Of a stretch of 64,000 bases of DNA, positions 1 to 64,000 are shown piece by piece. The translations under genes and the position numbers were made by a program. Below the pieces are notes generated by a model. It saw only the letters and a program-made list of their open reading frames with translations. It was not told where the DNA came from and searched no databases. Position 1 is the stretch's first letter, and each line of letters begins with the position of its first letter. This stretch comes from Spirochaetia bacterium (GTDB taxonomy: Bacteria > Spirochaetota > Spirochaetia > UBA9216): NCBI GenBank assembly GCA_963677925.2, contig CAXXYH010000004.1, positions 1,632,001 through 1,696,000 of the forward strand, written 5' to 3'.

Positions 1-48
1 AACGTTAAGTAAAATATACATTGAGAAATTATTAGGCTGTGATTCTGA

Positions 49-810
49 TTATTTTCTATATCCCATATTAAGTGATATCTCTTCAGCTGCGGATTTCACT
101 TCCTGTGATATCTCGGGGATTCTTTCAGCGGTAAATGTAATAACTGTCGAGGTTATCCCGACTGCACCGATGCAATTTCCTTCACTATTGAAAATCGGTG
201 CTGCACAGCATCTGATATCATCTGCAAATTCAAGTTCATCAAGGGAAAATCCCTGTTCGCGGATTTTTTCTGTTTCCTTTCTCATCTGCTGAGGTGTCAC
301 TATTGTGTGTTCTGTTCTGGCAGGCATGCTGTTGCCGGTCAGGTATTCATCAAGAGTGAAATTGCTTTCCATTGCAAGAAATATCTTCCCATGGGATGTG
401 CAGTAGAGCGGAAAGAGGCTTCCGACCGGTGAAGAGAAACGAATAGGATGAGTGGTCAGTACCACATCCAGTATCATTGACTGCATGCCGACCGGTACTG
501 CCAGATGTGCGGTTTCACCTGTTTTTTCCATTAATTTAATAAGGTATGGATTCACTACAGCCTTCAAATCTCTTCTCGACAGTGTCTGAAGCCCGTAATG
601 AATGAGCATGCTGCCTAGAAAATATCTGTCACCCCGTTTTTCTATAATCAGCTCTTTTTCAAGTGTGAATAAAATTTTATAGACTGTTGTCTTCGCTATA
701 CCGCTTTTTTTTACCAGATCGCTGAGTGTAAGCCCTTCATCATGCTCGGAGATATATTTTATTACATTAAAAGTTTTTTCCAGTACCGGAACATTATAAC
801 TTGCTGCCAT
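49..810 (-). CDS. IclR-family transcriptional regulator (KdgR-like)
   Basis: N-terminal HTH (LTLSDLVKKSGIAKTTVYKIL) and IclR C-terminal signature (GFSLDELEF...CCAAPIF); last gene of the kdu/TRAP unit. Confidence 0.9.
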   Translation of the reverse strand: MAASYNVPVLEKTFNVIKYISEHDEGLTLSDLVKKSGIAKTTVYKILFTLEKELIIEKRGDRYFLGSMLIHYGLQTLSRRDLKAVVNPYLIKLMEKTGETAHLAVPVGMQSMILDVVLTTHPIRFSSPVGSLFPLYCTSHGKIFLAMESNFTLDEYLTGNSMPARTEHTIVTPQQMRKETEKIREQGFSLDELEFADDIRCCAAPIFNSEGNCIGAVGITSTVITFTAERIPEISQEVKSAAEEISLNMGYRK

Positions 811-876
811 GCTTACCTGCCTGTTGATAATACAGAATAATGATAATTCTGCATAGGGCAGGGCGCCGGCTATCCC

Positions 877-1638
877 CTAACGGGAAAGCCAGCCTCCGTC
901 TACTGCTATTGTAAAACCGTTTATATAGTCGGATGCTGCCGACGACAGAAAGACCGCTGTTCCTGCCAGGTCGGATGGGTTTCCCCAGCGTCCGGCAGGT
1001 ATCCTTGCAAGGATTTCATTATACCTTTTTTTATCGGAACGCAGTGCTTCGGTATTGTTTGTGATCATATAACCCGGAGCAATTGCATTCACATTAATAT
1101 TATGCGCAGCCCATTCATTAGCAAGCAGGCGGGTTAATCCGAGAACTCCGCTTTTGCTGGAGGTGTAGGATGCTACCCTTATGCCGCCCTGGAAAGAAAG
1201 CATTGAAGCAATATTTATTATTTTCCCTCCGCGGTTTTGTTTTATCATCTGCTTCCCCGCCGCCTGTGACAGGAAGAATAAAGATTTAAGGTTGATATTC
1301 ATTACATCATCCCAGTCTTTTTCACTGAATTCTACTGCATCCTCCCGTCTGATTATCCCTGCATTATTAACAAGGATATCAATAGAACCGAAGGCTTCAA
1401 GGGTTTCACTGATTATCCTGTCAACCGGTTCCGTGCTGATCAGATCAGCTTCAATCCATTCAAATTGTCCGCCTGACTTTTTAATTTTCCCGGAGGTTTC
1501 CTCGGGCCTGGTTTTGCCGATTCCAGCAATATTTGCACCAGCTTCCGCAAGCCCGCAGCAGATTGCCTGACCGAGGCCGGTTGAGCTGCCAGTTACGATA
1601 GCGGTTTTCCCCTTGAGCGAAAACTGATCAAGAATCAT
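877..1638 (-). CDS. kduD: 2-dehydro-3-deoxy-D-gluconate 5-dehydrogenase
   Basis: SDR motifs TGSSTGLG, NNAGIIRR, YTSSK; ASMLSFQGGIRV and DGGWL typical of KduD; overlaps kduI. Confidence 0.93.
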   Translation of the reverse strand: MILDQFSLKGKTAIVTGSSTGLGQAICCGLAEAGANIAGIGKTRPEETSGKIKKSGGQFEWIEADLISTEPVDRIISETLEAFGSIDILVNNAGIIRREDAVEFSEKDWDDVMNINLKSLFFLSQAAGKQMIKQNRGGKIINIASMLSFQGGIRVASYTSSKSGVLGLTRLLANEWAAHNINVNAIAPGYMITNNTEALRSDKKRYNEILARIPAGRWGNPSDLAGTAVFLSSAASDYINGFTIAVDGGWLSR

Positions 1639-2465
1639 TTCAGTTCCTCCATCGGAACACCGTCCATATCAGTAAATGTCTGGTTTTCACCTACCATTCC
1701 CCAAATGAAAGTGTAGTTTTTTGTTCCTGCCCCTGAGTGTATAGACCAGCTTGGGGAAATTACTGCTTCTTCGTTTCGTACAACAATGTGCCTTGTTTCA
1801 TCAGGCGTTCCCATCAGATGAAATACGACAGTATCCTTCTCCATGTCAAAATAAAAATACACTTCCATTCGTCGTTCATGTGTATGTACAGGCATTGTGT
1901 TCCATATACAGTTCGGTTCAAGTATAGTCATACCCATGCAGAGCTGGCAGGTCTCTAAGACCGCAGGATGCAGATACTGATGAATAGTCCTCTTGTTTGA
2001 TTCCTCCAGGGACCCGAGTTTTACCTGTTTTGTTTCTGAAAGCGGAATCCATTTTGAAGGGTAGGCTGCATGGGCCGGACCTGAGAGCATGTAGAATTTA
2101 GCCGGCTCCTTCTGATTTTCACTGGTGAATGAAATCTCCCTGGTCCCCATACCAATATAGAAACCGTCGCTTTTCTCCATAATATAGCTTTTACCGTCTA
2201 TATTAAGGCTGCCTTTACCTCCGACATTTATAATGCCGCCCTCTCTTCTTTCAAAGAAGAAATCGCTGGCAAGTTCGGTTCCGGCCTCAAGTTTCAGGGG
2301 TTTTCCTGCAGGCATGATGCCTGAAGTTATGATTCGATCGAAATGGCTGTAAATAAGACTTATACTGTTTTCGACGAACAGGCTGCTGATAAGAAATTCA
2401 TCCCTCAGTTCAGTTGTTTCCATTTTTTTAGCATGGTCCGGATGTACCGGATAACGAATATCCAT
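1635..2465 (-). CDS. kduI: 5-dehydro-4-deoxy-D-glucuronate isomerase
   Basis: WNTMPVHTHERRMEVYFYF and SPSWSIHSG motifs. Confidence 0.96.
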   Translation of the reverse strand: MDIRYPVHPDHAKKMETTELRDEFLISSLFVENSISLIYSHFDRIITSGIMPAGKPLKLEAGTELASDFFFERREGGIINVGGKGSLNIDGKSYIMEKSDGFYIGMGTREISFTSENQKEPAKFYMLSGPAHAAYPSKWIPLSETKQVKLGSLEESNKRTIHQYLHPAVLETCQLCMGMTILEPNCIWNTMPVHTHERRMEVYFYFDMEKDTVVFHLMGTPDETRHIVVRNEEAVISPSWSIHSGAGTKNYTFIWGMVGENQTFTDMDGVPMEELK

Positions 2466-2480
2466 TTAGAACTCCTTGGA

Positions 2481-3755
2481 TTACATTAGTATTGACGGCA
2501 GCCATAAGGTAAGCTGCGGTATAAAAGTGATGACAACCAGGGTTGTCAGATTTGCAGTGAGAAATGGCAGTGCCGATTTGAAGATTGTTCCTATTTCAAG
2601 TCCGGAAAGTGAAGATGCCACATTCAGGCACATTCCGACCGGGGGGGTAACAAGACCCACCGCAAGACCTGATATAAGTATTACACCGAACTGTACAGCA
2701 TTAATGCCCAGAATTGAAGCAATAGGCAGAAAAACGGGGGTAAGAAGAAGTATGGCCGGGGTAACATCAAGAAAAGTTCCTGCCAGCAGGATGATTACAT
2801 CAATTATCAGAAGAACAACAAAGGGCGGAATATCAAGGCCTGATACAAACATACCGAGGGTTTCAGGAACTCTCTCGATGGCAAGAATCCAGATATACAG
2901 TTTTGATAGTGCTATAATAATCATAACTCTGGCACTTGTAAAAGCGGCATCTCTGATCAGCGGAGGCAGGTCCCTGAGTTTAAGGCTTTTGAAAACAAAC
3001 ATCCCGATTATCAATGCATACAGTACTCCAATACCTGCCGATTCAGTAGCAGTGGCTATTCCCAGAACCACTGAGCCGATAACAAAAAGCGGCATTATGA
3101 GAGCCAGCACCGAACGCTGAATGGTTATTGCAGTTTCAGCAGCTCCCGGTTTTACTTCTTCTCGCGGATGCTGTTTTATGTAGCTTATAAGCAGTGTTAC
3201 GGCAAGCATTATCAGCCCGATCATTATTCCGGGTATTGCGCTCCCCAGAAATAGTCTTCCAACTGATTCCTCGGCTGCCATTGCATAGACAACCATCGGT
3301 ACACTCGGCGGAATAATCATACCCATTGTCGAAGATGCGACCGTTATGCCGCTTGCGTATTCCAGCGAATAGCCCTTTTTATTCATTTCGGGGATTAGTA
3401 TGGCTCCAACTGAAGCCGTGTCTGATACTGACGAACCGGATATCCCGCCGAAAATCATGCTTGCAAAAACGTTGACAAGACCCAAACCGCCGCGAAGTCT
3501 TCCTACAAAGAGCTGGCAGAACTCGATAAGCCTTCCGGTAATTCCGCTGGAGTTCATAAGGGAGCCCATAAGACAGAACAGCGGCAGAGCTATCATTGAA
3601 TATGACTGCATTCCGGCAAACAGCCGCTGGGGCAATATTGATATCAGTTCGGGCTGGAGAATGGTGAAATATAGAAAGCCGGAGATTCCAAGCGAGTATG
3701 CGATTGGGATTCCTAGAATCAATAAAATTGTAAGACTGATTAACAGTAATGCCAT
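2481..3755 (-). CDS. dctM: TRAP transporter large permease
   Basis: Very hydrophobic; FGGISGSSVSD, IIPPSVP and TPPVG motifs. Confidence 0.93.
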   Translation of the reverse strand: MALLLISLTILLILGIPIAYSLGISGFLYFTILQPELISILPQRLFAGMQSYSMIALPLFCLMGSLMNSSGITGRLIEFCQLFVGRLRGGLGLVNVFASMIFGGISGSSVSDTASVGAILIPEMNKKGYSLEYASGITVASSTMGMIIPPSVPMVVYAMAAEESVGRLFLGSAIPGIMIGLIMLAVTLLISYIKQHPREEVKPGAAETAITIQRSVLALIMPLFVIGSVVLGIATATESAGIGVLYALIIGMFVFKSLKLRDLPPLIRDAAFTSARVMIIIALSKLYIWILAIERVPETLGMFVSGLDIPPFVVLLIIDVIILLAGTFLDVTPAILLLTPVFLPIASILGINAVQFGVILISGLAVGLVTPPVGMCLNVASSLSGLEIGTIFKSALPFLTANLTTLVVITFIPQLTLWLPSILM

Positions 3756-4228
3756 TACCTTTGCGCTCCTCTGATTCTGATCTTAAATATGTTGAAAAAG
3801 CAATAGAGTATTGACATTCCGCAGCTCAGGGGTACGCTCATCTGGATGTATTTCATGGGGATTCTAAGCACAGGAGATTCAGATGTACCTACCTTGGAAA
3901 TCCATGGAAGGCTGTATTTAATAAAGACAATATTCAGAACAGCAATCAGAACAATTCCAATAATTTCAACAGCAGCTTTTGCCGGTACTGGAAGGTTGTC
4001 GGTAAACACTCCGATTCGTATATGTTCATGTGTGCCTATTGATACTGCAGCCCCTATCGCTGTTGTATAAAGAAACAGGAATTCAAGCATTTCATTTCCG
4101 CCTGTAATTCCTGTGTTGAATACATATCTGAGAATTACCAGAAGAATTGTCAGAATCACTATTATCGAAAAGAGTACAGTTAATACGGCGGAAAAAATCC
4201 TGTTCAGTATAGTTTCAAATTTCATCAT
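3755..4228 (-). CDS. dctQ: TRAP transporter small permease
   Basis: 157 aa, about 4 TM segments, LRYVFN and HIRI motifs, lies between dctP and dctM. Confidence 0.9.
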   Translation of the reverse strand: MMKFETILNRIFSAVLTVLFSIIVILTILLVILRYVFNTGITGGNEMLEFLFLYTTAIGAAVSIGTHEHIRIGVFTDNLPVPAKAAVEIIGIVLIAVLNIVFIKYSLPWISKVGTSESPVLRIPMKYIQMSVPLSCGMSILYCFFNIFKIRIRGAQR

Positions 4229-4284
4229 CTTGAAAAAGTCTCCTGAAGGGATAGTCCGGCAGGACCAGGCCTGCCGGCTGATAT

Positions 4285-5310
4285 CTATTTTGCTGCATTA
4301 AGAATGCTGTTTATCTCATCCCATGTGAAATATCCGTCATCTACATATCCCTGCCATACCGGTTTAACTGCATTGACGAATTCTGCATGAGCAGAAGATG
4401 AAAGCTCGTTTACATCAAGGTTGTCCTTTAAGGTATAAAAATAATCCTTTTCTGATCCCAGCCATACTTCATTGGAATACTTCATTGTTGATTCCGCAAC
4501 TGAATCAAATACAGCTTTAAGATCATCCGGAAGACTCCGGTACCAGTCCGGATTAACATAGAAAGGATCCGGATGAATCTGCCAGTTGACGACTGAAAGG
4601 TATTTCTGTGCTTCATAGAATTTCATATCTACAGTATTAGAGAAGGGATTTTCCTGGCCGTCTACTACACCTGTTTTAAGAGCCATGTATGTTTCTGTAT
4701 ATGCTACCTGCTGGGGGTTAGCCCCGATGGCTTTGAAAGTTTTAATTGTCATATCAATCGGCGGGGTTCTCATTTTGATACCCTTCAGATCTGCAACACT
4801 GGTTATCGGGCGTACATTATTTGTAATGTTTCTGAATCCGCCAGCTACTCCGCATGCCGGAACATATATACCGTTTTCAAGAGCTCCCTGGTTTATCCCT
4901 GCTCCTATTGCTCCGAACATTATATCCTGTACCTGGTCGGTCGTATTGAACATGAACGGCAGTGTGTAGATAAGATATTTTTTATTAACTCTTTCAAATA
5001 GTCCGCCTCTTGATCCCTGGATATTTCCAATCTTGACCATATCAAGGACTTCCGCCTCGGTGCCCAGCACTCCGTTAAAATAAAGTTCAACGGATATTCT
5101 TCCGTTGCTCGCTTTTTCCAGCTGCTCCTTAAAGAAGTCCATTGATTTACTTCTTGGATGGGTCGGAGACTGGGTATGTGCGTATTTAAACACAAAGCTC
5201 TGTGCAGGTTCAGCTGCACCTGTTTCCGGGGCTGATTCCTTCTGTCCTTCTGCAAAGGCAGCTCCTAGAATGACCACAGCAGTTAAAAGGATTGCTGTCA
5301 GTTTTTTCAT
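4285..5310 (-). CDS. dctP: TRAP transporter solute-binding protein; start moved to ATG 5310 (MKKLTAILL)
   Basis: DLKGIKMRTP, ALKTGVVDGQENP; signal peptide; AGGAGG Shine-Dalgarno just upstream of 5310. Confidence 0.92.
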   Translation of the reverse strand: MKKLTAILLTAVVILGAAFAEGQKESAPETGAAEPAQSFVFKYAHTQSPTHPRSKSMDFFKEQLEKASNGRISVELYFNGVLGTEAEVLDMVKIGNIQGSRGGLFERVNKKYLIYTLPFMFNTTDQVQDIMFGAIGAGINQGALENGIYVPACGVAGGFRNITNNVRPITSVADLKGIKMRTPPIDMTIKTFKAIGANPQQVAYTETYMALKTGVVDGQENPFSNTVDMKFYEAQKYLSVVNWQIHPDPFYVNPDWYRSLPDDLKAVFDSVAESTMKYSNEVWLGSEKDYFYTLKDNLDVNELSSSAHAEFVNAVKPVWQGYVDDGYFTWDEINSILNAAK

Positions 5311-5330
5311 AATAAACACCTCCTGTACAG

Positions 5331-5395
5331 TGTTCCCTATTATAAACACTGTTCCTGAATGTGAACATATTAACATCATCAAAATATGCTGTCAA
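5331..5395 (-). promoter_or_regulatory. sigma70 promoter of the TRAP-kdu operon with two tandem palindromic operators
   Basis: Minus strand TTGACA(5395-5390)-17-TAATAT(5372-5367); TGTTC-N8-AAACA (5331-5348) and TGTTC-N8-GAACA (5350-5367). Confidence 0.7.
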
Positions 5396-5410
5396 ATTTT
5401 TTTCTGAATT

Positions 5411-6277
5411 TTAATTACGATATTCGGTAGGAGAGAGCCCTGTTATCTTTTTAAATTGGCGGCTGAGGTAGTTGCTGTCTGTGTAGCCTGTTTCATAGGC
5501 TATCTCAGTAATGCTCATATCGGTAGTTTTCAGCAGCCTGCGAACCTGCTGAATGCGCATCCTGCTGTGGTATTCAATAGGACTTAATCCGGTATTTTTC
5601 TTGAACAGCCGAAGAAGGCTGCTTTCAGACATTCCGGCAATTCCAAGTATTTCAGCAATATTTACAAAACGGCTGGAATTCTGCTCAAGATAATTGAGAA
5701 TACTGCTTATTCTGGACAGTTCCTTCATCTCAGGGACATCACTTGATTCATAATGTCTGCTCAGGTATGCGGCAAGCTGCATGAATAGCGAGATGCTCAT
5801 GAAACGGTATCCGGGGTGTTTCAATTCAAGTTCTGTTTCGATCAGTTTTATATAATCAAGTGCTTCAGCTAGATCCTTTCGTTTGAGTCTCAAACGGCTT
5901 TTAAACTTCAGCTCACTTCGCAGCCTCGGTTCCCAGGTGAAAAGAGCGTGGTAGCCTTTAATGTCGAAAAGATCCATACCGGGCAGATAGAGGTTCTCAC
6001 GGTCAAACAGGATGTTTACGAGTTTAAGATCATCAATTTCACGGTAGCCGTGTGCTCTGTCTCCATGCAGCACAAAAACATCACCGCGTTTTACTGTGTA
6101 TTCCTCATCCTCGGTAAAATGCACCCCCTTTCCATTATATACAATAACCAGCTCTGAAAAATCATGTGTATGACTGGGAAAGGGTATCTGCGGAGCGCGG
6201 TTTAGCACGGTAAGATGAAGATCCGGGTTGGGGAAAACATCGCTGTGTTTAAGGTGGCTTTTAATAGATTCCGGCAT
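5411..6277 (-). CDS. AraC-family regulator, RhaR/RhaS-like
   Basis: Cupin HTHDFSELVIV..G.G.H N-terminus; C-terminal ITEIAYETGYTDSNYLSRQFKK; divergent from rhaA. Confidence 0.88.
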   Translation of the reverse strand: MPESIKSHLKHSDVFPNPDLHLTVLNRAPQIPFPSHTHDFSELVIVYNGKGVHFTEDEEYTVKRGDVFVLHGDRAHGYREIDDLKLVNILFDRENLYLPGMDLFDIKGYHALFTWEPRLRSELKFKSRLRLKRKDLAEALDYIKLIETELELKHPGYRFMSISLFMQLAAYLSRHYESSDVPEMKELSRISSILNYLEQNSSRFVNIAEILGIAGMSESSLLRLFKKNTGLSPIEYHSRMRIQQVRRLLKTTDMSITEIAYETGYTDSNYLSRQFKKITGLSPTEYRN

Positions 6278-6478
6278 ATGACGGAATTGTGCTAAAAATA
6301 GACTGTTTAGTCAAGGCGGATTTTCCACACCCGTTTTACACTGAATAAACACCGCACCGTAATGTGCTGTGTATGTCTTGAAGTTGCCGGGAAGAGCTTT
6401 GAAAGCTTCACAATGCAACTTCATGTTTTCACTTGCCATCAGGGCAGGATTTTATGAAAATTAACTAAGGAGTGTTTT

Positions 6479-7744
6479 ATGAAAGAGAACTTAGCTAAAT
6501 CTTATGAGCTGGCAAAAGAGCAGTATGCCGAGCTTGGAGTTGATACACAGAAAGCAATGGAGAATCTTAAGAAGGTTCCTCTGTCCATACACTGCTGGCA
6601 GGGTGATGATGTAGGCGGATTCGAAACTCCCGATTCTTCGCTGTCAGGCGGCGGAATTCAGGTTACCGGAAATTATCCCGGAAAGGCGGGAAGCGTTGAA
6701 GAGCTGCGCAAAGATCTTGATAAGGTCTATTCAATGATTCCCGGAAATCACCGGCTCAATCTTCATGCAATCTACGGAGAGTTCGGCGGCAAAGTAGTAG
6801 ACCGCGATGAAATTGAACCTTCCCATTTCGAAGGCTGGATGAAATGGTCCTCAGATAACAAGATTCCGATGGATTTTAACGGAAGCTTTTTTTCTCATCC
6901 AAAGGCAGATGCGGGATTTACCCTGTCAAGCAAAGATCCTGATATCAGAAAGTTCTGGATCGAACATGCAAAACGAGTAAGGACTATATCTGCTGAATTC
7001 GGCAGGAATCAGGGTTCTCCCTGTATTGAAAACCTCTGGATTCCCGACGGCCACAAAGATATCCCTGTTGACAGAATTGGTTACCGCAGAATTCTTAAGG
7101 ATGCACTTGATGAGGTTTTCAGTGAAGACCTTCCTTCCGAATATATGAAAGATGCGGTTGAGACCAAACTTTTCGGTATCGGAAGCGAGGCCTTCGTTGT
7201 CGGTTCTCATGAATTTTATATGGGCTATGCCCTTCAGAATAATAAAATGCCCTGTTTTGATTTAGGTCACTTTCATCCGACTGAACTTATCGCGGATAAA
7301 ATATCATCAGCTCTGCTTTTTTCAGATGAGCTTCTGCTTCATGTAAGCCGGCCGATGAGATGGGACAGTGACCATGTGGTTATTTTCAATGATGACATAA
7401 GATACCTCACAGAGGAACTTGTCCGATCAAAGATGATAGACAGGGTTCACATCGGCCTTGATTTCTTCGATGCTACCCTCAACAGGATTGGAGCATGGAC
7501 AACTGGAGCAAGAGCCACCCTCAAGGGCCTGCTTGCCGCAATGCTTGAACCTACTGAAACTCTTATAAAGTATGAAGCCGAAGGGAATTACTACGGAAGA
7601 ATTGCCCTTCTAGAAAGGCTGAAAACAATGCCGGTAGGAGCTGTCTGGGATTATTACTGTGCCTCCGAGGGGGTTCCGACCGAAGCTGAAATCTTTACTG
7701 CTGTCAGTGAATATGAATCTTCCATTCTAAAAGGAAGGGCATAA
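6479..7744 (+). CDS. rhaA: L-rhamnose isomerase
   Basis: SIHCWQGDDVGGFE, TGNYPGKA, KLFGIGSE, GHFHPTE, RWDSDHVV. Confidence 0.96.
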   Translation: MKENLAKSYELAKEQYAELGVDTQKAMENLKKVPLSIHCWQGDDVGGFETPDSSLSGGGIQVTGNYPGKAGSVEELRKDLDKVYSMIPGNHRLNLHAIYGEFGGKVVDRDEIEPSHFEGWMKWSSDNKIPMDFNGSFFSHPKADAGFTLSSKDPDIRKFWIEHAKRVRTISAEFGRNQGSPCIENLWIPDGHKDIPVDRIGYRRILKDALDEVFSEDLPSEYMKDAVETKLFGIGSEAFVVGSHEFYMGYALQNNKMPCFDLGHFHPTELIADKISSALLFSDELLLHVSRPMRWDSDHVVIFNDDIRYLTEELVRSKMIDRVHIGLDFFDATLNRIGAWTTGARATLKGLLAAMLEPTETLIKYEAEGNYYGRIALLERLKTMPVGAVWDYYCASEGVPTEAEIFTAVSEYESSILKGRA

Positions 7745-8862
7745 TGTTTAATGAGCTGCAGACAATAATTGATCTTTCAAGAAGTTACGGAAGCAATCCT
7801 GATTATGTTCTTGCAGGAGGAGGAAATACCTCGCTCAAGCATGATGGCACCCTCTATGTGAAGGCTTCAGGCTATCCCCTGGCAACTATAGGGGAGGAAG
7901 GTTTTGTAAAAATGAGCATGGATTCCCTGAATGCCATCTGGAACAAAAACTATCCGGATGAGGTAAAAGCGAGGGAGGCTGAGGTTCTTGCCGATATGAT
8001 GGCCGCAAGGCTTGAAGGTGAAACTGCACGGCCGAGTGTTGAGGCTCTGCTTCATTCGCTTATTAAGGGCAAATATGTCGTACACACCCATCCCGGTCTT
8101 ATAAACGGGCTGACCTGCGGGAAGGCCGGTGAAGCAATGACTGCTGAAATATTCGGAGACAGGGCGGTATGGGTTCCTTCCGTTAACCCGGGGTATATTC
8201 TTGCAAAGGAAATCCGTGACAGGATTGAGGCGGCTGTCTCGGCAGGAAAAGCCTATCCAGCAATACTAGTCCTGCAGAATCACGGCCTTTTTATATCCGG
8301 TGAATCAAAAGAACAGATAGACAGCATCCACAGTGAGGTTACAGCTGAGCTGAAGGCGAGACTGAAACGGACACCTGTAAGTCTTTCCGACACTGCAGAG
8401 ATAGCGGATGCGGCTCTTGTCGGTGCTTTTAAATCGGAGGCCGAAGCCGCGCTCGGCGGGGAGCTTTTTATAAAAACAGCGGTTAACCGCGATATTCTTG
8501 CTTTTGCCGAATCAGAAACAGCTTTTGATCCTCTCAGGCTTCCTTTCAATCCGGATCAAATCGTTTATTCCGGTCCAGGCCCGCTTAGGCTTGATAAGGT
8601 TACCGACTTCGGCTCTGTATATAAAAAATATATGGAGCGATGGAACCGTAAACCAGGGGGGGCGCTTGTTGCCGGAGAGGGGCTTTTTGCTTTCGATGTA
8701 ACTGAAAAAAAAGCCGAGTCTGCTCGATCTCTTGTTCTTGATTCTGCTGCAATTGCCGTCTATTCGGAATCCTTCGGAGGGCCTAAGCCCATGACCGAAG
8801 AACAGATAATTTTCATACGTGACTGGGAAGTTGAAAGCTACCGGGCCTCGGTTCAGAAATAA
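7744..8862 (+). CDS. Class II aldolase/adducin family protein, probable rhamnulose-1-phosphate aldolase
   Basis: GGGNTS, KASG, RPSVE..LH, HTHP, LQNHG motifs; ends WEVESYR like the aldolase half of RhaD/RhaEW; coupled to rhaA. Confidence 0.8.
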   Translation: MFNELQTIIDLSRSYGSNPDYVLAGGGNTSLKHDGTLYVKASGYPLATIGEEGFVKMSMDSLNAIWNKNYPDEVKAREAEVLADMMAARLEGETARPSVEALLHSLIKGKYVVHTHPGLINGLTCGKAGEAMTAEIFGDRAVWVPSVNPGYILAKEIRDRIEAAVSAGKAYPAILVLQNHGLFISGESKEQIDSIHSEVTAELKARLKRTPVSLSDTAEIADAALVGAFKSEAEAALGGELFIKTAVNRDILAFAESETAFDPLRLPFNPDQIVYSGPGPLRLDKVTDFGSVYKKYMERWNRKPGGALVAGEGLFAFDVTEKKAESARSLVLDSAAIAVYSESFGGPKPMTEEQIIFIRDWEVESYRASVQK

Positions 8863-8879
8863 CAGGCCGTTCAAAAGCA

Positions 8880-8908
8880 GCTGCGGAAATATTTTCAGTT
8901 TCCGCAGC
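8880..8908 (+). terminator. Hairpin after the aldolase gene (possible terminator or stabiliser)
   Basis: GCTGCGGAAA...TTTCCGCAGC inverted repeat; no strong U-tract. Confidence 0.45.
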
Positions 8909-8969
8909 AGCTCATACTCATATAAATTATTGTTGCAGAGCCGAATATAACACAGTATGATCGAAATTA

Positions 8970-10883
8970 ATGAAAATCCGATATAAGCTCAGTATCCTGA
9001 TGGTACTCTATGTCGCAGGTATTGTTTCCTTTGCTATTCTTTCAGTATACAGCTGGAACCGGAATATGCAGATACAGGATTCGATAAACCTTGGTGTAGA
9101 GCTTCAGAAGGAGTCCCGGGAAGTAAAGAGTCTTATGAAAGATATTGTTTTCGATCTCTTTACTCCGAAGGTCTATGGACAGGTCCGATCACTGACTTAT
9201 TCTCCGCGTTCCGCTGTGACACTGAAGCAATGGCAGGAAGCTGTTCTCAAGTATAAAAAAACCTTCTCGGATTTCATGGGGCTTTCTGATCTGGTTAAAT
9301 CGGATGATGAGGTAATACGCGATCAGTATTTTACCGCTCTCATGATGAATGACAAGGCAATGGAGATGCTTGATAAGATGGAAAGCACTCTTTTCATTCT
9401 CCGTGAAAAATACCGGACCTCAGACAATCTTTACAATGAAATGCAGAAGAATGATTCACTCAATTCATTTTTCAGGGAATTTCAGGAAACCTCATATTAT
9501 TTTACCAACAGCTTTGAGAGTTTTATGAATTACTTCATTAAAACCCTTGAAGAGGAGGGGGCCCGTCTAAGGCGGGGGCTTACTACTTTTTTTATTGTCT
9601 CGGCTGTGCTGATCCTCTGTGTTTCCGTATTTCTGACACTATATATTGCAAGAGATCTGAGTCGAAAGCTGCTGAAGGTAGAGCAGTCGTTCCGGCAGGT
9701 TTCCCACGGAAACTTTTCAGTTCGTATAGATATCAGTTCCAAAGATGAGTTCGGGGCGTTTGCAACCACTTTTACCAATCTTGTCACGGATCTCAAAGAA
9801 AATGTAGACAGTATTCTTAATCTGACCAGAGATATAGGAGCCTTTATTACCGACGGCTCCGATCTTACAAATCTTCTTGATATTGTAGCCCAGGCTGTTA
9901 TTCAGGACACAACTGCAGATGCAGTTGTAATTTACCGTTTTGACCATGACGGAGCAGCAAGCCTTGATCTAAGCAAGGGGGCAGAGCAGAATGAAAAAGA
10001 TCTGGAGAAGATGCTTGGAATAATAAACCGGAGAATTATAAGACCCAACAGTCATTTTCTGTACAGGTCTGCAGCCGCACAGGTTTTCGATGACAGGTCT
10101 GTTCTTGATATGGAACTGGTAACCTCATTTCTTGCGGTACCGCTTGTTGTTCAGGGGCGGACTTTCGGGCTGCTGGTTTCTGTTAAGAATTCCGAGGATG
10201 ACCCGTTTTCCGATCTTGGTATCACAAGGCTTATGACATTTGCCGAATATGCCTCCCTGTCTATTGAAAATTTTCTTACATACAACGAGCTGCTTGAAAG
10301 ACGCGAGGCTCAGTACCAGGCCTTAAGCTCACAGGTTCAGCCGCATTTTATCTACAATGTCATGAGCGGGATTCTCGGGCTGAACAGCCGGGGTGATCGT
10401 GAGGCCATCCGCCGTACCATTGAAGCTCTTAAAGGGATGCTTCGCTACATACAGTCGGGCAACAGCTGGACATCTCTTGAGGAGGAGATTGATTTTATAA
10501 GACAGTATCTGCTTCTTCAGAAGATACGCTTCGGCGAGCGTCTTGATTTTGAGATTGATATAGATGATGAAATCAGGCATCTTCAGCTTCCCAGGCTTCT
10601 TCTTCAGCCTGTTGTTGAGAACGCGGTAATCCATGGCATTGAACCGCTTGAAGAGGGAGGTAAGCTTTTCATATATGCAAAAGCCGTCCGTCGCCGCGGT
10701 GAAATGCGGGCTGATATTACTATCAGTGATAACGGTACAGGCTTTATGGTGGAAAATCTTGAAACCGGAGCGAATATCGGTATAAGCAATGTAAGGCAGC
10801 GGCTCAATGTTGTTTTTCCTGAAGGCACATTCAGAATTCAAAGCAGTCCGGGGGCGGGAACTTCAGTGGAGCTGAAGATATGA
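8970..10883 (+). CDS. Sensor histidine kinase, YesM/LytS type (2 TM, HAMP, GAF-like, His kinase, HATPase)
   Basis: SQVQPHFIYN H-box, LQPVVENAVIHG N-box, DNGTG, GIGISNV; TTGCAG-17-TATGAT promoter at 8933-8961. Confidence 0.88.
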   Translation: MKIRYKLSILMVLYVAGIVSFAILSVYSWNRNMQIQDSINLGVELQKESREVKSLMKDIVFDLFTPKVYGQVRSLTYSPRSAVTLKQWQEAVLKYKKTFSDFMGLSDLVKSDDEVIRDQYFTALMMNDKAMEMLDKMESTLFILREKYRTSDNLYNEMQKNDSLNSFFREFQETSYYFTNSFESFMNYFIKTLEEEGARLRRGLTTFFIVSAVLILCVSVFLTLYIARDLSRKLLKVEQSFRQVSHGNFSVRIDISSKDEFGAFATTFTNLVTDLKENVDSILNLTRDIGAFITDGSDLTNLLDIVAQAVIQDTTADAVVIYRFDHDGAASLDLSKGAEQNEKDLEKMLGIINRRIIRPNSHFLYRSAAAQVFDDRSVLDMELVTSFLAVPLVVQGRTFGLLVSVKNSEDDPFSDLGITRLMTFAEYASLSIENFLTYNELLERREAQYQALSSQVQPHFIYNVMSGILGLNSRGDREAIRRTIEALKGMLRYIQSGNSWTSLEEEIDFIRQYLLLQKIRFGERLDFEIDIDDEIRHLQLPRLLLQPVVENAVIHGIEPLEEGGKLFIYAKAVRRRGEMRADITISDNGTGFMVENLETGANIGISNVRQRLNVVFPEGTFRIQSSPGAGTSVELKI

Positions 10884-12097
10884 AAATACTCATAGCTGAT
10901 GATGAAGAGCTTGTAAGGCTTGATATCAGAAATCAGCTTCTTGAAATTGAACCCGGATATGAAATTCATGAGGCTGTAAACGGGCGGGAGCTGATTCGCC
11001 TTGTAGATGAAATAAACCCCGATCTTTGCTTCGTCGATATCAGGATGCCCGGGATCTCGGGACTTGAAGCCATCGAGACCATCAGTGCGCAAAAGAAGGA
11101 TATCCTCTGGATAATACTCAGCGGATATTCAGAGTTTCAGTATGCAAGAAAAGCCATAAACCTGGGGGTTATGGATTATCTGCTTAAACCCGCGGCTGCA
11201 TCGGAATTGAAAGCTGTTATGATCAGAGCCGGGGAGAGGATAGAGCAGATTAAGGCAACACGGCTGCAGCTTTTTGAACAGAAGGTTTCCGCCGTCCTTA
11301 ATAATACACTTTCTGAAGAATTCGATACCTACTTTAACGGCACCGGTAGATTTTCCGGAATGGTTTTCTGCCTGTCCGCTTCCGATCAGCAGCCTTCGGC
11401 GGAAATATTCAACATGAAATTTTCAGAACTTAGAAGCGATATTTATAAAATTGATCACAGGCACCTCATTGCTGTAGTTGTGCTCCAGGATGGCAGTCCG
11501 GCTCTTATAACAAGCGGTGCTGATCCTGAAAGGCTTGTAAAAACAATTGCCGGAAAGCTGGAGGATACGGACGCATTTTTCCATTCCATGGTTTTAATTC
11601 CGGAAAACGAATCACTTGCAGGCCTGATTGCCGACATCGAAAAGATTGATGATTACTCCTCAGTAGAGGTGCTGCTCAGCGGACAGAGAATCTATTCTCT
11701 CGGTGAACTTATTTATGCCGGAGAGTCAAAACCTTCCGTATCGGCTGCTCCGGCGGATACTGCCGAAATAAGCGACAGATCGGTCCGCCTGGTCAGGCAG
11801 GCTGAGGTTCTTGTACGTGAGAAGTATATGGAAGCTGTCGGTGTAGCTCAAATTGCAGATCTTTTGAATGTGACACCCAACTATTTAAGCTCGATATTTA
11901 AAAAACACAAGGCCATGCCGTTTACCAGGTTTATAACCGACATCCGTCTGGAAGAGGCTTCCAGAAAGCTCAGCGAACCGGGAGTTACTGTAAAAGAAGT
12001 CGCAACCGGTCTGGGATATCAGTCAAGCAGGCATTTCGCGCGGCTGTTTAAGGAAAAATACGGGAAATCTCCGTCTGATTTTATTGCAGGATCGTAG
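10880..12097 (+). CDS. Response regulator with C-terminal AraC HTH (YesN type)
   Basis: ILIADDE, DIRMPGISGL, YLLKP; C-terminal VATGLGYQSSRHFARLFKEKYGKSP. Confidence 0.9.
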   Translation: MKILIADDEELVRLDIRNQLLEIEPGYEIHEAVNGRELIRLVDEINPDLCFVDIRMPGISGLEAIETISAQKKDILWIILSGYSEFQYARKAINLGVMDYLLKPAAASELKAVMIRAGERIEQIKATRLQLFEQKVSAVLNNTLSEEFDTYFNGTGRFSGMVFCLSASDQQPSAEIFNMKFSELRSDIYKIDHRHLIAVVVLQDGSPALITSGADPERLVKTIAGKLEDTDAFFHSMVLIPENESLAGLIADIEKIDDYSSVEVLLSGQRIYSLGELIYAGESKPSVSAAPADTAEISDRSVRLVRQAEVLVREKYMEAVGVAQIADLLNVTPNYLSSIFKKHKAMPFTRFITDIRLEEASRKLSEPGVTVKEVATGLGYQSSRHFARLFKEKYGKSPSDFIAGS

Positions 12098-12157
12098 ATT
12101 TAGATCCCTTTTCGTAGATTACCGTCCTAACACATACACGATCATCAGGTTTAAAAT
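12092..12157 (+). promoter_or_regulatory. Activator-type direct repeat and -10 box upstream of the rhamnose ABC operon
   Basis: TCGTAGATT-N4-TCC at 12092 and 12112 (20-bp period); TAAAAT at 12152-12157 with no good -35. Confidence 0.65.
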
Positions 12158-12194
12158 TATTAATAAATACTTATAGAGGTTAAAGGAGAGTATT

Positions 12195-13211
12195 ATGAAA
12201 AAACTGCTTGTACTTTTGACAGTTTTTGCTCTGGTGAGCGGTCTTGCCTTCGCAGGCGGACAGAAAGAAGCAGCTGCCGGCGGCGAACAGCTTAAGCTTG
12301 TTCTGCTTGTTAAGAGTCTTGGAAACGGATTCTTCGAAGCATGTGCAGACGGCGGAAAGGAAGCCGCAGCAGAACTCGGAAATGTTGAATCAATTTATAT
12401 GGGACCAAGTTCAGCTACTGCTGAAGGCCAGATTGATATTATTGAAACCCTGATTGCTCAGAAGGTTGACGGTATAGCTATCTCAGCTAATGATGCTGAT
12501 GCGCTCATTCCTGTTGCAAAAAAAGCAATGAAAGCAGGAATCAAGGTTATTTCTTTTGACTCCGGTATCAATCCCGGCGGAAGAATTGCAGACCTCGTAC
12601 CTTCAGTTACAGAACTCATCGGAAGACAGCAGGTTAAACTTATTGCTGAACTCTGTGATTACAAGGGTGACATAGGTATAGTTTCAGCTACCTCACAGGC
12701 TACAAACCAGAATGCATGGATTGAATGGATGTACGAAGAAGTCAAAAAACCGGAATACAAAGACATGAAAATTGTTGAAGTAGTGTACGGTGATGATGCT
12801 GCAGATAAGAGCTACAGAGAAGCTGTAGGCCTCATGCAGAAATATCCCAACCTTGCAGGTATAATTTCTCCGACAACCGTTGGTGTTCTTGCATCAGCAA
12901 AGGCTATTGAAGATGAAGGAAAGCAGGGCAAGGTTCAGCTTACCGGTCTTGGTCTTCCTTCAGAAATGCAGCACTACGTAGAAAACGGAACCTGCGGTCA
13001 GATGGCTCTCTGGAATCCGGTAGATCTCGGTTATACATCAACCTATATTCTTGAAGCTCTTGCTACCGGCAAGATTGAGGGTAACCCCGGTGATGTAGTT
13101 AAGGCCGGAAGAATGGGTGACATAACAATCGGTGAAAACGGTGTTACAGTTATGGGCGAACCCTTCGTATTCAACAAGGACAACATAGCCACATATGCGG
13201 CAATGTTCTAA
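12195..13211 (+). CDS. Rhamnose ABC transporter substrate-binding protein
   Basis: VKSLGNGFF, AIAISAND-like, ISFDSG, ATNQNAWI, TGLGLPSEM, LWNPVDLGY match the RhaS-type binding protein family. Confidence 0.9.
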   Translation: MKKLLVLLTVFALVSGLAFAGGQKEAAAGGEQLKLVLLVKSLGNGFFEACADGGKEAAAELGNVESIYMGPSSATAEGQIDIIETLIAQKVDGIAISANDADALIPVAKKAMKAGIKVISFDSGINPGGRIADLVPSVTELIGRQQVKLIAELCDYKGDIGIVSATSQATNQNAWIEWMYEEVKKPEYKDMKIVEVVYGDDAADKSYREAVGLMQKYPNLAGIISPTTVGVLASAKAIEDEGKQGKVQLTGLGLPSEMQHYVENGTCGQMALWNPVDLGYTSTYILEALATGKIEGNPGDVVKAGRMGDITIGENGVTVMGEPFVFNKDNIATYAAMF

Positions 13212-13230
13212 ACACAATCAATAATTTAAT

Positions 13231-13262
13231 GAAGCAGACCTTAAAAGGGTCTGCTTCTTTTT
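13231..13262 (+). terminator. Intra-operon hairpin with U-tract after the binding-protein gene
   Basis: GAAGCAGACCTT-AAGGGTCTGCTTC followed by a T run. Confidence 0.7.
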
Positions 13263-13276
13263 CTAAGGAGTTTCAG

Positions 13277-14788
13277 TTGGGTGAATCTATTTTAGAACTC
13301 AGAAACATCACAAAATATTTTCCCGGAATCAAAGCGCTGGACGGTGTTAATCTTAATATACGTCCCGGAGAGGTTCATGCACTTATCGGAGAGAACGGTG
13401 CAGGCAAATCCACCCTTGTAAAGATTCTGACAGGAGTCTATTCTCCGACATCCGGAGATATTATCTACAAAGGCGAACCCGCTGCTTTTAAAAATGCAAT
13501 TGAAGCTCAGGAAGCAGGCATTACCGCCATTCATCAGGAAGCCTCAATGTTTTCAGAACTTTCCGTTACAGAAAACATCTATATGGGGCATCATTTACGG
13601 GGCAGGGGCATCGGAAAGATAAACTGGTCCGCAATGAAGAAGAATACCAAGGCCCTTCTGGATCGGATGGAGCTTAATATAAATCCTGACACACTCGTAA
13701 AGAATCTGGGAACTGCTCAGAGGCATATGGTTGAAATAGCAAAGGCGCTGTCAATCGATGCTGAAGTCGTTATCATGGATGAACCAACTTCAGCACTGAC
13801 CCTCAGAGAAGTTGAAGACCTTTACAAGATTGTCAGGCAGCTTAAGGCCGACGGGAAGGCAATAATTTTTATTTCCCACAAGTTTGAAGAGATTTTTGAT
13901 GTCTGTGATTATTTTACTGTTCTGCGGGACGGGCGCTATATCGGTGAAGGTAAGGTTTCGGAGCACACAGTAGATGATATTGTAAAGATGATGGTCGGTC
14001 GAAGCCTTGATCAGATGTTTCCGAAGAAGGATGTTGAACCCGGTGAAGAGGTTCTCAAGGTTGACGGGCTCTCAAATGAGGGTGTTTTCAAAGATATTTC
14101 GTTCAGCCTCAGGAAGGGAGAAATCCTCGGCTTTTTCGGTCTTGTCGGCGCAGGCCGGACCGAAGTAATGCGGGCCATTTTCGGTATCGATAAAAAGACA
14201 GGCGGAGAAATTACCCTGTTCGGTCAGAAATTCAATCCCGGTTCAGCCGGTGACGCAATGAAGAAAAAAATAGCCTATGTACCGGAAGACCGTCAGACTC
14301 AGGGTGTTATCCTTGAGATGAGCATAGGCAAGAATATAACACTTCCCCAGATAGATATGATAAGCACTCTCGGCTACCTCAAATCTTCGACAGAAAAGCA
14401 GATAACACAGGAATACGGCAGCATGATGGAAATAAAGGCAGCCGGATGGAATGTGGATGCTGATACTCTCTCCGGAGGAAACCAGCAGAAGGTTGTTCTT
14501 GCCAAATGGCTTGCAACAAAACCGCAGATTCTTATCCTCGATGAACCTACAAAGGGTATTGATGTGGCCACGAAAGCTGCCGTGCATAAATTTGTGTCCG
14601 AGCTGGCAGCTGAGGGACTGGCGGTAATCATGGTTTCATCGGAACTTCCGGAGGTCCTCGGTATGTCGGACAGGATTATCGTCATGCATGAGGGTGAAAT
14701 GACCGCCGAGTTTAAACGTGATGAAGCTGATTCCGACAACATAATCAAGGCCGCTACCGGTCATATTGAAGCCGGAGGAGAGAAATGA
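13277..14788 (+). CDS. Sugar ABC transporter ATP-binding protein (two ABC domains); start moved to TTG 13277
   Basis: GENGAGKST, MDEPT, LSGGNQQK, LDEPTKGID; AAGGAG upstream of 13277. Confidence 0.92.
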   Translation: MGESILELRNITKYFPGIKALDGVNLNIRPGEVHALIGENGAGKSTLVKILTGVYSPTSGDIIYKGEPAAFKNAIEAQEAGITAIHQEASMFSELSVTENIYMGHHLRGRGIGKINWSAMKKNTKALLDRMELNINPDTLVKNLGTAQRHMVEIAKALSIDAEVVIMDEPTSALTLREVEDLYKIVRQLKADGKAIIFISHKFEEIFDVCDYFTVLRDGRYIGEGKVSEHTVDDIVKMMVGRSLDQMFPKKDVEPGEEVLKVDGLSNEGVFKDISFSLRKGEILGFFGLVGAGRTEVMRAIFGIDKKTGGEITLFGQKFNPGSAGDAMKKKIAYVPEDRQTQGVILEMSIGKNITLPQIDMISTLGYLKSSTEKQITQEYGSMMEIKAAGWNVDADTLSGGNQQKVVLAKWLATKPQILILDEPTKGIDVATKAAVHKFVSELAAEGLAVIMVSSELPEVLGMSDRIIVMHEGEMTAEFKRDEADSDNIIKAATGHIEAGGEK

Positions 14789-15768
14789 CAAAGATTAAAC
14801 AGCTGGCAGCCAGGCGTGAAGCCACTCTGATCGTTCTGATTGTGCTGCTCACTATTATCGTAACAGCCAGGGCCCCAGGATTTATCAAGGGCGAGAATAT
14901 AAACAGGATTATCAATGATACCTCGATCCTGATCATGGTTGCCATAGGTCAGTTTTTTGTAATACTTACAGGCGGTATCGATCTTTCAGTAGGGTCAATA
15001 ATTGCCTTTGCAGGTATGGCAGCTTCCATGCTCAACCAGTATTACCCGGCCGTCCCGGTTTTTGTCGTACTGCTTTTCGGAACAGTAATAGGACTGGGAC
15101 TCGGCGCAATCAACGGAGCAGTAGTTACCTTCGGCAAGGTTCCGCCAATTATTGCAACCCTGGGCACAATGAGTATATACCGCGGATTCACTTTTGTTCT
15201 CAGCCGCGGCCAGTGGGTTACAGCCCATGAGATGTCTGAAAACTACATGGCTCTTCCTCACGGAAGCTTTCTGGGTATTACCAACCTGATATGGTCCGCA
15301 ATTATTGTAGTCGCCATTACATATTACTTCAGCAGATACTCACGCTCAGGCCGCGAAATATATGCAATCGGCGGAAACAAGACCGCTGCAAAGTTTGTCG
15401 GTGTAAGCGTGAAAAAGGTGAACATGATCATTTTCTCCATCAGCGGCCTTCTCTGCGGGCTTGCCGGGGTAATGTGGACGTCAAGATATGCCGCGGCTGT
15501 GAATGAAACTGCAAGCGGTTTTGAGCTTCAGACTGTAGCCGCCTGTGTTCTCGGCGGTGTAAATATTGCCGGAGGCGCCGGCGCCATTCCCGGAGTTGTT
15601 CTCGGTGCTCTTTTCCTGGGAATTATCAACAATGCGCTTCCGGTAGTTAACCTGTCGCCTTTCTTTCAGATGTTGATACAGGGTGTTGTTGTTCTTGCTG
15701 CAATGCTTATCAATACTTTAATGGACCAGAAGCAGGATAAGGCAGCATTGAAAAGGAGAGCAAGCTGA
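14785..15768 (+). CDS. Sugar ABC transporter permease
   Basis: GGIDLSVGS, GREIYAIGGN..AA, ELQTVAACVLGG. Confidence 0.92.
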   Translation: MTKIKQLAARREATLIVLIVLLTIIVTARAPGFIKGENINRIINDTSILIMVAIGQFFVILTGGIDLSVGSIIAFAGMAASMLNQYYPAVPVFVVLLFGTVIGLGLGAINGAVVTFGKVPPIIATLGTMSIYRGFTFVLSRGQWVTAHEMSENYMALPHGSFLGITNLIWSAIIVVAITYYFSRYSRSGREIYAIGGNKTAAKFVGVSVKKVNMIIFSISGLLCGLAGVMWTSRYAAAVNETASGFELQTVAACVLGGVNIAGGAGAIPGVVLGALFLGIINNALPVVNLSPFFQMLIQGVVVLAAMLINTLMDQKQDKAALKRRAS

Positions 15769-16808
15769 TGAGTGACAGAAACAGCCTTGTAGACGGCTCA
15801 AGATTAATTAACGAAAACAGCCTTAAAAGCCGTCTCGGCAATCTTATAGTACAGTGGGAATTTATACTGGTTATAATGTTTATAGCTGAAGTTATCCTCT
15901 TCAGCAGTATAACCCCATATTTTCTTGATTATTTCAACCTGATGAATGCCACATTCACTTTTATGGAAAAAGCAATTCTGGCGCTTCCGATGATCTTTGT
16001 AATTATGTCAGGTGATATTGATATTTCGGTTGCAGCCATCATAGCCCTGTGTTCTTTTGCAATGGGCTTCGGAGCCGACGCAGGGATGAGTGCCGGAACA
16101 ATAACTGTTATCGGTCTTCTTGTAGGTGCTCTTTCCGGAGCCTTCAACGGCTTTTTCATCACAAGATTCGGAATGCCGGCGATTGCGGTAACCCTTGCAA
16201 CATCCTCGCTTTTCAGGGGGATCTCGCAGGCAATACTGGAAGACAAAGCTTACACTGTATACCCCGAATCCTTCGCATACTTCGGACAGGGCTATGTAGG
16301 CGACAGTCTGGTCCCCTTTGAGCTGCTTCTATTTATAATTCTCGCCGCAGTAATGGGTTATGTTCTTCATAAGACTACCTACGGTAGAAAGCTGTACGCG
16401 ATTGGAAACTCAAGTTCAGCCGCCAGGTTTTCAGGCATAAAGGTAAACCGGATTCGTTTTATCAATTTTACACTCAACGGACTTTTTGCAGGAATTTCTG
16501 CTGTTCTTCTTACTTCGAGAATAGGCAGTACAAGGCCAAATATCGCCACCGGTTTTGAGCTGGAGGCAATTGCCCTTGTAGTTCTGGGCGGTGTTGCAAT
16601 TACCGGAGGAAAGGGAAATATCTTCGGTGTTATAGTGGCCACCTTCTTTATCGGATACCTGAAGTTCGGTATGGGGCTGCTGAATCTTTCGGCCAAGGTG
16701 ATGATAATTACAACCGGTCTCCTGCTGATTATTGCTGTACTTCTTCCCGGAGTTCTTGATGCAATTAAGAGCAGAAGGAAGCTTCTGCGACAGCAGAAGG
16801 AGGACTGA
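15768..16808 (+). CDS. Sugar ABC transporter permease
   Basis: [35 protein letters not shown]. Confidence 0.92.
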
Positions 16809-16809
16809 T

Positions 16810-17127
16810 TTGACTGAAAGGCTTGCCTTTAAAATGAAACTGAAGCCGGGGATGGCGGAGGAGTATAAGGCTCGGCATGATGCAATCTGGCCGGAACTGG
16901 TCGGGCTGCTCAAGGATGCGGGAGTCTCTGATTATTCTATATTCCTGGATGAGGAGACTAGTACGCTCTTTGCTGTCCAGAAATCCTCCGGTGAAGGCGG
17001 CAGTCAGGACCTTGGTGCAAATCCTGTTGTTCACCGATGGTGGGAATATATGGCCGATATTATGGATACAAATCCGGACAATTCACCGGTAAGTATTCCG
17101 CTTAAGGAAGTTTTTTATCTGGAGTAG
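16810..17127 (+). CDS. rhaM: L-rhamnose mutarotase; start moved to TTG 16810
   Basis: [44 protein letters not shown]; AGGAGG upstream. Confidence 0.95.
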
Positions 17128-17166
17128 CCGCCGGATGCATGCTGCGGCAGTCCCCGATTTAATGGC

Positions 17167-17203
17167 GCTCAATACGGCTGTATTTAACTCAGCCGTATTG
17201 AGT
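17167..17203. terminator. Long inverted repeat between convergent rhaM and the PqqD gene
   Basis: GCTCAATACGGCTG / CAGCCGTATTGAGT. Confidence 0.55.
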
Positions 17204-17217
17204 GGAGCCCCATTGGT

Positions 17218-17499
17218 TTAGTAGTCGATTAGTTTTTTGGATCTGCAGTCTTCAAGAAACAGCTTAAGATCGTTTACAAGTACTTCTTCTTCAATACCGT
17301 AATCTTTCATGAGCCCGGAAATGATTCCATCAGTATCCAGACCTTTAGTCAGCATCTTCCATATCTCCATGCCTGTTTCCCTGAATGTGTGAATTTCATC
17401 ACTGCCGGCAATTACAACTACTACTTCATCACCCAGGTCTCTTTCGCTCAGGTTGGGGGCTATATTCACTTTTCGGGGAAGTATATTTTCAGTGTTCAT
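17218..17499 (-). CDS. PqqD-family protein (RiPP recognition element)
   Basis: 93 aa; RDLGDEVVVV...IHTFRETGMEIWKML...LMKDYGIEEEVLVNDLKLFLEDC...LI is the PqqD pattern; AGGAG SD. Confidence 0.85.
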   Translation of the reverse strand: MNTENILPRKVNIAPNLSERDLGDEVVVVIAGSDEIHTFRETGMEIWKMLTKGLDTDGIISGLMKDYGIEEEVLVNDLKLFLEDCRSKKLIDY

Positions 17500-17520
17500 T
17501 TTTAATCTCCTGTTATCAGC

Positions 17521-18363
17521 TCAGTCTGAAATCCGTTCAATCACTTTCCAGAATCCGGGATCCTTTCTGAAGCTCAGCTCGTATACCGGAACCCTTCGGC
17601 ATAATTCAGAGGCAATATCTATCTGCTTAAGGTAATCCTCGCTCTGCATAAAATCACCAACACCTACCGGCGGAATCAGCTGGGATGCAATTAGCTTGAT
17701 CGGGGTCGCACCGCTTACCGGAACAATGCCGTGCTCAGCTGCTTTTTTCAGAATGAAAATACCTGCAAGCGGGGCACTGCCGGACTCCTTGATTCTATAT
17801 AATCCATTGAAGGGGGTTGAAACAAGTTCGGGTTCAGAGTTGCTGAGGTCGGCGATGCATATTTCGTCATTTATAATTTTATAATCGGAAGAAAGGGCCG
17901 CTGCGGTTGATTTGCCGGCCTCAGATGCTCCGACAAACAGATAGCCCCGGCTGTCCTTTATAACGCCGCTGGAATGTACAAGCGGCATTGAGCCGTACGA
18001 TTCTCCGCAGGCAGTCACATAGGCCTGATAGATAATCTGCTCAAACACTCTTGAGGCGGAAGTTTCAACAAGTACAGGGTGGATCAGAAGTTCTGCAGTT
18101 TTTCTTTCGGGAGTGTACTTGCCCGACATCATGCCGCCTTCGATAGTGAATCCGTCACCATCCCGGCGTTTTGAATGAAACAGAGAATCGGGGACAATAT
18201 CAATTTCAGTACTGCGGTCCATCAGCCTTATTTTCAGCCGGACATCAGGAGCAGCATCGCTGTTTTGTCCCATAAAGTACTCAAGCATGTTATCTCTGAG
18301 CCATCGATTTCTGAAATCAAGACAGACTGTTTTTCCGCCTGCCTTAAGGTTGAATTTAAACAC
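17521..18363 (-). CDS. HPr-kinase-related P-loop kinase (ScmC / lasso-kinase-like)
   Basis: VHSSGV...LFVGASEAGKST...INDE, STPF, PLAGIFIL, VPVYELSF. Confidence 0.75.
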   Translation of the reverse strand: MFKFNLKAGGKTVCLDFRNRWLRDNMLEYFMGQNSDAAPDVRLKIRLMDRSTEIDIVPDSLFHSKRRDGDGFTIEGGMMSGKYTPERKTAELLIHPVLVETSASRVFEQIIYQAYVTACGESYGSMPLVHSSGVIKDSRGYLFVGASEAGKSTAAALSSDYKIINDEICIADLSNSEPELVSTPFNGLYRIKESGSAPLAGIFILKKAAEHGIVPVSGATPIKLIASQLIPPVGVGDFMQSEDYLKQIDIASELCRRVPVYELSFRKDPGFWKVIERISD

Positions 18364-18811
18364 CTTTTATTATCCTTTTTAAAACAGCTTTGAAATCCCT
18401 CATTACGGTCAGGATTTGTGTTTTTACAAACCGGCGCCGGGCCTGTCCTGCTGTCCATTTCTTATCATCATATTCCGATATCCCGTCCTGACCGCTTCGT
18501 CTGCCGGATGTCACCCTTCCGATAATCCGGCTTACTGAAATCCACGAACCGTCAGTATTGCCGTCGCCCTTCTGGTATATCCTTCCTGAAAATATATTGA
18601 TAAAAAGTATACGGTGAAAGTAAATAATTCCGTTCTCATAAAAAACTGCAATCATTCCGGGTTTAAGTTCTGATTCAGCTTCTGTCCGGTCAAGAATCAG
18701 AATCTCAACCTCATCACCGGGCAGAAAACCGGGAGCCATGCTGCCGGAAAGTACCGGAACCCAGGCGCGCTCGCCGGGTTTCATTGAAAGAAGATTTACA
18801 GCTTCCGCCAT
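18356..18811 (-). CDS. S24/S26-family peptidase, soluble, Ser-His type
   Basis: SGSMAP..LPGD, HRI, QKGDGN, IIGRV; no N-terminal TM. Confidence 0.8.
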   Translation of the reverse strand: MAEAVNLLSMKPGERAWVPVLSGSMAPGFLPGDEVEILILDRTEAESELKPGMIAVFYENGIIYFHRILFINIFSGRIYQKGDGNTDGSWISVSRIIGRVTSGRRSGQDGISEYDDKKWTAGQARRRFVKTQILTVMRDFKAVLKRIIKGV

Positions 18812-20004
18812 CAGATTGAGCCTCTGAAAAAGCGTTTTACCGGCGGTTTGAAGATCCGGTGTATGATGAAGATGCTTTTCAGTTTGTTTTTTAACTGTCC
18901 ACCGTATACGAAGGGCAGGAGTATGCTGTACAGAACCGTGTATGTCCGCTTTGATTCAGTCATTGAGTGAAGACAGCCGTGCTGGATTAGTCTGAAAATA
19001 CGTTCGCTTTTTCTAAGCCTGGTTTTAAGTGTCATGATAACTTTTTCCGGTACTGTGCCTGGAAAGAAGTACTCAAGCATTTCAAGTGAAAAGAGTGAAA
19101 AGCCTGCAGTGACGGTTATCTCTGCAGTTGAAAGAAAGTCTTCCCAGTCAAAACCGGGCTGTGAACACAGATGTTTCATATCAAGGGTATACCGGAGTGT
19201 AAACTTATATTTTACAACCGAACGCCTGAAAGCGTTATGCATACAGATAAGCCAGAGGTTGTCGGATGGTGTCAGTATTCTGCAGCCTAAATCTTCAGAG
19301 TAAACAGATCGTTCAAGAAGCTTGTCGCTGTGCAGCCATAGTTTATCAAGGTTGAAACTGTAGACCCTGCTCCTTTCGAAGGGGTGGGTATGAATTTCAG
19401 TCAGCAGATCGTCTTTTTCCGAGAGGTATTCGAACTGGTTAGTCCAGCTCTTAAGTGAGTCTATGTTTCCGTCCAGGTCTTCGCTTTTCAGATAAAGTTT
19501 TCTCGCATCACCTTTGTAGGTGAATCCGTTTTTAAGCATAATCCGATGGACTTCTGCTATGTCATTCTCTTTTATCAGGAGGTCCAGATCGTTCACATCC
19601 CTCGGGATCTCGGAGCTGCCAAGGCTGAAACCTTTTAAGAGACAGAGTTCAATACCGGCCTTTTCAAGAAGTGATTTTATAAGTTCAAGTTTTTCAAAAT
19701 ATATCGTTTTTTCCAGAGCGGCAAGTTTATCAATCCGCTGCAGAGTGGAGACTGTTCCTTCAGGCAGTCTGCTTTCCGGCCGAGGATGGGGCTTATCTCT
19801 CTGTTCATCCAATATCAGGTATGCAAAACTCCTAAGCAGTTTATGAGTTTGAAGAAGTCTGAAAATAAAATTCCAGTCAAGGCCGGCGGTATTTATTCCG
19901 GAGACGGCGGCCGGGTATTTTCGGTCTGTAAAGAAACTGAGTATGAACTTCTCTTCCTCTGACAGTCTTGAATTTAATTTCATTTTACAGAAAGACTTTA
20001 TCAC
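18811..20004 (-). CDS. Nucleotidyltransferase family protein (NTP_transf_5-like); start may be ATG 19983
   Basis: LDWNFIFRLLQTHKL, LLKG...RDVNDLDLLI, EIH, LICMH...Y.LD pattern. Confidence 0.8.
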   Translation of the reverse strand: MIKSFCKMKLNSRLSEEEKFILSFFTDRKYPAAVSGINTAGLDWNFIFRLLQTHKLLRSFAYLILDEQRDKPHPRPESRLPEGTVSTLQRIDKLAALEKTIYFEKLELIKSLLEKAGIELCLLKGFSLGSSEIPRDVNDLDLLIKENDIAEVHRIMLKNGFTYKGDARKLYLKSEDLDGNIDSLKSWTNQFEYLSEKDDLLTEIHTHPFERSRVYSFNLDKLWLHSDKLLERSVYSEDLGCRILTPSDNLWLICMHNAFRRSVVKYKFTLRYTLDMKHLCSQPGFDWEDFLSTAEITVTAGFSLFSLEMLEYFFPGTVPEKVIMTLKTRLRKSERIFRLIQHGCLHSMTESKRTYTVLYSILLPFVYGGQLKNKLKSIFIIHRIFKPPVKRFFRGSI

Positions 20005-20055
20005 ATTTATGCATTATGAAAAACTGCAGATTCAGCTAATCACCAACTCCAGTCT

Positions 20056-20262
20056 TCAGCCTGATGTTGACGCTCCGGAGGTGTCGTCAGGTTCGGAGGT
20101 ATCTGAATCTGTGCTATCGCTGTCGGTGTCAGTATCCGGATAATCCTGTTCCGTGTCTGTATCGGTCGTATCTGTTCCTGCACCGGGATCGGGATTACAT
20201 GCTGAAAGGGAAAAAGCAGTTATAAGTATTAATATTAGTAATACGGCTGAGATTTTTTTCAT
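20056..20262 (-). CDS. Small acidic lipoprotein/lipopeptide, 68 aa; start moved to ATG 20262
   Basis: MKK + hydrophobic core + LSA|C lipobox; 47-aa mature part dominated by DT/DS repeats. Confidence 0.7.
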   Translation of the reverse strand: MKKISAVLLILILITAFSLSACNPDPGAGTDTTDTDTEQDYPDTDTDSDSTDSDTSEPDDTSGASTSG

Positions 20263-20317
20263 ATGATTCCAAATATATACCAGAAAAACAATCCCTACAA
20301 TAAACAACCGTCTCTTC

Positions 20318-20346
20318 TTGACTATACCGGCCGGAGTAATTAAATT
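20318..20346 (+). promoter_or_regulatory. sigma70 promoter for coaX-like/pdxS/pdxT
   Basis: TTGACT(20318-23)-17-TAAATT(20341-46). Confidence 0.55.
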
Positions 20347-20511
20347 GAGATAATCAGGTCGACTGGTTCAGCGGCCATGATGTGCAGAATTTAAATCATA
20401 TCTTATCAATTGGTTCAGACTTGATCTGGGGAGGACAGGTACTAATGAACAAATTCAGTAATCACCAAATTTTAAATTTACACATAAAGCATAATGAAAA
20501 AGGGAAGGGCG

Positions 20512-21285
20512 ATGGTTCTTGCAGTTGATATAGGCAGCACTGTAATCTTCGGCGGAGTTCTCAAGGAAGGAAAGCTTCTGGCCGATTTCAGAAAGAGTAC
20601 AGCCGCGGCTTTAACGGAGGATGAGCTTGGACTCTTCTTTCTAAGCTGGCTGACGGCCAACGGAAAAAGCCGTGAAGATGTAGACGCTGCAGTCTTCTGC
20701 TCGGTTGTTCCCGAGCTTAATGCGGTTATGAACGGCTGTATCCGGAAATATTTCGGTATTGAAGCCCTGAGTCTGAAGGCCGGCGTTAAAAGCGGGCTTA
20801 AGCTGCGGTATTCAAATCCCCGTGAGCTTGGCGCTGATTTGATAGCAAATGCTGTGGCGGCATCCAAACTGTATCCGGATGAAAACCTGATTATCGTTGA
20901 CTTCGGAACTGCAACAAGTCTCTGCGCGGTCAGTTCGGCGGGTGAATATCTCGGGGGTACCCTGATTCCCGGGCTATCCGTTGCGATGGAAGCCCTGTCG
21001 GCGCGGACTGCAGGACTGCCTGTGGTGGAAATACAGCCTGTTGATAAGGTCTGTGCCCGGGATGTGTCCGGCGGAATCCAGAGCGGACTGTATTACGGTA
21101 CTCTTGGAATGCTGAAGGAACTTACCGGCCGTATGGAGGATGAGTGTTTTTCCTCCGAAGGCTGCAGGATTATCTCTACCGGGATGTATGCTGATCTCTA
21201 TTCAGGCTTCGGCCTATTCGACAAAAATGTTCCCGAACTTGTCCTCCTCGGACTCGAACAGATTCATCTGTATAATCTGAACTGA
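20512..21285 (+). CDS. coaX: Type III pantothenate kinase homolog with substituted active-site motifs; start probably ATG 20512
   Basis: VDIGST, CSVVP, YSNPRELGAD, VDFGTA, GGTLIPG, IQSG; the canonical GADR reads GADL. Confidence 0.72.
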   Translation: MVLAVDIGSTVIFGGVLKEGKLLADFRKSTAAALTEDELGLFFLSWLTANGKSREDVDAAVFCSVVPELNAVMNGCIRKYFGIEALSLKAGVKSGLKLRYSNPRELGADLIANAVAASKLYPDENLIIVDFGTATSLCAVSSAGEYLGGTLIPGLSVAMEALSARTAGLPVVEIQPVDKVCARDVSGGIQSGLYYGTLGMLKELTGRMEDECFSSEGCRIISTGMYADLYSGFGLFDKNVPELVLLGLEQIHLYNLN

Positions 21286-21303
21286 TCTTCATCGGAGGAT
21301 TAG

Positions 21304-22194
21304 ATGAACGAAAAACAGAATGCGACATGGAAACTTAAGGTAGGCCTTGCCGAGATGCTTAAGGGCGGGGTGATTATGGATGTAGTCACCGAAGAACATG
21401 CTAAAATTGCCGAAGACGCAGGCGCTTCGGCGGTTATGGCTCTGGAGCGTGTTCCGGCCGATATACGCGCTTCGGGAGGGGTTGCCAGAATGAGTGATCC
21501 CGATTTGATTCAGCGGATTCAGGAAGCGGTTTCAATTCCGGTAATGGCTAAATGCAGAATCGGGCATGTTATGGAAGCCCGGATGCTTGAAGCAATGAAG
21601 ATTGACTTTATCGACGAATCGGAGGTTCTTACTCCTGCTGATGACCGCTACCATGTCTACAAACATGATTTCACAGTGCCCTTCGTCTGCGGCTGCCGTA
21701 ATCTCGGCGAAGCTCTGAGGCGTATTTCTGAGGGGGCTGCCCTTATCAGGACTAAGGGTGAGGCCGGAACCGGCGATATAGTAGAGGCTGTACGTCACAT
21801 GCGTACACTGAAAGAGGATATCGCTCAGCTTGCCTCTCTGCCGCGGGAAACCCTGGTGTCAAAGGCCAAGGAGCTTGGGGCTCCTGCAGAGCTGGTTATT
21901 CTGACGGCAGAGGCGGGGCGTCTTCCAGTGCCGAACTTTTCCGCGGGCGGCGTGGCTACTCCAGCCGATGCCGCTTTGATGATGTATCTGGGGGCGGAGT
22001 CAGTATTTGTCGGTTCAGGAATCTTTAAATCAGCCGACCCTGCCAAAAGAGCATCGGCAATAGTTGAGGCTGTGAGTCACTATGAAGATGCGGACAGACT
22101 TGTTTCCGTATCGAGAAATCTCGGAGCGCCTATGACCGGAATAAATATGGATGAACTGCTTCCGGAACAGCGCATAGCTGTCAGAGGATGGTGA
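21304..22194 (+). CDS. pdxS: Pyridoxal 5'-phosphate synthase lyase subunit
   Basis: [47 protein letters not shown], ends RGW. Confidence 0.97.
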
Positions 22195-22195
22195 A

Positions 22196-22780
22196 ATGAC
22201 AATAGGTGTGCTTGCTCTGCAGGGCGGATTTTCCGCCCACCTGGGCATTCTTGAAAAAATGGGTACCGAGATATCTGAGGTCCGTACAGCAGAAGAGCTT
22301 GCTGCAGCGGATGCTCTTGTTATTCCCGGCGGTGAGAGCTCTGTGATTGCCGATCTGCTTGTACGTAACTGCATGTTTGAACCGCTAAAAGAAAAGATTG
22401 ATGCCGGATTTCCGGTCTTCGGTACCTGTGCCGGAATGATCATGCTGTCTAAATCAGCTTCCGGCGGAAAAGCCGTAAAGACGCTTGATGTGATGGATAT
22501 CGATGTTGAACGAAACGCATACGGAACCCAGGCCGACAGCTTTGAAGCACCGCTTAAGTGGGAGTCCGGCCCGATGCGTGGCGGCTATTTTGTCGGTATT
22601 TTTATCAGGGCGCCGAGGGTAGTCAGGTTTGGAGGCGGCGTAGATGTTCTTTCATCATGGCGTGACAGTCCGGTCCTTCTTCGGCAGGGCAGTATTCTTG
22701 CTTCCTGTTTTCATCCCGAGCTTGCCGGCAATTCCGGAGTTCATGAATATTTTGTAAATCATATAGTGAAGAAAGCATAG
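22196..22780 (+). CDS. pdxT: Pyridoxal 5'-phosphate synthase glutaminase subunit
   Basis: GVLALQG, PGGES, GTCAG, RNAYG.Q..SF, FIRAP, FHPEL. Confidence 0.96.
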   Translation: MTIGVLALQGGFSAHLGILEKMGTEISEVRTAEELAAADALVIPGGESSVIADLLVRNCMFEPLKEKIDAGFPVFGTCAGMIMLSKSASGGKAVKTLDVMDIDVERNAYGTQADSFEAPLKWESGPMRGGYFVGIFIRAPRVVRFGGGVDVLSSWRDSPVLLRQGSILASCFHPELAGNSGVHEYFVNHIVKKA

Positions 22781-22848
22781 TGAGGCTTTTAATCAATCTG
22801 TCGTGCGGCTGCCGGGGCTCTTGTCCCTGCAGTCTTCTGCTGCTTTGT

Positions 22849-24441
22849 TCAGGCCTTCGGAAGGCTCAGGACAAAGCGGCAGCCTCCTGATTCCCGGTTC
22901 TCTATGCTGCAGCTTCCGTTGTAATAATCGGTGATTGCCTGCACAATGGATAATCCCAGGCCGGAATGATTTTTCCGATCTTCATCACTGCGATCGGAAT
23001 AGAACCGTCTGAATACTTCCTGTTCTGTGCCTGCCGGAACTCCAGGCCCTGCATCTGATATTTCAATCCAGCATGCGTCCTCATCTTCGAACAGCCTCAC
23101 TTCCACTTCAGAACCTTCCGAACTGAAAGACAGAGCATTATCCACAGGGTTGGTTACGGCCTGAACAAGGCGGTCTATGTTTATTCTGATGCCGCATTCT
23201 TTGCCTGTCAGGTCGGTGAATTTTATCCGGCTGTATCTGGAAAGGATGACCGGAAGGACTTCGGAAAGATTAACATCTTCCTTTTTTTCGATTTCAAACA
23301 TATTTTCAAGGCTGCTGATTTCACGAAGTTCACCAAGCTGTCTCTCCATCCGTTTCTCTTCATCAAGAATCTGGTTCAGCAGGATCGAGAGGTCCGGGTC
23401 TTCGGAAAGCTTTGCAGCTTTTTTAGAGGCAATTTCGGCAGAGGCTTTGATTGCAGAGAGCGGGTTTTTAAGTTCGTGCAGCATGTCAGAAGTAAATCTG
23501 TCTATGAACTCCATCTTGTTTTCAAGATCTCCGCTGAGTTTTGTCAGTGAGCGTGAAAGCTCGCCTATCTCATCACCCCGTTTAAATCCGGTGAAATGGT
23601 TGCGGAAGTTGCCGGAGCTGTCAAGGATTGTTCCGGCTTCGTTTTTAAGTTTCACCACCGGAATTGTTATGCTGCGGGCAAGGATGATCGAGAGAAGTAC
23701 CGAGATCGCCAGAAAAAGCAGGAAGATCCGGATTATATCAAGACGAAGTTCATACAGGTAGCTGAGGATCTGGTAGGTTGACCGTGAAACAAGGACCGCC
23801 CCGCAGACCTTGAACTGCTGTTCATCGGAATATACCGGGAGCGCCGAGTACAGGTTGATTGAGCGCTGACCGCCTGTGGAAAGCCGGGTTGCTGCCCCGT
23901 ACCGGCCGCTGAGCGCCGCTTTGATTTCGTCGCCGTCCAGCACTGTTTTACCGCTGTAGTATTCACCGCTTCCCATGTCAGGCGATGGAGGAAATATCAG
24001 CTTCTCAAGTGCATTCAACGGATAGACTGCAATTCTGTATAGCAGGGTATCCTGTGCGGCTGTAATCTCTTCCGGGTAGTTTTCAAAAGAATCAGCTGAT
24101 ACTCTTTTGGATATTGTCCATTCGTCAGCTATGGATTCAGTATTGTCCTCCTGACGTGCCGAATCTGCAAGAAGCATCCCCTGTTCATCTACTATTCTGA
24201 TTCTTGAATCAACCCTCTGTCGGAGATCGCCAATTATCCGCCGGGCATCCGCCTGCAGATTCGCGGAGGCGTTCAGCGCAGCGCTCAGCATCCGCCCCTG
24301 CTGAATCATTGAGTTTTCCTGAGCCTTCAGCAGCTGGCTCTCGTATGTGTCAAGATAAAGTATGCTTGCCATAGGCAGAGAAAGAAGCAGTATATTGAAA
24401 GCCAGCAGCTTTACCGATATTTTTCGAAGCCCGAACTTCAT
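22849..24441 (-). CDS. Sensor histidine kinase (ChvG/CreC-like; TM, HAMP, HisKA, HATPase)
   Basis: RGDEIGELS, HELKNPL, NPVDNALSF, DAGPG, SGLGLSI. Confidence 0.88.
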   Translation of the reverse strand: MKFGLRKISVKLLAFNILLLSLPMASILYLDTYESQLLKAQENSMIQQGRMLSAALNASANLQADARRIIGDLRQRVDSRIRIVDEQGMLLADSARQEDNTESIADEWTISKRVSADSFENYPEEITAAQDTLLYRIAVYPLNALEKLIFPPSPDMGSGEYYSGKTVLDGDEIKAALSGRYGAATRLSTGGQRSINLYSALPVYSDEQQFKVCGAVLVSRSTYQILSYLYELRLDIIRIFLLFLAISVLLSIILARSITIPVVKLKNEAGTILDSSGNFRNHFTGFKRGDEIGELSRSLTKLSGDLENKMEFIDRFTSDMLHELKNPLSAIKASAEIASKKAAKLSEDPDLSILLNQILDEEKRMERQLGELREISSLENMFEIEKKEDVNLSEVLPVILSRYSRIKFTDLTGKECGIRINIDRLVQAVTNPVDNALSFSSEGSEVEVRLFEDEDACWIEISDAGPGVPAGTEQEVFRRFYSDRSDEDRKNHSGLGLSIVQAITDYYNGSCSIENRESGGCRFVLSLPKA

Positions 24442-25130
24442 TCGTCAATCCTCAAGCGGTATCCAAAGCCGTAAACGGCTTCAAATACCTCTGCGTCAGA
24501 ATCATAATCCTTGATCTTCTTCCTGATTCTCTTTATATGGCTGTCGGCAGCCCTGTCGTTTACGTATAAATCCTCAGGGAAGGCTGCTGACATCAGCTGT
24601 TCCCTGGTTTTAACGGTGCCGGGAGCTGCTGCTAACGATTCAAGTATTCTGAACTCTGTAACCGAAAGTTTCACCTGCTGTGCTTTCCACCGGCATATCA
24701 GCTCTGATGAGCACATCTGAAGCGGTCCTGTTTCAATGTTCCATGTACTGCACGCCGGAACTGCTGCACCGATCCGCCTTACAGCCGCCCGTATGCGTGC
24801 CGTAAGCTCCATCATGCTGAACGGCTTGCACACGTAGTCATCCGCTCCGGTTTCAAGGCCGAGAACCCTGTCGTATTCATCATCCCGTGATGATAGAAAA
24901 ATTACCGGAACAGCACTGTCTATGCTTCTTATTCTGCGGCAGAGCTCAAGACCGTTAATCCGCGGCATCATTATATCAAGTATGATGACATCCGGCCTCT
25001 GTTCCTTGAAATCGGCCCAGGCCGTTTCTCCGTTGGAATATTCGCTTACTTCAAAGCCCTCCTCCCGGAGCGCCAGCGTTATGAGATTTCTGATTCCCTT
25101 TTCATCGTCAACAACGGCAACCCTATGCAT
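24438..25130 (-). CDS. OmpR-family response regulator (ChvI/CreB-like); start probably ATG 25130
   Basis: VAVVDDE, LDIMMP, GADDYVCKPF, DSHIKRIRKK, YGFGYR. Confidence 0.9.
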   Translation of the reverse strand: MHRVAVVDDEKGIRNLITLALREEGFEVSEYSNGETAWADFKEQRPDVIILDIMMPRINGLELCRRIRSIDSAVPVIFLSSRDDEYDRVLGLETGADDYVCKPFSMMELTARIRAAVRRIGAAVPACSTWNIETGPLQMCSSELICRWKAQQVKLSVTEFRILESLAAAPGTVKTREQLMSAAFPEDLYVNDRAADSHIKRIRKKIKDYDSDAEVFEAVYGFGYRLRIDE

Positions 25131-25190
25131 ATTCAATAAAATACCATAATTATATCGAACTGTAATCATGACTTTTGCTTCCTTGGTTAA

Positions 25191-25246
25191 CTGCCTTAAT
25201 TCTGCCTTTTTTCTGCCGCGATAGCGCCTGCAGCCGGGTATAAGCT
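25191..25246 (+). promoter_or_regulatory. Three CTGCC direct repeats (11-bp period) and -10 box upstream of creD
   Basis: CTGCC at 25191, 25202, 25213; TAAGCT at 25241-46. Confidence 0.6.
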
Positions 25247-25274
25247 TGGAATCAAATTATGAAGGAGCAATACT

Positions 25275-26627
25275 ATGACACAAAGGCAGAGAATACTGTC
25301 GCATATAACCGGAACTCAGGGATTCAAGGCTGCAGTTCTGGTTGTCCTGACACTGATAATGCTTATACCGCTTTCAATGGTAAGATCGCTTATAAACGAG
25401 CGCCTTTACAGGGCTTATGAGGTTAAAAGCGAAATATCCTCTGCTGCCGGCGGAGAATTAAGCTTTGCCGGCCCTGTGCTTAAGATTCCGGGAACCAGAA
25501 GAATTGAACGTGTAATTACTGATGAGAACGGACATAAAAGCAGGGAGTATTATGAAGAGTCCTTTTCGATGTGGTACAGCCCTGAGACTCTTGATGTAAG
25601 TGTTGTGCTTGATACTGAAAACAAATTCAGGGGCATTTTCTACACTCCGGTTTTTACAGGAAGTATAGAAATGAAGGGCAGTTTTAATTTAACGGAGTTA
25701 GAAGCTGATTCTGTAGAAAATGAGGTTCTGTACCCCGAAGAAGCTGAAATAATCATTCCGTTCTTCAATCAGAAGGGAATCAGGGGTGTTTCCGAAGCAG
25801 ACTGGAACGAAACTACACTCAGTTTAAAACCCGGGAGCAGGGGGCTTTCTATCGGAAACGGCGGAATCTACTCGGAGGCTCCTTTGGATGCTGCGTCACT
25901 TGAAAACTCCTGGTTCCATTTCAGTATTCTTGCTGCAGGAGCAGAAAATATAAGGATTCTGCCGCTGGCTTCATCCTCTGAAATCAGTATAGCCGCTGAC
26001 TGGCCGTCACCTTCTTTCAGCGGCTTTTCTCTTCCTGCAGAACATAACATCAGTGACGCCGGCTTTACTGCCGTCTGGAACTGCAGCAGTCTTTCAAGTG
26101 GCTTGCCGGTGAAATGGGATGACAGAAGAAGCTTTGATGAGTATCAGCTGTATGATGCCGGAATTAATACGGGGCTGATAAATATCCATGACCACTATGA
26201 GCAGAACGAAAGAGCGGCAAAATATGCTGTACTGTTTATTCTGATACCCTTCATCACACTGTTTCTGTTCGAGCATTTTTTTAAGCGCCGGATTCATGTT
26301 ATTCAGTACATACTCGCCGGGATCGCGAATATAATATTCTATCTTTTATTGCTCTCGATGTCCGAGCATATCAGCTTTAATCTCTCCTACCTTGTATCCG
26401 CAGCCTCGGTTACCATCATGCTGTGTCTGTACACCTTTTCAGTTCTGAAAGGCGATAAAAAGGCATGGTATATGGCACCGGTAATGACTGCTGTTTACCT
26501 GTTTCTTTTTATTGCACTTCAGTCGGAAGACTGGTCGCTTCTCATCGGTTCGGTCGGTGTTTTTGCAATCACGGGCTTTCTCATGTTTATTACCCGTAAA
26601 ATCGACTTCTATAAGTCCGGGGAATAA
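25275..26627 (+). CDS. creD: Inner membrane protein CreD
   Basis: LIPL..V..LINER, FAGPVL.IP, RGIF..PVF, WPSPSF.G, RAAKY, HVIQY.L.G, FYLLLLSMSEHI, LL.GS. Confidence 0.92.
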   Translation: MTQRQRILSHITGTQGFKAAVLVVLTLIMLIPLSMVRSLINERLYRAYEVKSEISSAAGGELSFAGPVLKIPGTRRIERVITDENGHKSREYYEESFSMWYSPETLDVSVVLDTENKFRGIFYTPVFTGSIEMKGSFNLTELEADSVENEVLYPEEAEIIIPFFNQKGIRGVSEADWNETTLSLKPGSRGLSIGNGGIYSEAPLDAASLENSWFHFSILAAGAENIRILPLASSSEISIAADWPSPSFSGFSLPAEHNISDAGFTAVWNCSSLSSGLPVKWDDRRSFDEYQLYDAGINTGLINIHDHYEQNERAAKYAVLFILIPFITLFLFEHFFKRRIHVIQYILAGIANIIFYLLLLSMSEHISFNLSYLVSAASVTIMLCLYTFSVLKGDKKAWYMAPVMTAVYLFLFIALQSEDWSLLIGSVGVFAITGFLMFITRKIDFYKSGE

Positions 26628-26678
26628 CCGGCTACGGCAGGCCCCCTCCAGCCTGTTTGACATATCCTCTCTATCTTT

Positions 26679-26722
26679 GCAGGTTCGGTTTCAGCTGAAA
26701 GCCGGGCCTGCTTCTTTTTTTT
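26679..26722 (+). terminator. Intrinsic terminator after creD
   Basis: GCAGGTTCGGTTT...AAAGCCGGGCCTGC followed by a T-tract. Confidence 0.75.
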
Positions 26723-26854
26723 GAGGCTCTGTTATAGCTCTAATTAATTCTTGATAAATTTCTAATAAATCGACATTTTTTATCTTTACTCAGCTGAAAT
26801 TACTGTGTATTGTCTATTGATTTCTACAAAAACCAGAATTGGGGGTACTTCAAT

Positions 26855-28114
26855 ATGAATCTTGATACATACGAAATGTATGAAAGCAATGTAAGATCTT
26901 ATTGCCGCAAATTCCCGACTGTGTTCAACACAGCAAAGAATGCTTTCCTGATCGATGAACAGGGAAAGAAATACATAGATTTCCTCTCAGGTGCCGGAAG
27001 TCTGAATTATGGTCATAATAATGACGCAATCAAGGACCGGGTTATAGAATACCTGCAGAGAGACGGAATTATTCATGGTCTGGATATGTTCTCTACGGCT
27101 AAAGGCGAGTTTATTGAATATCTTGAAGAGAAAATTCTAAAACCCCGCGGTCTGGAATATAAGATCCTCTTTCCCGGTCCTACCGGAACCAATTCCGTTG
27201 AGGTAGCATTAAAGCTTGCCAGAAAGATTAAAAAACGGACAAATATATTCGCACTTATGGGCGGGTTTCACGGAATGACACTCGGTTCGCTCAGCCTCTG
27301 CACCGAGAGGGCTGCAAGGGATGCCGCCGGTGTTCCTCTAGGAAATGTTACGCATATTCCGGCTCCCGGTATGTTTGAAAATTTCGACACAATCCATTAT
27401 ATGGAAACCCTTCTGACAAACGATCACAGCGGAGTCGATAAGCCGGCAGCACTAATCGTTGAGGCCGTTCAGGGTGAGGGCGGGGTGAATGTTATTCCTT
27501 CGGAATGGCTCAAAGCTGCAAGGGATTTCTGTGACAGACACGATATCCTGCTTATTCTCGATGAAATTCAGATGGGATGTGCCAGAACCGGCCGGTTCTT
27601 CTCTTTTGAAAGGGCAGGAATTGTTCCTGATATTGTTGTTCTTGCCAAATCAATTGGCGGCGGCATAGGCATGCCGTTCGCGCTTACTCTGCTTAAGCCG
27701 GAACTCGATGTTTTCTCACCTGGAGAGCATAACGGAACTTTCCGCGGTTTTCAGCTTGCTATGGTGGCAGGCAAGGCCGGTCTGGAGTTCGCCCTTGAAA
27801 ACAACATTGAAGATGAGACGGAGCGAAAAGGGGCGATGGTTGAAGCTTTTCTGAAAGAGACTGTTCCAACCCTCAGCCGGAAACTGGATTATCGGGGAAT
27901 CGGTCTTATCTGGGGTATTAACTTTGATAAATATCCCTCAGGCACAGCCAAGCTTGCAAGCCGGGCATGTTTTGAGCGCGGTCTTATTATTGAGCTTGCA
28001 GGAACCGATGACTGTGTGCTTAAAATAATGCCGCCGCTCACAATTGAAGACGAGACATTAATGCAGGGGCTTGAGATTGTGAAAGAGGGGATAGCCTCGC
28101 TGAATCTTGATTAA
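26855..28114 (+). CDS. ectB: Diaminobutyrate--2-oxoglutarate transaminase; start probably ATG 26855
   Basis: ESNVRSYCR.FP, DFLSGAGSLNYGHNN, GPTGTNSVE, EAVQGEGG, DEIQMGC.RTG, GEHNGTFRG. Confidence 0.9.
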   Translation: MNLDTYEMYESNVRSYCRKFPTVFNTAKNAFLIDEQGKKYIDFLSGAGSLNYGHNNDAIKDRVIEYLQRDGIIHGLDMFSTAKGEFIEYLEEKILKPRGLEYKILFPGPTGTNSVEVALKLARKIKKRTNIFALMGGFHGMTLGSLSLCTERAARDAAGVPLGNVTHIPAPGMFENFDTIHYMETLLTNDHSGVDKPAALIVEAVQGEGGVNVIPSEWLKAARDFCDRHDILLILDEIQMGCARTGRFFSFERAGIVPDIVVLAKSIGGGIGMPFALTLLKPELDVFSPGEHNGTFRGFQLAMVAGKAGLEFALENNIEDETERKGAMVEAFLKETVPTLSRKLDYRGIGLIWGINFDKYPSGTAKLASRACFERGLIIELAGTDDCVLKIMPPLTIEDETLMQGLEIVKEGIASLNLD

Positions 28115-28148
28115 CAGCCTTTTTTGAACTTTAATATTAGCTAATTGC

Positions 28149-28188
28149 AAAAGCCGCATATCTGAAGAAGATCCGCGGCTTTTTTTTT
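28149..28188. terminator. Bidirectional terminator between ectB and the nitroreductase gene
   Basis: AAAAGCCGC...GCGGCTTTTTTTTT. Confidence 0.75.
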
Positions 28189-28190
28189 AA

Positions 28191-28715
28191 TTATTCAGGT
28201 TTTACGGTGAACACTTTTGAATAGTCAAGGTCGGCTGGTGTATATGCACGCGGTCTTTCGGCTTCGTATCCTATAGCGATAACCGAATCAATCATCAGAT
28301 CCGCCGGGATTCCCAGAAGGTCTTTCAGCCACTGGTCAGTGGATTTGCCGTCTTCAGCTACCCGATCTCTTCCGTGAATCCAGCAGGAGCCCAGGCCGAG
28401 ACTGTCCGCCTCAAGCTGAAGGATTGTTGCTGCTATTGCAGCGTTTTCAATCCATACATCACCGACTGAAATGTCGGATGTAATGACCACTGCAAGGCTT
28501 GCTGTATCAAGCGCCAGAGTTCCTGCCTGCCGGCATCCCTTCAGCTTTTTTACATCATCCTGTCCATGAACAAAGAAAAATCTGCATGGCTTTTTATTCC
28601 TTGATGTAGGAGCCAGTAAAAGGGCCTGCTGTAATAATTCAATTTTTTCAGGCTCAATTTCAGTATTAGTAAACTTTCTGACGCTTCTTCGTTTATAGAG
28701 TAAATCGATCATCAT
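28191..28715 (-). CDS. Nitroreductase family protein
   Basis: RRSVRKF, LLAPTS, LGLGSCWI, IAIGY. Confidence 0.9.
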   Translation of the reverse strand: MMIDLLYKRRSVRKFTNTEIEPEKIELLQQALLLAPTSRNKKPCRFFFVHGQDDVKKLKGCRQAGTLALDTASLAVVITSDISVGDVWIENAAIAATILQLEADSLGLGSCWIHGRDRVAEDGKSTDQWLKDLLGIPADLMIDSVIAIGYEAERPRAYTPADLDYSKVFTVKPE

Positions 28716-28873
28716 TTTCTCCGCTAAATGTTGTTTGTATATTGCTATTTTAACATATTCCGCAATTTCTAACAGATATTATTGTAGATCGATTTGAGAT
28801 TTATTGATAAAATAGCTGTTTGTTATAAAGGATATGTTTAACGTATTCAATTAAATAAATGGAGGCATTTATA

Positions 28874-30016
28874 ATGAAGAAAATCAGCGTACTTCTTCTT
28901 GTTGCTGTACTTATCAGTGCAGTTGGACTTCCCGTTTTTGCCGGTGGTCAGCAGGATTCAGCCGGAAGCAGCGCACCTATTAAAATCGGTGTTGCAGGCG
29001 CTCACTCAGGTGACCTTGCTTCTTACGGTATTCCTTCAGTTAAGGCTGCAGAACTCGTAGTTGCAGAATGGAATGCAAAGGGCGGCGTGCTCGGCAGACA
29101 GATTGAACTTGTTGTTGAAGACGACCAGTGTAAACCCGAAGTTGCAACAAATACTGCTGCAAAACTTGTAGGCGAAGGCGTAGTTGCCGTTATCGGACAT
29201 ATCTGTTCAGGTGCTACAAAAGCTGCTCTTGGAATCTACAAAGATGAGAACATCATCTGTATCTCACCTTCAGCTACAAATCCGCCTCTTACACAGAGCG
29301 GCGATTATCCTAACTTCTACAGAACTATTGCTCCGGATGATGCCCAGGCCAGACTTGAGGTTGATTTCGCTGCTGATACTCTCGGAATCAAGAAAATTGC
29401 AGTTCTACATGACAAGGGTGACTACGGTAAGGGTCTTGCAGAGTTCGCAAAAGCAATGATCGAATCAGACGGAAAGATGGAAGTCGTTCTTTATGAAGGT
29501 ATCACTGTTGGTGCTGTTGACTACTCAGCTGTAATCAATAAAATCAAGAACTCAGGCGCAGAAGCAATCATCTTCGGCGGTTACCATCCTGAAGCTTCAA
29601 AGCTTATCAGCCAGATCAAAAAGAAAGGTATGGATACTATCTTCATCTCTGATGACGGTGTAAAAGACGATACCTTTATCAAGGTTGCAGGTGAATTTGC
29701 AGAAGGCGTTTACGCAACAGGTCCTATGGATACATCTACAAATGCGCTTACAATGGCTGCTGAAGAAGCTCACAGAACACAGTATGGTGAAGATCCCGGT
29801 GCTTTCTTCCTCAATGCATATGCTGCAACTACTGCAATCCTCAATGCAATTGAAAAAGCCGGTTCAACTGACTATGAAGCAGTTTCAAAAGCTCTTAAGA
29901 GCAATTACGTAGACACAACTCTCGGAAGCATCAGCTTCGACGAGAAGGGTGATGCAATTGGCGTTGGTTTCTCTGTATTCCAGGTACAGAACGGCTCTTA
30001 TGTCGAACTCAAATAG
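28874..30016 (+). CDS. livK: Branched-chain amino acid ABC transporter substrate-binding protein; start moved to ATG 28874
   Basis: GGVLGRQIEL..EDDQC.P, VIGHICSG, SPSATNP, HDK.DYG.GLA; GGAGG SD. Confidence 0.9.
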   Translation: MKKISVLLLVAVLISAVGLPVFAGGQQDSAGSSAPIKIGVAGAHSGDLASYGIPSVKAAELVVAEWNAKGGVLGRQIELVVEDDQCKPEVATNTAAKLVGEGVVAVIGHICSGATKAALGIYKDENIICISPSATNPPLTQSGDYPNFYRTIAPDDAQARLEVDFAADTLGIKKIAVLHDKGDYGKGLAEFAKAMIESDGKMEVVLYEGITVGAVDYSAVINKIKNSGAEAIIFGGYHPEASKLISQIKKKGMDTIFISDDGVKDDTFIKVAGEFAEGVYATGPMDTSTNALTMAAEEAHRTQYGEDPGAFFLNAYAATTAILNAIEKAGSTDYEAVSKALKSNYVDTTLGSISFDEKGDAIGVGFSVFQVQNGSYVELK

Positions 30017-30025
30017 TTAATCACA

Positions 30026-30053
30026 GGCGGGCCACCCGGCCCGCTTTTATTTG
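30026..30053 (+). terminator. Hairpin after the liv binding-protein gene
   Basis: GGCGGGCC-GGCCCGCT followed by TTTATTT. Confidence 0.6.
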
Positions 30054-30144
30054 CAATTATAAAATGTCCTATCCGGATTTCAGAGGATTCGTTGATACCC
30101 TCGACATGAATCCAGCCTCAAATACTTAGAGGAGTAATTCTGTA

Positions 30145-31050
30145 ATGAATACTTATTTTATTGAGCTTTTTCTTGGAGGGCTGACAAGAGGAAGTATTTA
30201 CGCACTGATCGCCCTGGGCTACACAATGGTCTACGGTATTATTCAGCTTATTAACTTTGCCCACGGCGAGATTTACATGATAGGAGCTTTCACTGCCCTT
30301 ATTGTTTCAGGTGCTCTCGCGTTTACAGGACTCCCTCCTGTACTCATTTTTCTAATTGCCGCGGTTGTTGCTATAGTTTATTCAGCAGGCTACGGTATTA
30401 CAATGGAAAAGATAGCTTATAAACCGCTCAGAAACGCACCGCGTCTTTCTGCTCTTATAAGCGCCATCGGAATGTCAATGTTCCTTCAGAACTATGTGCT
30501 TCTTGCCCAGACTTCAGACTTTCAGCCCTTTCCAATCCTTATTCCGGATTTTGGATTCCTGAAACCGATTGAAAATATCATGAATACCACACAGTTCATT
30601 ATCCTCGTGACATCAACTGTAGTAATGATTCTTTTTACATTACTCATTAAATATACAAGAATCGGTAAGGCTATGCGTGCTACTGCGCAGGATAAGGTCA
30701 TGGCTCAGCTTGTAGGTGTCAACATCAATAACGTTATCATGGTTACCTTCCTTCTCGGCTCTGCAACCGCTGCTATCGGCGGTGTTCTGATCAGTTCTCA
30801 TGTAGGACAGATTAACTTCTATATCGGCTTTATTGCCGGTATCAAGGCCTTTGTTGCTGCGGTACTCGGCGGAATCGGAAGTATTCCCGGAGCAGTGCTT
30901 GGAAGTTTTGTTCTTGGTCTGACTGAAAGTTTCGGAACCGGATATATTTCAAGTGACTATGAAGATGTTTTCGCCTTTATCATCCTGATTGTCATCCTCA
31001 TCTTCAGACCTTCCGGACTTCTCGGCAAGGCTCCGAGTAAAAAGGTTTAG
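30145..31050 (+). CDS. livH: Branched-chain amino acid ABC permease
   Basis: GSIYALIALGYTMVYGII.LINFAHGE, KAFVAAVLGGIG. Confidence 0.94.
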   Translation: MNTYFIELFLGGLTRGSIYALIALGYTMVYGIIQLINFAHGEIYMIGAFTALIVSGALAFTGLPPVLIFLIAAVVAIVYSAGYGITMEKIAYKPLRNAPRLSALISAIGMSMFLQNYVLLAQTSDFQPFPILIPDFGFLKPIENIMNTTQFIILVTSTVVMILFTLLIKYTRIGKAMRATAQDKVMAQLVGVNINNVIMVTFLLGSATAAIGGVLISSHVGQINFYIGFIAGIKAFVAAVLGGIGSIPGAVLGSFVLGLTESFGTGYISSDYEDVFAFIILIVILIFRPSGLLGKAPSKKV

Positions 31051-31059
31051 GGGGATTAT

Positions 31060-32325
31060 ATGTCTGATACTATTAAAGATAACAGCTATAAACTTCTGAC
31101 ACCTGCGGATATTAAGCGTTCGGCAATACTTGCTGTATGGTTTATGTTCCTGACCTTTCCTATTATGGTTATTAAGGTCAATACTGTAACCGATACAGTA
31201 GAGTGGCGATGGGAAAACATGATAATTGTAGGTTTCGCCTCCTTTGTCCTTTCACATGTATGGAAGCTTCTGATCGACCGCAAGAACGGTCTTATCGGGA
31301 AAAAACCTTCTGCGGACAAGGCTGAAACTGTAACCCTCCGGGAACGGATTGGACAGAAGCCTGTGATAGTACGAACCGGAAGCCTTGTGATTCTTGCTTT
31401 TGCGGCAGTTTTTCCATTTATAACCGGCATGTACCAGACCAGTATCATGACCACAGCCCTGCTTTACGTAGTGCTTGCTCTGGGTCTGAATATCGTTGTA
31501 GGTCTTGGCGGTCTGCTTAACCTCTGCTACATAGTTTTCTACGGTGTAGGAGCATACACATATGCGCTTTTAAACCTCCATTTCGGGGTTAATTTCTGGC
31601 TTGCACTGCCTCTAGGCGGTATCTTTGCAGCATTATTCGGAACAATTATAGCAATTCCGGTACTCCGGCTTCGCGGGGACTATCTTGCAATTGTTACACT
31701 GGCTTTCGGTGAGATATTCAGGATTGTTATGGAAAACTGGAATGCTTTCAGTTTCGGTCCCAGTGGAATTGCAAATATCCCCAGGCCATCGCTCCCCGGT
31801 TTTGATTTCGGTCTGAAGCAGTCAACAAACCTCACTTACTACATCATTCTTGTTTTTGTAATCGTAACTATTTTTGTTGTAAGAAGGCTTGAAGATTCAA
31901 GACTGGGCCGAAGCTGGGTTGCTATGCGTGAAGATGAAATTGCAAGTGAGTCAATGGGAATTGATATTGCCAAGGCAAAGCTTGCCGCCTTCGCTCTCGG
32001 TGCTTTCTGGGCCGGAGTAGCCGGTGTAATCTTTGCAGGCAAGACAACGTTTATTAACCCGGCAAGTTTCACAATGTGGGAGTCAATTATCGTTCTGTGT
32101 ATGGTTGTTCTCGGCGGTCTTGGGTCAATTCCGGGTGTAATTGCCGGAGCGCTGATAATGACGCTTCTTCCCGAATATCTGCGTGCTTTCTCCGAGCTTA
32201 GAATGATTATTTTCGGTGCTGTTCTTGTACTGATGATGGTCTTCAAGCCGGGCGGAATTATTCCTGCTATCAGGCAGAAGTACGAGTTCAAACAGAAAAA
32301 AGCACCTGCTGAGGGAGAGAAATAA
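31060..32325 (+). CDS. livM: Branched-chain amino acid ABC permease
   Basis: LGLNIVVG, LRLRGDYLAIVTLAFGEI, GRSWVAMREDE. Confidence 0.93.
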   Translation: MSDTIKDNSYKLLTPADIKRSAILAVWFMFLTFPIMVIKVNTVTDTVEWRWENMIIVGFASFVLSHVWKLLIDRKNGLIGKKPSADKAETVTLRERIGQKPVIVRTGSLVILAFAAVFPFITGMYQTSIMTTALLYVVLALGLNIVVGLGGLLNLCYIVFYGVGAYTYALLNLHFGVNFWLALPLGGIFAALFGTIIAIPVLRLRGDYLAIVTLAFGEIFRIVMENWNAFSFGPSGIANIPRPSLPGFDFGLKQSTNLTYYIILVFVIVTIFVVRRLEDSRLGRSWVAMREDEIASESMGIDIAKAKLAAFALGAFWAGVAGVIFAGKTTFINPASFTMWESIIVLCMVVLGGLGSIPGVIAGALIMTLLPEYLRAFSELRMIIFGAVLVLMMVFKPGGIIPAIRQKYEFKQKKAPAEGEK

Positions 32326-33116
32326 TGGCCCCTATACTAGACGTTAAAAAACTCAGGATGGACTTCGGCGGACTCAGAGCTGTAAATGATGTCGATCTTT
32401 TTATAAACGAGAAAGAGATTGTTGCCCTCATAGGACCGAACGGTGCAGGCAAGACAACCTTTTTTAACTGTATTACAGGTGTTAACAAGCCTACTGCAGG
32501 CGATATTATTCTGACCCCGCCCTCAACAGGCAAGGCACAGCGGATTAACGGCATGAAGCCGAATAAGATAACAGAAAAAGGACTTGCCAGAACCTTTCAG
32601 AATATCAGACTGTTTCAGAACATGAGTGTGCTTGAGAACGTTATGATTGGACGGCATCCGAGGATGAAGGCAGGCGTTCCCGGCGCAATTCTCAGGGATC
32701 CCAGAACCAGAGCGGAAGAACGGAATGTCATAGATGAGAGTTATGAGATTCTAAAAAAACTGAATCTTGAGCAGCATGTCAATGACCTGGCCAAGAATCT
32801 TCCCTACGGTGCGCAGAGACGGCTTGAAATAGCCAGAGCTATGGCTACCGACCCCTTCCTGCTTCTTCTTGATGAACCTGCAGCCGGTATGAACCCGCAG
32901 GAAACCAGGGAACTCGACGAGACCATTGTCAGGATTCGTGACACTGAGGGGATAACAATTCTGCTCATCGAGCATGATATGAGCCTGGTAATGAGCCTGT
33001 CCGAGAGAATCTATGTTGTCGATTACGGAAAACTGATAGCAACAGGAGTTCCTGAAGATATTAAGAAAAACCCTGATGTAATCAAGGCTTACCTTGGGGA
33101 GGATGTAGATGCTTAA
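32325..33116 (+). CDS. livG: Branched-chain amino acid ABC ATP-binding protein
   Basis: GPNGAGKTT, ARTFQNIRLF, LPYGAQRRLEIARA, DEPAAG. Confidence 0.94.
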   Translation: MAPILDVKKLRMDFGGLRAVNDVDLFINEKEIVALIGPNGAGKTTFFNCITGVNKPTAGDIILTPPSTGKAQRINGMKPNKITEKGLARTFQNIRLFQNMSVLENVMIGRHPRMKAGVPGAILRDPRTRAEERNVIDESYEILKKLNLEQHVNDLAKNLPYGAQRRLEIARAMATDPFLLLLDEPAAGMNPQETRELDETIVRIRDTEGITILLIEHDMSLVMSLSERIYVVDYGKLIATGVPEDIKKNPDVIKAYLGEDVDA

Positions 33117-33816
33117 ACTTGATAAAATTGAAACCTATTACGGAAACATTCAGGCCCTTAAAGGGATAAGTATTGAAGTTGCCGACGGTGAAATAGTTAC
33201 TCTTATCGGCGCCAACGGTGCCGGTAAAACAACAACTCTTATGTCAATCAGCGGAGTAGTTCCCGCCCGGTCAGGTCGAATTACCCTCGACGGTAAGGAT
33301 ATTACAGGAAAGAATCCTGATGATATAGTTCCTATGGGAATTATTCAGGTTCCTGAAGGGCGGCGGATTTTCCCTGACCTTACGGTTGCTGAGAATCTCG
33401 ATATGGGAGCCTTCCTCAGAAAGGACAAGGAACAGATTAAGCGTGACATTGAATATGTTTACGAACTGTTTCCTATCCTTTCACGCAGAAGAAGCCAGCG
33501 TGGAGGTACCCTCAGCGGCGGTGAACAGCAGATGCTGGCTATAAGCCGTGCACTCATGGCAAAACCGCGGATACTGCTTCTTGATGAGCCCTCACTGGGG
33601 CTTGCGCCAATCATCGTTCGCCAGATCTTCGACATTGTTAAAAAGATCAACGAAGAGCAGGGAACAACAGTATTTCTTGTTGAACAGAATGCCAACCTGG
33701 CTCTCAAGATAGCTCATAAGGGCTATGTAATGGAAACCGGCCGTATTACCATGGCTGATACCTGTGAGAACCTGCTTAAAAATGATGAGGTACAGAAAGC
33801 CTATCTGGGAATGTAA
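33109..33816 (+). CDS. livF: Branched-chain amino acid ABC ATP-binding protein
   Basis: GANGAGKTT, VPEGRRIF, LSGGEQQM, DEPSLGLAP. Confidence 0.95.
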   Translation: MLKLDKIETYYGNIQALKGISIEVADGEIVTLIGANGAGKTTTLMSISGVVPARSGRITLDGKDITGKNPDDIVPMGIIQVPEGRRIFPDLTVAENLDMGAFLRKDKEQIKRDIEYVYELFPILSRRRSQRGGTLSGGEQQMLAISRALMAKPRILLLDEPSLGLAPIIVRQIFDIVKKINEEQGTTVFLVEQNANLALKIAHKGYVMETGRITMADTCENLLKNDEVQKAYLGM

Positions 33817-33847
33817 TTGACGCGGCTTTTTTAAAGCTGTGCATATA

Positions 33848-33880
33848 AAAAAGGCTGTTCAGTTTGAACAGCCTTTTTTT
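33848..33880. terminator. Bidirectional terminator between livF and fadD
   Basis: AAAAAGGCTGTTCA...TGAACAGCCTTTTTTT. Confidence 0.85.
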
Positions 33881-33912
33881 GTCTAACAGTTTCCAATGCC
33901 TTTATCGGAGCA

Positions 33913-35517
33913 TCAGCTCTGGTAAAGAAATCTTCTAATTTTCATTGAAGGTGTGAGTTCGAAGGGCACTTCCTGTTCAATTATCCTGCTTATCTTTGAA
34001 AAAGAGCTTAGACTTGTATTCATCTTTTTACGCATGTTCTCCAGGAATTCTTCCTTCCACTGCGGAAAATGACTGATATTGTGCTTCAGCTCTTCAAAGT
34101 ACTGCTTCAGCTTTTCTTCATCAAGCATTACCCTTGCTACAAGTTCGGAACCCTTACCGAGAACCAGACATTCTGAAACAACCGGATCTGTTTTGAGGAT
34201 GTTTTCAATTTCTTCGGGATATATATTTTCACCAGCCGGGCCGAGAATGACATTTTTAATACGGCCTTTAACGTAGAGGTTGCCTGCTGCATCAAGTTCA
34301 CCGATATCACCTGTTTTAAACCAGCCGTCTTCGGTAAAGACTTCTGCGGTTCTGGCCTCATCAAGGTAGTAGCCCTGCATCACGCAGTCGCTTTTTACCT
34401 GGATTTCGCCGTCTGCTATACGGAGTTCAACACTTTTAAACGGTTGTCCAGGGCCCCTGAATACTGTTTTATCGGGTGGAGATCCCGCAAGACATGGTGA
34501 TGTCTCGGTAAGCCCGTATCCTACTGCATACGGAAATTTAGCTTCCCTGAGAAATCTTTCAACATCCTCGGAAAGAGGGGCTCCGCCGATTCCGAAGAAC
34601 TTAAGCCTGCCCCCGAAAGTCTTCATGAGTTTTTTTCCGATTACAAAGCGGTTAAGCAGCTTTCTAACCGGTAAAATTTTGTATAACGTCTTCAGCACTT
34701 TACTGCTGTTAATATTCTTAAGTACTGAGCTTCTGTATATTTTTTCTATCAGCAGGGGGACACTCAGAATAAAATGCGGACGTGTCTTTGCTATTGCATC
34801 AAGCATCAGTCTGGGGGAGGGCTTCATACCAAGATATGTTATGTTTGCGCCTTCAAGAACCGGAAGCATAAAACCCTGGGTGAACTCATACATATGAGCA
34901 AGCGGAAGAACTGACAGAAGAGCATCCCCCGCCTCCATTCCGCCGACAAGTGTTGAATCACAGGCATTTACAACAATATTCTTATGAGAGAGCATTACGC
35001 CCTTGGAAGTTCCAGTTGTTCCTGATGTGTATATTATTGCCGCAGTATCTTCTGATGCCGGGCTGTATTCTGCGACAGAAAGTGCAGTATTCGGATTATC
35101 AAAGAGCCCAGCTTCATCAATAAGCAGGAAATTTCCATCTCTGAAAAGTTTCGTTTCCCTTATTTTTGGAAGCATCTTTTCCGAGACGAAAATGAAAGAT
35201 GCCTCGGAATGTTCAAGTATGTTCTGAATCTGTTCGGCAGCAAAATCGGTCATGATAGGCACGGCTATCCTTGAGGATGTAACCGCTGCAAGCCAGCATA
35301 ATCCCCATTCAGATCTGTTCTCACTCAAGAGAGCCACTCTGCTGCCGGTTTCAATTCCGGTCAACTCCAGATGGCTGATAAGATTGTTTATAACTGAATC
35401 TGCTTTTTTATATGTGAAGTTTCGTCCGTTAAGTGACGCTGTGAACGGAAGGCTGGAATAGCTTGCAGTTGCAAAGTTCCAAACCTCGCCAATGCTGTAA
35501 TTATAAAAGCTTTTCAT
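33913..35517 (-). CDS. fadD: Long-chain fatty acid--CoA ligase; start probably ATG 35517
   Basis: YTSGTTGTSKGV, GYGLTETSP, GWFKTGD, GENIYPEEIE. Confidence 0.85.
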   Translation of the reverse strand: MKSFYNYSIGEVWNFATASYSSLPFTASLNGRNFTYKKADSVINNLISHLELTGIETGSRVALLSENRSEWGLCWLAAVTSSRIAVPIMTDFAAEQIQNILEHSEASFIFVSEKMLPKIRETKLFRDGNFLLIDEAGLFDNPNTALSVAEYSPASEDTAAIIYTSGTTGTSKGVMLSHKNIVVNACDSTLVGGMEAGDALLSVLPLAHMYEFTQGFMLPVLEGANITYLGMKPSPRLMLDAIAKTRPHFILSVPLLIEKIYRSSVLKNINSSKVLKTLYKILPVRKLLNRFVIGKKLMKTFGGRLKFFGIGGAPLSEDVERFLREAKFPYAVGYGLTETSPCLAGSPPDKTVFRGPGQPFKSVELRIADGEIQVKSDCVMQGYYLDEARTAEVFTEDGWFKTGDIGELDAAGNLYVKGRIKNVILGPAGENIYPEEIENILKTDPVVSECLVLGKGSELVARVMLDEEKLKQYFEELKHNISHFPQWKEEFLENMRKKMNTSLSSFSKISRIIEQEVPFELTPSMKIRRFLYQS

Positions 35518-35643
35518 CCTACTAATATAATGGTGATCTTGCAGATAAGCTATAGTAATATGGTATGATTGAATCACCTATAGGGGTGATTAGTGTATTA
35601 ATCTGTTTGAATGCTAATTCAGGAGGGAATACAGCATTGAACA

Positions 35644-36536
35644 TGCTTGTTTTGTCTCAGAATAAGGACCCGTTTACCAACCTGACAATAGAAAACTCGC
35701 TGTTTACAGAGGAGCCCGCAAGCGGATATACACTGTTTCTCTGGGTAAATAAGCCCTCTGTGATTATCGGCCGTTACCAGAATCCATGGCTTGAATGCAG
35801 TCTAAAGTCTATGAATGATTCCGGAATAAGACTTGCAAGACGTCAGAGCGGCGGCGGTGCTGTTTATCATGATGAAGGCAACCTTAATTTCAGTTTTATC
35901 TGTAGAAAAGAAGAGTACGATCGTGACAGGAACCTTGATGTAGTAATCAGAGCTCTCGGCAGTTTGAGAATAACCGCAGAGATTAATGAGCGGCATGATG
36001 TTGAAGTAGATGGTAAAAAGGTGTCCGGAAGCGCTTTCAGAATTAGCCGAGGACGGGTTCTGCACCATGGGACCCTGCTTATTTCTGCAGATCTCCATCC
36101 GCTGAAGGCTTCGCTTTCCGGCCCCTCGCTTGAAGGTATTGAATCAAAGGGTATCCGCTCTGTCCGGTCAAGTGTCGTTAATCTGAACCGTTACAATCCT
36201 GATATAACTGTTGATAAATTGAAATCAGCACTGTCGGAAACATTTACGTTTCAATACGGCCGTGCTGATACAGCAACTGCTGACGGGGCAGGAGCTTCGG
36301 AAGATGAATTTTTTAAGCGGATGACAAACCCTGAGTGGATATACGGAAATACTCCGGAGTTTTCATTTATCTATAGGGCAGGTGCCGGACATTCGGCTGA
36401 AAATTACCGGTTTTCAATAAAAAAAGGCTGCATATCGGAGATTCAGCCTTCCGACAGCAGCCGTATAAATAATTATTTGAAACTTAAAGCGTTTATTGGA
36501 AAACCGCTTTACTCAATCCCGGATTATTCAGTCTGA
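35644..36536 (+). CDS. lplA: Lipoate--protein ligase; start uncertain (TTG 35638 or ATG 35644)
   Basis: DPFTNL..E, VIIGRYQNPW.EC, RRQSGGGAVYHD.GN, KKVSGSA, HHGTLL, SVRS.V.NL. Confidence 0.9.
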
Positions 36537-37520
36537 GCCTGCCTGCTCCTTCAGTGCTTTCCGGCGCTCAAGGTATTCAGGAATTTCTATCATCGGCGGC
36601 CTTTCGAATTCGATAATCCGGTGCTCAATCGCCTCAAAATCACTGTCATGCGCAATGAACTGCCTCAGAATATTATGTTCGGGAATCTCGTTTACAAGCC
36701 CCTTCATATGCAGTCTCTTCAGGAAGGCCTGCAGGATTCCGAAGGCCATCTTTCCCAGATCCCTGGTTGCCTGGTTCCGGTGGACACGCTGATCCAGATC
36801 TGTCTGGGCAAATGCTTTAAGTCCCCATTTAGAGTAAACATCAATAAGGTGTGAAGTTTCAACACCGTAGCCGATGGGGAAGGGAATTGCTTCAAGCACT
36901 TCACGCCTTACCGCATATTCACCGGAAAGCGGCTGAATAACACCCGAAAGCTCAGGGAAATACAGTGAAAAAAGCGGGCGTACAAGAATCTCAGTTACCC
37001 TGCCGCCTCCTGACGGCCTTATCCCCTCAGAAAAAGCCAGCGGTCTGTCATAGAATGCCTTCACATACTGAATTTCATCGTTGAAAATAAGAGGAGCAAC
37101 AAGACCATAGACAAATCTCGGGTGGATATTTTTGATATCTGCATCAATATAGACGATGATGTCTCCTTTCAGCTGGTATATAGCCTTCCAGAGGTTTTCG
37201 CCCTTTCCGCGTCTGGGTTCAATACCGGGCAGGATATCGGATGCAAGATAGGTATCGGCTCCGAAAGAGCTTGCAATCTCAAGGGTGCGGTCTTCAGAGC
37301 CCGAATCAATAATGGCTATTTCATCAAGCAGAGGAATTCTTGTCATCAGTTCCGATTTGAATATGACGACTTCCTTTCCTATTGTTTTTTCCTCATTTAA
37401 AGTGGGAATGCAAAGGGATATTTTGAGGTTCTTTTTTTTCTTTTCTTTTACAAGCGCGTTCAGATCCTCAAAATCTGAATGATGAAATGTGTTTTCTTTA
37501 ATCCATTTATCAAGATTCAC
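36528..37520 (-). CDS. gpgS: Glucosyl-3-phosphoglycerate synthase; start probably GTG 37520
   Basis: IPTLNEE.TIG, IDSGS.D, GKGENLW, DAD, VKAFYDRP, GGRVTE, QPLSGEY, GYGVE, HRNQ, ERPP. Confidence 0.9.
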   Translation of the reverse strand: MNLDKWIKENTFHHSDFEDLNALVKEKKKKNLKISLCIPTLNEEKTIGKEVVIFKSELMTRIPLLDEIAIIDSGSEDRTLEIASSFGADTYLASDILPGIEPRRGKGENLWKAIYQLKGDIIVYIDADIKNIHPRFVYGLVAPLIFNDEIQYVKAFYDRPLAFSEGIRPSGGGRVTEILVRPLFSLYFPELSGVIQPLSGEYAVRREVLEAIPFPIGYGVETSHLIDVYSKWGLKAFAQTDLDQRVHRNQATRDLGKMAFGILQAFLKRLHMKGLVNEIPEHNILRQFIAHDSDFEAIEHRIIEFERPPMIEIPEYLERRKALKEQAGSD

Positions 37521-38676
37521 TGGAATACCCCCGGTCAATCGCTAGAATAAGTCCTATAAGCTGTGTAAGCCCGGTATATATCGGTTCAACTTCAATGCTC
37601 TCGTTGATCCCGTCCTGGTAGTCCCCTGTTGTCAGTCCTATTGTAAGGGCAGGAATATCATGTGCAATAAAAGCAGCCAGTTCGGAGGTACTTGGCGATA
37701 TTCTTGGTTTTATTTTAAGATTAGTCATGATCTGTCTTGCAGAAGAGGCAAGAGGATGAGAGAAGTCAATTCCGCCCGGATGCCGCCTTGCAAGAACATC
37801 AAGTTCGATTTCTTCGCCGGTATGGCTTGAAACTTCTGATGCAATGTTAGAAATGGACCTTAGAACTTTCGACACCATATCACCGGATTCACTGCGGATC
37901 TCAAAGCGCAGTATTGCCTTGGAGGCAAGGGCGTTGAATGATTTTCCGCCTTCGATTGAGCCGAAGGCAATGTTGCACCTGGGGCGTTTAGGCAGCGGTA
38001 TCTCAAGAATCCGGTTAATAACCTCGTTTATGGTTACTATTGAACCGACCGCTCCGAAGCGGGTCCAGTCATACTGTTCCGGAACCTCGCATTTCAGTTC
38101 ACAGCGTATCATTCCAATGGAACTATAGCTTAGTCTTCCGAGTTTTACCCCCTCAACACAGAGCCCTGCGTGGATGGGAATGTTTGAATTGTCAAGAAAG
38201 AAGCTTAGCCCCTCGATATCGCCGCGGCCGAGGCTCCGGGAAGACCCCATAAGCACCAGGTTTGACCGCAGCTTAATGTCCAGGTGTTCCAGTATTGTGG
38301 GAAGGGCGGCAATAGCCGCTACACCAAGGGCATTGTCGCCTATTCCGGGGCCTGTAATATACTGAGGCTGAACGCTGATTGTGTGATCAACCTTCTCGTC
38401 AAAAATACTGTCTGTGTGGGCAACAATAAGAATATTGCGGTCGCCCCGTTCTCCGGGAAGTATTCCAAGAGCGTTGCCTTTCTCGTCTGTAGAACAGTTG
38501 AGCATGTGATTATCAGCGAAACGCTCAATAAGAAACCTTACCCGCTTTTCCTCGTTGAAAGTAGGGGAGGGTATCTCTCCGAGCATTACCAGGTTGGCAA
38601 GCACCGTTTCACTGAGCTCTTTCAGTTTACTTTCATATCCTGGAAGAAGTTCAAGAATGTCTTTTATATCGGGCAT
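37510..38676 (-). CDS. M20/M25/M40 peptidase-fold protein, apparently degenerate active site
   Basis: EIPSPTF.E..R, DEKGN, AHTD, GPGIGDN retained; expected EE and distal His not seen. Confidence 0.75.
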   Translation of the reverse strand: MPDIKDILELLPGYESKLKELSETVLANLVMLGEIPSPTFNEEKRVRFLIERFADNHMLNCSTDEKGNALGILPGERGDRNILIVAHTDSIFDEKVDHTISVQPQYITGPGIGDNALGVAAIAALPTILEHLDIKLRSNLVLMGSSRSLGRGDIEGLSFFLDNSNIPIHAGLCVEGVKLGRLSYSSIGMIRCELKCEVPEQYDWTRFGAVGSIVTINEVINRILEIPLPKRPRCNIAFGSIEGGKSFNALASKAILRFEIRSESGDMVSKVLRSISNIASEVSSHTGEEIELDVLARRHPGGIDFSHPLASSARQIMTNLKIKPRISPSTSELAAFIAHDIPALTIGLTTGDYQDGINESIEVEPIYTGLTQLIGLILAIDRGYSSES

Positions 38677-38787
38677 AATTTTCCTCTATAATCATTTTAA
38701 GGACAGAGAATTCTTTTTTCAACAACATTTCTATCCTGAGAAGTTTTTTAGTGGTATTTTAACCCCAAGATGTGATATCTTATCGTT

Positions 38788-39168
38788 ATGAGGACCTTCA
38801 AATTGGCGGCTGCAGTACTGGCCGCGGTATTTCTCATATTATCATGCAGCAGTTATGTCATCCCTTATCTGGATCTTAATGTAGAAAATACTTATAGCAG
38901 TTCAACTGTAAAGATATACTATACTTATGTCTGCGAGGGTGAGTCTCAGACCTGTTCCTATATACTGTACAATAAAAATGATTATTCATCAGCTTATCTT
39001 GGCTATGAATACTACGGCGTATTGCCTGAATCAGATTCCCTGCTGTTCGAAGGTTTGTCTGAAGGAGATTATCAGCTTAATTTTACAGTCTATACGGAAA
39101 AGAACGGTGAATATACAGCCCTTAAATTTCTTGATGAATCACATACATTTACAGTGGATATTCCCTAG
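38788..39168 (+). CDS. Hypothetical lipoprotein (beta-rich)
   Basis: Signal peptide ending LILS|C; GLSEGDYQLNFTV resembles an Ig/FN3-like strand. Confidence 0.7.
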   Translation: MRTFKLAAAVLAAVFLILSCSSYVIPYLDLNVENTYSSSTVKIYYTYVCEGESQTCSYILYNKNDYSSAYLGYEYYGVLPESDSLLFEGLSEGDYQLNFTVYTEKNGEYTALKFLDESHTFTVDIP

Positions 39169-39180
39169 GAGAAGTTGTCG

Positions 39181-40347
39181 ATGTTCAGAATAAAAATCAC
39201 TGTGTTTACTGCAGTAATTCTTCTATTACTAACCTTCAGTTCCTGTGACGAGGGAATTTTTAATTTTAATGACCAGACAGGGAATCTCGCTCTTACCTTT
39301 GATAAAACCACAACATATTCTATTGATATAGGCAGTGTAGTGTTTATTCTGGAAAATCAGGATTCCGGCGATTATATCAGGAAGGAATATGATTATGACG
39401 GCGGTATCGATGAATATATATCACGGTTAAACACCGGCAACTGGAACCTCACAATTACCGTATATGATTCAAGTGGCACTCAGATATTCCAGAACTCTGA
39501 TGGTCCCTTCTACTTTGAGCTGGAACTGGCTGAAACAGCAAATGTTGATCTAATATTAAATTACGATGGTACCAATTACTGGATCGAGGCCGACATCGAT
39601 GTTGGTGATGGAACTGCGGATCCCGTTATTGGAATTTCTGCGATGGATGTTTTAGTGGTTGGTATTCATGCCGCCGGAGATGACTCCAGAGACTCAATCA
39701 ATTTTACATGCTCTGTTATGGTTCAGGGCTACGGTTTTACAAGCGGTCTTGCAGGTTTATACATACAATATCCTGATGGGAGCAGCTTCAGTTCCGGCGA
39801 TACCTCGCGTGCTATATCAGGGCTGAGTATATCAACAGATGCAGCATATATGACGATAAACCGGAATGGATTCTATTCGAAGGGTGATTATTATATCAGA
39901 CTGATCGATGTTTATGGAAATGTAGTCGAACAGACTTTCAATCTTTATTTTGATATGGATCCATACAATGGAACAGCAATTTTTACAACATCCTACGGCG
40001 AGGCTAACCCAATAACCACAACCGGTTATGATTCGGGTGATGCTACGGGTGTCGGTTCATATATCGCATATTGTGTTCTTCAGGGGACCGGTACATCGGT
40101 TCAGGGCTCAAGTCTGACGATTGTCGAAAATCCCGATGGTGCTTCCAGTATAGCCCTTCCGGGAATAGGTTCTCCCAGTTATGATTATGTTTTAGTTACA
40201 ACTGATTATCTGGTTCCGCTTAGTGATTTAAGTGCAATTTATACACCGGGAACAACAGATATGAGTGTTTCAGGAGTTCCTGAATGGTTGTATACATATT
40301 ACGGCGGCTCAATTCATTACATCGGAATATCGGTGTACTCAAACTAG
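39181..40347 (+). CDS. Hypothetical acidic lipoprotein (paralog of the next gene); start TTG 39175 or ATG 39181
   Basis: Signal peptide ending FSS|C, then DEGIFNF. Confidence 0.75.
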   Translation: MFRIKITVFTAVILLLLTFSSCDEGIFNFNDQTGNLALTFDKTTTYSIDIGSVVFILENQDSGDYIRKEYDYDGGIDEYISRLNTGNWNLTITVYDSSGTQIFQNSDGPFYFELELAETANVDLILNYDGTNYWIEADIDVGDGTADPVIGISAMDVLVVGIHAAGDDSRDSINFTCSVMVQGYGFTSGLAGLYIQYPDGSSFSSGDTSRAISGLSISTDAAYMTINRNGFYSKGDYYIRLIDVYGNVVEQTFNLYFDMDPYNGTAIFTTSYGEANPITTTGYDSGDATGVGSYIAYCVLQGTGTSVQGSSLTIVENPDGASSIALPGIGSPSYDYVLVTTDYLVPLSDLSAIYTPGTTDMSVSGVPEWLYTYYGGSIHYIGISVYSN

Positions 40348-40363
40348 GATGCCGGGAAAAAAT

Positions 40364-41569
40364 ATGAAGCGAATGCTTAGATTTTCAGCACTGACATCTT
40401 TACTCTTTATTTCACTGTTATTCCTTTTCTCATGCAGTTACGGTATTTTTAATTTTTCCGCTGAGACCGGCTATTTCAGATTTGAACTTGAGTTTAACGG
40501 CGATTATTCTGCTTCGGAAGTAGAATTTACCCTTACTCCTCCGGACGATAGCGGTGATGTAATATTCACAGAAGTAATTGAGAACGGTTTCTGCAGCCTT
40601 AACGTTGAAAATATGGATATCGGGACCTGGCAGCTTAATGTAACAATTCTGCCTGATTCCAATACGGTTTTCGAATCACCTGTTGATTTTGAAATAGTTA
40701 CTGATCAGCAGACGGGCGGAAGAATTGATGTTAGTTTTAACGGGTCTGAATACAGTTATAATGTTTACTGGTGGGATTCTGACGGAACAGACATCAGCAG
40801 CGCAGAAGCTGCAATAACAGTTGATTCCCTGACATTGAGTCCTTTAATACTCAAGGCTTACCGTGGTAATACAAAACTCGGGTACGCTGCATTTGAGGTC
40901 TCAGGAACCAATTTTCTGGATGGGCTTAATTATCTTGAGATTACATCTCCTGATGATTCCACAGTCAGAGTGAGTAATTATGAATATTACCCTAAAGATT
41001 TGTTTCTTGGCGGATCGGATGTCGAAGAAACCCTTATAAGCATTCAGGACGGCTTCAACAGGGATTTCGATTCTTTTAACGGAACTTATACTGTCAGAGC
41101 TGTGGACAATTCGAGCAATATTGTTCGATTTACCTACGACTATGATCTGGTTTCCGAGGACAAGATTCCGGTTCTGACAGGAATGGATGGCGCCGGAGTA
41201 ATAGCAACGCTTGTCGATTCCACAATAATTCATGATTTTGATTGGGAAATACCTGATTCTACTTCCACCGGTTCAGTGTTTGCATATATTGTGAATAAAA
41301 CAGATGGTACTTATTATCCAGCAGATGACAGTATCTATAATAGTACCGGCGTACTTTCGGTTCCCAATTCAACAATGTCAGTAAGCGATACATACCAGTT
41401 GGTTGTGGTATCAATGGAATATTCTACAACAACCCCGTATACAGATGCGATCGCCGCAGGAGTTGATATACATATGAACGCAACTACTATAGGCTGGATG
41501 CTGAATGAAATATATGGAGCCTCTACCGGTCTTATAAGCGTAACAGCTGCTGAGTTCGATACCTACTGA
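40364..41569 (+). CDS. Hypothetical acidic lipoprotein; start moved to ATG 40364
   Basis: MKRMLR...LFS|C SYGIFNF; colinear similarity to 39181-40347. Confidence 0.75.
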   Translation: MKRMLRFSALTSLLFISLLFLFSCSYGIFNFSAETGYFRFELEFNGDYSASEVEFTLTPPDDSGDVIFTEVIENGFCSLNVENMDIGTWQLNVTILPDSNTVFESPVDFEIVTDQQTGGRIDVSFNGSEYSYNVYWWDSDGTDISSAEAAITVDSLTLSPLILKAYRGNTKLGYAAFEVSGTNFLDGLNYLEITSPDDSTVRVSNYEYYPKDLFLGGSDVEETLISIQDGFNRDFDSFNGTYTVRAVDNSSNIVRFTYDYDLVSEDKIPVLTGMDGAGVIATLVDSTIIHDFDWEIPDSTSTGSVFAYIVNKTDGTYYPADDSIYNSTGVLSVPNSTMSVSDTYQLVVVSMEYSTTTPYTDAIAAGVDIHMNATTIGWMLNEIYGASTGLISVTAAEFDTY

Positions 41570-41571
41570 AT

Positions 41572-43938
41572 CTACTCCCTGACATAAACAAGGTCCAGGC
41601 TTCGGGGAGATTCTTCGGAGTCTGCGGAGAGTTCCGCCTCAATCCTTCCCGAATCAGCTGAAATCACAGTTGCTGTGCCGATAAGATACTCACTCTTGCC
41701 GCGTTCCTTACGCCTTATGATAATCTCCGCTCCGTCGGCAATCCGGGTATCGGAAAGTCTTTCAATTATCAGTCTGCTGCCCGAAGCCCACGAAACTGAG
41801 CCCACAAGGATTTCCCGTGTAAGGCCTGAAGAGGCACCGTCAGATGTAGCTGCAAGGGCTGATATCTCTCTTACCGCCTGGGCAAAAAGCAGTTCCTTTG
41901 AACTTAGTTCGTTTATCTTCTGCGCAGATGAAGCGGAAGCAGTACCTGCAAGATGTCCGGTAAGTGTCAGGACATCTTCAAGGGCTTCGGTCCGGCCGTC
42001 GCCGTATCCGCTAGTGTAGCCGCTCTTTTCAGCCTGTACCGCTTTCTGCTCAAGAGTGACCTTCTCTGCTTCAAAAGACTCATTAAGTGCGGTCATCTCT
42101 GATGCAGCTTCTGTCAGCTTCAGGTTGAGTTCCTCTATTGAGGCTTCCTGCTCGGCAATCTTTTCGCCGCTTTCAACATTAAGACTGTTCAATTTCAGGT
42201 TTTCCTGGTCTCTTTCGCCAATCATCCTGGTCAGCCGGTCGATCTCAGTATTCTGTTCGGCTGTAAGCTGCTCAACCTCGGCTGCACGTTCTGCAGCCAG
42301 CTGTTCAACTTCTGCATCGCGCTGTGCGGTCAGCTCTTCAACCTGGGCTTCCCGGGCTGCTGTAAGTTCCTGAAGTTCAGCATTCCTTGCCTCAGTCAGC
42401 TCGCTAATCCGGCTGTCGGCCTCGGTAATCCGTGTTTCATACCTGCTGATAGTATCATCAAGAGTTTTCTGAATTTCAGCTACTGCACTCTTTCGTTCAG
42501 CTTCAAGATTTTTAATTGCAGTATCCTTCGCTGCAAGCTGACCGGAGAAAGACTTCTCATAGCTTCTGACAAGCCCTTCAAGGGCCCTGCTGAACAGGTC
42601 CGGGTTTTCGGTCTCCGCTCCCGCAGCTGCGTCTACATACTGCTGAGCCGCCTTTTCCAGACTGCCGCTGTTCTCAAGGGCTTCAGCCTGAGTCAGTGCA
42701 GGGCTTATGCGCTCGGCTTCTCTCTGCCGGGTGATGGATTCAAGATTGCTTAAAGCGGTCGAAATTGAAGGCAGCTTTTCAACAGCCCTGCTGTAGTAAT
42801 CAGCTGCGGCTGAAGAATCTCCGGTTCTAAGGGCCTCGTCGCCAAGCCTTGCCAGTTCACGTGCCGACAGCAGCAGTTCCGCCGTCTCTGTGCGGCTCCT
42901 GTTGTCAACGCTGGTTTTGTAGGTCTGTTCCTCAATCCGCTGTTTGAGCACATTAAGGATTTCTATATCGTTCGCCTTTCTTTTCTGAACCGCTGCCAGA
43001 TTTGATAGTGTCGGGTCATTTATGTATTCATTTAGAGACTGGATAGCCGAAATAGCCTGTTCGTAACTGCTGTTTCTGATCAGGTTGAAGATCTGTTCAT
43101 ATGAACCGTTAATCTGGTCAATGACAAGCGATTCCCGTTCACGGTTTCGGGTAAGTTCTTCAATTTTTGCCGCCGCCGCTGCGGCTTCCTCGGCCAGAGC
43201 GCTTTTTTCGGCCTCATACTGAGCGGTGAGTTCATTTTCCCTGGCTGCAGTCTCCTGTCTTATCTGGTCTTTCTCGGAATTAACCTGGGCAAGCAGCTGT
43301 TCATTCTGCCTTCTGGCAGCTTCAAGCTCCTGTCTCTGGGCTTCAAGGGCTTTTTCATTTTCATTGCGGAAAGCCTGTATCTCAGCATCATATTCAGCCA
43401 TTCGGGCGGCTTCAATGCGTTCAAGTTCCGCGCTGATATCAGCCTCAGTCCTTCCGGCGCTTCTCATGTTCTGACGTTCACGTTCCAGTTCGGCTTCAAG
43501 GGCACTTCTAAGCTCAGTCTCCCTGTCGGCTATCCGCTGCTCCATTGTGTCAGCCAGTTCCCGGCTCTGCCTGTCGAGTTCAGAAAGCTCAGACTGGATC
43601 TGATTTATCTGGCTGTCTTTTTCGGAAAGTTTCTGCTCTGATTCCTTTTTAAGTTCCTCAAGCAGTTTTCCTTCCGCGGAGGTATACGTGGCGTTAAGCT
43701 GGTTAAGATTATCCTTTTTCTGCTCGAACATCCTGCCTGAAAAATATACCGTTGCTGCAACGGCTGAAATTGCCAGGATGTTTATAATAAGCGGCAGAAT
43801 TGCACCTGTTTTTGCTTTCTTTAAACCTGATTCATCGGAGGAGGTAAGACGGTTATCGGCAATAACACGGTCAATTTCTTCGAGAATTTCAAGACGTTCC
43901 TGTTCTTCTATCCCGTTATCGGTCTGTTGTTCGCTCAA
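41572..43938 (-). CDS. Membrane-anchored long coiled-coil protein with TPR-like helices and a C-terminal beta domain
   Basis: One N-terminal TM (ILPLIINILAISAVAATVYF), E/Q/A/R-rich helical body; AGGAGG upstream of TTG. Confidence 0.75.
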   Translation of the reverse strand: MSEQQTDNGIEEQERLEILEEIDRVIADNRLTSSDESGLKKAKTGAILPLIINILAISAVAATVYFSGRMFEQKKDNLNQLNATYTSAEGKLLEELKKESEQKLSEKDSQINQIQSELSELDRQSRELADTMEQRIADRETELRSALEAELERERQNMRSAGRTEADISAELERIEAARMAEYDAEIQAFRNENEKALEAQRQELEAARRQNEQLLAQVNSEKDQIRQETAARENELTAQYEAEKSALAEEAAAAAAKIEELTRNRERESLVIDQINGSYEQIFNLIRNSSYEQAISAIQSLNEYINDPTLSNLAAVQKRKANDIEILNVLKQRIEEQTYKTSVDNRSRTETAELLLSARELARLGDEALRTGDSSAAADYYSRAVEKLPSISTALSNLESITRQREAERISPALTQAEALENSGSLEKAAQQYVDAAAGAETENPDLFSRALEGLVRSYEKSFSGQLAAKDTAIKNLEAERKSAVAEIQKTLDDTISRYETRITEADSRISELTEARNAELQELTAAREAQVEELTAQRDAEVEQLAAERAAEVEQLTAEQNTEIDRLTRMIGERDQENLKLNSLNVESGEKIAEQEASIEELNLKLTEAASEMTALNESFEAEKVTLEQKAVQAEKSGYTSGYGDGRTEALEDVLTLTGHLAGTASASSAQKINELSSKELLFAQAVREISALAATSDGASSGLTREILVGSVSWASGSRLIIERLSDTRIADGAEIIIRRKERGKSEYLIGTATVISADSGRIEAELSADSEESPRSLDLVYVRE
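42229..42402 (-). repeat. Five tandem 11-aa (33-bp) coding repeats
   Basis: ELTEARNAELQ/ELTAAREAQVE/ELTAQRDAEVE/QLAAERAAEVE/QLTAEQNTEID. Confidence 0.8.
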
Positions 43939-44016
43939 AGCCTTCCTCCTGACTTTTTTATCGGCAAATGCCGGTTAATTTTAAAGCCGTGCATTCCGAT
44001 TCTGTAGTAGGAACAT

Positions 44017-45675
44017 ATGAAAATTCGTGCGAGACTTATCCTTATTGTTATGCCTCTCCTTGCGGCGGCCCTGCTCATTACGGGTATCTTCTCATCATAT
44101 TCAGCCAGAAGCGGTATGACAAGGCTCGCGATGTCCTCGCTTGGATTCAAATCCGAAGAACTAGAGAAATACATGCAGAACCAGTGGACTCTTCTGAAGG
44201 ATAACGGATTCAGCGACCGCCCGGAATATGTTGAGGTAGCAAAGAGCGCTGTTCTTTCATATGCCTTTACCCTCCTTCGGAGCGAGACCGAGCTTATCTT
44301 TGCTGTAACGCCTGATTCTGAAATTGTTATGAAAACCGCAGGGGTTTCCGTCCTGCCTGAGGAGAAAGAGGTATTCACAGGTATTCTAAACCGCCCCGAA
44401 ACAGGATGGGTAGAACTGAATATCTCGGGTGAGGCCAGGGTAGGGGATTACTTTTATTTTGAGCCGTTTGGCTGGTATGTCTTTCTTACTGAAGACAGTG
44501 CCGCTTTTTACCGTGAAGTCTCAGAACTTCTGCAGCAGAATTACATAATTCTCGGTATATCAATAGTAATTTCGTTGATCTTTATACTCATCCTTGCCTC
44601 ATATCTGATTGGCCCGCTTACAAGGGTTGTTTCGGCTATGAAGGGAATAATCCGTGACAGCGACCTGTCACGAAGGGTTCAGGTTGAATACCGTGATGAA
44701 ACCGGCCAGCTTGCAGATACATTCAATACGATGATCGGCGCCCTTGAACGTGCAAACCAGCAAATTAAGGAACACGCAATAGAGGCCGTACTCGCAAAGA
44801 AGAGCGAGCACAAGATTAGAAATATATTCCAGAAGTATGTACCCAAGGATGTTATAGAAACTGTTTTTGCAAATCCCGAATCAATGCTGATAGGAGAAAA
44901 CAGGGTAATTTCAATACTTTTCTCGGATATCAGAAGTTTTACAACAATCTCTGAAAGCTATTCTCCGGATCAGCTTGTAATTGATCTTAATAAATATTTT
45001 GAGATCATGGTTGATATAATAATCAGCCGGGGGGGCGTTATTGATAAATACATCGGTGATGCGATTATGGCTTACTTCGGTGCTCCTGTTAAACATGATG
45101 ATGATGCCTACCAGTCGGTTATGGCTGCTCTTGAGATGCAGGATGCTCTGGCAAAGTTTAATGAGCAGCTTGAAAGCGAAGGCAAGCATCCCTTTAAAAC
45201 CGGAATCGGTATTAACTACGGTGTAGTTACAGTAGGTAATATCGGGTCAGAGAAGAAGATGGATTATACTCTTATCGGTGATATGGTTAACCTCGGATCA
45301 AGACTTGAGGGCCTGACCAAGCCTTATAAGCAGGGAGTCATAATTTCCGAGAGCGTATACCGCAAGGTTCGAAGCAAGGTGCCCTGCAGGGTCGTCGATA
45401 AAGTCCAGGTAAAAGGAAAGACTCAGGGTGAAAGCATCTACACTGCAAGCACAGATCTAACCGACAGACAGAAGAAAGCCTGGGCCTACCATAATGCCGG
45501 GGCAAGACTCTTTTATTCACGTGATTTTAAAAAGGCTATAAAATACTTCGGTGCAGCTTTGAGCATCGACCACGATGACTACCTTTCAAACATGTTCATG
45601 GAACGAAGCCGCAGGTACATGACAAACCCGCCGCCTGAAGACTGGACCGGTGTCGAGATAATGACTACTAAATAA
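44017..45675 (+). CDS. Class III adenylate cyclase (2 TM, Cache-like, HAMP, catalytic domain, TPR-like tail)
   Basis: LFSDIRSFT, IDKYIGDAIMA, GNIGS...DYTLIGD.VNLGSRLEG, VKGK; Lys/Asp specificity residues indicate ATP. Confidence 0.92.
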   Translation: MKIRARLILIVMPLLAAALLITGIFSSYSARSGMTRLAMSSLGFKSEELEKYMQNQWTLLKDNGFSDRPEYVEVAKSAVLSYAFTLLRSETELIFAVTPDSEIVMKTAGVSVLPEEKEVFTGILNRPETGWVELNISGEARVGDYFYFEPFGWYVFLTEDSAAFYREVSELLQQNYIILGISIVISLIFILILASYLIGPLTRVVSAMKGIIRDSDLSRRVQVEYRDETGQLADTFNTMIGALERANQQIKEHAIEAVLAKKSEHKIRNIFQKYVPKDVIETVFANPESMLIGENRVISILFSDIRSFTTISESYSPDQLVIDLNKYFEIMVDIIISRGGVIDKYIGDAIMAYFGAPVKHDDDAYQSVMAALEMQDALAKFNEQLESEGKHPFKTGIGINYGVVTVGNIGSEKKMDYTLIGDMVNLGSRLEGLTKPYKQGVIISESVYRKVRSKVPCRVVDKVQVKGKTQGESIYTASTDLTDRQKKAWAYHNAGARLFYSRDFKKAIKYFGAALSIDHDDYLSNMFMERSRRYMTNPPPEDWTGVEIMTTK

Positions 45676-45817
45676 AAAAACTTGGTTAGTTTTTTTATTT
45701 GGTTTTAGAGATTTTTGGTTATATCAGACTGAGTAAAATAGGGTTTCTTTGATAAAAATCTCCATTTAAATCTAAGGCAGTAAATCAAAAAGTTGCTGAC
45801 TTTTTGATTTATGAAGA

Positions 45818-46411
45818 TTAAAAAACGGCTGAGAGTATTCCTGCTGTGAGCAGGGTTGTGAGTGCTGTGATTCCAGATATTATTGATGTCTCCTCTAGAA
45901 GCTGCCACCAGAAGAGGTAGAAGGCTGCCTGATCGGCGTATTCAGTCTCGGTGTATTTATTGAAAAAGTGTTCATAGCCGGCTGCTGAGGCAGCAAAAAC
46001 GACCGTTGAAACACCGGCAACCCATAAATCAGCTGTAGTAAGATTCTTTATGAGCTTTTCTGTTCTGCCGGAATTTATCCTGTCCTTTTCAGCCTGATGC
46101 ATTGAGGCGGTAATTTCAATGCTGTTCTGAGCCTTATTCTGCTCCTCAATCGAAGATTCAGCTATGAATTTCAGCATCCTTGCCCTGCTGATGATGTCCC
46201 TGCGGTTTTCATTTAAAGCTGAATTTATCAGATTGTCGATATCGGTGATCTCAGACTCTGTCAATGCCGGGTTTTCTATTATCGATGTTTCAAGCTCCAT
46301 GTAGCTGTTAAGCAGTTCATCAACATAAACTTCGGATTCCTGTGCATGAAGGCTGTATAAGGGCAGTAAGAGTAAGAGTGTCAGTAATAATGTACGGCTG
46401 TTCTTTATCAT
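45818..46411 (-). CDS. Hypothetical exported protein with C-terminal membrane segments
   Basis: Signal peptide ending LHA; two hydrophobic C-terminal stretches; directly follows the PEGA gene. Confidence 0.65.
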   Translation of the reverse strand: MIKNSRTLLLTLLLLLPLYSLHAQESEVYVDELLNSYMELETSIIENPALTESEITDIDNLINSALNENRRDIISRARMLKFIAESSIEEQNKAQNSIEITASMHQAEKDRINSGRTEKLIKNLTTADLWVAGVSTVVFAASAAGYEHFFNKYTETEYADQAAFYLFWWQLLEETSIISGITALTTLLTAGILSAVF

Positions 46412-46412
46412 T

Positions 46413-47558
46413 CTACTCGAGTCTCCCAGCGGGATTCCGGGCCCAGGATTCGATCACTGTTTCTATACCGCTTGCCAGAATTTCCTCTTCGGTGCCTGAG
46501 AACAGAGGGTCGATGAAAACCATCTTTTCCGCGTATTCTCTGCTTTTTCCGGTTTCACCCAGATTATAATAAAGCAGGGAAATTGCCTGACAGGCCCTGT
46601 CGTAGACTTCCGGGGTCTGGTAGCGCATTATTATCATTGTCAGTTCGGCAATGGCAAGGGGAGTGTCACCGGTAATAATGTGGATTTTTGCTGTCCTGTA
46701 GATAGAATCGGCGTAGAACTTTGAGTCTTTGTGGAAACTGATAATTTCACTGTAAAGACTAAGCGCTTCTTCCAGGCTTCCTCCTGCAAGAGCATCACCT
46801 GCCTGCTGAAAAATAAGTTCTGCATCGGCTTCGGTGCTTCCCGGCTGAAATTCGGCTATTTCATAATGTTTAAGATAATCGCTTCTATCAATCAGCAGGG
46901 CAATTTCGGTAGCTCCCAGCAGCAGTGTTGTGCTTTCCAGAGCTGTAAGGTACAGCGGCTGGGGCCATCTTATCCGCCTGCTCTCATACCAGTCTATCCC
47001 GAAGGCTGCTGCTGTAACTCCGAATGATATTGGAATCAGGGTGGATATTGCGGTTAACAGTTTTTCTTTGGGATAAAAAGGGGTGATAATTACATCGCGG
47101 CCTTCGCGTGATATCCTGTACCCGCTTTCAGGAATTAACAGATTATTACCGAGAATTCTGTCTTCATCGGCCCTGAGGATTATATTATCCTCGGAGACAA
47201 ATGATGAAGGTATCACCTTTGAATTCAGGTCGGCAAAGAAACTGCTGTTTTTGTCTGTAAGTTCAATATTTTCTATGTAAGGCTGATAATTATCGCTGAT
47301 TATTTTTATTTCATGGCTTCCGGGACTGAGTCCCCTGAGTAGTACCGGTGTTGCCTGGGCCTGTGGAGCTCCATCGATAAATACGGCAGCATTTATAGGG
47401 CTGCTCCCGATGAAGAGATTAACCTGCTCATCCTGAGCGTATACAGACTGAAAGACTGCTGTTAAAAGGATTGAGGCAAATAACAGTTTTCGGTGAATAC
47501 GTGAACAGGAAAAAGCCATAGTGAATAATAATATCAGATCAGGCATAATTGCAAGCAT
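46413..47558 (-). CDS. PEGA-domain and TPR-containing protein; start uncertain
   Basis: IGSSPINAAVFIDG....TPVLL.GL.PG.HEIKI (PEGA); C-terminal BamD/CpoB-like TPRs. Confidence 0.75.
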   Translation of the reverse strand: MLAIMPDLILLFTMAFSCSRIHRKLLFASILLTAVFQSVYAQDEQVNLFIGSSPINAAVFIDGAPQAQATPVLLRGLSPGSHEIKIISDNYQPYIENIELTDKNSSFFADLNSKVIPSSFVSEDNIILRADEDRILGNNLLIPESGYRISREGRDVIITPFYPKEKLLTAISTLIPISFGVTAAAFGIDWYESRRIRWPQPLYLTALESTTLLLGATEIALLIDRSDYLKHYEIAEFQPGSTEADAELIFQQAGDALAGGSLEEALSLYSEIISFHKDSKFYADSIYRTAKIHIITGDTPLAIAELTMIIMRYQTPEVYDRACQAISLLYYNLGETGKSREYAEKMVFIDPLFSGTEEEILASGIETVIESWARNPAGRLE

Positions 47559-47587
47559 GATTTAGATATACCGGCTTTTTATGAAGA

Positions 47588-47618
47588 TAAAAACAGCCCC
47601 TTAAAGGAGCTGTTTTAT
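47588..47618. terminator. Terminator after the Ig-propeller lipoprotein gene
   Basis: TAAAAACAGC-CCTT/AAGG-GCTGTTTTA inverted repeat with A/T tails. Confidence 0.7.
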
Positions 47619-47636
47619 TGGGTTGAACCGGCTAAG

Positions 47637-48704
47637 CTATTTACTTCTGAAAGCTATGGAATGCAGATTGTTGATAGTCTGTGCGGTTGATGATCTGCTT
47701 CCGGCGTCTACATCAAGTATGTTGAAGTAACGTTCTGTTCCGGAATTGTTATCTATGCCCCAGAAAAATCCGGTCAGAGGGTTGAATTTTCCATGATGAG
47801 CATAAACATGGGTAGTATCTGTTGTTATCTTTTTGACAAATGTTCCAGCACCGGTGGAAGTGTTGATGCTGTATACATCTACAGCATCGAGTGATTCATC
47901 TTCCTGTTCCGGGTTAATCAGATATAGATTGCCGCTGCTGTCAAAATCCATACCATGTGTCCATGTTGAAACTCCGGATGATTCAAATTCTGTTATTTCG
48001 GCGGTTGACGGGTTTACGGTAACCAGTACATCTGTATTTTCACTCCAGGCGTAAAGTGTTCCTGAGGAGCTGAATGCCGGATTAAGAAAACCGGCTTCTA
48101 CAATTCCGGAAGAGCCTATTTCCGTTACGGCTGCTGTGGATGTATTTATTTCAACTAGTCCGGAAGAGAGTGTTGTATCATTAGTTGATGTAGTTCCATA
48201 CAGTTTTCCGTTATCATTATCATACACCAGACCGTTAAGGTAGTAGCCGGTATCACCAATTTCGGCAAGCTGTTCGCCTGTTTCTGAATCAATTTCATAA
48301 AGGATGCTTGTTCCCAGGCTGCTGTTTCCTTTGCTGGCTCCATATAAAATGGGCAGTACCGTAACGCTCGCCGATGCAGAGAAAGAATCGTCAGTAGTTG
48401 ATACTGTTATTTCAGCGGTTCCTGCACCAACCGCTGTTGCGGTTCCGTCATCGCTGATGGTAACGATGCTTTCATCAGAAGTGGCCCATATGAGGCTTAT
48501 CTCTGAAGCTGCCTCAGGCTCAACTGTTGCTGCGAGCTGAGCTGTAGATGTAAGTTTAACTGTCAGCTCAGTATCATTCAGTGACAGGTTTGTTACTGTT
48601 ATACCGCTGTTTGCTGTAGTGATTCCGTCACAGCTGTAAAATGCGAATACAGTAATGGCAAGTACTATCAGAAAAGCTTTAAGTTTAAATTTTTTTTGTT
48701 TCAT
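47637..48704 (-). CDS. Surface lipoprotein with Big_2 Ig-like domain and probable beta-propeller
   Basis: FYS|C lipobox; QLAATVEP.A....WATSDESIVTI..DG..TAVGAGTAEITV; repeated LYEID..TG / LVEIN..TA / GMDFDSSGNLY units. Confidence 0.8.
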   Translation of the reverse strand: MKQKKFKLKAFLIVLAITVFAFYSCDGITTANSGITVTNLSLNDTELTVKLTSTAQLAATVEPEAASEISLIWATSDESIVTISDDGTATAVGAGTAEITVSTTDDSFSASASVTVLPILYGASKGNSSLGTSILYEIDSETGEQLAEIGDTGYYLNGLVYDNDNGKLYGTTSTNDTTLSSGLVEINTSTAAVTEIGSSGIVEAGFLNPAFSSSGTLYAWSENTDVLVTVNPSTAEITEFESSGVSTWTHGMDFDSSGNLYLINPEQEDESLDAVDVYSINTSTGAGTFVKKITTDTTHVYAHHGKFNPLTGFFWGIDNNSGTERYFNILDVDAGSRSSTAQTINNLHSIAFRSK

Positions 48705-48860
48705 ATAATAATCCTTATAAAATTAAATCCTGACAAATTTACTCAGGTTAAAAGCGATTGTCAATTTTATTAGTTCGGTTTCGCAGAAAATCTATGATTT
48801 TGTGCCGGGATAATAATCGCAGAATATCTCAGGGATGATATTTGCAGAATATCATCCCCC

Positions 48861-48889
48861 TTGACATAAACACTGACTGACGGTACATT
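48861..48889 (+). promoter_or_regulatory. sigma70 promoter whose +1 falls on the leader-peptide AUG
   Basis: TTGACA(48861-66)-17-TACATT(48884-89), then 6 nt, then ATG 48896. Confidence 0.8.
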
Positions 48890-48895
48890 TTCAAT

Positions 48896-48973
48896 ATGTT
48901 GGAATCAATCTTAAACAAGAAATTATCCGCCGCGGCCGCAGCTACTTTGACTGCGGTGTTGAACTGGTTCTGA
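48896..48973 (+). CDS. Putative alanine-rich attenuator leader peptide MLESILNKKLSAAAAATLTAVLNWF (25 aa, not in the ORF track)
   Basis: GCC GCG GCC GCA GCT at 48929-48943; lies between the promoter and a terminator that precedes the aminotransferase. Confidence 0.78.
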   Translation: MLESILNKKLSAAAAATLTAVLNWF

Positions 48974-49032
48974 CATATTTCGCCGCAGTCTTTTAAAAAA
49001 GGCTCGCGGTCCGGTTAATATTGAAGCTGACG

Positions 49033-49065
49033 GCAGAGTCTTTTTACAGACTCTGCTTTTTTTTT
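49033..49065 (+). terminator. Attenuator terminator in the aminotransferase leader
   Basis: GCAGAGTCT(49033-41)/AGACTCTGC(49048-56) + T9, ending 38 nt before the ATG at 49104. Confidence 0.88.
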
Positions 49066-49103
49066 GCAGAGGCGATTACAAAATCCGGTGGAGTGGAGTT
49101 GAA

Positions 49104-50405
49104 ATGAGAAGAGCGATAGTACATGAAGGTGCAAGGCAGCTGACTTATGAGATCAGGCAGATCGTATCGGTTGCCAACGAGATTAAGGAGCTCGGCAGGG
49201 AAATAAGCTGGGAGAACATCGGAGATCCGGTTGAAAAGGGAAACAACATCGAACCCTGGATGAAAGAGATTATTTCAAATCTGACGGCTTCAGACGCCAG
49301 TTACGGTTATACAGACAGTCAGGGGAATCTGCAGACAAGGAAATTTCTGGCCGGTGAATGCAACGCAATCGGCGGAGCACATATCAGCCATGACGATGTA
49401 ATTTTTTTCAACGGTCTTGGAGATGCTGTTGCAAAGATTTTCGGATTTCTGAAACGGGAGGCAAGGGTAATTGGTCCATCTCCCGCCTACTCAACACACT
49501 CATCAGCCGAAGCCGCCCATTCAGGCTATGAGCATCTGACATACAAACTCGACCCTGATAACAACTGGCTGCCCGATATCGAGGATTTGAGGAACAAGGT
49601 AAAATACAATGACTCAATTGCCGGAATCCTGCTTATTAATCCCGATAACCCCACGGGTATTGTATATTCAAGGGAACTTCTAAGTGAAATAGTACAGATA
49701 GCTGCAGATTACAATCTGTTTATTATTGCCGATGAAACCTACAGCAGGGTTGTTTTTCCAGATGTAGATTTCAGCTATATATGCGAGGTTATCGGGAATG
49801 TACCTGCTGTTTCGATGAAAAGCGTAAGCAAGGAATACCCCTGGCCGGGAGCAAGATGCGGCTGGATCGAAGTGTATAACCGCAAAAAAGACCCGGAATT
49901 TGATACATATATCTCAAGTCTTATAAACGCCAAGCGTCTGGAGGTCTGCTCAACAACTCTGCCTCAGCTTTCAATCCCGCTGATTATGGGAGATCCGAGG
50001 TATCCTGAACACATCCGTACCCAGTCTGAAATGCTGGCTTCAAGAGCCGAGGAAGCCTATATCAATATGAAGGATATTACGGGCATTCAGGTTCTTAAAC
50101 CACAGGGGGCTCTCTATTTTACAGTCCTTTTTAAAGATGGTGTTTTGAATGACGGGCAGTTTCTTGAGATTTCTGAACCTGGTATCAAAAACTATGTTGA
50201 AGAGAAGGTTAAAGGCCTTGAACTTGATAAACGTTTTGTTTACTACCTTCTCGGTGCTGCAGGTATATGTGTAGTCCCGCTTACAGGATTCTGCTCGCAA
50301 CTCAAGGGGTTCAGATTCACACTGCTTGAAGCTGATGATCAGAAACGAAGGAACATTTATAAAACACTTGGTGAATCAATACAGGCCTATCTAGGAAGTA
50401 ACTGA
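49104..50405 (+). CDS. PLP-dependent aminotransferase class I/II, AlaA (alanine transaminase)-like
   Basis: LTYEIR..V, ENIGDP, YGYTDSQG, INPDNPTG.VY, ADETY, SVSKEYPWPGARCGW, PQGALY; the N-terminus resembles the AlaA YDIRG..NIGNP pattern. Confidence 0.8.
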   Translation: MRRAIVHEGARQLTYEIRQIVSVANEIKELGREISWENIGDPVEKGNNIEPWMKEIISNLTASDASYGYTDSQGNLQTRKFLAGECNAIGGAHISHDDVIFFNGLGDAVAKIFGFLKREARVIGPSPAYSTHSSAEAAHSGYEHLTYKLDPDNNWLPDIEDLRNKVKYNDSIAGILLINPDNPTGIVYSRELLSEIVQIAADYNLFIIADETYSRVVFPDVDFSYICEVIGNVPAVSMKSVSKEYPWPGARCGWIEVYNRKKDPEFDTYISSLINAKRLEVCSTTLPQLSIPLIMGDPRYPEHIRTQSEMLASRAEEAYINMKDITGIQVLKPQGALYFTVLFKDGVLNDGQFLEISEPGIKNYVEEKVKGLELDKRFVYYLLGAAGICVVPLTGFCSQLKGFRFTLLEADDQKRRNIYKTLGESIQAYLGSN

Positions 50406-50433
50406 GCTGCTTTATTCCGGCAGAAAATCCTGC

Positions 50434-50506
50434 TTGAAAACAGGGCATAAAAACCTTAGTATTAGTGTACGCTAAACACCTGAAATCTGCTGATTACAGG
50501 TGTTTA
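50434..50506 (+). promoter_or_regulatory. pfk promoter with a 5'-proximal inverted repeat
   Basis: TTGAAA(50434-39)-17-TAGTAT(50457-62); TAAACACCTG/CAGGTGTTTA at 50473-50506. Confidence 0.6.
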
Positions 50507-50537
50507 CAATACTTTTTGTAACATCAGGAGAACCCGG

Positions 50538-51857
50538 ATGGCGAAGAAATATAATTTCAGTATTCCGAAGCTTGGCGAAGCCAAGATTAAGTCACCGATA
50601 CAGATGTCAAAGACATATGGCGACAGAATAGTCAATTATATAAGGGATGAGGAATGTATCCTCTACGACGTTGAAGTTGAAAAGGGTGAAGTACTGCCGG
50701 AATGCGACTCAAATTTCTGTCTGGAGAAATCCGGACCTCATGAACTGCTCTATTTCAACCCAGGTCATGTGCATGCCGGTGTTGTCACCTGCGGAGGACT
50801 ATGCCCGGGGCTTAATAATGTTATAAGGGCGATAGTACGGACTCTCTGGTACCAGTACGGCGTAAGACGCATCACCGGAATACGAAACGGTTACAGGGGA
50901 TTTCTTCCTGAGTATAATCTGCCGATAGTTGAGCTTAATCCTGATGTTGTTGACGATATCCATAATATGGGCGGGACCATGCTCGGTTCCTCCCGGGGCG
51001 GCGGTGAGATCGAAGAGGTCGTGGATGCTATTGAAAGGCTGAACATGAATATGCTTTTCACCATCGGCGGTGACGGCACAACCAAGGGTGCCATAGCCAT
51101 AAGCAATGAAATAGAAAAACGCGGTCTCAAGGTTGCCATCATCGGTATTCCAAAGACTATAGATAATGATTTGAGTTTTATTCAGCGTTCTTTCGGGTTT
51201 GAGACTGCGGTATCAAAGGCTGTTGAGTCGGTTGCTGCTGCCCATGTTGAAGCCAAGGACGCCTTTAACGGGATAGGCCTTGTGAAGCTGATGGGGCGTG
51301 AAAGCGGTTTTATCGCTGCCCACACGGCACTTGCAATGAGCGTGGTAAACTTTGTGCTCATCCCGGAAATTCCCTTTGACCTGCATGGTCCCAACGGTTT
51401 TCTGGAGCATCTGAAAAAGAGGATCAATGAGAAGCACCGGGCAGTAATTATTGTTGCCGAGGGTGCCGGCCAGGATATGCTGGAGGATCTGAAGCAGACT
51501 GATGATTCAGGCAATAAGACTCTTGGAAATATCGGCCGTTTTCTGAAAGAGCAGATAGCCGAATACTTTGATGAAGAAGGGCTTGAGGTGAATATCAAGT
51601 ACATCGATCCCAGTTATCTTATCAGAAGCACAGCTGCAGATGCCAATGATTCAATTTACTGTCTCAGGCTGGGTACTCACGCCGTTCATGCGGCTATGGC
51701 CGGAAAGACAAAGGCTCTTATCAGCATGGTCAATGACCGTTTTGTCCTTGTTCCGATGGAGCTTGCCGTTTCAAAGCGCAACTTTGTAGATCCCGAAGGC
51801 AGTTTATGGAGAGATGTTCTTCAGACAACAAGAATGCCGCTGACAATGAAAAACTGA
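50538..51857 (+). CDS. pfkA: ATP-dependent 6-phosphofructokinase (long, spirochaete/plant-like clade)
   Basis: VTCGGLCPGLNNVIR, GGT.LGSSRG, GGDG (ATP-type), PKTIDND, KLMGRESGFIA, KYIDPSY. Confidence 0.93.
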   Translation: MAKKYNFSIPKLGEAKIKSPIQMSKTYGDRIVNYIRDEECILYDVEVEKGEVLPECDSNFCLEKSGPHELLYFNPGHVHAGVVTCGGLCPGLNNVIRAIVRTLWYQYGVRRITGIRNGYRGFLPEYNLPIVELNPDVVDDIHNMGGTMLGSSRGGGEIEEVVDAIERLNMNMLFTIGGDGTTKGAIAISNEIEKRGLKVAIIGIPKTIDNDLSFIQRSFGFETAVSKAVESVAAAHVEAKDAFNGIGLVKLMGRESGFIAAHTALAMSVVNFVLIPEIPFDLHGPNGFLEHLKKRINEKHRAVIIVAEGAGQDMLEDLKQTDDSGNKTLGNIGRFLKEQIAEYFDEEGLEVNIKYIDPSYLIRSTAADANDSIYCLRLGTHAVHAAMAGKTKALISMVNDRFVLVPMELAVSKRNFVDPEGSLWRDVLQTTRMPLTMKN

Positions 51858-51858
51858 T

Positions 51859-52665
51859 TTGATAGCAGTAATAGGCGATATTCACGGTAATCCTTATCCT
51901 CTGAAAAGGATTATGACGGCCCTTGGGCTTGTAGACGAAGATATGAACTGGAAGATGGCCGGAGTGTCGCTGGTTTTTACCGGTGATGTATGCGACCGCG
52001 GGACTGATTCTGCGATTATCTACAGCAGCATAATGAAATGGCAGCAGCAGGCTCCGTCCTTCGGTTCCTCGGTTGATTTCATTATAGGAAATCATGAAGT
52101 GATGAACATCTGCGGCTACTATTTTTATAATACCGAAGCTGAAACAAGATCATATGCAGAATCGGGTGACAGTGACGGCTCCGCGGAAAAATTGAAAGCC
52201 TTTTCCCCGGGCGGCTGGGTATACAGCTGGCTTTTAAAGCAGCATTTTATAGTAAAAAAAGGCCCCTTTATTATCGCGCATGCAGATTTTCCTGCTGAGT
52301 ATGCCGGAATGAATGTTGATGATGTAGAAAAAATCAGCTGGGAGCTGTTTGAAAAGTCGCTTAGATCCGGGGATCAGGGTGAAAACAGGATAATCTGGAG
52401 CCGTGAAGTGCGGAAGGCCGACCTGAACTACGAACTTGTACTGAGCGACTTTCTCAGGGCAAATGAAGCGGAAACCTGGGTTTGCGGTCATACCCCGTCG
52501 GTGGATGGGCAGATAAAAAGCCGCTTTGACGGCAGATATATCTGCGTTGATACAGCTATGAGCCTGAATGAGGCGAATGCGTCAGCGCTGATTTTTGAAA
52601 ATGATAAAATAAAGGCCGCCTATCTCAACTGGGACGGCAGCCTCTTAATCGATTCGGTTTACTGA
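51859..52665 (+). CDS. Calcineurin-like metallophosphoesterase (Shewanella-like PPP phosphatase)
   Basis: GDIHG, GDVCDRG, GNHE, GHTP, VDT. Confidence 0.85.
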   Translation: MIAVIGDIHGNPYPLKRIMTALGLVDEDMNWKMAGVSLVFTGDVCDRGTDSAIIYSSIMKWQQQAPSFGSSVDFIIGNHEVMNICGYYFYNTEAETRSYAESGDSDGSAEKLKAFSPGGWVYSWLLKQHFIVKKGPFIIAHADFPAEYAGMNVDDVEKISWELFEKSLRSGDQGENRIIWSREVRKADLNYELVLSDFLRANEAETWVCGHTPSVDGQIKSRFDGRYICVDTAMSLNEANASALIFENDKIKAAYLNWDGSLLIDSVY

Positions 52666-53730
52666 TCATCTGATACTGACGGTCAGTGATACCGGGTTGT
52701 GATCAGTGTATTCAAAGCCCAGATTAAATCCCCTTATGTCATCCACTCTAAGGTTGGGCGATACCAGAAACCCGTCAATTACAGTTGTAAAGTTTTCTCC
52801 GCCTCTGTATGGTTTTTCAAGTGATCTTGAGGTAGGAATATCTCTGTCGTAACACCACTGCCAGCCGTCGGGCGTCCATCCCTCCGGAATCGATTTGACC
52901 CAGAACAGGTTTTCTGCCGGGGTTGAATAGGGTCCGAAGCTGTCCATATCCATTCCCGGGAATATTGAGTTCCAGTCGCCGCCTGCAACAACATAATGTC
53001 CTTCATTGTACAGACCTGTAAGCAGCTGTTTTACATATTCAAGCTGCTGTTCTCTCATGCTGCCGTCGCCGTAGGCACTAAGATGAAGATTGATAATACA
53101 CCAGTCTTTGCCTTCAACCGCAGAAGGGAATCTTGTAATTACAGCGCATCTTTTAAGATGGAAAAGCTTAACAGGCCAGCTGAAACTGCCGGGCAGACTA
53201 AGCCGCTGTGCCGAATCCGCACTGAAGCGTGATAGTGTTAAAATTCCTGATTTAACCTTCCCCATAGGTGAGGAGGCGGGATAAGGTACAAAGAGTGATT
53301 TGTAGTTTATCCCGTAGTAGGTTTCATATTGACCAAATACTGAAGTAATGGTTTTAACCTGATCGATATTAAATGATCTCCGGGAACCGCTGTCGGCCTC
53401 CTGGATAAAATAAACATCAGGTTCCTGTCTCCGGGCAAATTCAAGTATTCCGTCAAGCGATTTTCTGACGGCTTCCGCTGACTCAGCTCTGCTGTTTTTG
53501 CCGCCCTCCATTACAAAATCATTATCCCTGTCCAGTCCGCAGTAGCCGATATTCCATGAAAGAATGCTGATTCCGCCCGGTTTTGATGTGGTTATAACTG
53601 GGCTGCTGATGGAACTGAGGTTTTCAACTGAATCTGGTTTATATTCTGTAAGTGTGAAAAAAAGAAGAAATGCAACAAAAAGTAATAGAATGACCGCTAT
53701 GGGTATAAGAACTGCCTTGATGATTTTCAT
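52666..53730 (-). CDS. Endonuclease/exonuclease/phosphatase family protein with N-terminal anchor
   Basis: SWNIGY, QEAD, NLHLSAY, GGDWN, IDGFLVS, TDHNPV. Confidence 0.88.
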   Translation of the reverse strand: MKIIKAVLIPIAVILLLFVAFLLFFTLTEYKPDSVENLSSISSPVITTSKPGGISILSWNIGYCGLDRDNDFVMEGGKNSRAESAEAVRKSLDGILEFARRQEPDVYFIQEADSGSRRSFNIDQVKTITSVFGQYETYYGINYKSLFVPYPASSPMGKVKSGILTLSRFSADSAQRLSLPGSFSWPVKLFHLKRCAVITRFPSAVEGKDWCIINLHLSAYGDGSMREQQLEYVKQLLTGLYNEGHYVVAGGDWNSIFPGMDMDSFGPYSTPAENLFWVKSIPEGWTPDGWQWCYDRDIPTSRSLEKPYRGGENFTTVIDGFLVSPNLRVDDIRGFNLGFEYTDHNPVSLTVSIR

Positions 53731-53809
53731 TTTTATCCGTCCGGAAAAATTATAACTTTTTTTTGAATGATTTGTAACCTTTACCAGGCTATGTTGTTCC
53801 TATTTATGA

Positions 53810-54040
53810 AGCGTGGAGTTTTTTTCATTAACCTCCTTTTTTTTAGATATTCCCCTCAGGGTTTTGCTACCTCCTTTCCCCTGAGGGGCTTTTTTTTAAA
53901 TCTCCCCCTGAAAATTAGTTTAAACGCCTCTTTTTTCAACCAACCTCCGGAAACGTCTAAACAGCTCCTCTATTAATCAACCTTTGTGTGAAAAAAATAA
54001 TCTTTGATAAGTTATGAATTGTTCTCTCATTTTGGATGTG
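53810..54040. ncRNA. Candidate small RNA locus with repeated ACCTCC/GGAGGT motifs
   Basis: ACCTCC at 53831, 53869, 53943; two hairpins; about 420-bp intergenic gap. Confidence 0.4.
53852..53897 (+). terminator. Orphan intrinsic terminator with an anti-SD sequence in the loop
   Basis: CCCCTCAGGG/CCCTGAGGGG + T8; the loop contains ACCTCCTTT; no credible + strand CDS ends here. Confidence 0.7.
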
Positions 54041-54151
54041 AATTTATTCTAAACCAGAATTGTAAAAATGCAAGGAAAATCTTCACAAATTTGTAAAATT
54101 ATGTCCCTTTCATTGCGTGACACCGCAATAATTGTACGTTATTATTAATTC

Positions 54152-54514
54152 ATGAGTATCAAGATAGATAAACCTTCGGTGGTTGAATCTGCCGGAAACA
54201 TGCCCAAGCGTATTGAAGAGTTCTTCGGGCTGGTCAACAGCGGGGACAGCAATGTCAGTATTGCAAGGATGAAGAGTCCTGGCGGCTGGGTAGAACCGGG
54301 GCAGCGTCCCGAATTTGATGAGTATACAGTTGTTCTTGCAGGCAGCCTTCTCGTAGAAACAGAAACGGGGAATTTTACAGTAAGCGCAGGTGAAGCTGTG
54401 CATATGGCTGCAGGTGAATGGGTCCGCTACAGCTCACCCGGGGCTGAAGGCGCTGAGTACATTGCCGTCTGCCTTCCTGCTTTCTCTCCGGATACAGTGA
54501 GGCGCGATGACTGA
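54152..54514 (+). CDS. Cupin domain protein (EutQ-like)
   Basis: IEEFFG.VN, GWVEPGQRPEFDEYTVVL.G, GEWVRYS.P, YIAVC.PAFSP. Confidence 0.85.
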   Translation: MSIKIDKPSVVESAGNMPKRIEEFFGLVNSGDSNVSIARMKSPGGWVEPGQRPEFDEYTVVLAGSLLVETETGNFTVSAGEAVHMAAGEWVRYSSPGAEGAEYIAVCLPAFSPDTVRRDD

Positions 54515-55835
54515 CCGCGGAAGACCGGACCGGCCTTCCGCCCTACTGATATATCCGAATGTCTATGAGTTTGCACTATTTGATCTCTATCTCAAACCCT
54601 ATGGACTGATGCGGCTGCATGCAATGCTGTCGGCGGCAGGCTGGAAAGTTGAACTTATAAACTCTCTTGAACACGCACCCGGGAAGACCAAAGAAAACGG
54701 AACGGGGAAGTTTATAAGAACTCTTGTTGAAAAACCTGATTCACTTAAAAATATTCCCCGTAATTTTGCCTGCTACGGTATCGGTCCGGTAGAGCTTGAA
54801 CGCCGGATGTCGGGACAAACACCGGATGCTGTGTTTATCTCAACGGGTATGACATACTGGTACAAAGGGGCGGCAGAGGCAGCCGAAATTTCTAAAAAGC
54901 TGTGGCCTGATGTTCCGATTATTACAGGCGGAGTTTATGCAAGCCTCATGCCAGAACATTGTGCGGCTGTCACAGGCTCTGATTTTATTAATACCGGAAC
55001 AGCCGGAACTGAGCTTGACCTATGGCTGAAGGACAGGAGCCTTCCGGGGATATCTTTCGGAACTGGGATGCTTCCCTCTGACGGGCCTGTCTGGGATCAT
55101 TCTGCAATAATCAATCTTAATTCGGGGTGTCCGCTGCGCTGTGATTACTGCGCTTCTTTTAAACTTACCGACGGCTTTCATCAGGGCCGTCCGGATACTG
55201 CAGTCGAATGGGTAAAAATGGTTCACAGAGCCCACGGTACGGTTAATTTTGCCTTCTATGACGATGCGCTTCTTTTCAGTTCAGATGATGTGTTCAAACC
55301 CTTTCTTGAAGGGATAATTCGTGAATCAGAGAAGAGGGGTGTTCAATACAGGTTTTATTCACCGAATGCCATGCACATCCGCTATCTGGATACTGAAGCT
55401 GCAGCTCTGATGAAGAAGGCCGGATTTCAGGAAATCCGCCTGGGCTTTGAGAGCTCCTCTGATGATTTTCATGAGAACCATGACAGAAAGTTCGGTATTC
55501 AGGATTTTTATGACCGGATACAAATGCTTACCGATGCAGGGTTTGAGAAAAATCAGATAATCGTCTACCTGCTGGCAGGTATGCCGCTGCAGAAAGCGGA
55601 TGAAGTTGAGCAGTCTATAAGCTTTGCTTCAAGAACAGGGGTAAGACTCTCGGTTTCCGAGTTTTCACCGGTTCCCGGGTCTCCATTATGGGAAGAATGT
55701 GTGAGAGAATGCCGGTATCCGATTGAGGAAGAGCCGCTGTTTCACAACAACAGCTTCTTCCCCATGGAATGGGAAGGCTTTACGCGCGCTGATATGCAGC
55801 GGCTTAAAGTTCTTTCGAAGAAGCCTGCATACTGA
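54507..55835 (+). CDS. B12-binding radical SAM protein
   Basis: N-terminal cobalamin-binding-like region (ISTGMTYWY.G...GGVYASL); GCPLRCDYC; FYDDALL, PNAMH, LGFES. Confidence 0.88.
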   Translation: MTDRGRPDRPSALLIYPNVYEFALFDLYLKPYGLMRLHAMLSAAGWKVELINSLEHAPGKTKENGTGKFIRTLVEKPDSLKNIPRNFACYGIGPVELERRMSGQTPDAVFISTGMTYWYKGAAEAAEISKKLWPDVPIITGGVYASLMPEHCAAVTGSDFINTGTAGTELDLWLKDRSLPGISFGTGMLPSDGPVWDHSAIINLNSGCPLRCDYCASFKLTDGFHQGRPDTAVEWVKMVHRAHGTVNFAFYDDALLFSSDDVFKPFLEGIIRESEKRGVQYRFYSPNAMHIRYLDTEAAALMKKAGFQEIRLGFESSSDDFHENHDRKFGIQDFYDRIQMLTDAGFEKNQIIVYLLAGMPLQKADEVEQSISFASRTGVRLSVSEFSPVPGSPLWEECVRECRYPIEEEPLFHNNSFFPMEWEGFTRADMQRLKVLSKKPAY

Positions 55836-56892
55836 GGCTTTTTACAATATCCTGGACGGCCTGCATCGGCATCTGCTCTTTATTTAGGATGCGGTAGACA
55901 GCCTCGGATATCGGAAGTTTCAGTTTTGATATTTCGGTTATCTGTTTAACAAATCTGGCGGCAACAACGCCCTCCGGCAGATATCCGATTTTTGAAATGT
56001 TGGCGATAAGATCATCAAGTCCGTCAAAGCTGTCAAGGGCATGTGCCTTGATTATCTCACGTCCGAATTTACGGTTTCTGCCGTGAATACTTCGGCAGGT
56101 AACATCAAGGTCGCCGACCCCCGCAATGCTTGTGAAGGTTTCAGGGTATTCTGAACCCAGGGTTTTTCCGAGTATCTGAATCTCGTTAAGACCCGCAGCA
56201 AGAAGCAGCGATTCGGTATTATCACCGAAGTTGTCCGATATTTCACTCAGCGCATCAAGTATTCCGTAGGCAATTGCAATAACGTTTTTCACTGCCCCGC
56301 AGGTCTGAACACCCTCTACATCAAGAGATGAGTAGACAAGGAGGTTTGAACCTGTAAGCAGTTCCCTGAATCTGATAGAGTTCAGGCCGCTCTTGCTCGC
56401 GCTGATAAGCCCGGTAATCTTTCCCCTTGATACTTCTTCGGCATGGCTCGGGCCGGATATGTAAACCAGGCTGTCCTTGTAGAATCCTGGCAGGTACGAC
56501 TCCATAGCCCTTGTGATAAGCATGGGCCCTGTAGGAGTCTGTATAAACCCCTTGGTAAGTACTCCGATTGCCGGTTTCCCTTCCATTATGTCGGGGATGG
56601 GTACGAGCTTCTTCACTATATCCAGAATGTACAGTGAGGGAGTTGCAATAATTATAAAATCTTTACCTGAAACGGCTTCTGCCAGCTCCGTTGTCGCTTT
56701 TACAGTTTCCGCCAGATTGACTCCCAGCAGATAGCGGGAATTTGAGTGTTTGCTGTTTATCTCGGTGACGACATCGGCCATGAAATCCCACATAGTTACA
56801 TCATGTCCCAAATCTCCAAGTACTTTTCCGATTGCAGTGCCCCAGGCTCCTGCGTTTATTATGCCGACTTTCTTGCCGTTTGGTTTCTCCAT
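55804..56892 (-). CDS. gpsA: NAD(P)H-dependent glycerol-3-phosphate dehydrogenase; start probably ATG 56892
   Basis: NAGAWGTA, TKG, SGPSHAEEV, GAVKNVIAIA, GVGDL.VTC.S..GRNR. Confidence 0.93.
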   Translation of the reverse strand: MEKPNGKKVGIINAGAWGTAIGKVLGDLGHDVTMWDFMADVVTEINSKHSNSRYLLGVNLAETVKATTELAEAVSGKDFIIIATPSLYILDIVKKLVPIPDIMEGKPAIGVLTKGFIQTPTGPMLITRAMESYLPGFYKDSLVYISGPSHAEEVSRGKITGLISASKSGLNSIRFRELLTGSNLLVYSSLDVEGVQTCGAVKNVIAIAYGILDALSEISDNFGDNTESLLLAAGLNEIQILGKTLGSEYPETFTSIAGVGDLDVTCRSIHGRNRKFGREIIKAHALDSFDGLDDLIANISKIGYLPEGVVAARFVKQITEISKLKLPISEAVYRILNKEQMPMQAVQDIVKSLSMQASSKEL

Positions 56893-56899
56893 AAAAAAA

Positions 56900-58684
56900 T
56901 TACCCCATGTTTCTGCTGCAGAGTTCTTCAAACTCATCGACCTTTTTCTCAATAAGGCCGATACCCTGCATCCAGAAGTCTTTACTTGTTATATCAAAGC
57001 CGGCTGTTAATGTCACCTGTTCTGCGCTTGCTTTTCCGGTCATAAGAAGCAGATCGCGGTATTTTTCGGGGAAAGAATCCACTTCATTGAGGTAGAGCGA
57101 GTAGAGTCCCATGCCGAAGAGTTTTCCGAAAGCGTAGGGAAAGTTGTAAAATGCCAGGTCCTGCCGATAGTAATGTCCCTTTACCGCCCACATGTAGGGG
57201 TGCATATAATCGGGATCCATGGCATCTCCATAGGTCTGATTCTGTGCATCAATCATTATGCTGCAGAAGTCAGAAGCAGAGAGTTCGCCGGTCTTTCGTC
57301 TCTCCATAACTTCCTTTTCAAAGATAAACCGTGAGAGGATGTCGACGACGACCTGATTTGCTTCCATCAGTTCGGTTTCAATAATTCCCAGTTTGTCACC
57401 TTCGGGGGCGGTTTTAAGCGATTCCTCAAAGACAATGGTCTCGCAGAAGATTGAAGCCGTTTCTGCGAGCGTCATAGGAAAGTCGCGGTGGAGTCCTTCC
57501 TCGTTTTTAAGAACATGGTTATGGTATGCATGTCCAAGTTCGTGGGCAACTGTTGTAAGTCCGCTGAAAGAGCCGTCAAAGTTGCTCATTATTCTGGATG
57601 ATCCGGAGAGGGGCAGACCGGCACAGTATGCTCCGCCTATCTTGTTTTTACGCGGAAGGGCGTCAATCCAGCCTTCGCTGAAGGCTCTTGATGCAAGCAA
57701 ACCGAGATCGCCGCTGAACGCGGTAAATTTTTCTACAATAAAATCCGAGGCTTCTTCAAAGCTCCAGATCTTATCCGATGTTCCCACAGGAGCGAAGAGA
57801 TCGAAGAAGGGCAGGGTTTTTCTGCCGAGCAGGCCGGCCTTAAGCCGCATATATCGTCTGAATACCGGCAGTGAATTTGTCAGCGAAGCGATAAGGGCTT
57901 CAAGTGTTTCTTTGCTTATTCTGGACTGCATGGTTGAACGTTCGAGTGTTGATTCAAAGCTGCGTCTTGAGTTCACAGCAGTACTGAATCCCTTTACTCC
58001 GTTGAGGGCAAAGGCCAGAGGGACTTCGTTATCCTTCCATATTACATTCTCCAGTTGCCAGGCTCTTTTTCTTGTTTCAGCATCAGGAGAGAAGGCCAGA
58101 GCCCGCAGCTGGGTAGCTGTTTTCATCTCTCCTGTTTTCTCATCCCAGAGAGCTGATGCTGTGGAAGTAATATTATTATGCAGTCTTGTCCATGATTCAG
58201 CCCCGCATCTGGCCAGATCTGCGGCAAGTTCTTCCATCCCGGCTGACATCTGGTGTTTCTGAAGAAGCAGCTCCTCTTCAAAGAAGAATGAGAATTTCGA
58301 GAGATACGGGTCGTTCTTAATCAGTCCGGTTATTTTTTCACCTTCAGAAGCAAGCAGATCTCTGAACTTCACTCTGAAGGACTGCAGGGGTACCGACATG
58401 CCCTCAACTTCATTCATTTCGTTCAGGCTTTTCTGGTCGGATGTGTCGACGGAATGGCAGCAGTATATATAGGAATCGAGTTCTTCATAACGGTCGAAGG
58501 CCGCATTGTACATCTGCATTATTTCTGCAAGTTTTTCTGCGGTAAGAGAGCCGCTGTGATCTGAGACCGTTCTATTAAGCTTTTGTGTAAATTCTTTAAG
58601 TTCATTTTTAAGTGCAATATAAGCGGGGTCATCAAACCCCTTGTAGGGATTTTCCGATTTCCATTTTGGAATATCATTATTCAT
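56900..58684 (-). CDS. pepF: M3-family oligoendopeptidase
   Basis: WID..PR..K.GGAYC, AHELGHAYH, LAETASIF.E, FYNFPYAFG. Confidence 0.9.
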   Translation of the reverse strand: MNNDIPKWKSENPYKGFDDPAYIALKNELKEFTQKLNRTVSDHSGSLTAEKLAEIMQMYNAAFDRYEELDSYIYCCHSVDTSDQKSLNEMNEVEGMSVPLQSFRVKFRDLLASEGEKITGLIKNDPYLSKFSFFFEEELLLQKHQMSAGMEELAADLARCGAESWTRLHNNITSTASALWDEKTGEMKTATQLRALAFSPDAETRKRAWQLENVIWKDNEVPLAFALNGVKGFSTAVNSRRSFESTLERSTMQSRISKETLEALIASLTNSLPVFRRYMRLKAGLLGRKTLPFFDLFAPVGTSDKIWSFEEASDFIVEKFTAFSGDLGLLASRAFSEGWIDALPRKNKIGGAYCAGLPLSGSSRIMSNFDGSFSGLTTVAHELGHAYHNHVLKNEEGLHRDFPMTLAETASIFCETIVFEESLKTAPEGDKLGIIETELMEANQVVVDILSRFIFEKEVMERRKTGELSASDFCSIMIDAQNQTYGDAMDPDYMHPYMWAVKGHYYRQDLAFYNFPYAFGKLFGMGLYSLYLNEVDSFPEKYRDLLLMTGKASAEQVTLTAGFDITSKDFWMQGIGLIEKKVDEFEELCSRNMG

Positions 58685-58775
58685 AATTACTCCTTGTCTG
58701 CGGAAATTATAAATCCCTTAATCACAATAGGCAATAGAGATAAAGTGTGCTATATTTTCCATCGAGGTAAGACAC

Positions 58776-60266
58776 GTGAAGTCAAAAGTTTTATTACTTG
58801 CATTCTGTTTCCTGCTTTCGGTTTTTAACGTTTCAGCAGAAAAGACCTACAAGGGAATCCGGTATACAGATCTTAACAATGGACAGAGCCTGAATGGTAC
58901 TATCGATCTTTCCGGCAGTTTTGCAGAGCAATCTGAAAACTTCAGGATACGAATCCCGAAAAACGCCTACGGCCTGAGGATCAGCCTTTCCGGTGCATCA
59001 GCGGATCTGGACCTCTTTATCAACCCTGGTGCTCCTGCCGAACAGGCCTCAGAGGCCCTTTATATTGCAGAAACTGAGGATTATAACGAAGAACTCTTTG
59101 TTACAAGGATGGATGAACCCGGCCTTGATACCGGTATCTACTTTGTGAAGGTGGCCTACCAGTTCGATTATCTTCCGGTGATTGACGGTGAAACCCATAC
59201 TTCGGTTGATTTTTCCATTAAATGCGAAATTATCTCTGCAGATCCGCAGGTTACTGTGCTTGAAGGTCAACGCTACGACCTTGAACTGCTGCCTGAGAAC
59301 GGAATGTACCTTACAGCCGCTGTTAACATTCCGGCCGGAACAGAGAGTGTCAGAATTGATGTTTTTGATACAAAAGCTGATATTGATATATTTGCTTCAA
59401 TGAAAACCCCGGCCAAGACCCGGGTAGAGGCGATGTATGCGGCTGAAAGCCTTCTCGGCAATGAAAGCCTGGTTATCCGGGGAATGGACGGTGCCAGACT
59501 GATTCCGGGAAAGTATTTCATTTCTTTTACCGATCAGGTTGTCCATGATATACCTCAAAAGTTTTCTGTTTACATTACATACGGGCCAGAAGCTCCGGCG
59601 GACCTTCTGCAGATCCCTTCTGCTCCATCGGAAGACAGCAGTTTCGGTTCGGCGCTGCAGTCGGTGGTAGAGGTGATATCATCAAAAGGAAAGGGCTCCG
59701 GCTGCCTTGTAAGCAGTGACGGTCTGATAATAACCAACTGGCATGTAATCCGCGGTCCTGACGGGAATCCGTCTGAAGAGCTGTACGCTGCTTTGACCTT
59801 TGATGAACGCTATCCGCCTCAGGAACTGTTCAGTCTTTCGGTACTGGAGTACGATGAAGAACTCGACCTTGCCCTGCTGAAAGTCAGCGGCGGACTCTAC
59901 GGCCAGGAGCTTCCCTACGGCTACAGTTTTCCCTTTCTGAGTATCGGCGATTCATCAAAGCTCCGCATAGGCCAGCCTGTTGGAACCATAGGCTTTCCCG
60001 CAATCGGCGGCAGCGGTTCCAGAACCTCAGTTACATTTACAACCGGTATAGTAAGCGGTTTTGAACTCACCTCAAGCGGTCTGCTGGTGAAAACCGACAG
60101 CCTTATCAACAGCGGGAACTCTGGAGGGGCTGTTATAGACAGTTACTTCGAGCTTATCGGTTTTCCAGGTTTTGTTATCGATTCTGATAACAGTTCAATG
60201 GGCTACATATACCCTGTTTCGATGATACCGGAAGCCTGGATGAGGATGATAAAAGCTGCTTCGTAA
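58776..60266 (+). CDS. Secreted trypsin-like serine protease with two N-terminal PPC-like domains
   Basis: Signal peptide; ADLDLF / ADIDIF repeats; ITNWHV, DLALL, INSGNSGG. Confidence 0.85.
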   Translation: MKSKVLLLAFCFLLSVFNVSAEKTYKGIRYTDLNNGQSLNGTIDLSGSFAEQSENFRIRIPKNAYGLRISLSGASADLDLFINPGAPAEQASEALYIAETEDYNEELFVTRMDEPGLDTGIYFVKVAYQFDYLPVIDGETHTSVDFSIKCEIISADPQVTVLEGQRYDLELLPENGMYLTAAVNIPAGTESVRIDVFDTKADIDIFASMKTPAKTRVEAMYAAESLLGNESLVIRGMDGARLIPGKYFISFTDQVVHDIPQKFSVYITYGPEAPADLLQIPSAPSEDSSFGSALQSVVEVISSKGKGSGCLVSSDGLIITNWHVIRGPDGNPSEELYAALTFDERYPPQELFSLSVLEYDEELDLALLKVSGGLYGQELPYGYSFPFLSIGDSSKLRIGQPVGTIGFPAIGGSGSRTSVTFTTGIVSGFELTSSGLLVKTDSLINSGNSGGAVIDSYFELIGFPGFVIDSDNSSMGYIYPVSMIPEAWMRMIKAAS

Positions 60267-60291
60267 TAGATGCTTAAACTGTGTAAAATGC

Positions 60292-60330
60292 GGGTTGAGC
60301 GGAACAAATGTTCTGTTCAGCCCTTTTTTT
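60292..60330 (+). terminator. Intrinsic terminator after the protease gene
   Basis: GGGTTGAGCGGAACA/TGTTCTGTTCAGCCC (with G-U pairs) + T7. Confidence 0.8.
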
Positions 60331-60427
60331 GTGCTGCATATCCGCACATTGGTTACAGACTAAAAAAATGCACAATTGTCAAACTTTTTAGTTGATTTTC
60401 TCTACAATATATGGTTAAAGTTATGCA

Positions 60428-61393
60428 ATGAGTGAGAAAACCAGTTCGCATAGAAAAATATCTCTCCTGGCCCGAATCGCCTGGATGTACTATATACAGG
60501 GCCTTACACAGGAAGAGATTGCAAGGAAGTTAGATTTTTCAAGGACAAAAGTCACCAGACTCCTTGCCCAGGCAAAGGATGAGGGTGTTGTCGAGATAAA
60601 TATCAGCAGAACATTCAGAACCTGCTTTGAAATAGAAGAAATGGTACGTGAAACCTTTGATCTGGACCTTGTCCGGGTTGTTCCGCAGGGAGATAACCCC
60701 GAGGATACACGGGAAGGCGTAGGTGTAGCATGTGCAGGTTTCCTTGAACAGAATCTGCAGGACGGCGATATAATCGGATGTTCCTGGGGAAGGAATCTTT
60801 TTCATGTCGGTATGGCAATAAGACCGGTGAAGGACCGCGATTTGACAGTTGTGCAGCTGAGCGGCGGAATGAACACCGGCGGAGAGCTTCTGCCTCAGAA
60901 GGTTATGGAGATGATGGTTTCCAAACTGAGTGCAAAGGGGATATGGCTGAATACTCCGGCTGTTGTTGCACATCTGGACATTAAGAAGGCTCTTATCCGC
61001 GATTCCAGCATCAATGAAGCCCTGACACTGGGACGCAGCTGTACAAAAGCTCTGGTCGGTATAGGAGATTTCAGCGATACGGCTTCGCTTGTTGTCACCG
61101 GTTCCATCACACGTGAGGAGAACCACGAGCTGAAGCTTGCGGGTGCAGTGGGCGATATCCTCTGCCGCCATTATGATCTCAAGGGCAAAGTTGTTAAAAG
61201 CAGTATTGCAGACCGTGTAATGGCAATCTCTCTCGAGGAGCTGAAGGCTATTCCGCTTAGAATCGGAGTTACCTCGGGAAAAGAGAAGGCGCTGCCTATT
61301 CTTGGAGCCATCAACGGCGGTTATATCAACTCGCTTATTACTGATGAAGATACAGCGAACGAACTTCTCAGACTTAGAAACCACAAGCAGTAA
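60428..61393 (+). CDS. SorC/DeoR(B. subtilis)-type sugar-binding transcriptional regulator
   Basis: IAWMYY.QGLTQEEIA..L..SRTKV.RLL, SWGR, ALVGIG, GAVGDI, LITDE. Confidence 0.9.
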   Translation: MSEKTSSHRKISLLARIAWMYYIQGLTQEEIARKLDFSRTKVTRLLAQAKDEGVVEINISRTFRTCFEIEEMVRETFDLDLVRVVPQGDNPEDTREGVGVACAGFLEQNLQDGDIIGCSWGRNLFHVGMAIRPVKDRDLTVVQLSGGMNTGGELLPQKVMEMMVSKLSAKGIWLNTPAVVAHLDIKKALIRDSSINEALTLGRSCTKALVGIGDFSDTASLVVTGSITREENHELKLAGAVGDILCRHYDLKGKVVKSSIADRVMAISLEELKAIPLRIGVTSGKEKALPILGAINGGYINSLITDEDTANELLRLRNHKQ

Positions 61394-61404
61394 CGGAATT
61401 TTTT

Positions 61405-62241
61405 ATGTCAGCAGATAAACAGATATTCAGCGGTTCAGGAAACTATGTTCTTGACGGCGAGCTTTCCGATATAGTCAATATTTCAATTCAGCTGGAGATG
61501 CCCCTTCTTTTAAAAGGGGAGCCGGGAACCGGAAAGACAATGCTCGCTCACGGCGTTGCAGACAGTCTGGATATGCCGCTTATCATTCTGAATGTTAAAT
61601 CAAGCATGAAGCTGGTCGATGCTCTCTACCAGTATGATACCCTTACAAGACTTAATGACAGCCGTTTCGGTGATTCGGATCGTGATGTAAGCAGTATAGA
61701 TGACTACATCCGTATGGGAAAAATAGGTCAGGCATTTACCGCCGATAAGCGGGTAGTTCTTCTTATCGATGAGATCGACAAGGCCGACACTGATTTTCAG
61801 GATGATATGCTGGATGTGCTGGACCAGATGCAATTTGATATAATAGAAACAGATAAAACAATCAAGGCAGTACATCGTCCCGTTATAATAATCACTTCCA
61901 ACAGCAAAAAAGATCTTTCAGACCCCTTCCTTGGAAGGTGCAACTTTCATCATATTGCCTTTCCCGACCGGAAACAGATGGACAAAATTGTAAAAGTGCA
62001 TTTTCCCGACATGGGAACAAAAACTGCTGAAAATATAATTGAGACTTTCTACCGGCTAAGGAGTATCGGAAGCATAGAGAAGAAGCCTGCTACCAGAGAA
62101 CTTATCAACTGGATACGCGCGCTCTCTGCCGATCCGGAATTTGATACCGATCAGCTTAGAAGGGGCAGGGTTCCGTTTCTCGGAGTACTTTTTAAACGGA
62201 GTGAAGACCTTAAAAAGGCCTCCGATACGCTGGCAGACTGA
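61405..62241 (+). CDS. MoxR-family AAA+ ATPase (CoxD-like)
   Basis: PLLLKGEPGTGKT, LYQYD...RL.DS, LLIDEIDKAD, IITSN, KKPATRELINW. Confidence 0.9.
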   Translation: MSADKQIFSGSGNYVLDGELSDIVNISIQLEMPLLLKGEPGTGKTMLAHGVADSLDMPLIILNVKSSMKLVDALYQYDTLTRLNDSRFGDSDRDVSSIDDYIRMGKIGQAFTADKRVVLLIDEIDKADTDFQDDMLDVLDQMQFDIIETDKTIKAVHRPVIIITSNSKKDLSDPFLGRCNFHHIAFPDRKQMDKIVKVHFPDMGTKTAENIIETFYRLRSIGSIEKKPATRELINWIRALSADPEFDTDQLRRGRVPFLGVLFKRSEDLKKASDTLAD

Positions 62242-63428
62242 TGTTTGCAGATTTTTTTCTGGAGCTTAAAAGAGCCGGAGTTCCGGTGAGTTTCACTGCC
62301 TATCTTAACCTTCAGAGGGCCCTGTACAAGGGGCTTATTATCAGCCTGAACAGTTTTTATCATTGTGCCAGAAGTATCCTTGTTAAAAGCGAACGCTACT
62401 TCGATGCATATGACCGTATATTTGCCTATCAATTCGAAGGTGCAGATGAGTCCATTCTTGACGGGATAATGCCTGATGAAAAGATGGCTGCCCTGCTTGA
62501 TATGTGGCTCCGTGACGCCGCTGATCCGGATCGCCGGTTTGATTCCGACAGTCTCGAATTTGAGAATATGACCCCTGACGAACTTCTGCAGTATTTCAAG
62601 GACAGGCTTGAAGAGCAGAAGGAGAAGCATGACGGTGGGACGAAGTGGATTGGCACCACGGGGACATCTCCCACAGGTCATTCGGGATGCCATGTAGACG
62701 GAATGAGGGTAGGGGGAACTTCCAAAAGCCGTTCGGCAATGAAGGTTGCCGGGGAAAGGCGGTACAGGGATTATTCTGATGATGTGATGCTCTCGGAGGC
62801 TACGATGATGGAGGCTCTGAAGAAGCTGAAAATCATGGTTCCTCATGGACCGAAGGACAGGCTGGATATTGATGCTACCATTTACCAGACAATGCGCAAT
62901 GCGGGTGAAATAGAACTGGTATTTTCACAGAGCCTGCGCGACCGGCTTAAAGTTATCCTGATGATTGATAACGGCGGCTTTTCAATGGATCCTCACATCG
63001 GAACTGTTAAAAAGCTCTTCGATCATGCCCACAGTTTTTTCAAGGATCTCAATGTTTATTACTTCCACAATACCATCTACCGGCATATCTGGTCGGATCC
63101 CCAGCGTTTTAAGAAGCCGGTACCTATAGAGGATTTCTCGGGACGCGATCCGGAGACCAGGCTTATTATTGTTGGAGACGCGAGTATGTCGCCATATGAA
63201 CTTCTTTACCGCAACGGGGTAATACGGACCGAAGACCGCGAAAATGCGCCGGGCCTTGAATATCTGAAGCAGCTGGCTTCAATGTTCCGGCATACCGTCT
63301 GGCTGAACCCTGTGCCGGATTATCTGTGGCAGTACACAAGTTCCATCGGTATAATCCGCAATATCTTCCCGATGTACGATATCAGCATGAAGGGGCTTGA
63401 AAATGCCGTCATCAGGCTGATGAGCTGA
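62241..63428 (+). CDS. VWA-domain partner protein (CoxE-like)
   Basis: H.GG.KWIGT.GTSP.G, LDIDATI, D.GG.SM, YYFHN, VGDASMSPYEL, VWLNP; coupled to the MoxR gene. Confidence 0.85.
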   Translation: MFADFFLELKRAGVPVSFTAYLNLQRALYKGLIISLNSFYHCARSILVKSERYFDAYDRIFAYQFEGADESILDGIMPDEKMAALLDMWLRDAADPDRRFDSDSLEFENMTPDELLQYFKDRLEEQKEKHDGGTKWIGTTGTSPTGHSGCHVDGMRVGGTSKSRSAMKVAGERRYRDYSDDVMLSEATMMEALKKLKIMVPHGPKDRLDIDATIYQTMRNAGEIELVFSQSLRDRLKVILMIDNGGFSMDPHIGTVKKLFDHAHSFFKDLNVYYFHNTIYRHIWSDPQRFKKPVPIEDFSGRDPETRLIIVGDASMSPYELLYRNGVIRTEDRENAPGLEYLKQLASMFRHTVWLNPVPDYLWQYTSSIGIIRNIFPMYDISMKGLENAVIRLMS

Positions 63429-63462
63429 AACTTCCGATAATATTCTTAATCTTAAATAAAAC

Positions 63463-63999
63463 TCAGCTGATACTTTCCAGAAGTTCCGTGAGTTTTTCAG
63501 GCTGAGCAAGGATTCCCTGCCAAATAGGAACCTTCCCGCCTCCCTTTACTCCGAAGGGTTTGAGAACCTCGCTGCTGAAAGAATTGAAATTGAAATCAGT
63601 ATCACCGGCCTGGACTATGGCCCATGTTGTCTTATCTGCCGACTTGTTGAAGAGCATAAATATTTTTCCTCCGTCATTGTCTGAAAGAGAGCGGCAGAGG
63701 TTTTTTATATAATCTGAGCTTTCGTTCTCAAGTATGACGGTATGCACTTTTGAAGATTCAGACCAGGGCTTCCCGCATTCGGCTATATCACCTGCTGCTT
63801 TTTCTGCACGTGCATTTTCCATCTGCCCAAGCTCATATTTCAGGCGGCTGAGAGCTTCAAGTGAGTCTTTGCATCTGGCTGTAATTTCAGCGAGGGGAGC
63901 GCTGTACAGTACAGAGAGCTCATCTGTAACTGCTGATTTAAGGCTGTAATCATTATATGCTCTTTTACCCAGCTTCCACAGAAGCCTGACATGACCTCT
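63463..63999 (-). CDS. Alanyl-tRNA editing (AlaX-L / DHHA1) protein, C-terminal part; runs off the window edge
   Basis: The frame stays open to the edge (RGHVRLLWKLGKRAYNDY...); ends with the DHHA1-type KGGGKVPIWQG. Confidence 0.7.
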   Translation of the reverse strand, partial: RGHVRLLWKLGKRAYNDYSLKSAVTDELSVLYSAPLAEITARCKDSLEALSRLKYELGQMENARAEKAAGDIAECGKPWSESSKVHTVILENESSDYIKNLCRSLSDNDGGKIFMLFNKSADKTTWAIVQAGDTDFNFNSFSSEVLKPFGVKGGGKVPIWQGILAQPEKLTELLESIS

Positions 64000-64000
64000 G

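Follow-up and report, generated by a model that had tools for sequence, protein, structure and literature searches.

A candidate leaderless alanine-codon attenuator in front of a class I/II aminotransferase gene in Spirochaetia

The window analyzed here is a 64,000-nucleotide stretch of the genome of a Spirochaetia bacterium (GenBank assembly GCA_963677925.2, contig CAXXYH010000004.1, positions 1,632,001 to 1,696,000), and between 48861 and 50405 it carries a promoter, a short open reading frame (ORF), an intrinsic terminator and an aminotransferase gene, all on the + strand. The sigma-70-type promoter (48861..48889) consists of TTGACA (48861-66) and TACATT (48884-89) separated by a 17-nt spacer, with 10 of 12 matches to the consensus, and it would place +1 at or adjoining an ATG at 48896, which lies 6 nt past the -10 element. 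This ATG opens a leader ORF of 25 codons (MLESILNKKLSAAAAATLTAVLNWF, 48896..48973, stop TGA at 48971-73) that would be translated from a leaderless mRNA; with the ATG some 35 nt after a TTGAC-type promoter motif there is no space for a Shine-Dalgarno sequence. Five consecutive Ala codons, GCC GCG GCC GCA GCT (48929..48943, termed S0), are the proposed stall sites, and a sixth, GCG, lies at 48953. A first-pass annotation had reported this promoter, the ATG near +1 with no Shine-Dalgarno sequence and the Ala codons; all its coordinates were reproduced in the window, the promoter and start sit where it had put them, and the ORF with its Ala run can be read directly.

The gene downstream (49104..50405) encodes a class I/II PLP-dependent aminotransferase of 433 aa that belongs to the PRK06855 family, as it matches the NCBIfam equivalog NF005334 with 657 bits (cut-off 443) over residues 1-432. 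It has a Shine-Dalgarno region (GGAGTGGAG, 49090..49098) 5 nt before its ATG. The distance from the terminator T-run to this ATG is 38 nt, including the Shine-Dalgarno sequence, and a search of these 38 nt for a promoter-like site found none, the gap being too short for a separate promoter of the aminotransferase gene. The enzyme had been called AlaA-like, which is correct as to the class but holds for AlaA itself only as a distant relationship: the nearest solved structure is E. coli AlaA (4cvq, E = 3e-42), while the score against PRK08363, the curated alanine-aminotransferase equivalog, is 157 bits and therefore below the cut-off of 534. Some sources name relatives of the enzyme alanine transaminase, and it may form alanine from pyruvate. 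It need not be the sole source of alanine, as the same genome also encodes an alanine dehydrogenase.

The leader transcript can be divided into a chain of overlapping pairing segments, of which the Ala run, S0, is the first. S1 (GACTGCGGTG, 48949..48958) lies within the leader ORF and pairs over 10 bp with S2 (CGCCGCAGTC, 48981..48990) at a duplex energy of -17.7 kcal/mol, which confirms the pairing first proposed for these two stretches. The alternative partner of S2 is S3 (AAGGCTCGCGGTCC, 48999..49012; S2:S3, -14.8 kcal/mol). The Ala run can itself pair with S3, supplying the 5' strand of what would be an anti-antiterminator helix, and this S0:S3 duplex (-20.8 kcal/mol) is included in the unconstrained minimum free energy (MFE) structure, while the S0:S1 duplex amounts to -14.5 kcal/mol. 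S4 (49029..49042) extends the terminator 5' arm (49032-41) by 3 nt on its upstream side and by one nucleotide, the first of the loop, on the other, and S5 (49048..49057), the last segment, pairs with S4 in the intrinsic terminator (49032..49065). The latter, also present in the earlier reading, is borne out as a stem at 49032-57 of 10 pairs counting the closing G-U, a 6-nt loop and T9, with a hairpin energy of -15.1 kcal/mol. An alternative helix that shares the terminator 5' arm exists, with S3 as the best partner of that arm, and its energy (-15.7 kcal/mol for the S3:S4 duplex and -16.8 kcal/mol for the hairpin 48999-49042) compares with -15.1 kcal/mol for the terminator. The 5' leader of the window folds better than 200 of 200 shuffled sequences (z = -2.9).

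Folding of the nascent window transcript with the ribosome footprint masked indicates how these segments may be wired. The S3:S4 hairpin is part of the MFE structure only when the ribosomal A site is on Ala codons 1-3, a position that leaves S1 free to pair with S2, and it is absent from the MFE structure without a ribosome, with the A site on Ala codon 5 or with the ribosome at the stop codon. When the A site is on Ala codon 5, S1 is masked, S2 pairs with S3 and the terminator arm is free. The first-pass annotation had assumed that a stalled ribosome masks segment 1 and so promotes antitermination, and the window folds show the opposite, in that masking segment 1 frees the terminator arm. The antiterminator it had proposed, a helix of segment 2 with 49026-34, does exist as a pairing, but over 8 bp with a bulge (-11.2 kcal/mol); we rejected it as the antiterminator because it touches just 3 nt of the terminator stem and no masked MFE fold contains it. 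In the folding model the predicted antiterminator is instead S3 (48999-49012) with S4 (49029-42), which is preferred over the segment 2 helix.

We propose that transcription of this single aminotransferase gene is attenuated by way of a leader peptide, the translating ribosome gauging how much charged tRNA-Ala is available, an assignment that we regard as likely. The parts, their conservation and the dependence of the folds on ribosome position are all in silico observations, and under alanine shortage the device would probably switch the enzyme on. Transcription would begin at or adjoining the ATG at 48896, and the leader ORF would be read from the leaderless mRNA. When Ala-tRNA is scarce the ribosome would wait while one of the first three Ala codons is in its A site, covering S0, such that S1:S2 could form and S3 would be free to take S4 once S4 has been made; the S3:S4 antiterminator would then hold the terminator 5' arm and polymerase would enter the aminotransferase gene. 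When Ala-tRNA is plentiful the ribosome would proceed, melt S1:S2 and arrive at the stop codon, S3 would be taken up either by S2 or by the Ala run that the ribosome has left, and S4, left free, would form the S4:S5 terminator, ending transcription at T9. With no translation at all, S0:S3 enclosing S1:S2 would form and transcription would terminate as well. The S1:S2 hairpin, which is followed by UCUUUU, may be a pause that synchronizes polymerase and ribosome. Sensing in this spirochaete form would require the ribosome to load right at the 5' end of the transcript, and read-through would respond to alanine.

The arrangement is conserved. In a first set of 20 orthologous loci of relatives in which the 5' end is present, all 20 have the same device, namely a TTGAC-type promoter, an ATG about 35 nt further on, a GCN run (3-7 codons, starting at codon 11-19) and a hairpin with a T-run. 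When further Spirochaetia-type loci were added to give an enlarged set of 31 leaders, each of the 31 contained an ORF of 18-36 codons with an Ala run of 3-7 codons starting at codon 11-19. TTGAC with an ATG 30-44 nt downstream (mostly 35-36 nt) is found in 28 of the 31, and 27 have, ahead of the gene, a hairpin that runs into five or more T, the canonical T-run being missing in L020, L069, L092 and L095. The Ala run occurs in 24 distinct nucleotide versions among the 31 leaders and uses three or four synonyms in 25 of them; hence the prediction that it would be conserved upstream of orthologs with synonymous variation was realized. The ATGs located 30-44 nt after TTGAC are in frame with the Ala run in 29 of 31 cases, where chance would give one third. 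This evidence for translation is independent of how the loci were picked. Leader and gene stay together in a dozen or more families of the class, and of the 34 rows that make up the Spirochaetia-type clade of the aminotransferase tree, 31 have the leader by inspection and three do not (L106, L123 and L173).

Within the window's own family the segments are conserved as nucleotides. S1, S2 and S3 all show this conservation, the S1 motif GACTGCGG, in contrast to the variable Ala run, is invariant in nine of nine leaders, and the complete chain of S0:S1, S1:S2, S2:S3, S3:S4 and S4:S5 is present in the same nine, with duplex energies from -9.8 to -21.5 kcal/mol. Eight of 11 genomes of this family have a single copy of the S1...S2 motif, which is found only where the gene is present. 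Covarying stems, which the first reading had anticipated, were not seen to any extent, as the stems hardly vary and a single S1:S2 pair shows two-sided change in this family in a MAFFT alignment that misplaced S2 in two rows. As a whole, the idea of a leaderless Ala-codon sensor ORF coupled to a choice between terminator and antiterminator receives strong comparative support, but its wiring differs from that first put forward.

The leaders of other Spirochaetia are simpler, four-segment versions in which the best partner strand of the terminator 5' arm lies at -29 to +20 relative to the stop codon and, in L010-L019, L067 and L068, begins 7-27 nt after the first Ala codon. Because it is close to the stop codon, this strand would be hidden by a ribosome at the stop and not by one on the first Ala codons, L016 being an exception because its extended duplex starts as little as 7 nt past that codon. 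Pairing of the terminator 5' arm in nascent-transcript folds is higher for a ribosome on Ala codons 1-3 than for one at the stop codon in 28 of 31 leaders, by at least 0.2 in 20 of the 31, a modest contrast that fails in L004, L009 and L020, and since the 31 leaders are related these counts overstate the independent support. The mean pairing of the arm is 0.81 with the ribosome on Ala 1-3, 0.55 at the stop and 0.61 without a ribosome. The switch expected from ribosome masking is seen in nascent-transcript folds but not in equilibrium folds of the whole leader, in which the terminator stays formed at every ribosome position; without a ribosome its probability reaches 0.78 or more in 22 of 23 leaders, and masking the Ala run lowers it to less than 0.5 in only four of 23 (L003, L019, L067 and L068). 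As the terminator wins at equilibrium, the switch must be a kinetic one, and it would require that the antiterminator forms first and persists. Compared with shuffled upstream sequence, the antiterminator duplex has z values from +0.4 to -5.0, and these are above -1.5 in nine of 23 leaders.

Outside this group the leader is unevenly distributed. Thirty loci of family f50, which is probably Leptospiraceae, and 17 loci from other spirochaete families have the same gene, but no such leader was seen in front of it. Leader ORFs rich in Ala codons and followed by terminators are present before the same enzyme family in Desulfuromonadales and Desulfobacteraceae, but they are built differently, some having GGAG-type Shine-Dalgarno motifs, and they fall in a separate clade of the aminotransferase tree. 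In the seven Desulfuromonadales-type leaders (L134, L139, L145, L175, L177, L187 and L212) the antiterminator strand is in the last codons of the ORF. The automatic leader detector, which called at least four GCN codons in an open frame of no more than 70 codons, missed leaders that were later found by eye (L015, L016, L020, L095, L128 and L166), and its counts of at least 14 of 80, at least 16 of 80 and at least 38 of 185 loci are therefore lower bounds. In the genome of the window, which has 42.7% G+C and in which Ala makes up 7.6% of codons, a scan for short ATG-started ORFs with at least four consecutive GCN codons gave 51 matches, eight of them with T6 within 200 nt. No convincing second Ala leader was found among the four inspected of the seven other T6-bearing matches, as three sit inside an apparent longer coding sequence and the fourth (C4, minus strand, 774449) has no same-strand gene within about 640 nt downstream. 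Rfam gave no relevant match to window positions 48500-49400 at E values up to 10, and its leader families gave none at the gathering score in 11 other leader loci.

Could the GCN run serve mainly for pairing, in a general attenuator of translation status that senses any slowing of translation, whether by antibiotics, general starvation or uncoupling? The GC-rich triplets would supply strong pairing strands, GCCGCGGC being self-complementary, and the Ala run of the window does itself pair (S0:S3, -20.8 kcal/mol, and S0:S1, -14.5 kcal/mol); CCGCGG-type words recur in the run, the mid segments and the terminators of many leaders, and the whiB7 uORF responds to many stresses (PMC10274678). We nevertheless consider this explanation unlikely. 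Were pairing the main role of the run, its third positions would hardly vary as freely as they do (24 versions among 31), and several runs lack CCGCGG altogether, for example GCA GCA GCA GCC GCT in L067, L068 and L131. A run of codons for a single amino acid, fixed in frame, also precedes the same enzyme family in unrelated leaders that have other pairing strands, and the nearest solved relative of the regulated gene product is an alanine aminotransferase.

The ORF might also be incidental, with the segments and terminator of an untranslated RNA answering a ligand, a tRNA or an RNA-binding protein. The leaderless initiation that we propose is an assumption and translation is deduced, which leaves room for such a switch, as does the conservation of S1, S2 and S3 as nucleotides. 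It is rendered very improbable by the 29 of 31 promoter-proximal ATGs that are in frame with the Ala run, by the conserved placement of the stop codon with respect to the antiterminator strand, by several deltaproteobacterial versions that put the ORF behind a GGAG-type motif and so are not leaderless, and by the absence of both a large conserved aptamer-like core and any Rfam match (to the window at E up to 10 and to 11 other loci at the gathering threshold). That the terminator is strong and always forms at equilibrium, so that most conditions would yield chiefly a short terminated RNA, could in turn point to chance juxtaposition, with an independent small transcript (sORF or sRNA) ending at its own terminator upstream of a separately regulated aminotransferase gene. 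We view this as the most improbable of the explanations, as the 38 nt between the T-run and the ATG are without a promoter-like site, the leader accompanies the gene in a dozen or more families and the motif is found once per genome, only alongside the gene. The reading that we favor is that of an attenuator responding to charged tRNA-Ala.

Classical attenuation is known for Trp, His, Leu, Thr, Ile/Val and Phe and, in actinobacteria, also for Cys, while alanine synthesis is generally described as being under protein regulators. The hisL attenuator of E. coli and Salmonella has a run of cognate codons and six overlapping segments that form two exclusive sets of helices, with a terminator as the final helix; stalling on the codon run selects the antiterminating set and termination also occurs without translation. 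The Ala leader of the window resembles it in having a short leader ORF with a codon run, a six-segment chain and an intrinsic terminator as the last helix, and in the proposed antitermination by stalling on the run and the proposed termination without translation. It differs from hisL in that it reads alanine, controls one aminotransferase gene rather than a pathway operon, is leaderless without a Shine-Dalgarno sequence, occurs in Spirochaetia without sequence or Rfam similarity and has a codon run that also pairs with a distant segment, S3. The trpL attenuator follows a four-segment logic (1:2, 2:3 and 3:4) in which the terminator is the stabler helix and the choice is kinetic. The simpler leaders of other Spirochaetia fit this logic, their antiterminator strand overlapping the stop codon, and the Ala leaders likewise would have the terminator as the more stable helix and a kinetic choice, whereas the leader of the window differs from trpL by its six segments, its leaderless mRNA, its amino acid and its lineage.

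The earlier statement that no characterized poly-Ala attenuator is known has to be revised, since the mycobacterial whiB7 'Ala leader' is a partial precedent: it is a characterized alanine-tuned uORF attenuator in which alanine starvation is sensed by stalling on the uORF and which acts on aspC through WhiB7 (PMC10274678). The Ala leader and whiB7 have in common an Ala-enriched uORF and, with what is proposed for the Ala leader, stalling that favors an antiterminator over a Rho-independent terminator and, as the end result, more alanine aminotransferase, aspC in the whiB7 case (PMC10274678; bioRxiv 10.1101/2025.10.10.681568). The whiB7 leader differs in that it controls a transcription factor that activates aspC rather than an enzyme gene in cis, belongs to Actinobacteria, and has a longer uORF of mixed composition that also senses other amino acids and antibiotics, with no uninterrupted Ala run at a fixed codon position. 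Assignment of the window to a whiB7-type class was rejected, since its downstream gene encodes an aminotransferase and not a WhiB-family regulator. The mycobacterial polycysteine sORF attenuators share with the Ala leader a leaderless sensor ORF in which codons for a single amino acid follow one another, and, as is proposed for the Ala leader, they control genes of the metabolism of their own amino acid through ribosome pausing (bioRxiv 10.1101/834739). They sense cysteine instead of alanine and act on translation, the stalled ribosome blocking a structure that hides the downstream RBS, in contrast to the intrinsic terminator of the Ala leader.

The mechanism proposed here is a textbook one but it is not yet described for alanine in these bacteria, and no description of such a device was found in the open-access PMC and bioRxiv literature. 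We lean slightly toward the view that dedicated cis-acting 'Ala-leader' attenuators of alanine supply have arisen at least twice, as a leaderless form in Spirochaetia and as a form with a Shine-Dalgarno sequence in Desulfuromonadales and Desulfobacteraceae, in both cases before PRK06855. If true, this would mark PRK06855 as the main alanine-synthesizing transaminase of these phyla, and alanine would join the short list of amino acids with classical attenuation. The separate appearance in Thermodesulfobacteriota suggests selection for exactly such a solution. With a conserved Ala attenuator acting in cis, the mechanism would reach a further amino acid as well as the spirochaetes, and there would be a compact natural example of an intrinsic terminator that works together with a leaderless sensor ORF. 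Such an attenuator would also label, in a testable manner, a widespread enzyme family with a generic NCBI name as an alanine-forming transaminase.

The first-pass annotation had read the region from 48861 to 50405 as a leaderless, alanine-sensing leader-peptide attenuator in front of an AlaA-like aminotransferase gene, and every feature that it listed was found where it had been placed, all on the plus strand. The promoter-like site, the region's best and a match to consensus at 10 of 12 positions, consists of TTGACA (48861-66), a 17-nt spacer and TACATT (48884-89), and the ATG at 48896, 6 nt 3' of the -10, opens a 25-codon ORF, MLESILNKKLSAAAAATLTAVLNWF, that ends with the stop codon at 48971-73. 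Codons 12-16 (48929-43, segment S0) are an Ala run, GCC GCG GCC GCA GCT, in a genome of 42.7% G+C in which Ala accounts for 7.6% of codons. Segment S1 (48949-58) then pairs over 10 bp with S2 (48981-90; -17.7 kcal/mol), and a 10-pair terminator hairpin (49032-57) followed by nine T precedes the gene for the 433-aa aminotransferase (49104-50405), whose start lies 38 nt 3' of the T-run, preceded by GGAGTGGAG. At 48981-49002 the S1:S2 hairpin leads into UCUUUUAAAAAA, and we speculate that this may be a polymerase pause site, which could synchronise ribosome and polymerase on a leaderless transcript. On the minus strand a divergent promoter-like site (48736-48764; TTGACA, 17-nt spacer, TAAATT) faces a 355-aa gene (47637-48704, minus strand), and so the intergenic region would hold two back-to-back promoters.

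A protein search found an orthologue in 21 of 61 related genomes, and leader counts were made on 20 of these loci, the other being without its 5' end. All 20 have, upstream of the gene, a small ORF containing an uninterrupted run of 3-7 GCN codons and then a GC-rich hairpin, followed in 19 by a T-run of at least five (the exception is locus L020). The family-model scan placed a PRK06855-family gene in 103 of 401 genomes of the phylum; the Ala leader was absent from the 30 loci fetched from genome family f50, probably Leptospiraceae from the titles of similar loci, where the aminotransferase gene sits closely behind another ORF. Among 20 further loci from other families, the leader is present in L067 and L068, of the window's class, and in L069 (f84), and 17 loci from f44, f58, f74, f70, f64 and f50 have none. 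A one-genome-per-species scan returned 80 loci, including 13 labelled as spirochaetes other than Leptospira, of which nine carry the leader, one is truncated at a contig end and three (L106, L123, L144) have no leader. A FastTree tree built from 185 distinct enzymes groups the Spirochaetia-type sequences in a single clade (34 rows, support 83), and by inspection 31 of these rows have the leader, the others being L106, L123 and L173.

Some leaders depart from this layout. The canonical T-run is missing in L020, L069, L092 and L095, which may work differently. Sub-types with a hairpin but no canonical T-run are seen in L069 and L159-L161 (leader peptides ending ...APPDVC) and in L092 and L095, and these may attenuate otherwise, for example through Rho or control of translation. 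The leader ORF of L010 (genome G046) stops directly after seven Ala codons, with two tandem intrinsic terminators between it and the gene, ~20-90 nt upstream of the latter, and L019 (G005) has one in-frame TAG in the aminotransferase gene with Ala leader and terminator intact. Elsewhere in the window's genome (G000 contig C3, around 429668 on the plus strand, outside the window) a frame of 15 codons has eight Ala codons in succession; it was rejected as a leader because it apparently sits, in a different frame, within a longer coding region for a membrane protein.

Because the loci were picked by their GCN run, the G and C of these codons are uninformative, and translation of the leader ORF was therefore judged from features independent of that choice, in 31 Spirochaetia-type leaders that are kin, so that counts overstate independence. 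In 28 of the 31 a TTGAC stands at most 150 nt upstream of the Ala run and is followed, 30-44 nt on, by an ATG; this spacing is 35-37 nt in nearly all leaders. Of the 31 ATGs in the 30-44 nt range 29 share the frame of the Ala run, against an expectation of one third. Thirty leaders extend far enough upstream to be examined for a -10, and in 29 of these a -10-like hexamer is present whose end is 5-9 nt from the ATG, which leaves no space for a Shine-Dalgarno sequence. Conservation of the Ala run together with synonymous variation, which the first-pass annotation had proposed looking for by alignment, is seen on both counts: the run begins at codon 11-19 in 31/31 leaders and differs at third positions, occurring in 24 distinct nucleotide versions, with 25/31 runs drawing on 3 or 4 synonyms. 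The peptide N-terminal to the run is unconserved. In the nine leaders of the window's family GACTGCGG (S1), CCGCAGTC (S2) and G[AG]CT[CT]G[CT]GG (S3; GACTCGCGG in five of the nine) are kept almost letter for letter, and hence the Ala run, with its synonymous variation, behaves as codons whereas the later segments behave as RNA. These sequence features are good indirect evidence, not proof, that the leader ORF is translated and leaderless.

The wiring was approached by asking which upstream stretch pairs best with the 5' arm of the terminator. In most other Spirochaetia leaders (L010-L019, L067 and L068) this partner lies at -29 to +20 relative to the leader stop codon and begins 7-27 nt past the first Ala codon. 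It would be hidden by a ribosome at the stop and left exposed by one on the first Ala codons, except in L016, in which the extended duplex starts just 7 nt past the first Ala codon. These leaders follow the four-segment trp-type scheme. For the window and its family, the best-pairing stretch lies 25-52 nt downstream of the stop codon and is S3 (48999-49012) in the window itself, where it pairs with S4 (49029-42, including the terminator arm), and 9/9 family leaders show overlapping helices in a chain, S0:S1, S1:S2, S2:S3, S3:S4 (the antiterminator) and S4:S5 (the terminator; S5, 49048-57), each of -9.8 to -21.5 kcal/mol. When the window's nascent transcript was folded to the end of S4, the minimum free energy structure without a ribosome was S0:S3 around S1:S2, with S4 essentially free; with the A site on Ala 1, 2 or 3 it was S1:S2 plus the S3:S4 antiterminator hairpin, with the A site on Ala 5 it was S2:S3 with S4 free, and with the ribosome at the stop S0 was in part paired with S3, S4 being free. 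The antiterminator first suggested, S2 with 49026-34, is weaker, at -11.2 kcal/mol, takes in only 3 nt of the terminator stem and occurs in none of these folds, and masking of S1, supposed to cause antitermination, gives the terminating fold instead. In 28 of the 31 leaders the predicted pairing of the terminator 5' arm is higher for a ribosome on Ala 1-3 than for one at the stop, the difference reaching 0.2 or more in 20; the paired fraction averages 0.81 (Ala 1-3), 0.55 (stop) and 0.61 (no ribosome).

Other results argue against such a switch. Folded as a whole at equilibrium, the leader forms the terminator whatever the mask; without a ribosome the probability is 0.78 or higher for 22 of 23 leaders, and the Ala mask lowers this below 0.5 in only four of 23. 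Classical attenuators make a kinetic choice between folds, and since the terminator wins at equilibrium the choice here would have to be kinetic. The antiterminator duplex scores are modest against shuffles in a third of leaders, and the covarying stems that the first-pass annotation had also proposed as a check are almost lacking within the family of the window, where a single two-sided change, in S1:S2, was seen.

The window enzyme is an equivalog-level member of NCBIfam PRK06855 (657 bits, cut-off 443), a widespread family named 'PLP-dependent aminotransferase' and nothing more specific, and it scores below the curated alanine-aminotransferase model (157 bits, cut-off 534). Among solved structures it comes closest to E. 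coli AlaA (4cvq, E = 3e-42) and to 1xi9, a deposited 'putative transaminase' that we take to be the Pyrococcus alanine aminotransferase; several sources call close homologues alanine transaminase, the names being automatic. An alanine dehydrogenase that passes the TIGR00518 cut-off, a possible second alanine/pyruvate route, is encoded outside the window (G000 contig C4:159842-160939, minus strand), and the genome has ~20 further class I/II aminotransferase-like genes. Both findings weigh against the reading, and with the dehydrogenase present alanine may have a source besides the window enzyme. Methanocaldococcus jannaschii was the only one of 14 control genomes with a PRK06855 member above cut-off.

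A strict detector flagged 14 leaders among the 80 genome loci and 16 among 80 metagenome loci, both lower bounds. Outside the spirochaetes, leaders occur in Desulfuromonadales and Desulfobacteraceae lineages. There the leader ORFs differ in sequence (e.g., MINTAAAAARAF... and ...SAAAAAAGRLVV...), several stand behind a GGAG-type Shine-Dalgarno motif, and the RNA segments are also unlike the spirochaete ones. Ala-rich leader ORFs with terminators precede the PRK06855 gene on genome contigs (L134, L138, L139, L145, L146, L124, L130, L143) and metagenome contigs (L175, L177, L187, L212, L217, L228). The partner of the terminator arm lies within the last seven codons in seven Desulfuromonadales-type leaders (L134, L139, L145, L175, L177, L187, L212); in L130 and L143, which look like tandem terminators, the best partner of the detected terminator 5' arm is in a first hairpin, 30-56 nt after the stop. 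In the tree the enzymes of these lineages are in a clade distant from that of the spirochaetes and separated from it by many leader-less clades, and hence either two origins or many losses are needed, of which two origins are favoured by the different initiation modes.

The proposed mechanism of the device is that of classical leader-peptide attenuation. The his attenuator has a six-segment layout, and hisL is the closest in layout to the window's six-segment leader, as trpL is to the leaders of its relatives. The window leader has no Rfam family, and the device belongs to none of the Rfam leader families. A characterised precedent for alanine sensing by a uORF is the whiB7 'Ala leader' of mycobacteria, in which WhiB7 increases on stalling and in turn activates aspC, an alanine aminotransferase (PMC10274678; 10.1101/2025.10.10.681568); this system is indirect, broadly tuned and without a fixed Ala run, unlike the proposed spirochaete device. 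Mycobacterial sensor ORFs with a run of cysteine codons are also leaderless, with a single-amino-acid codon run, but differ in acting on translation (10.1101/834739). The first-pass statement that it knew of no characterised poly-Ala attenuator for alanine biosynthesis is qualified by the alanine sensing of whiB7; no description of a cis Ala-run attenuator of an alanine aminotransferase was found in open-access PMC papers and bioRxiv preprints. The first-pass interpretation was right as to the kind of device and wrong as to part of the wiring. The predicted attenuator is well supported by comparison and by modelled position-dependent folds, and is a new form of a known type of system.
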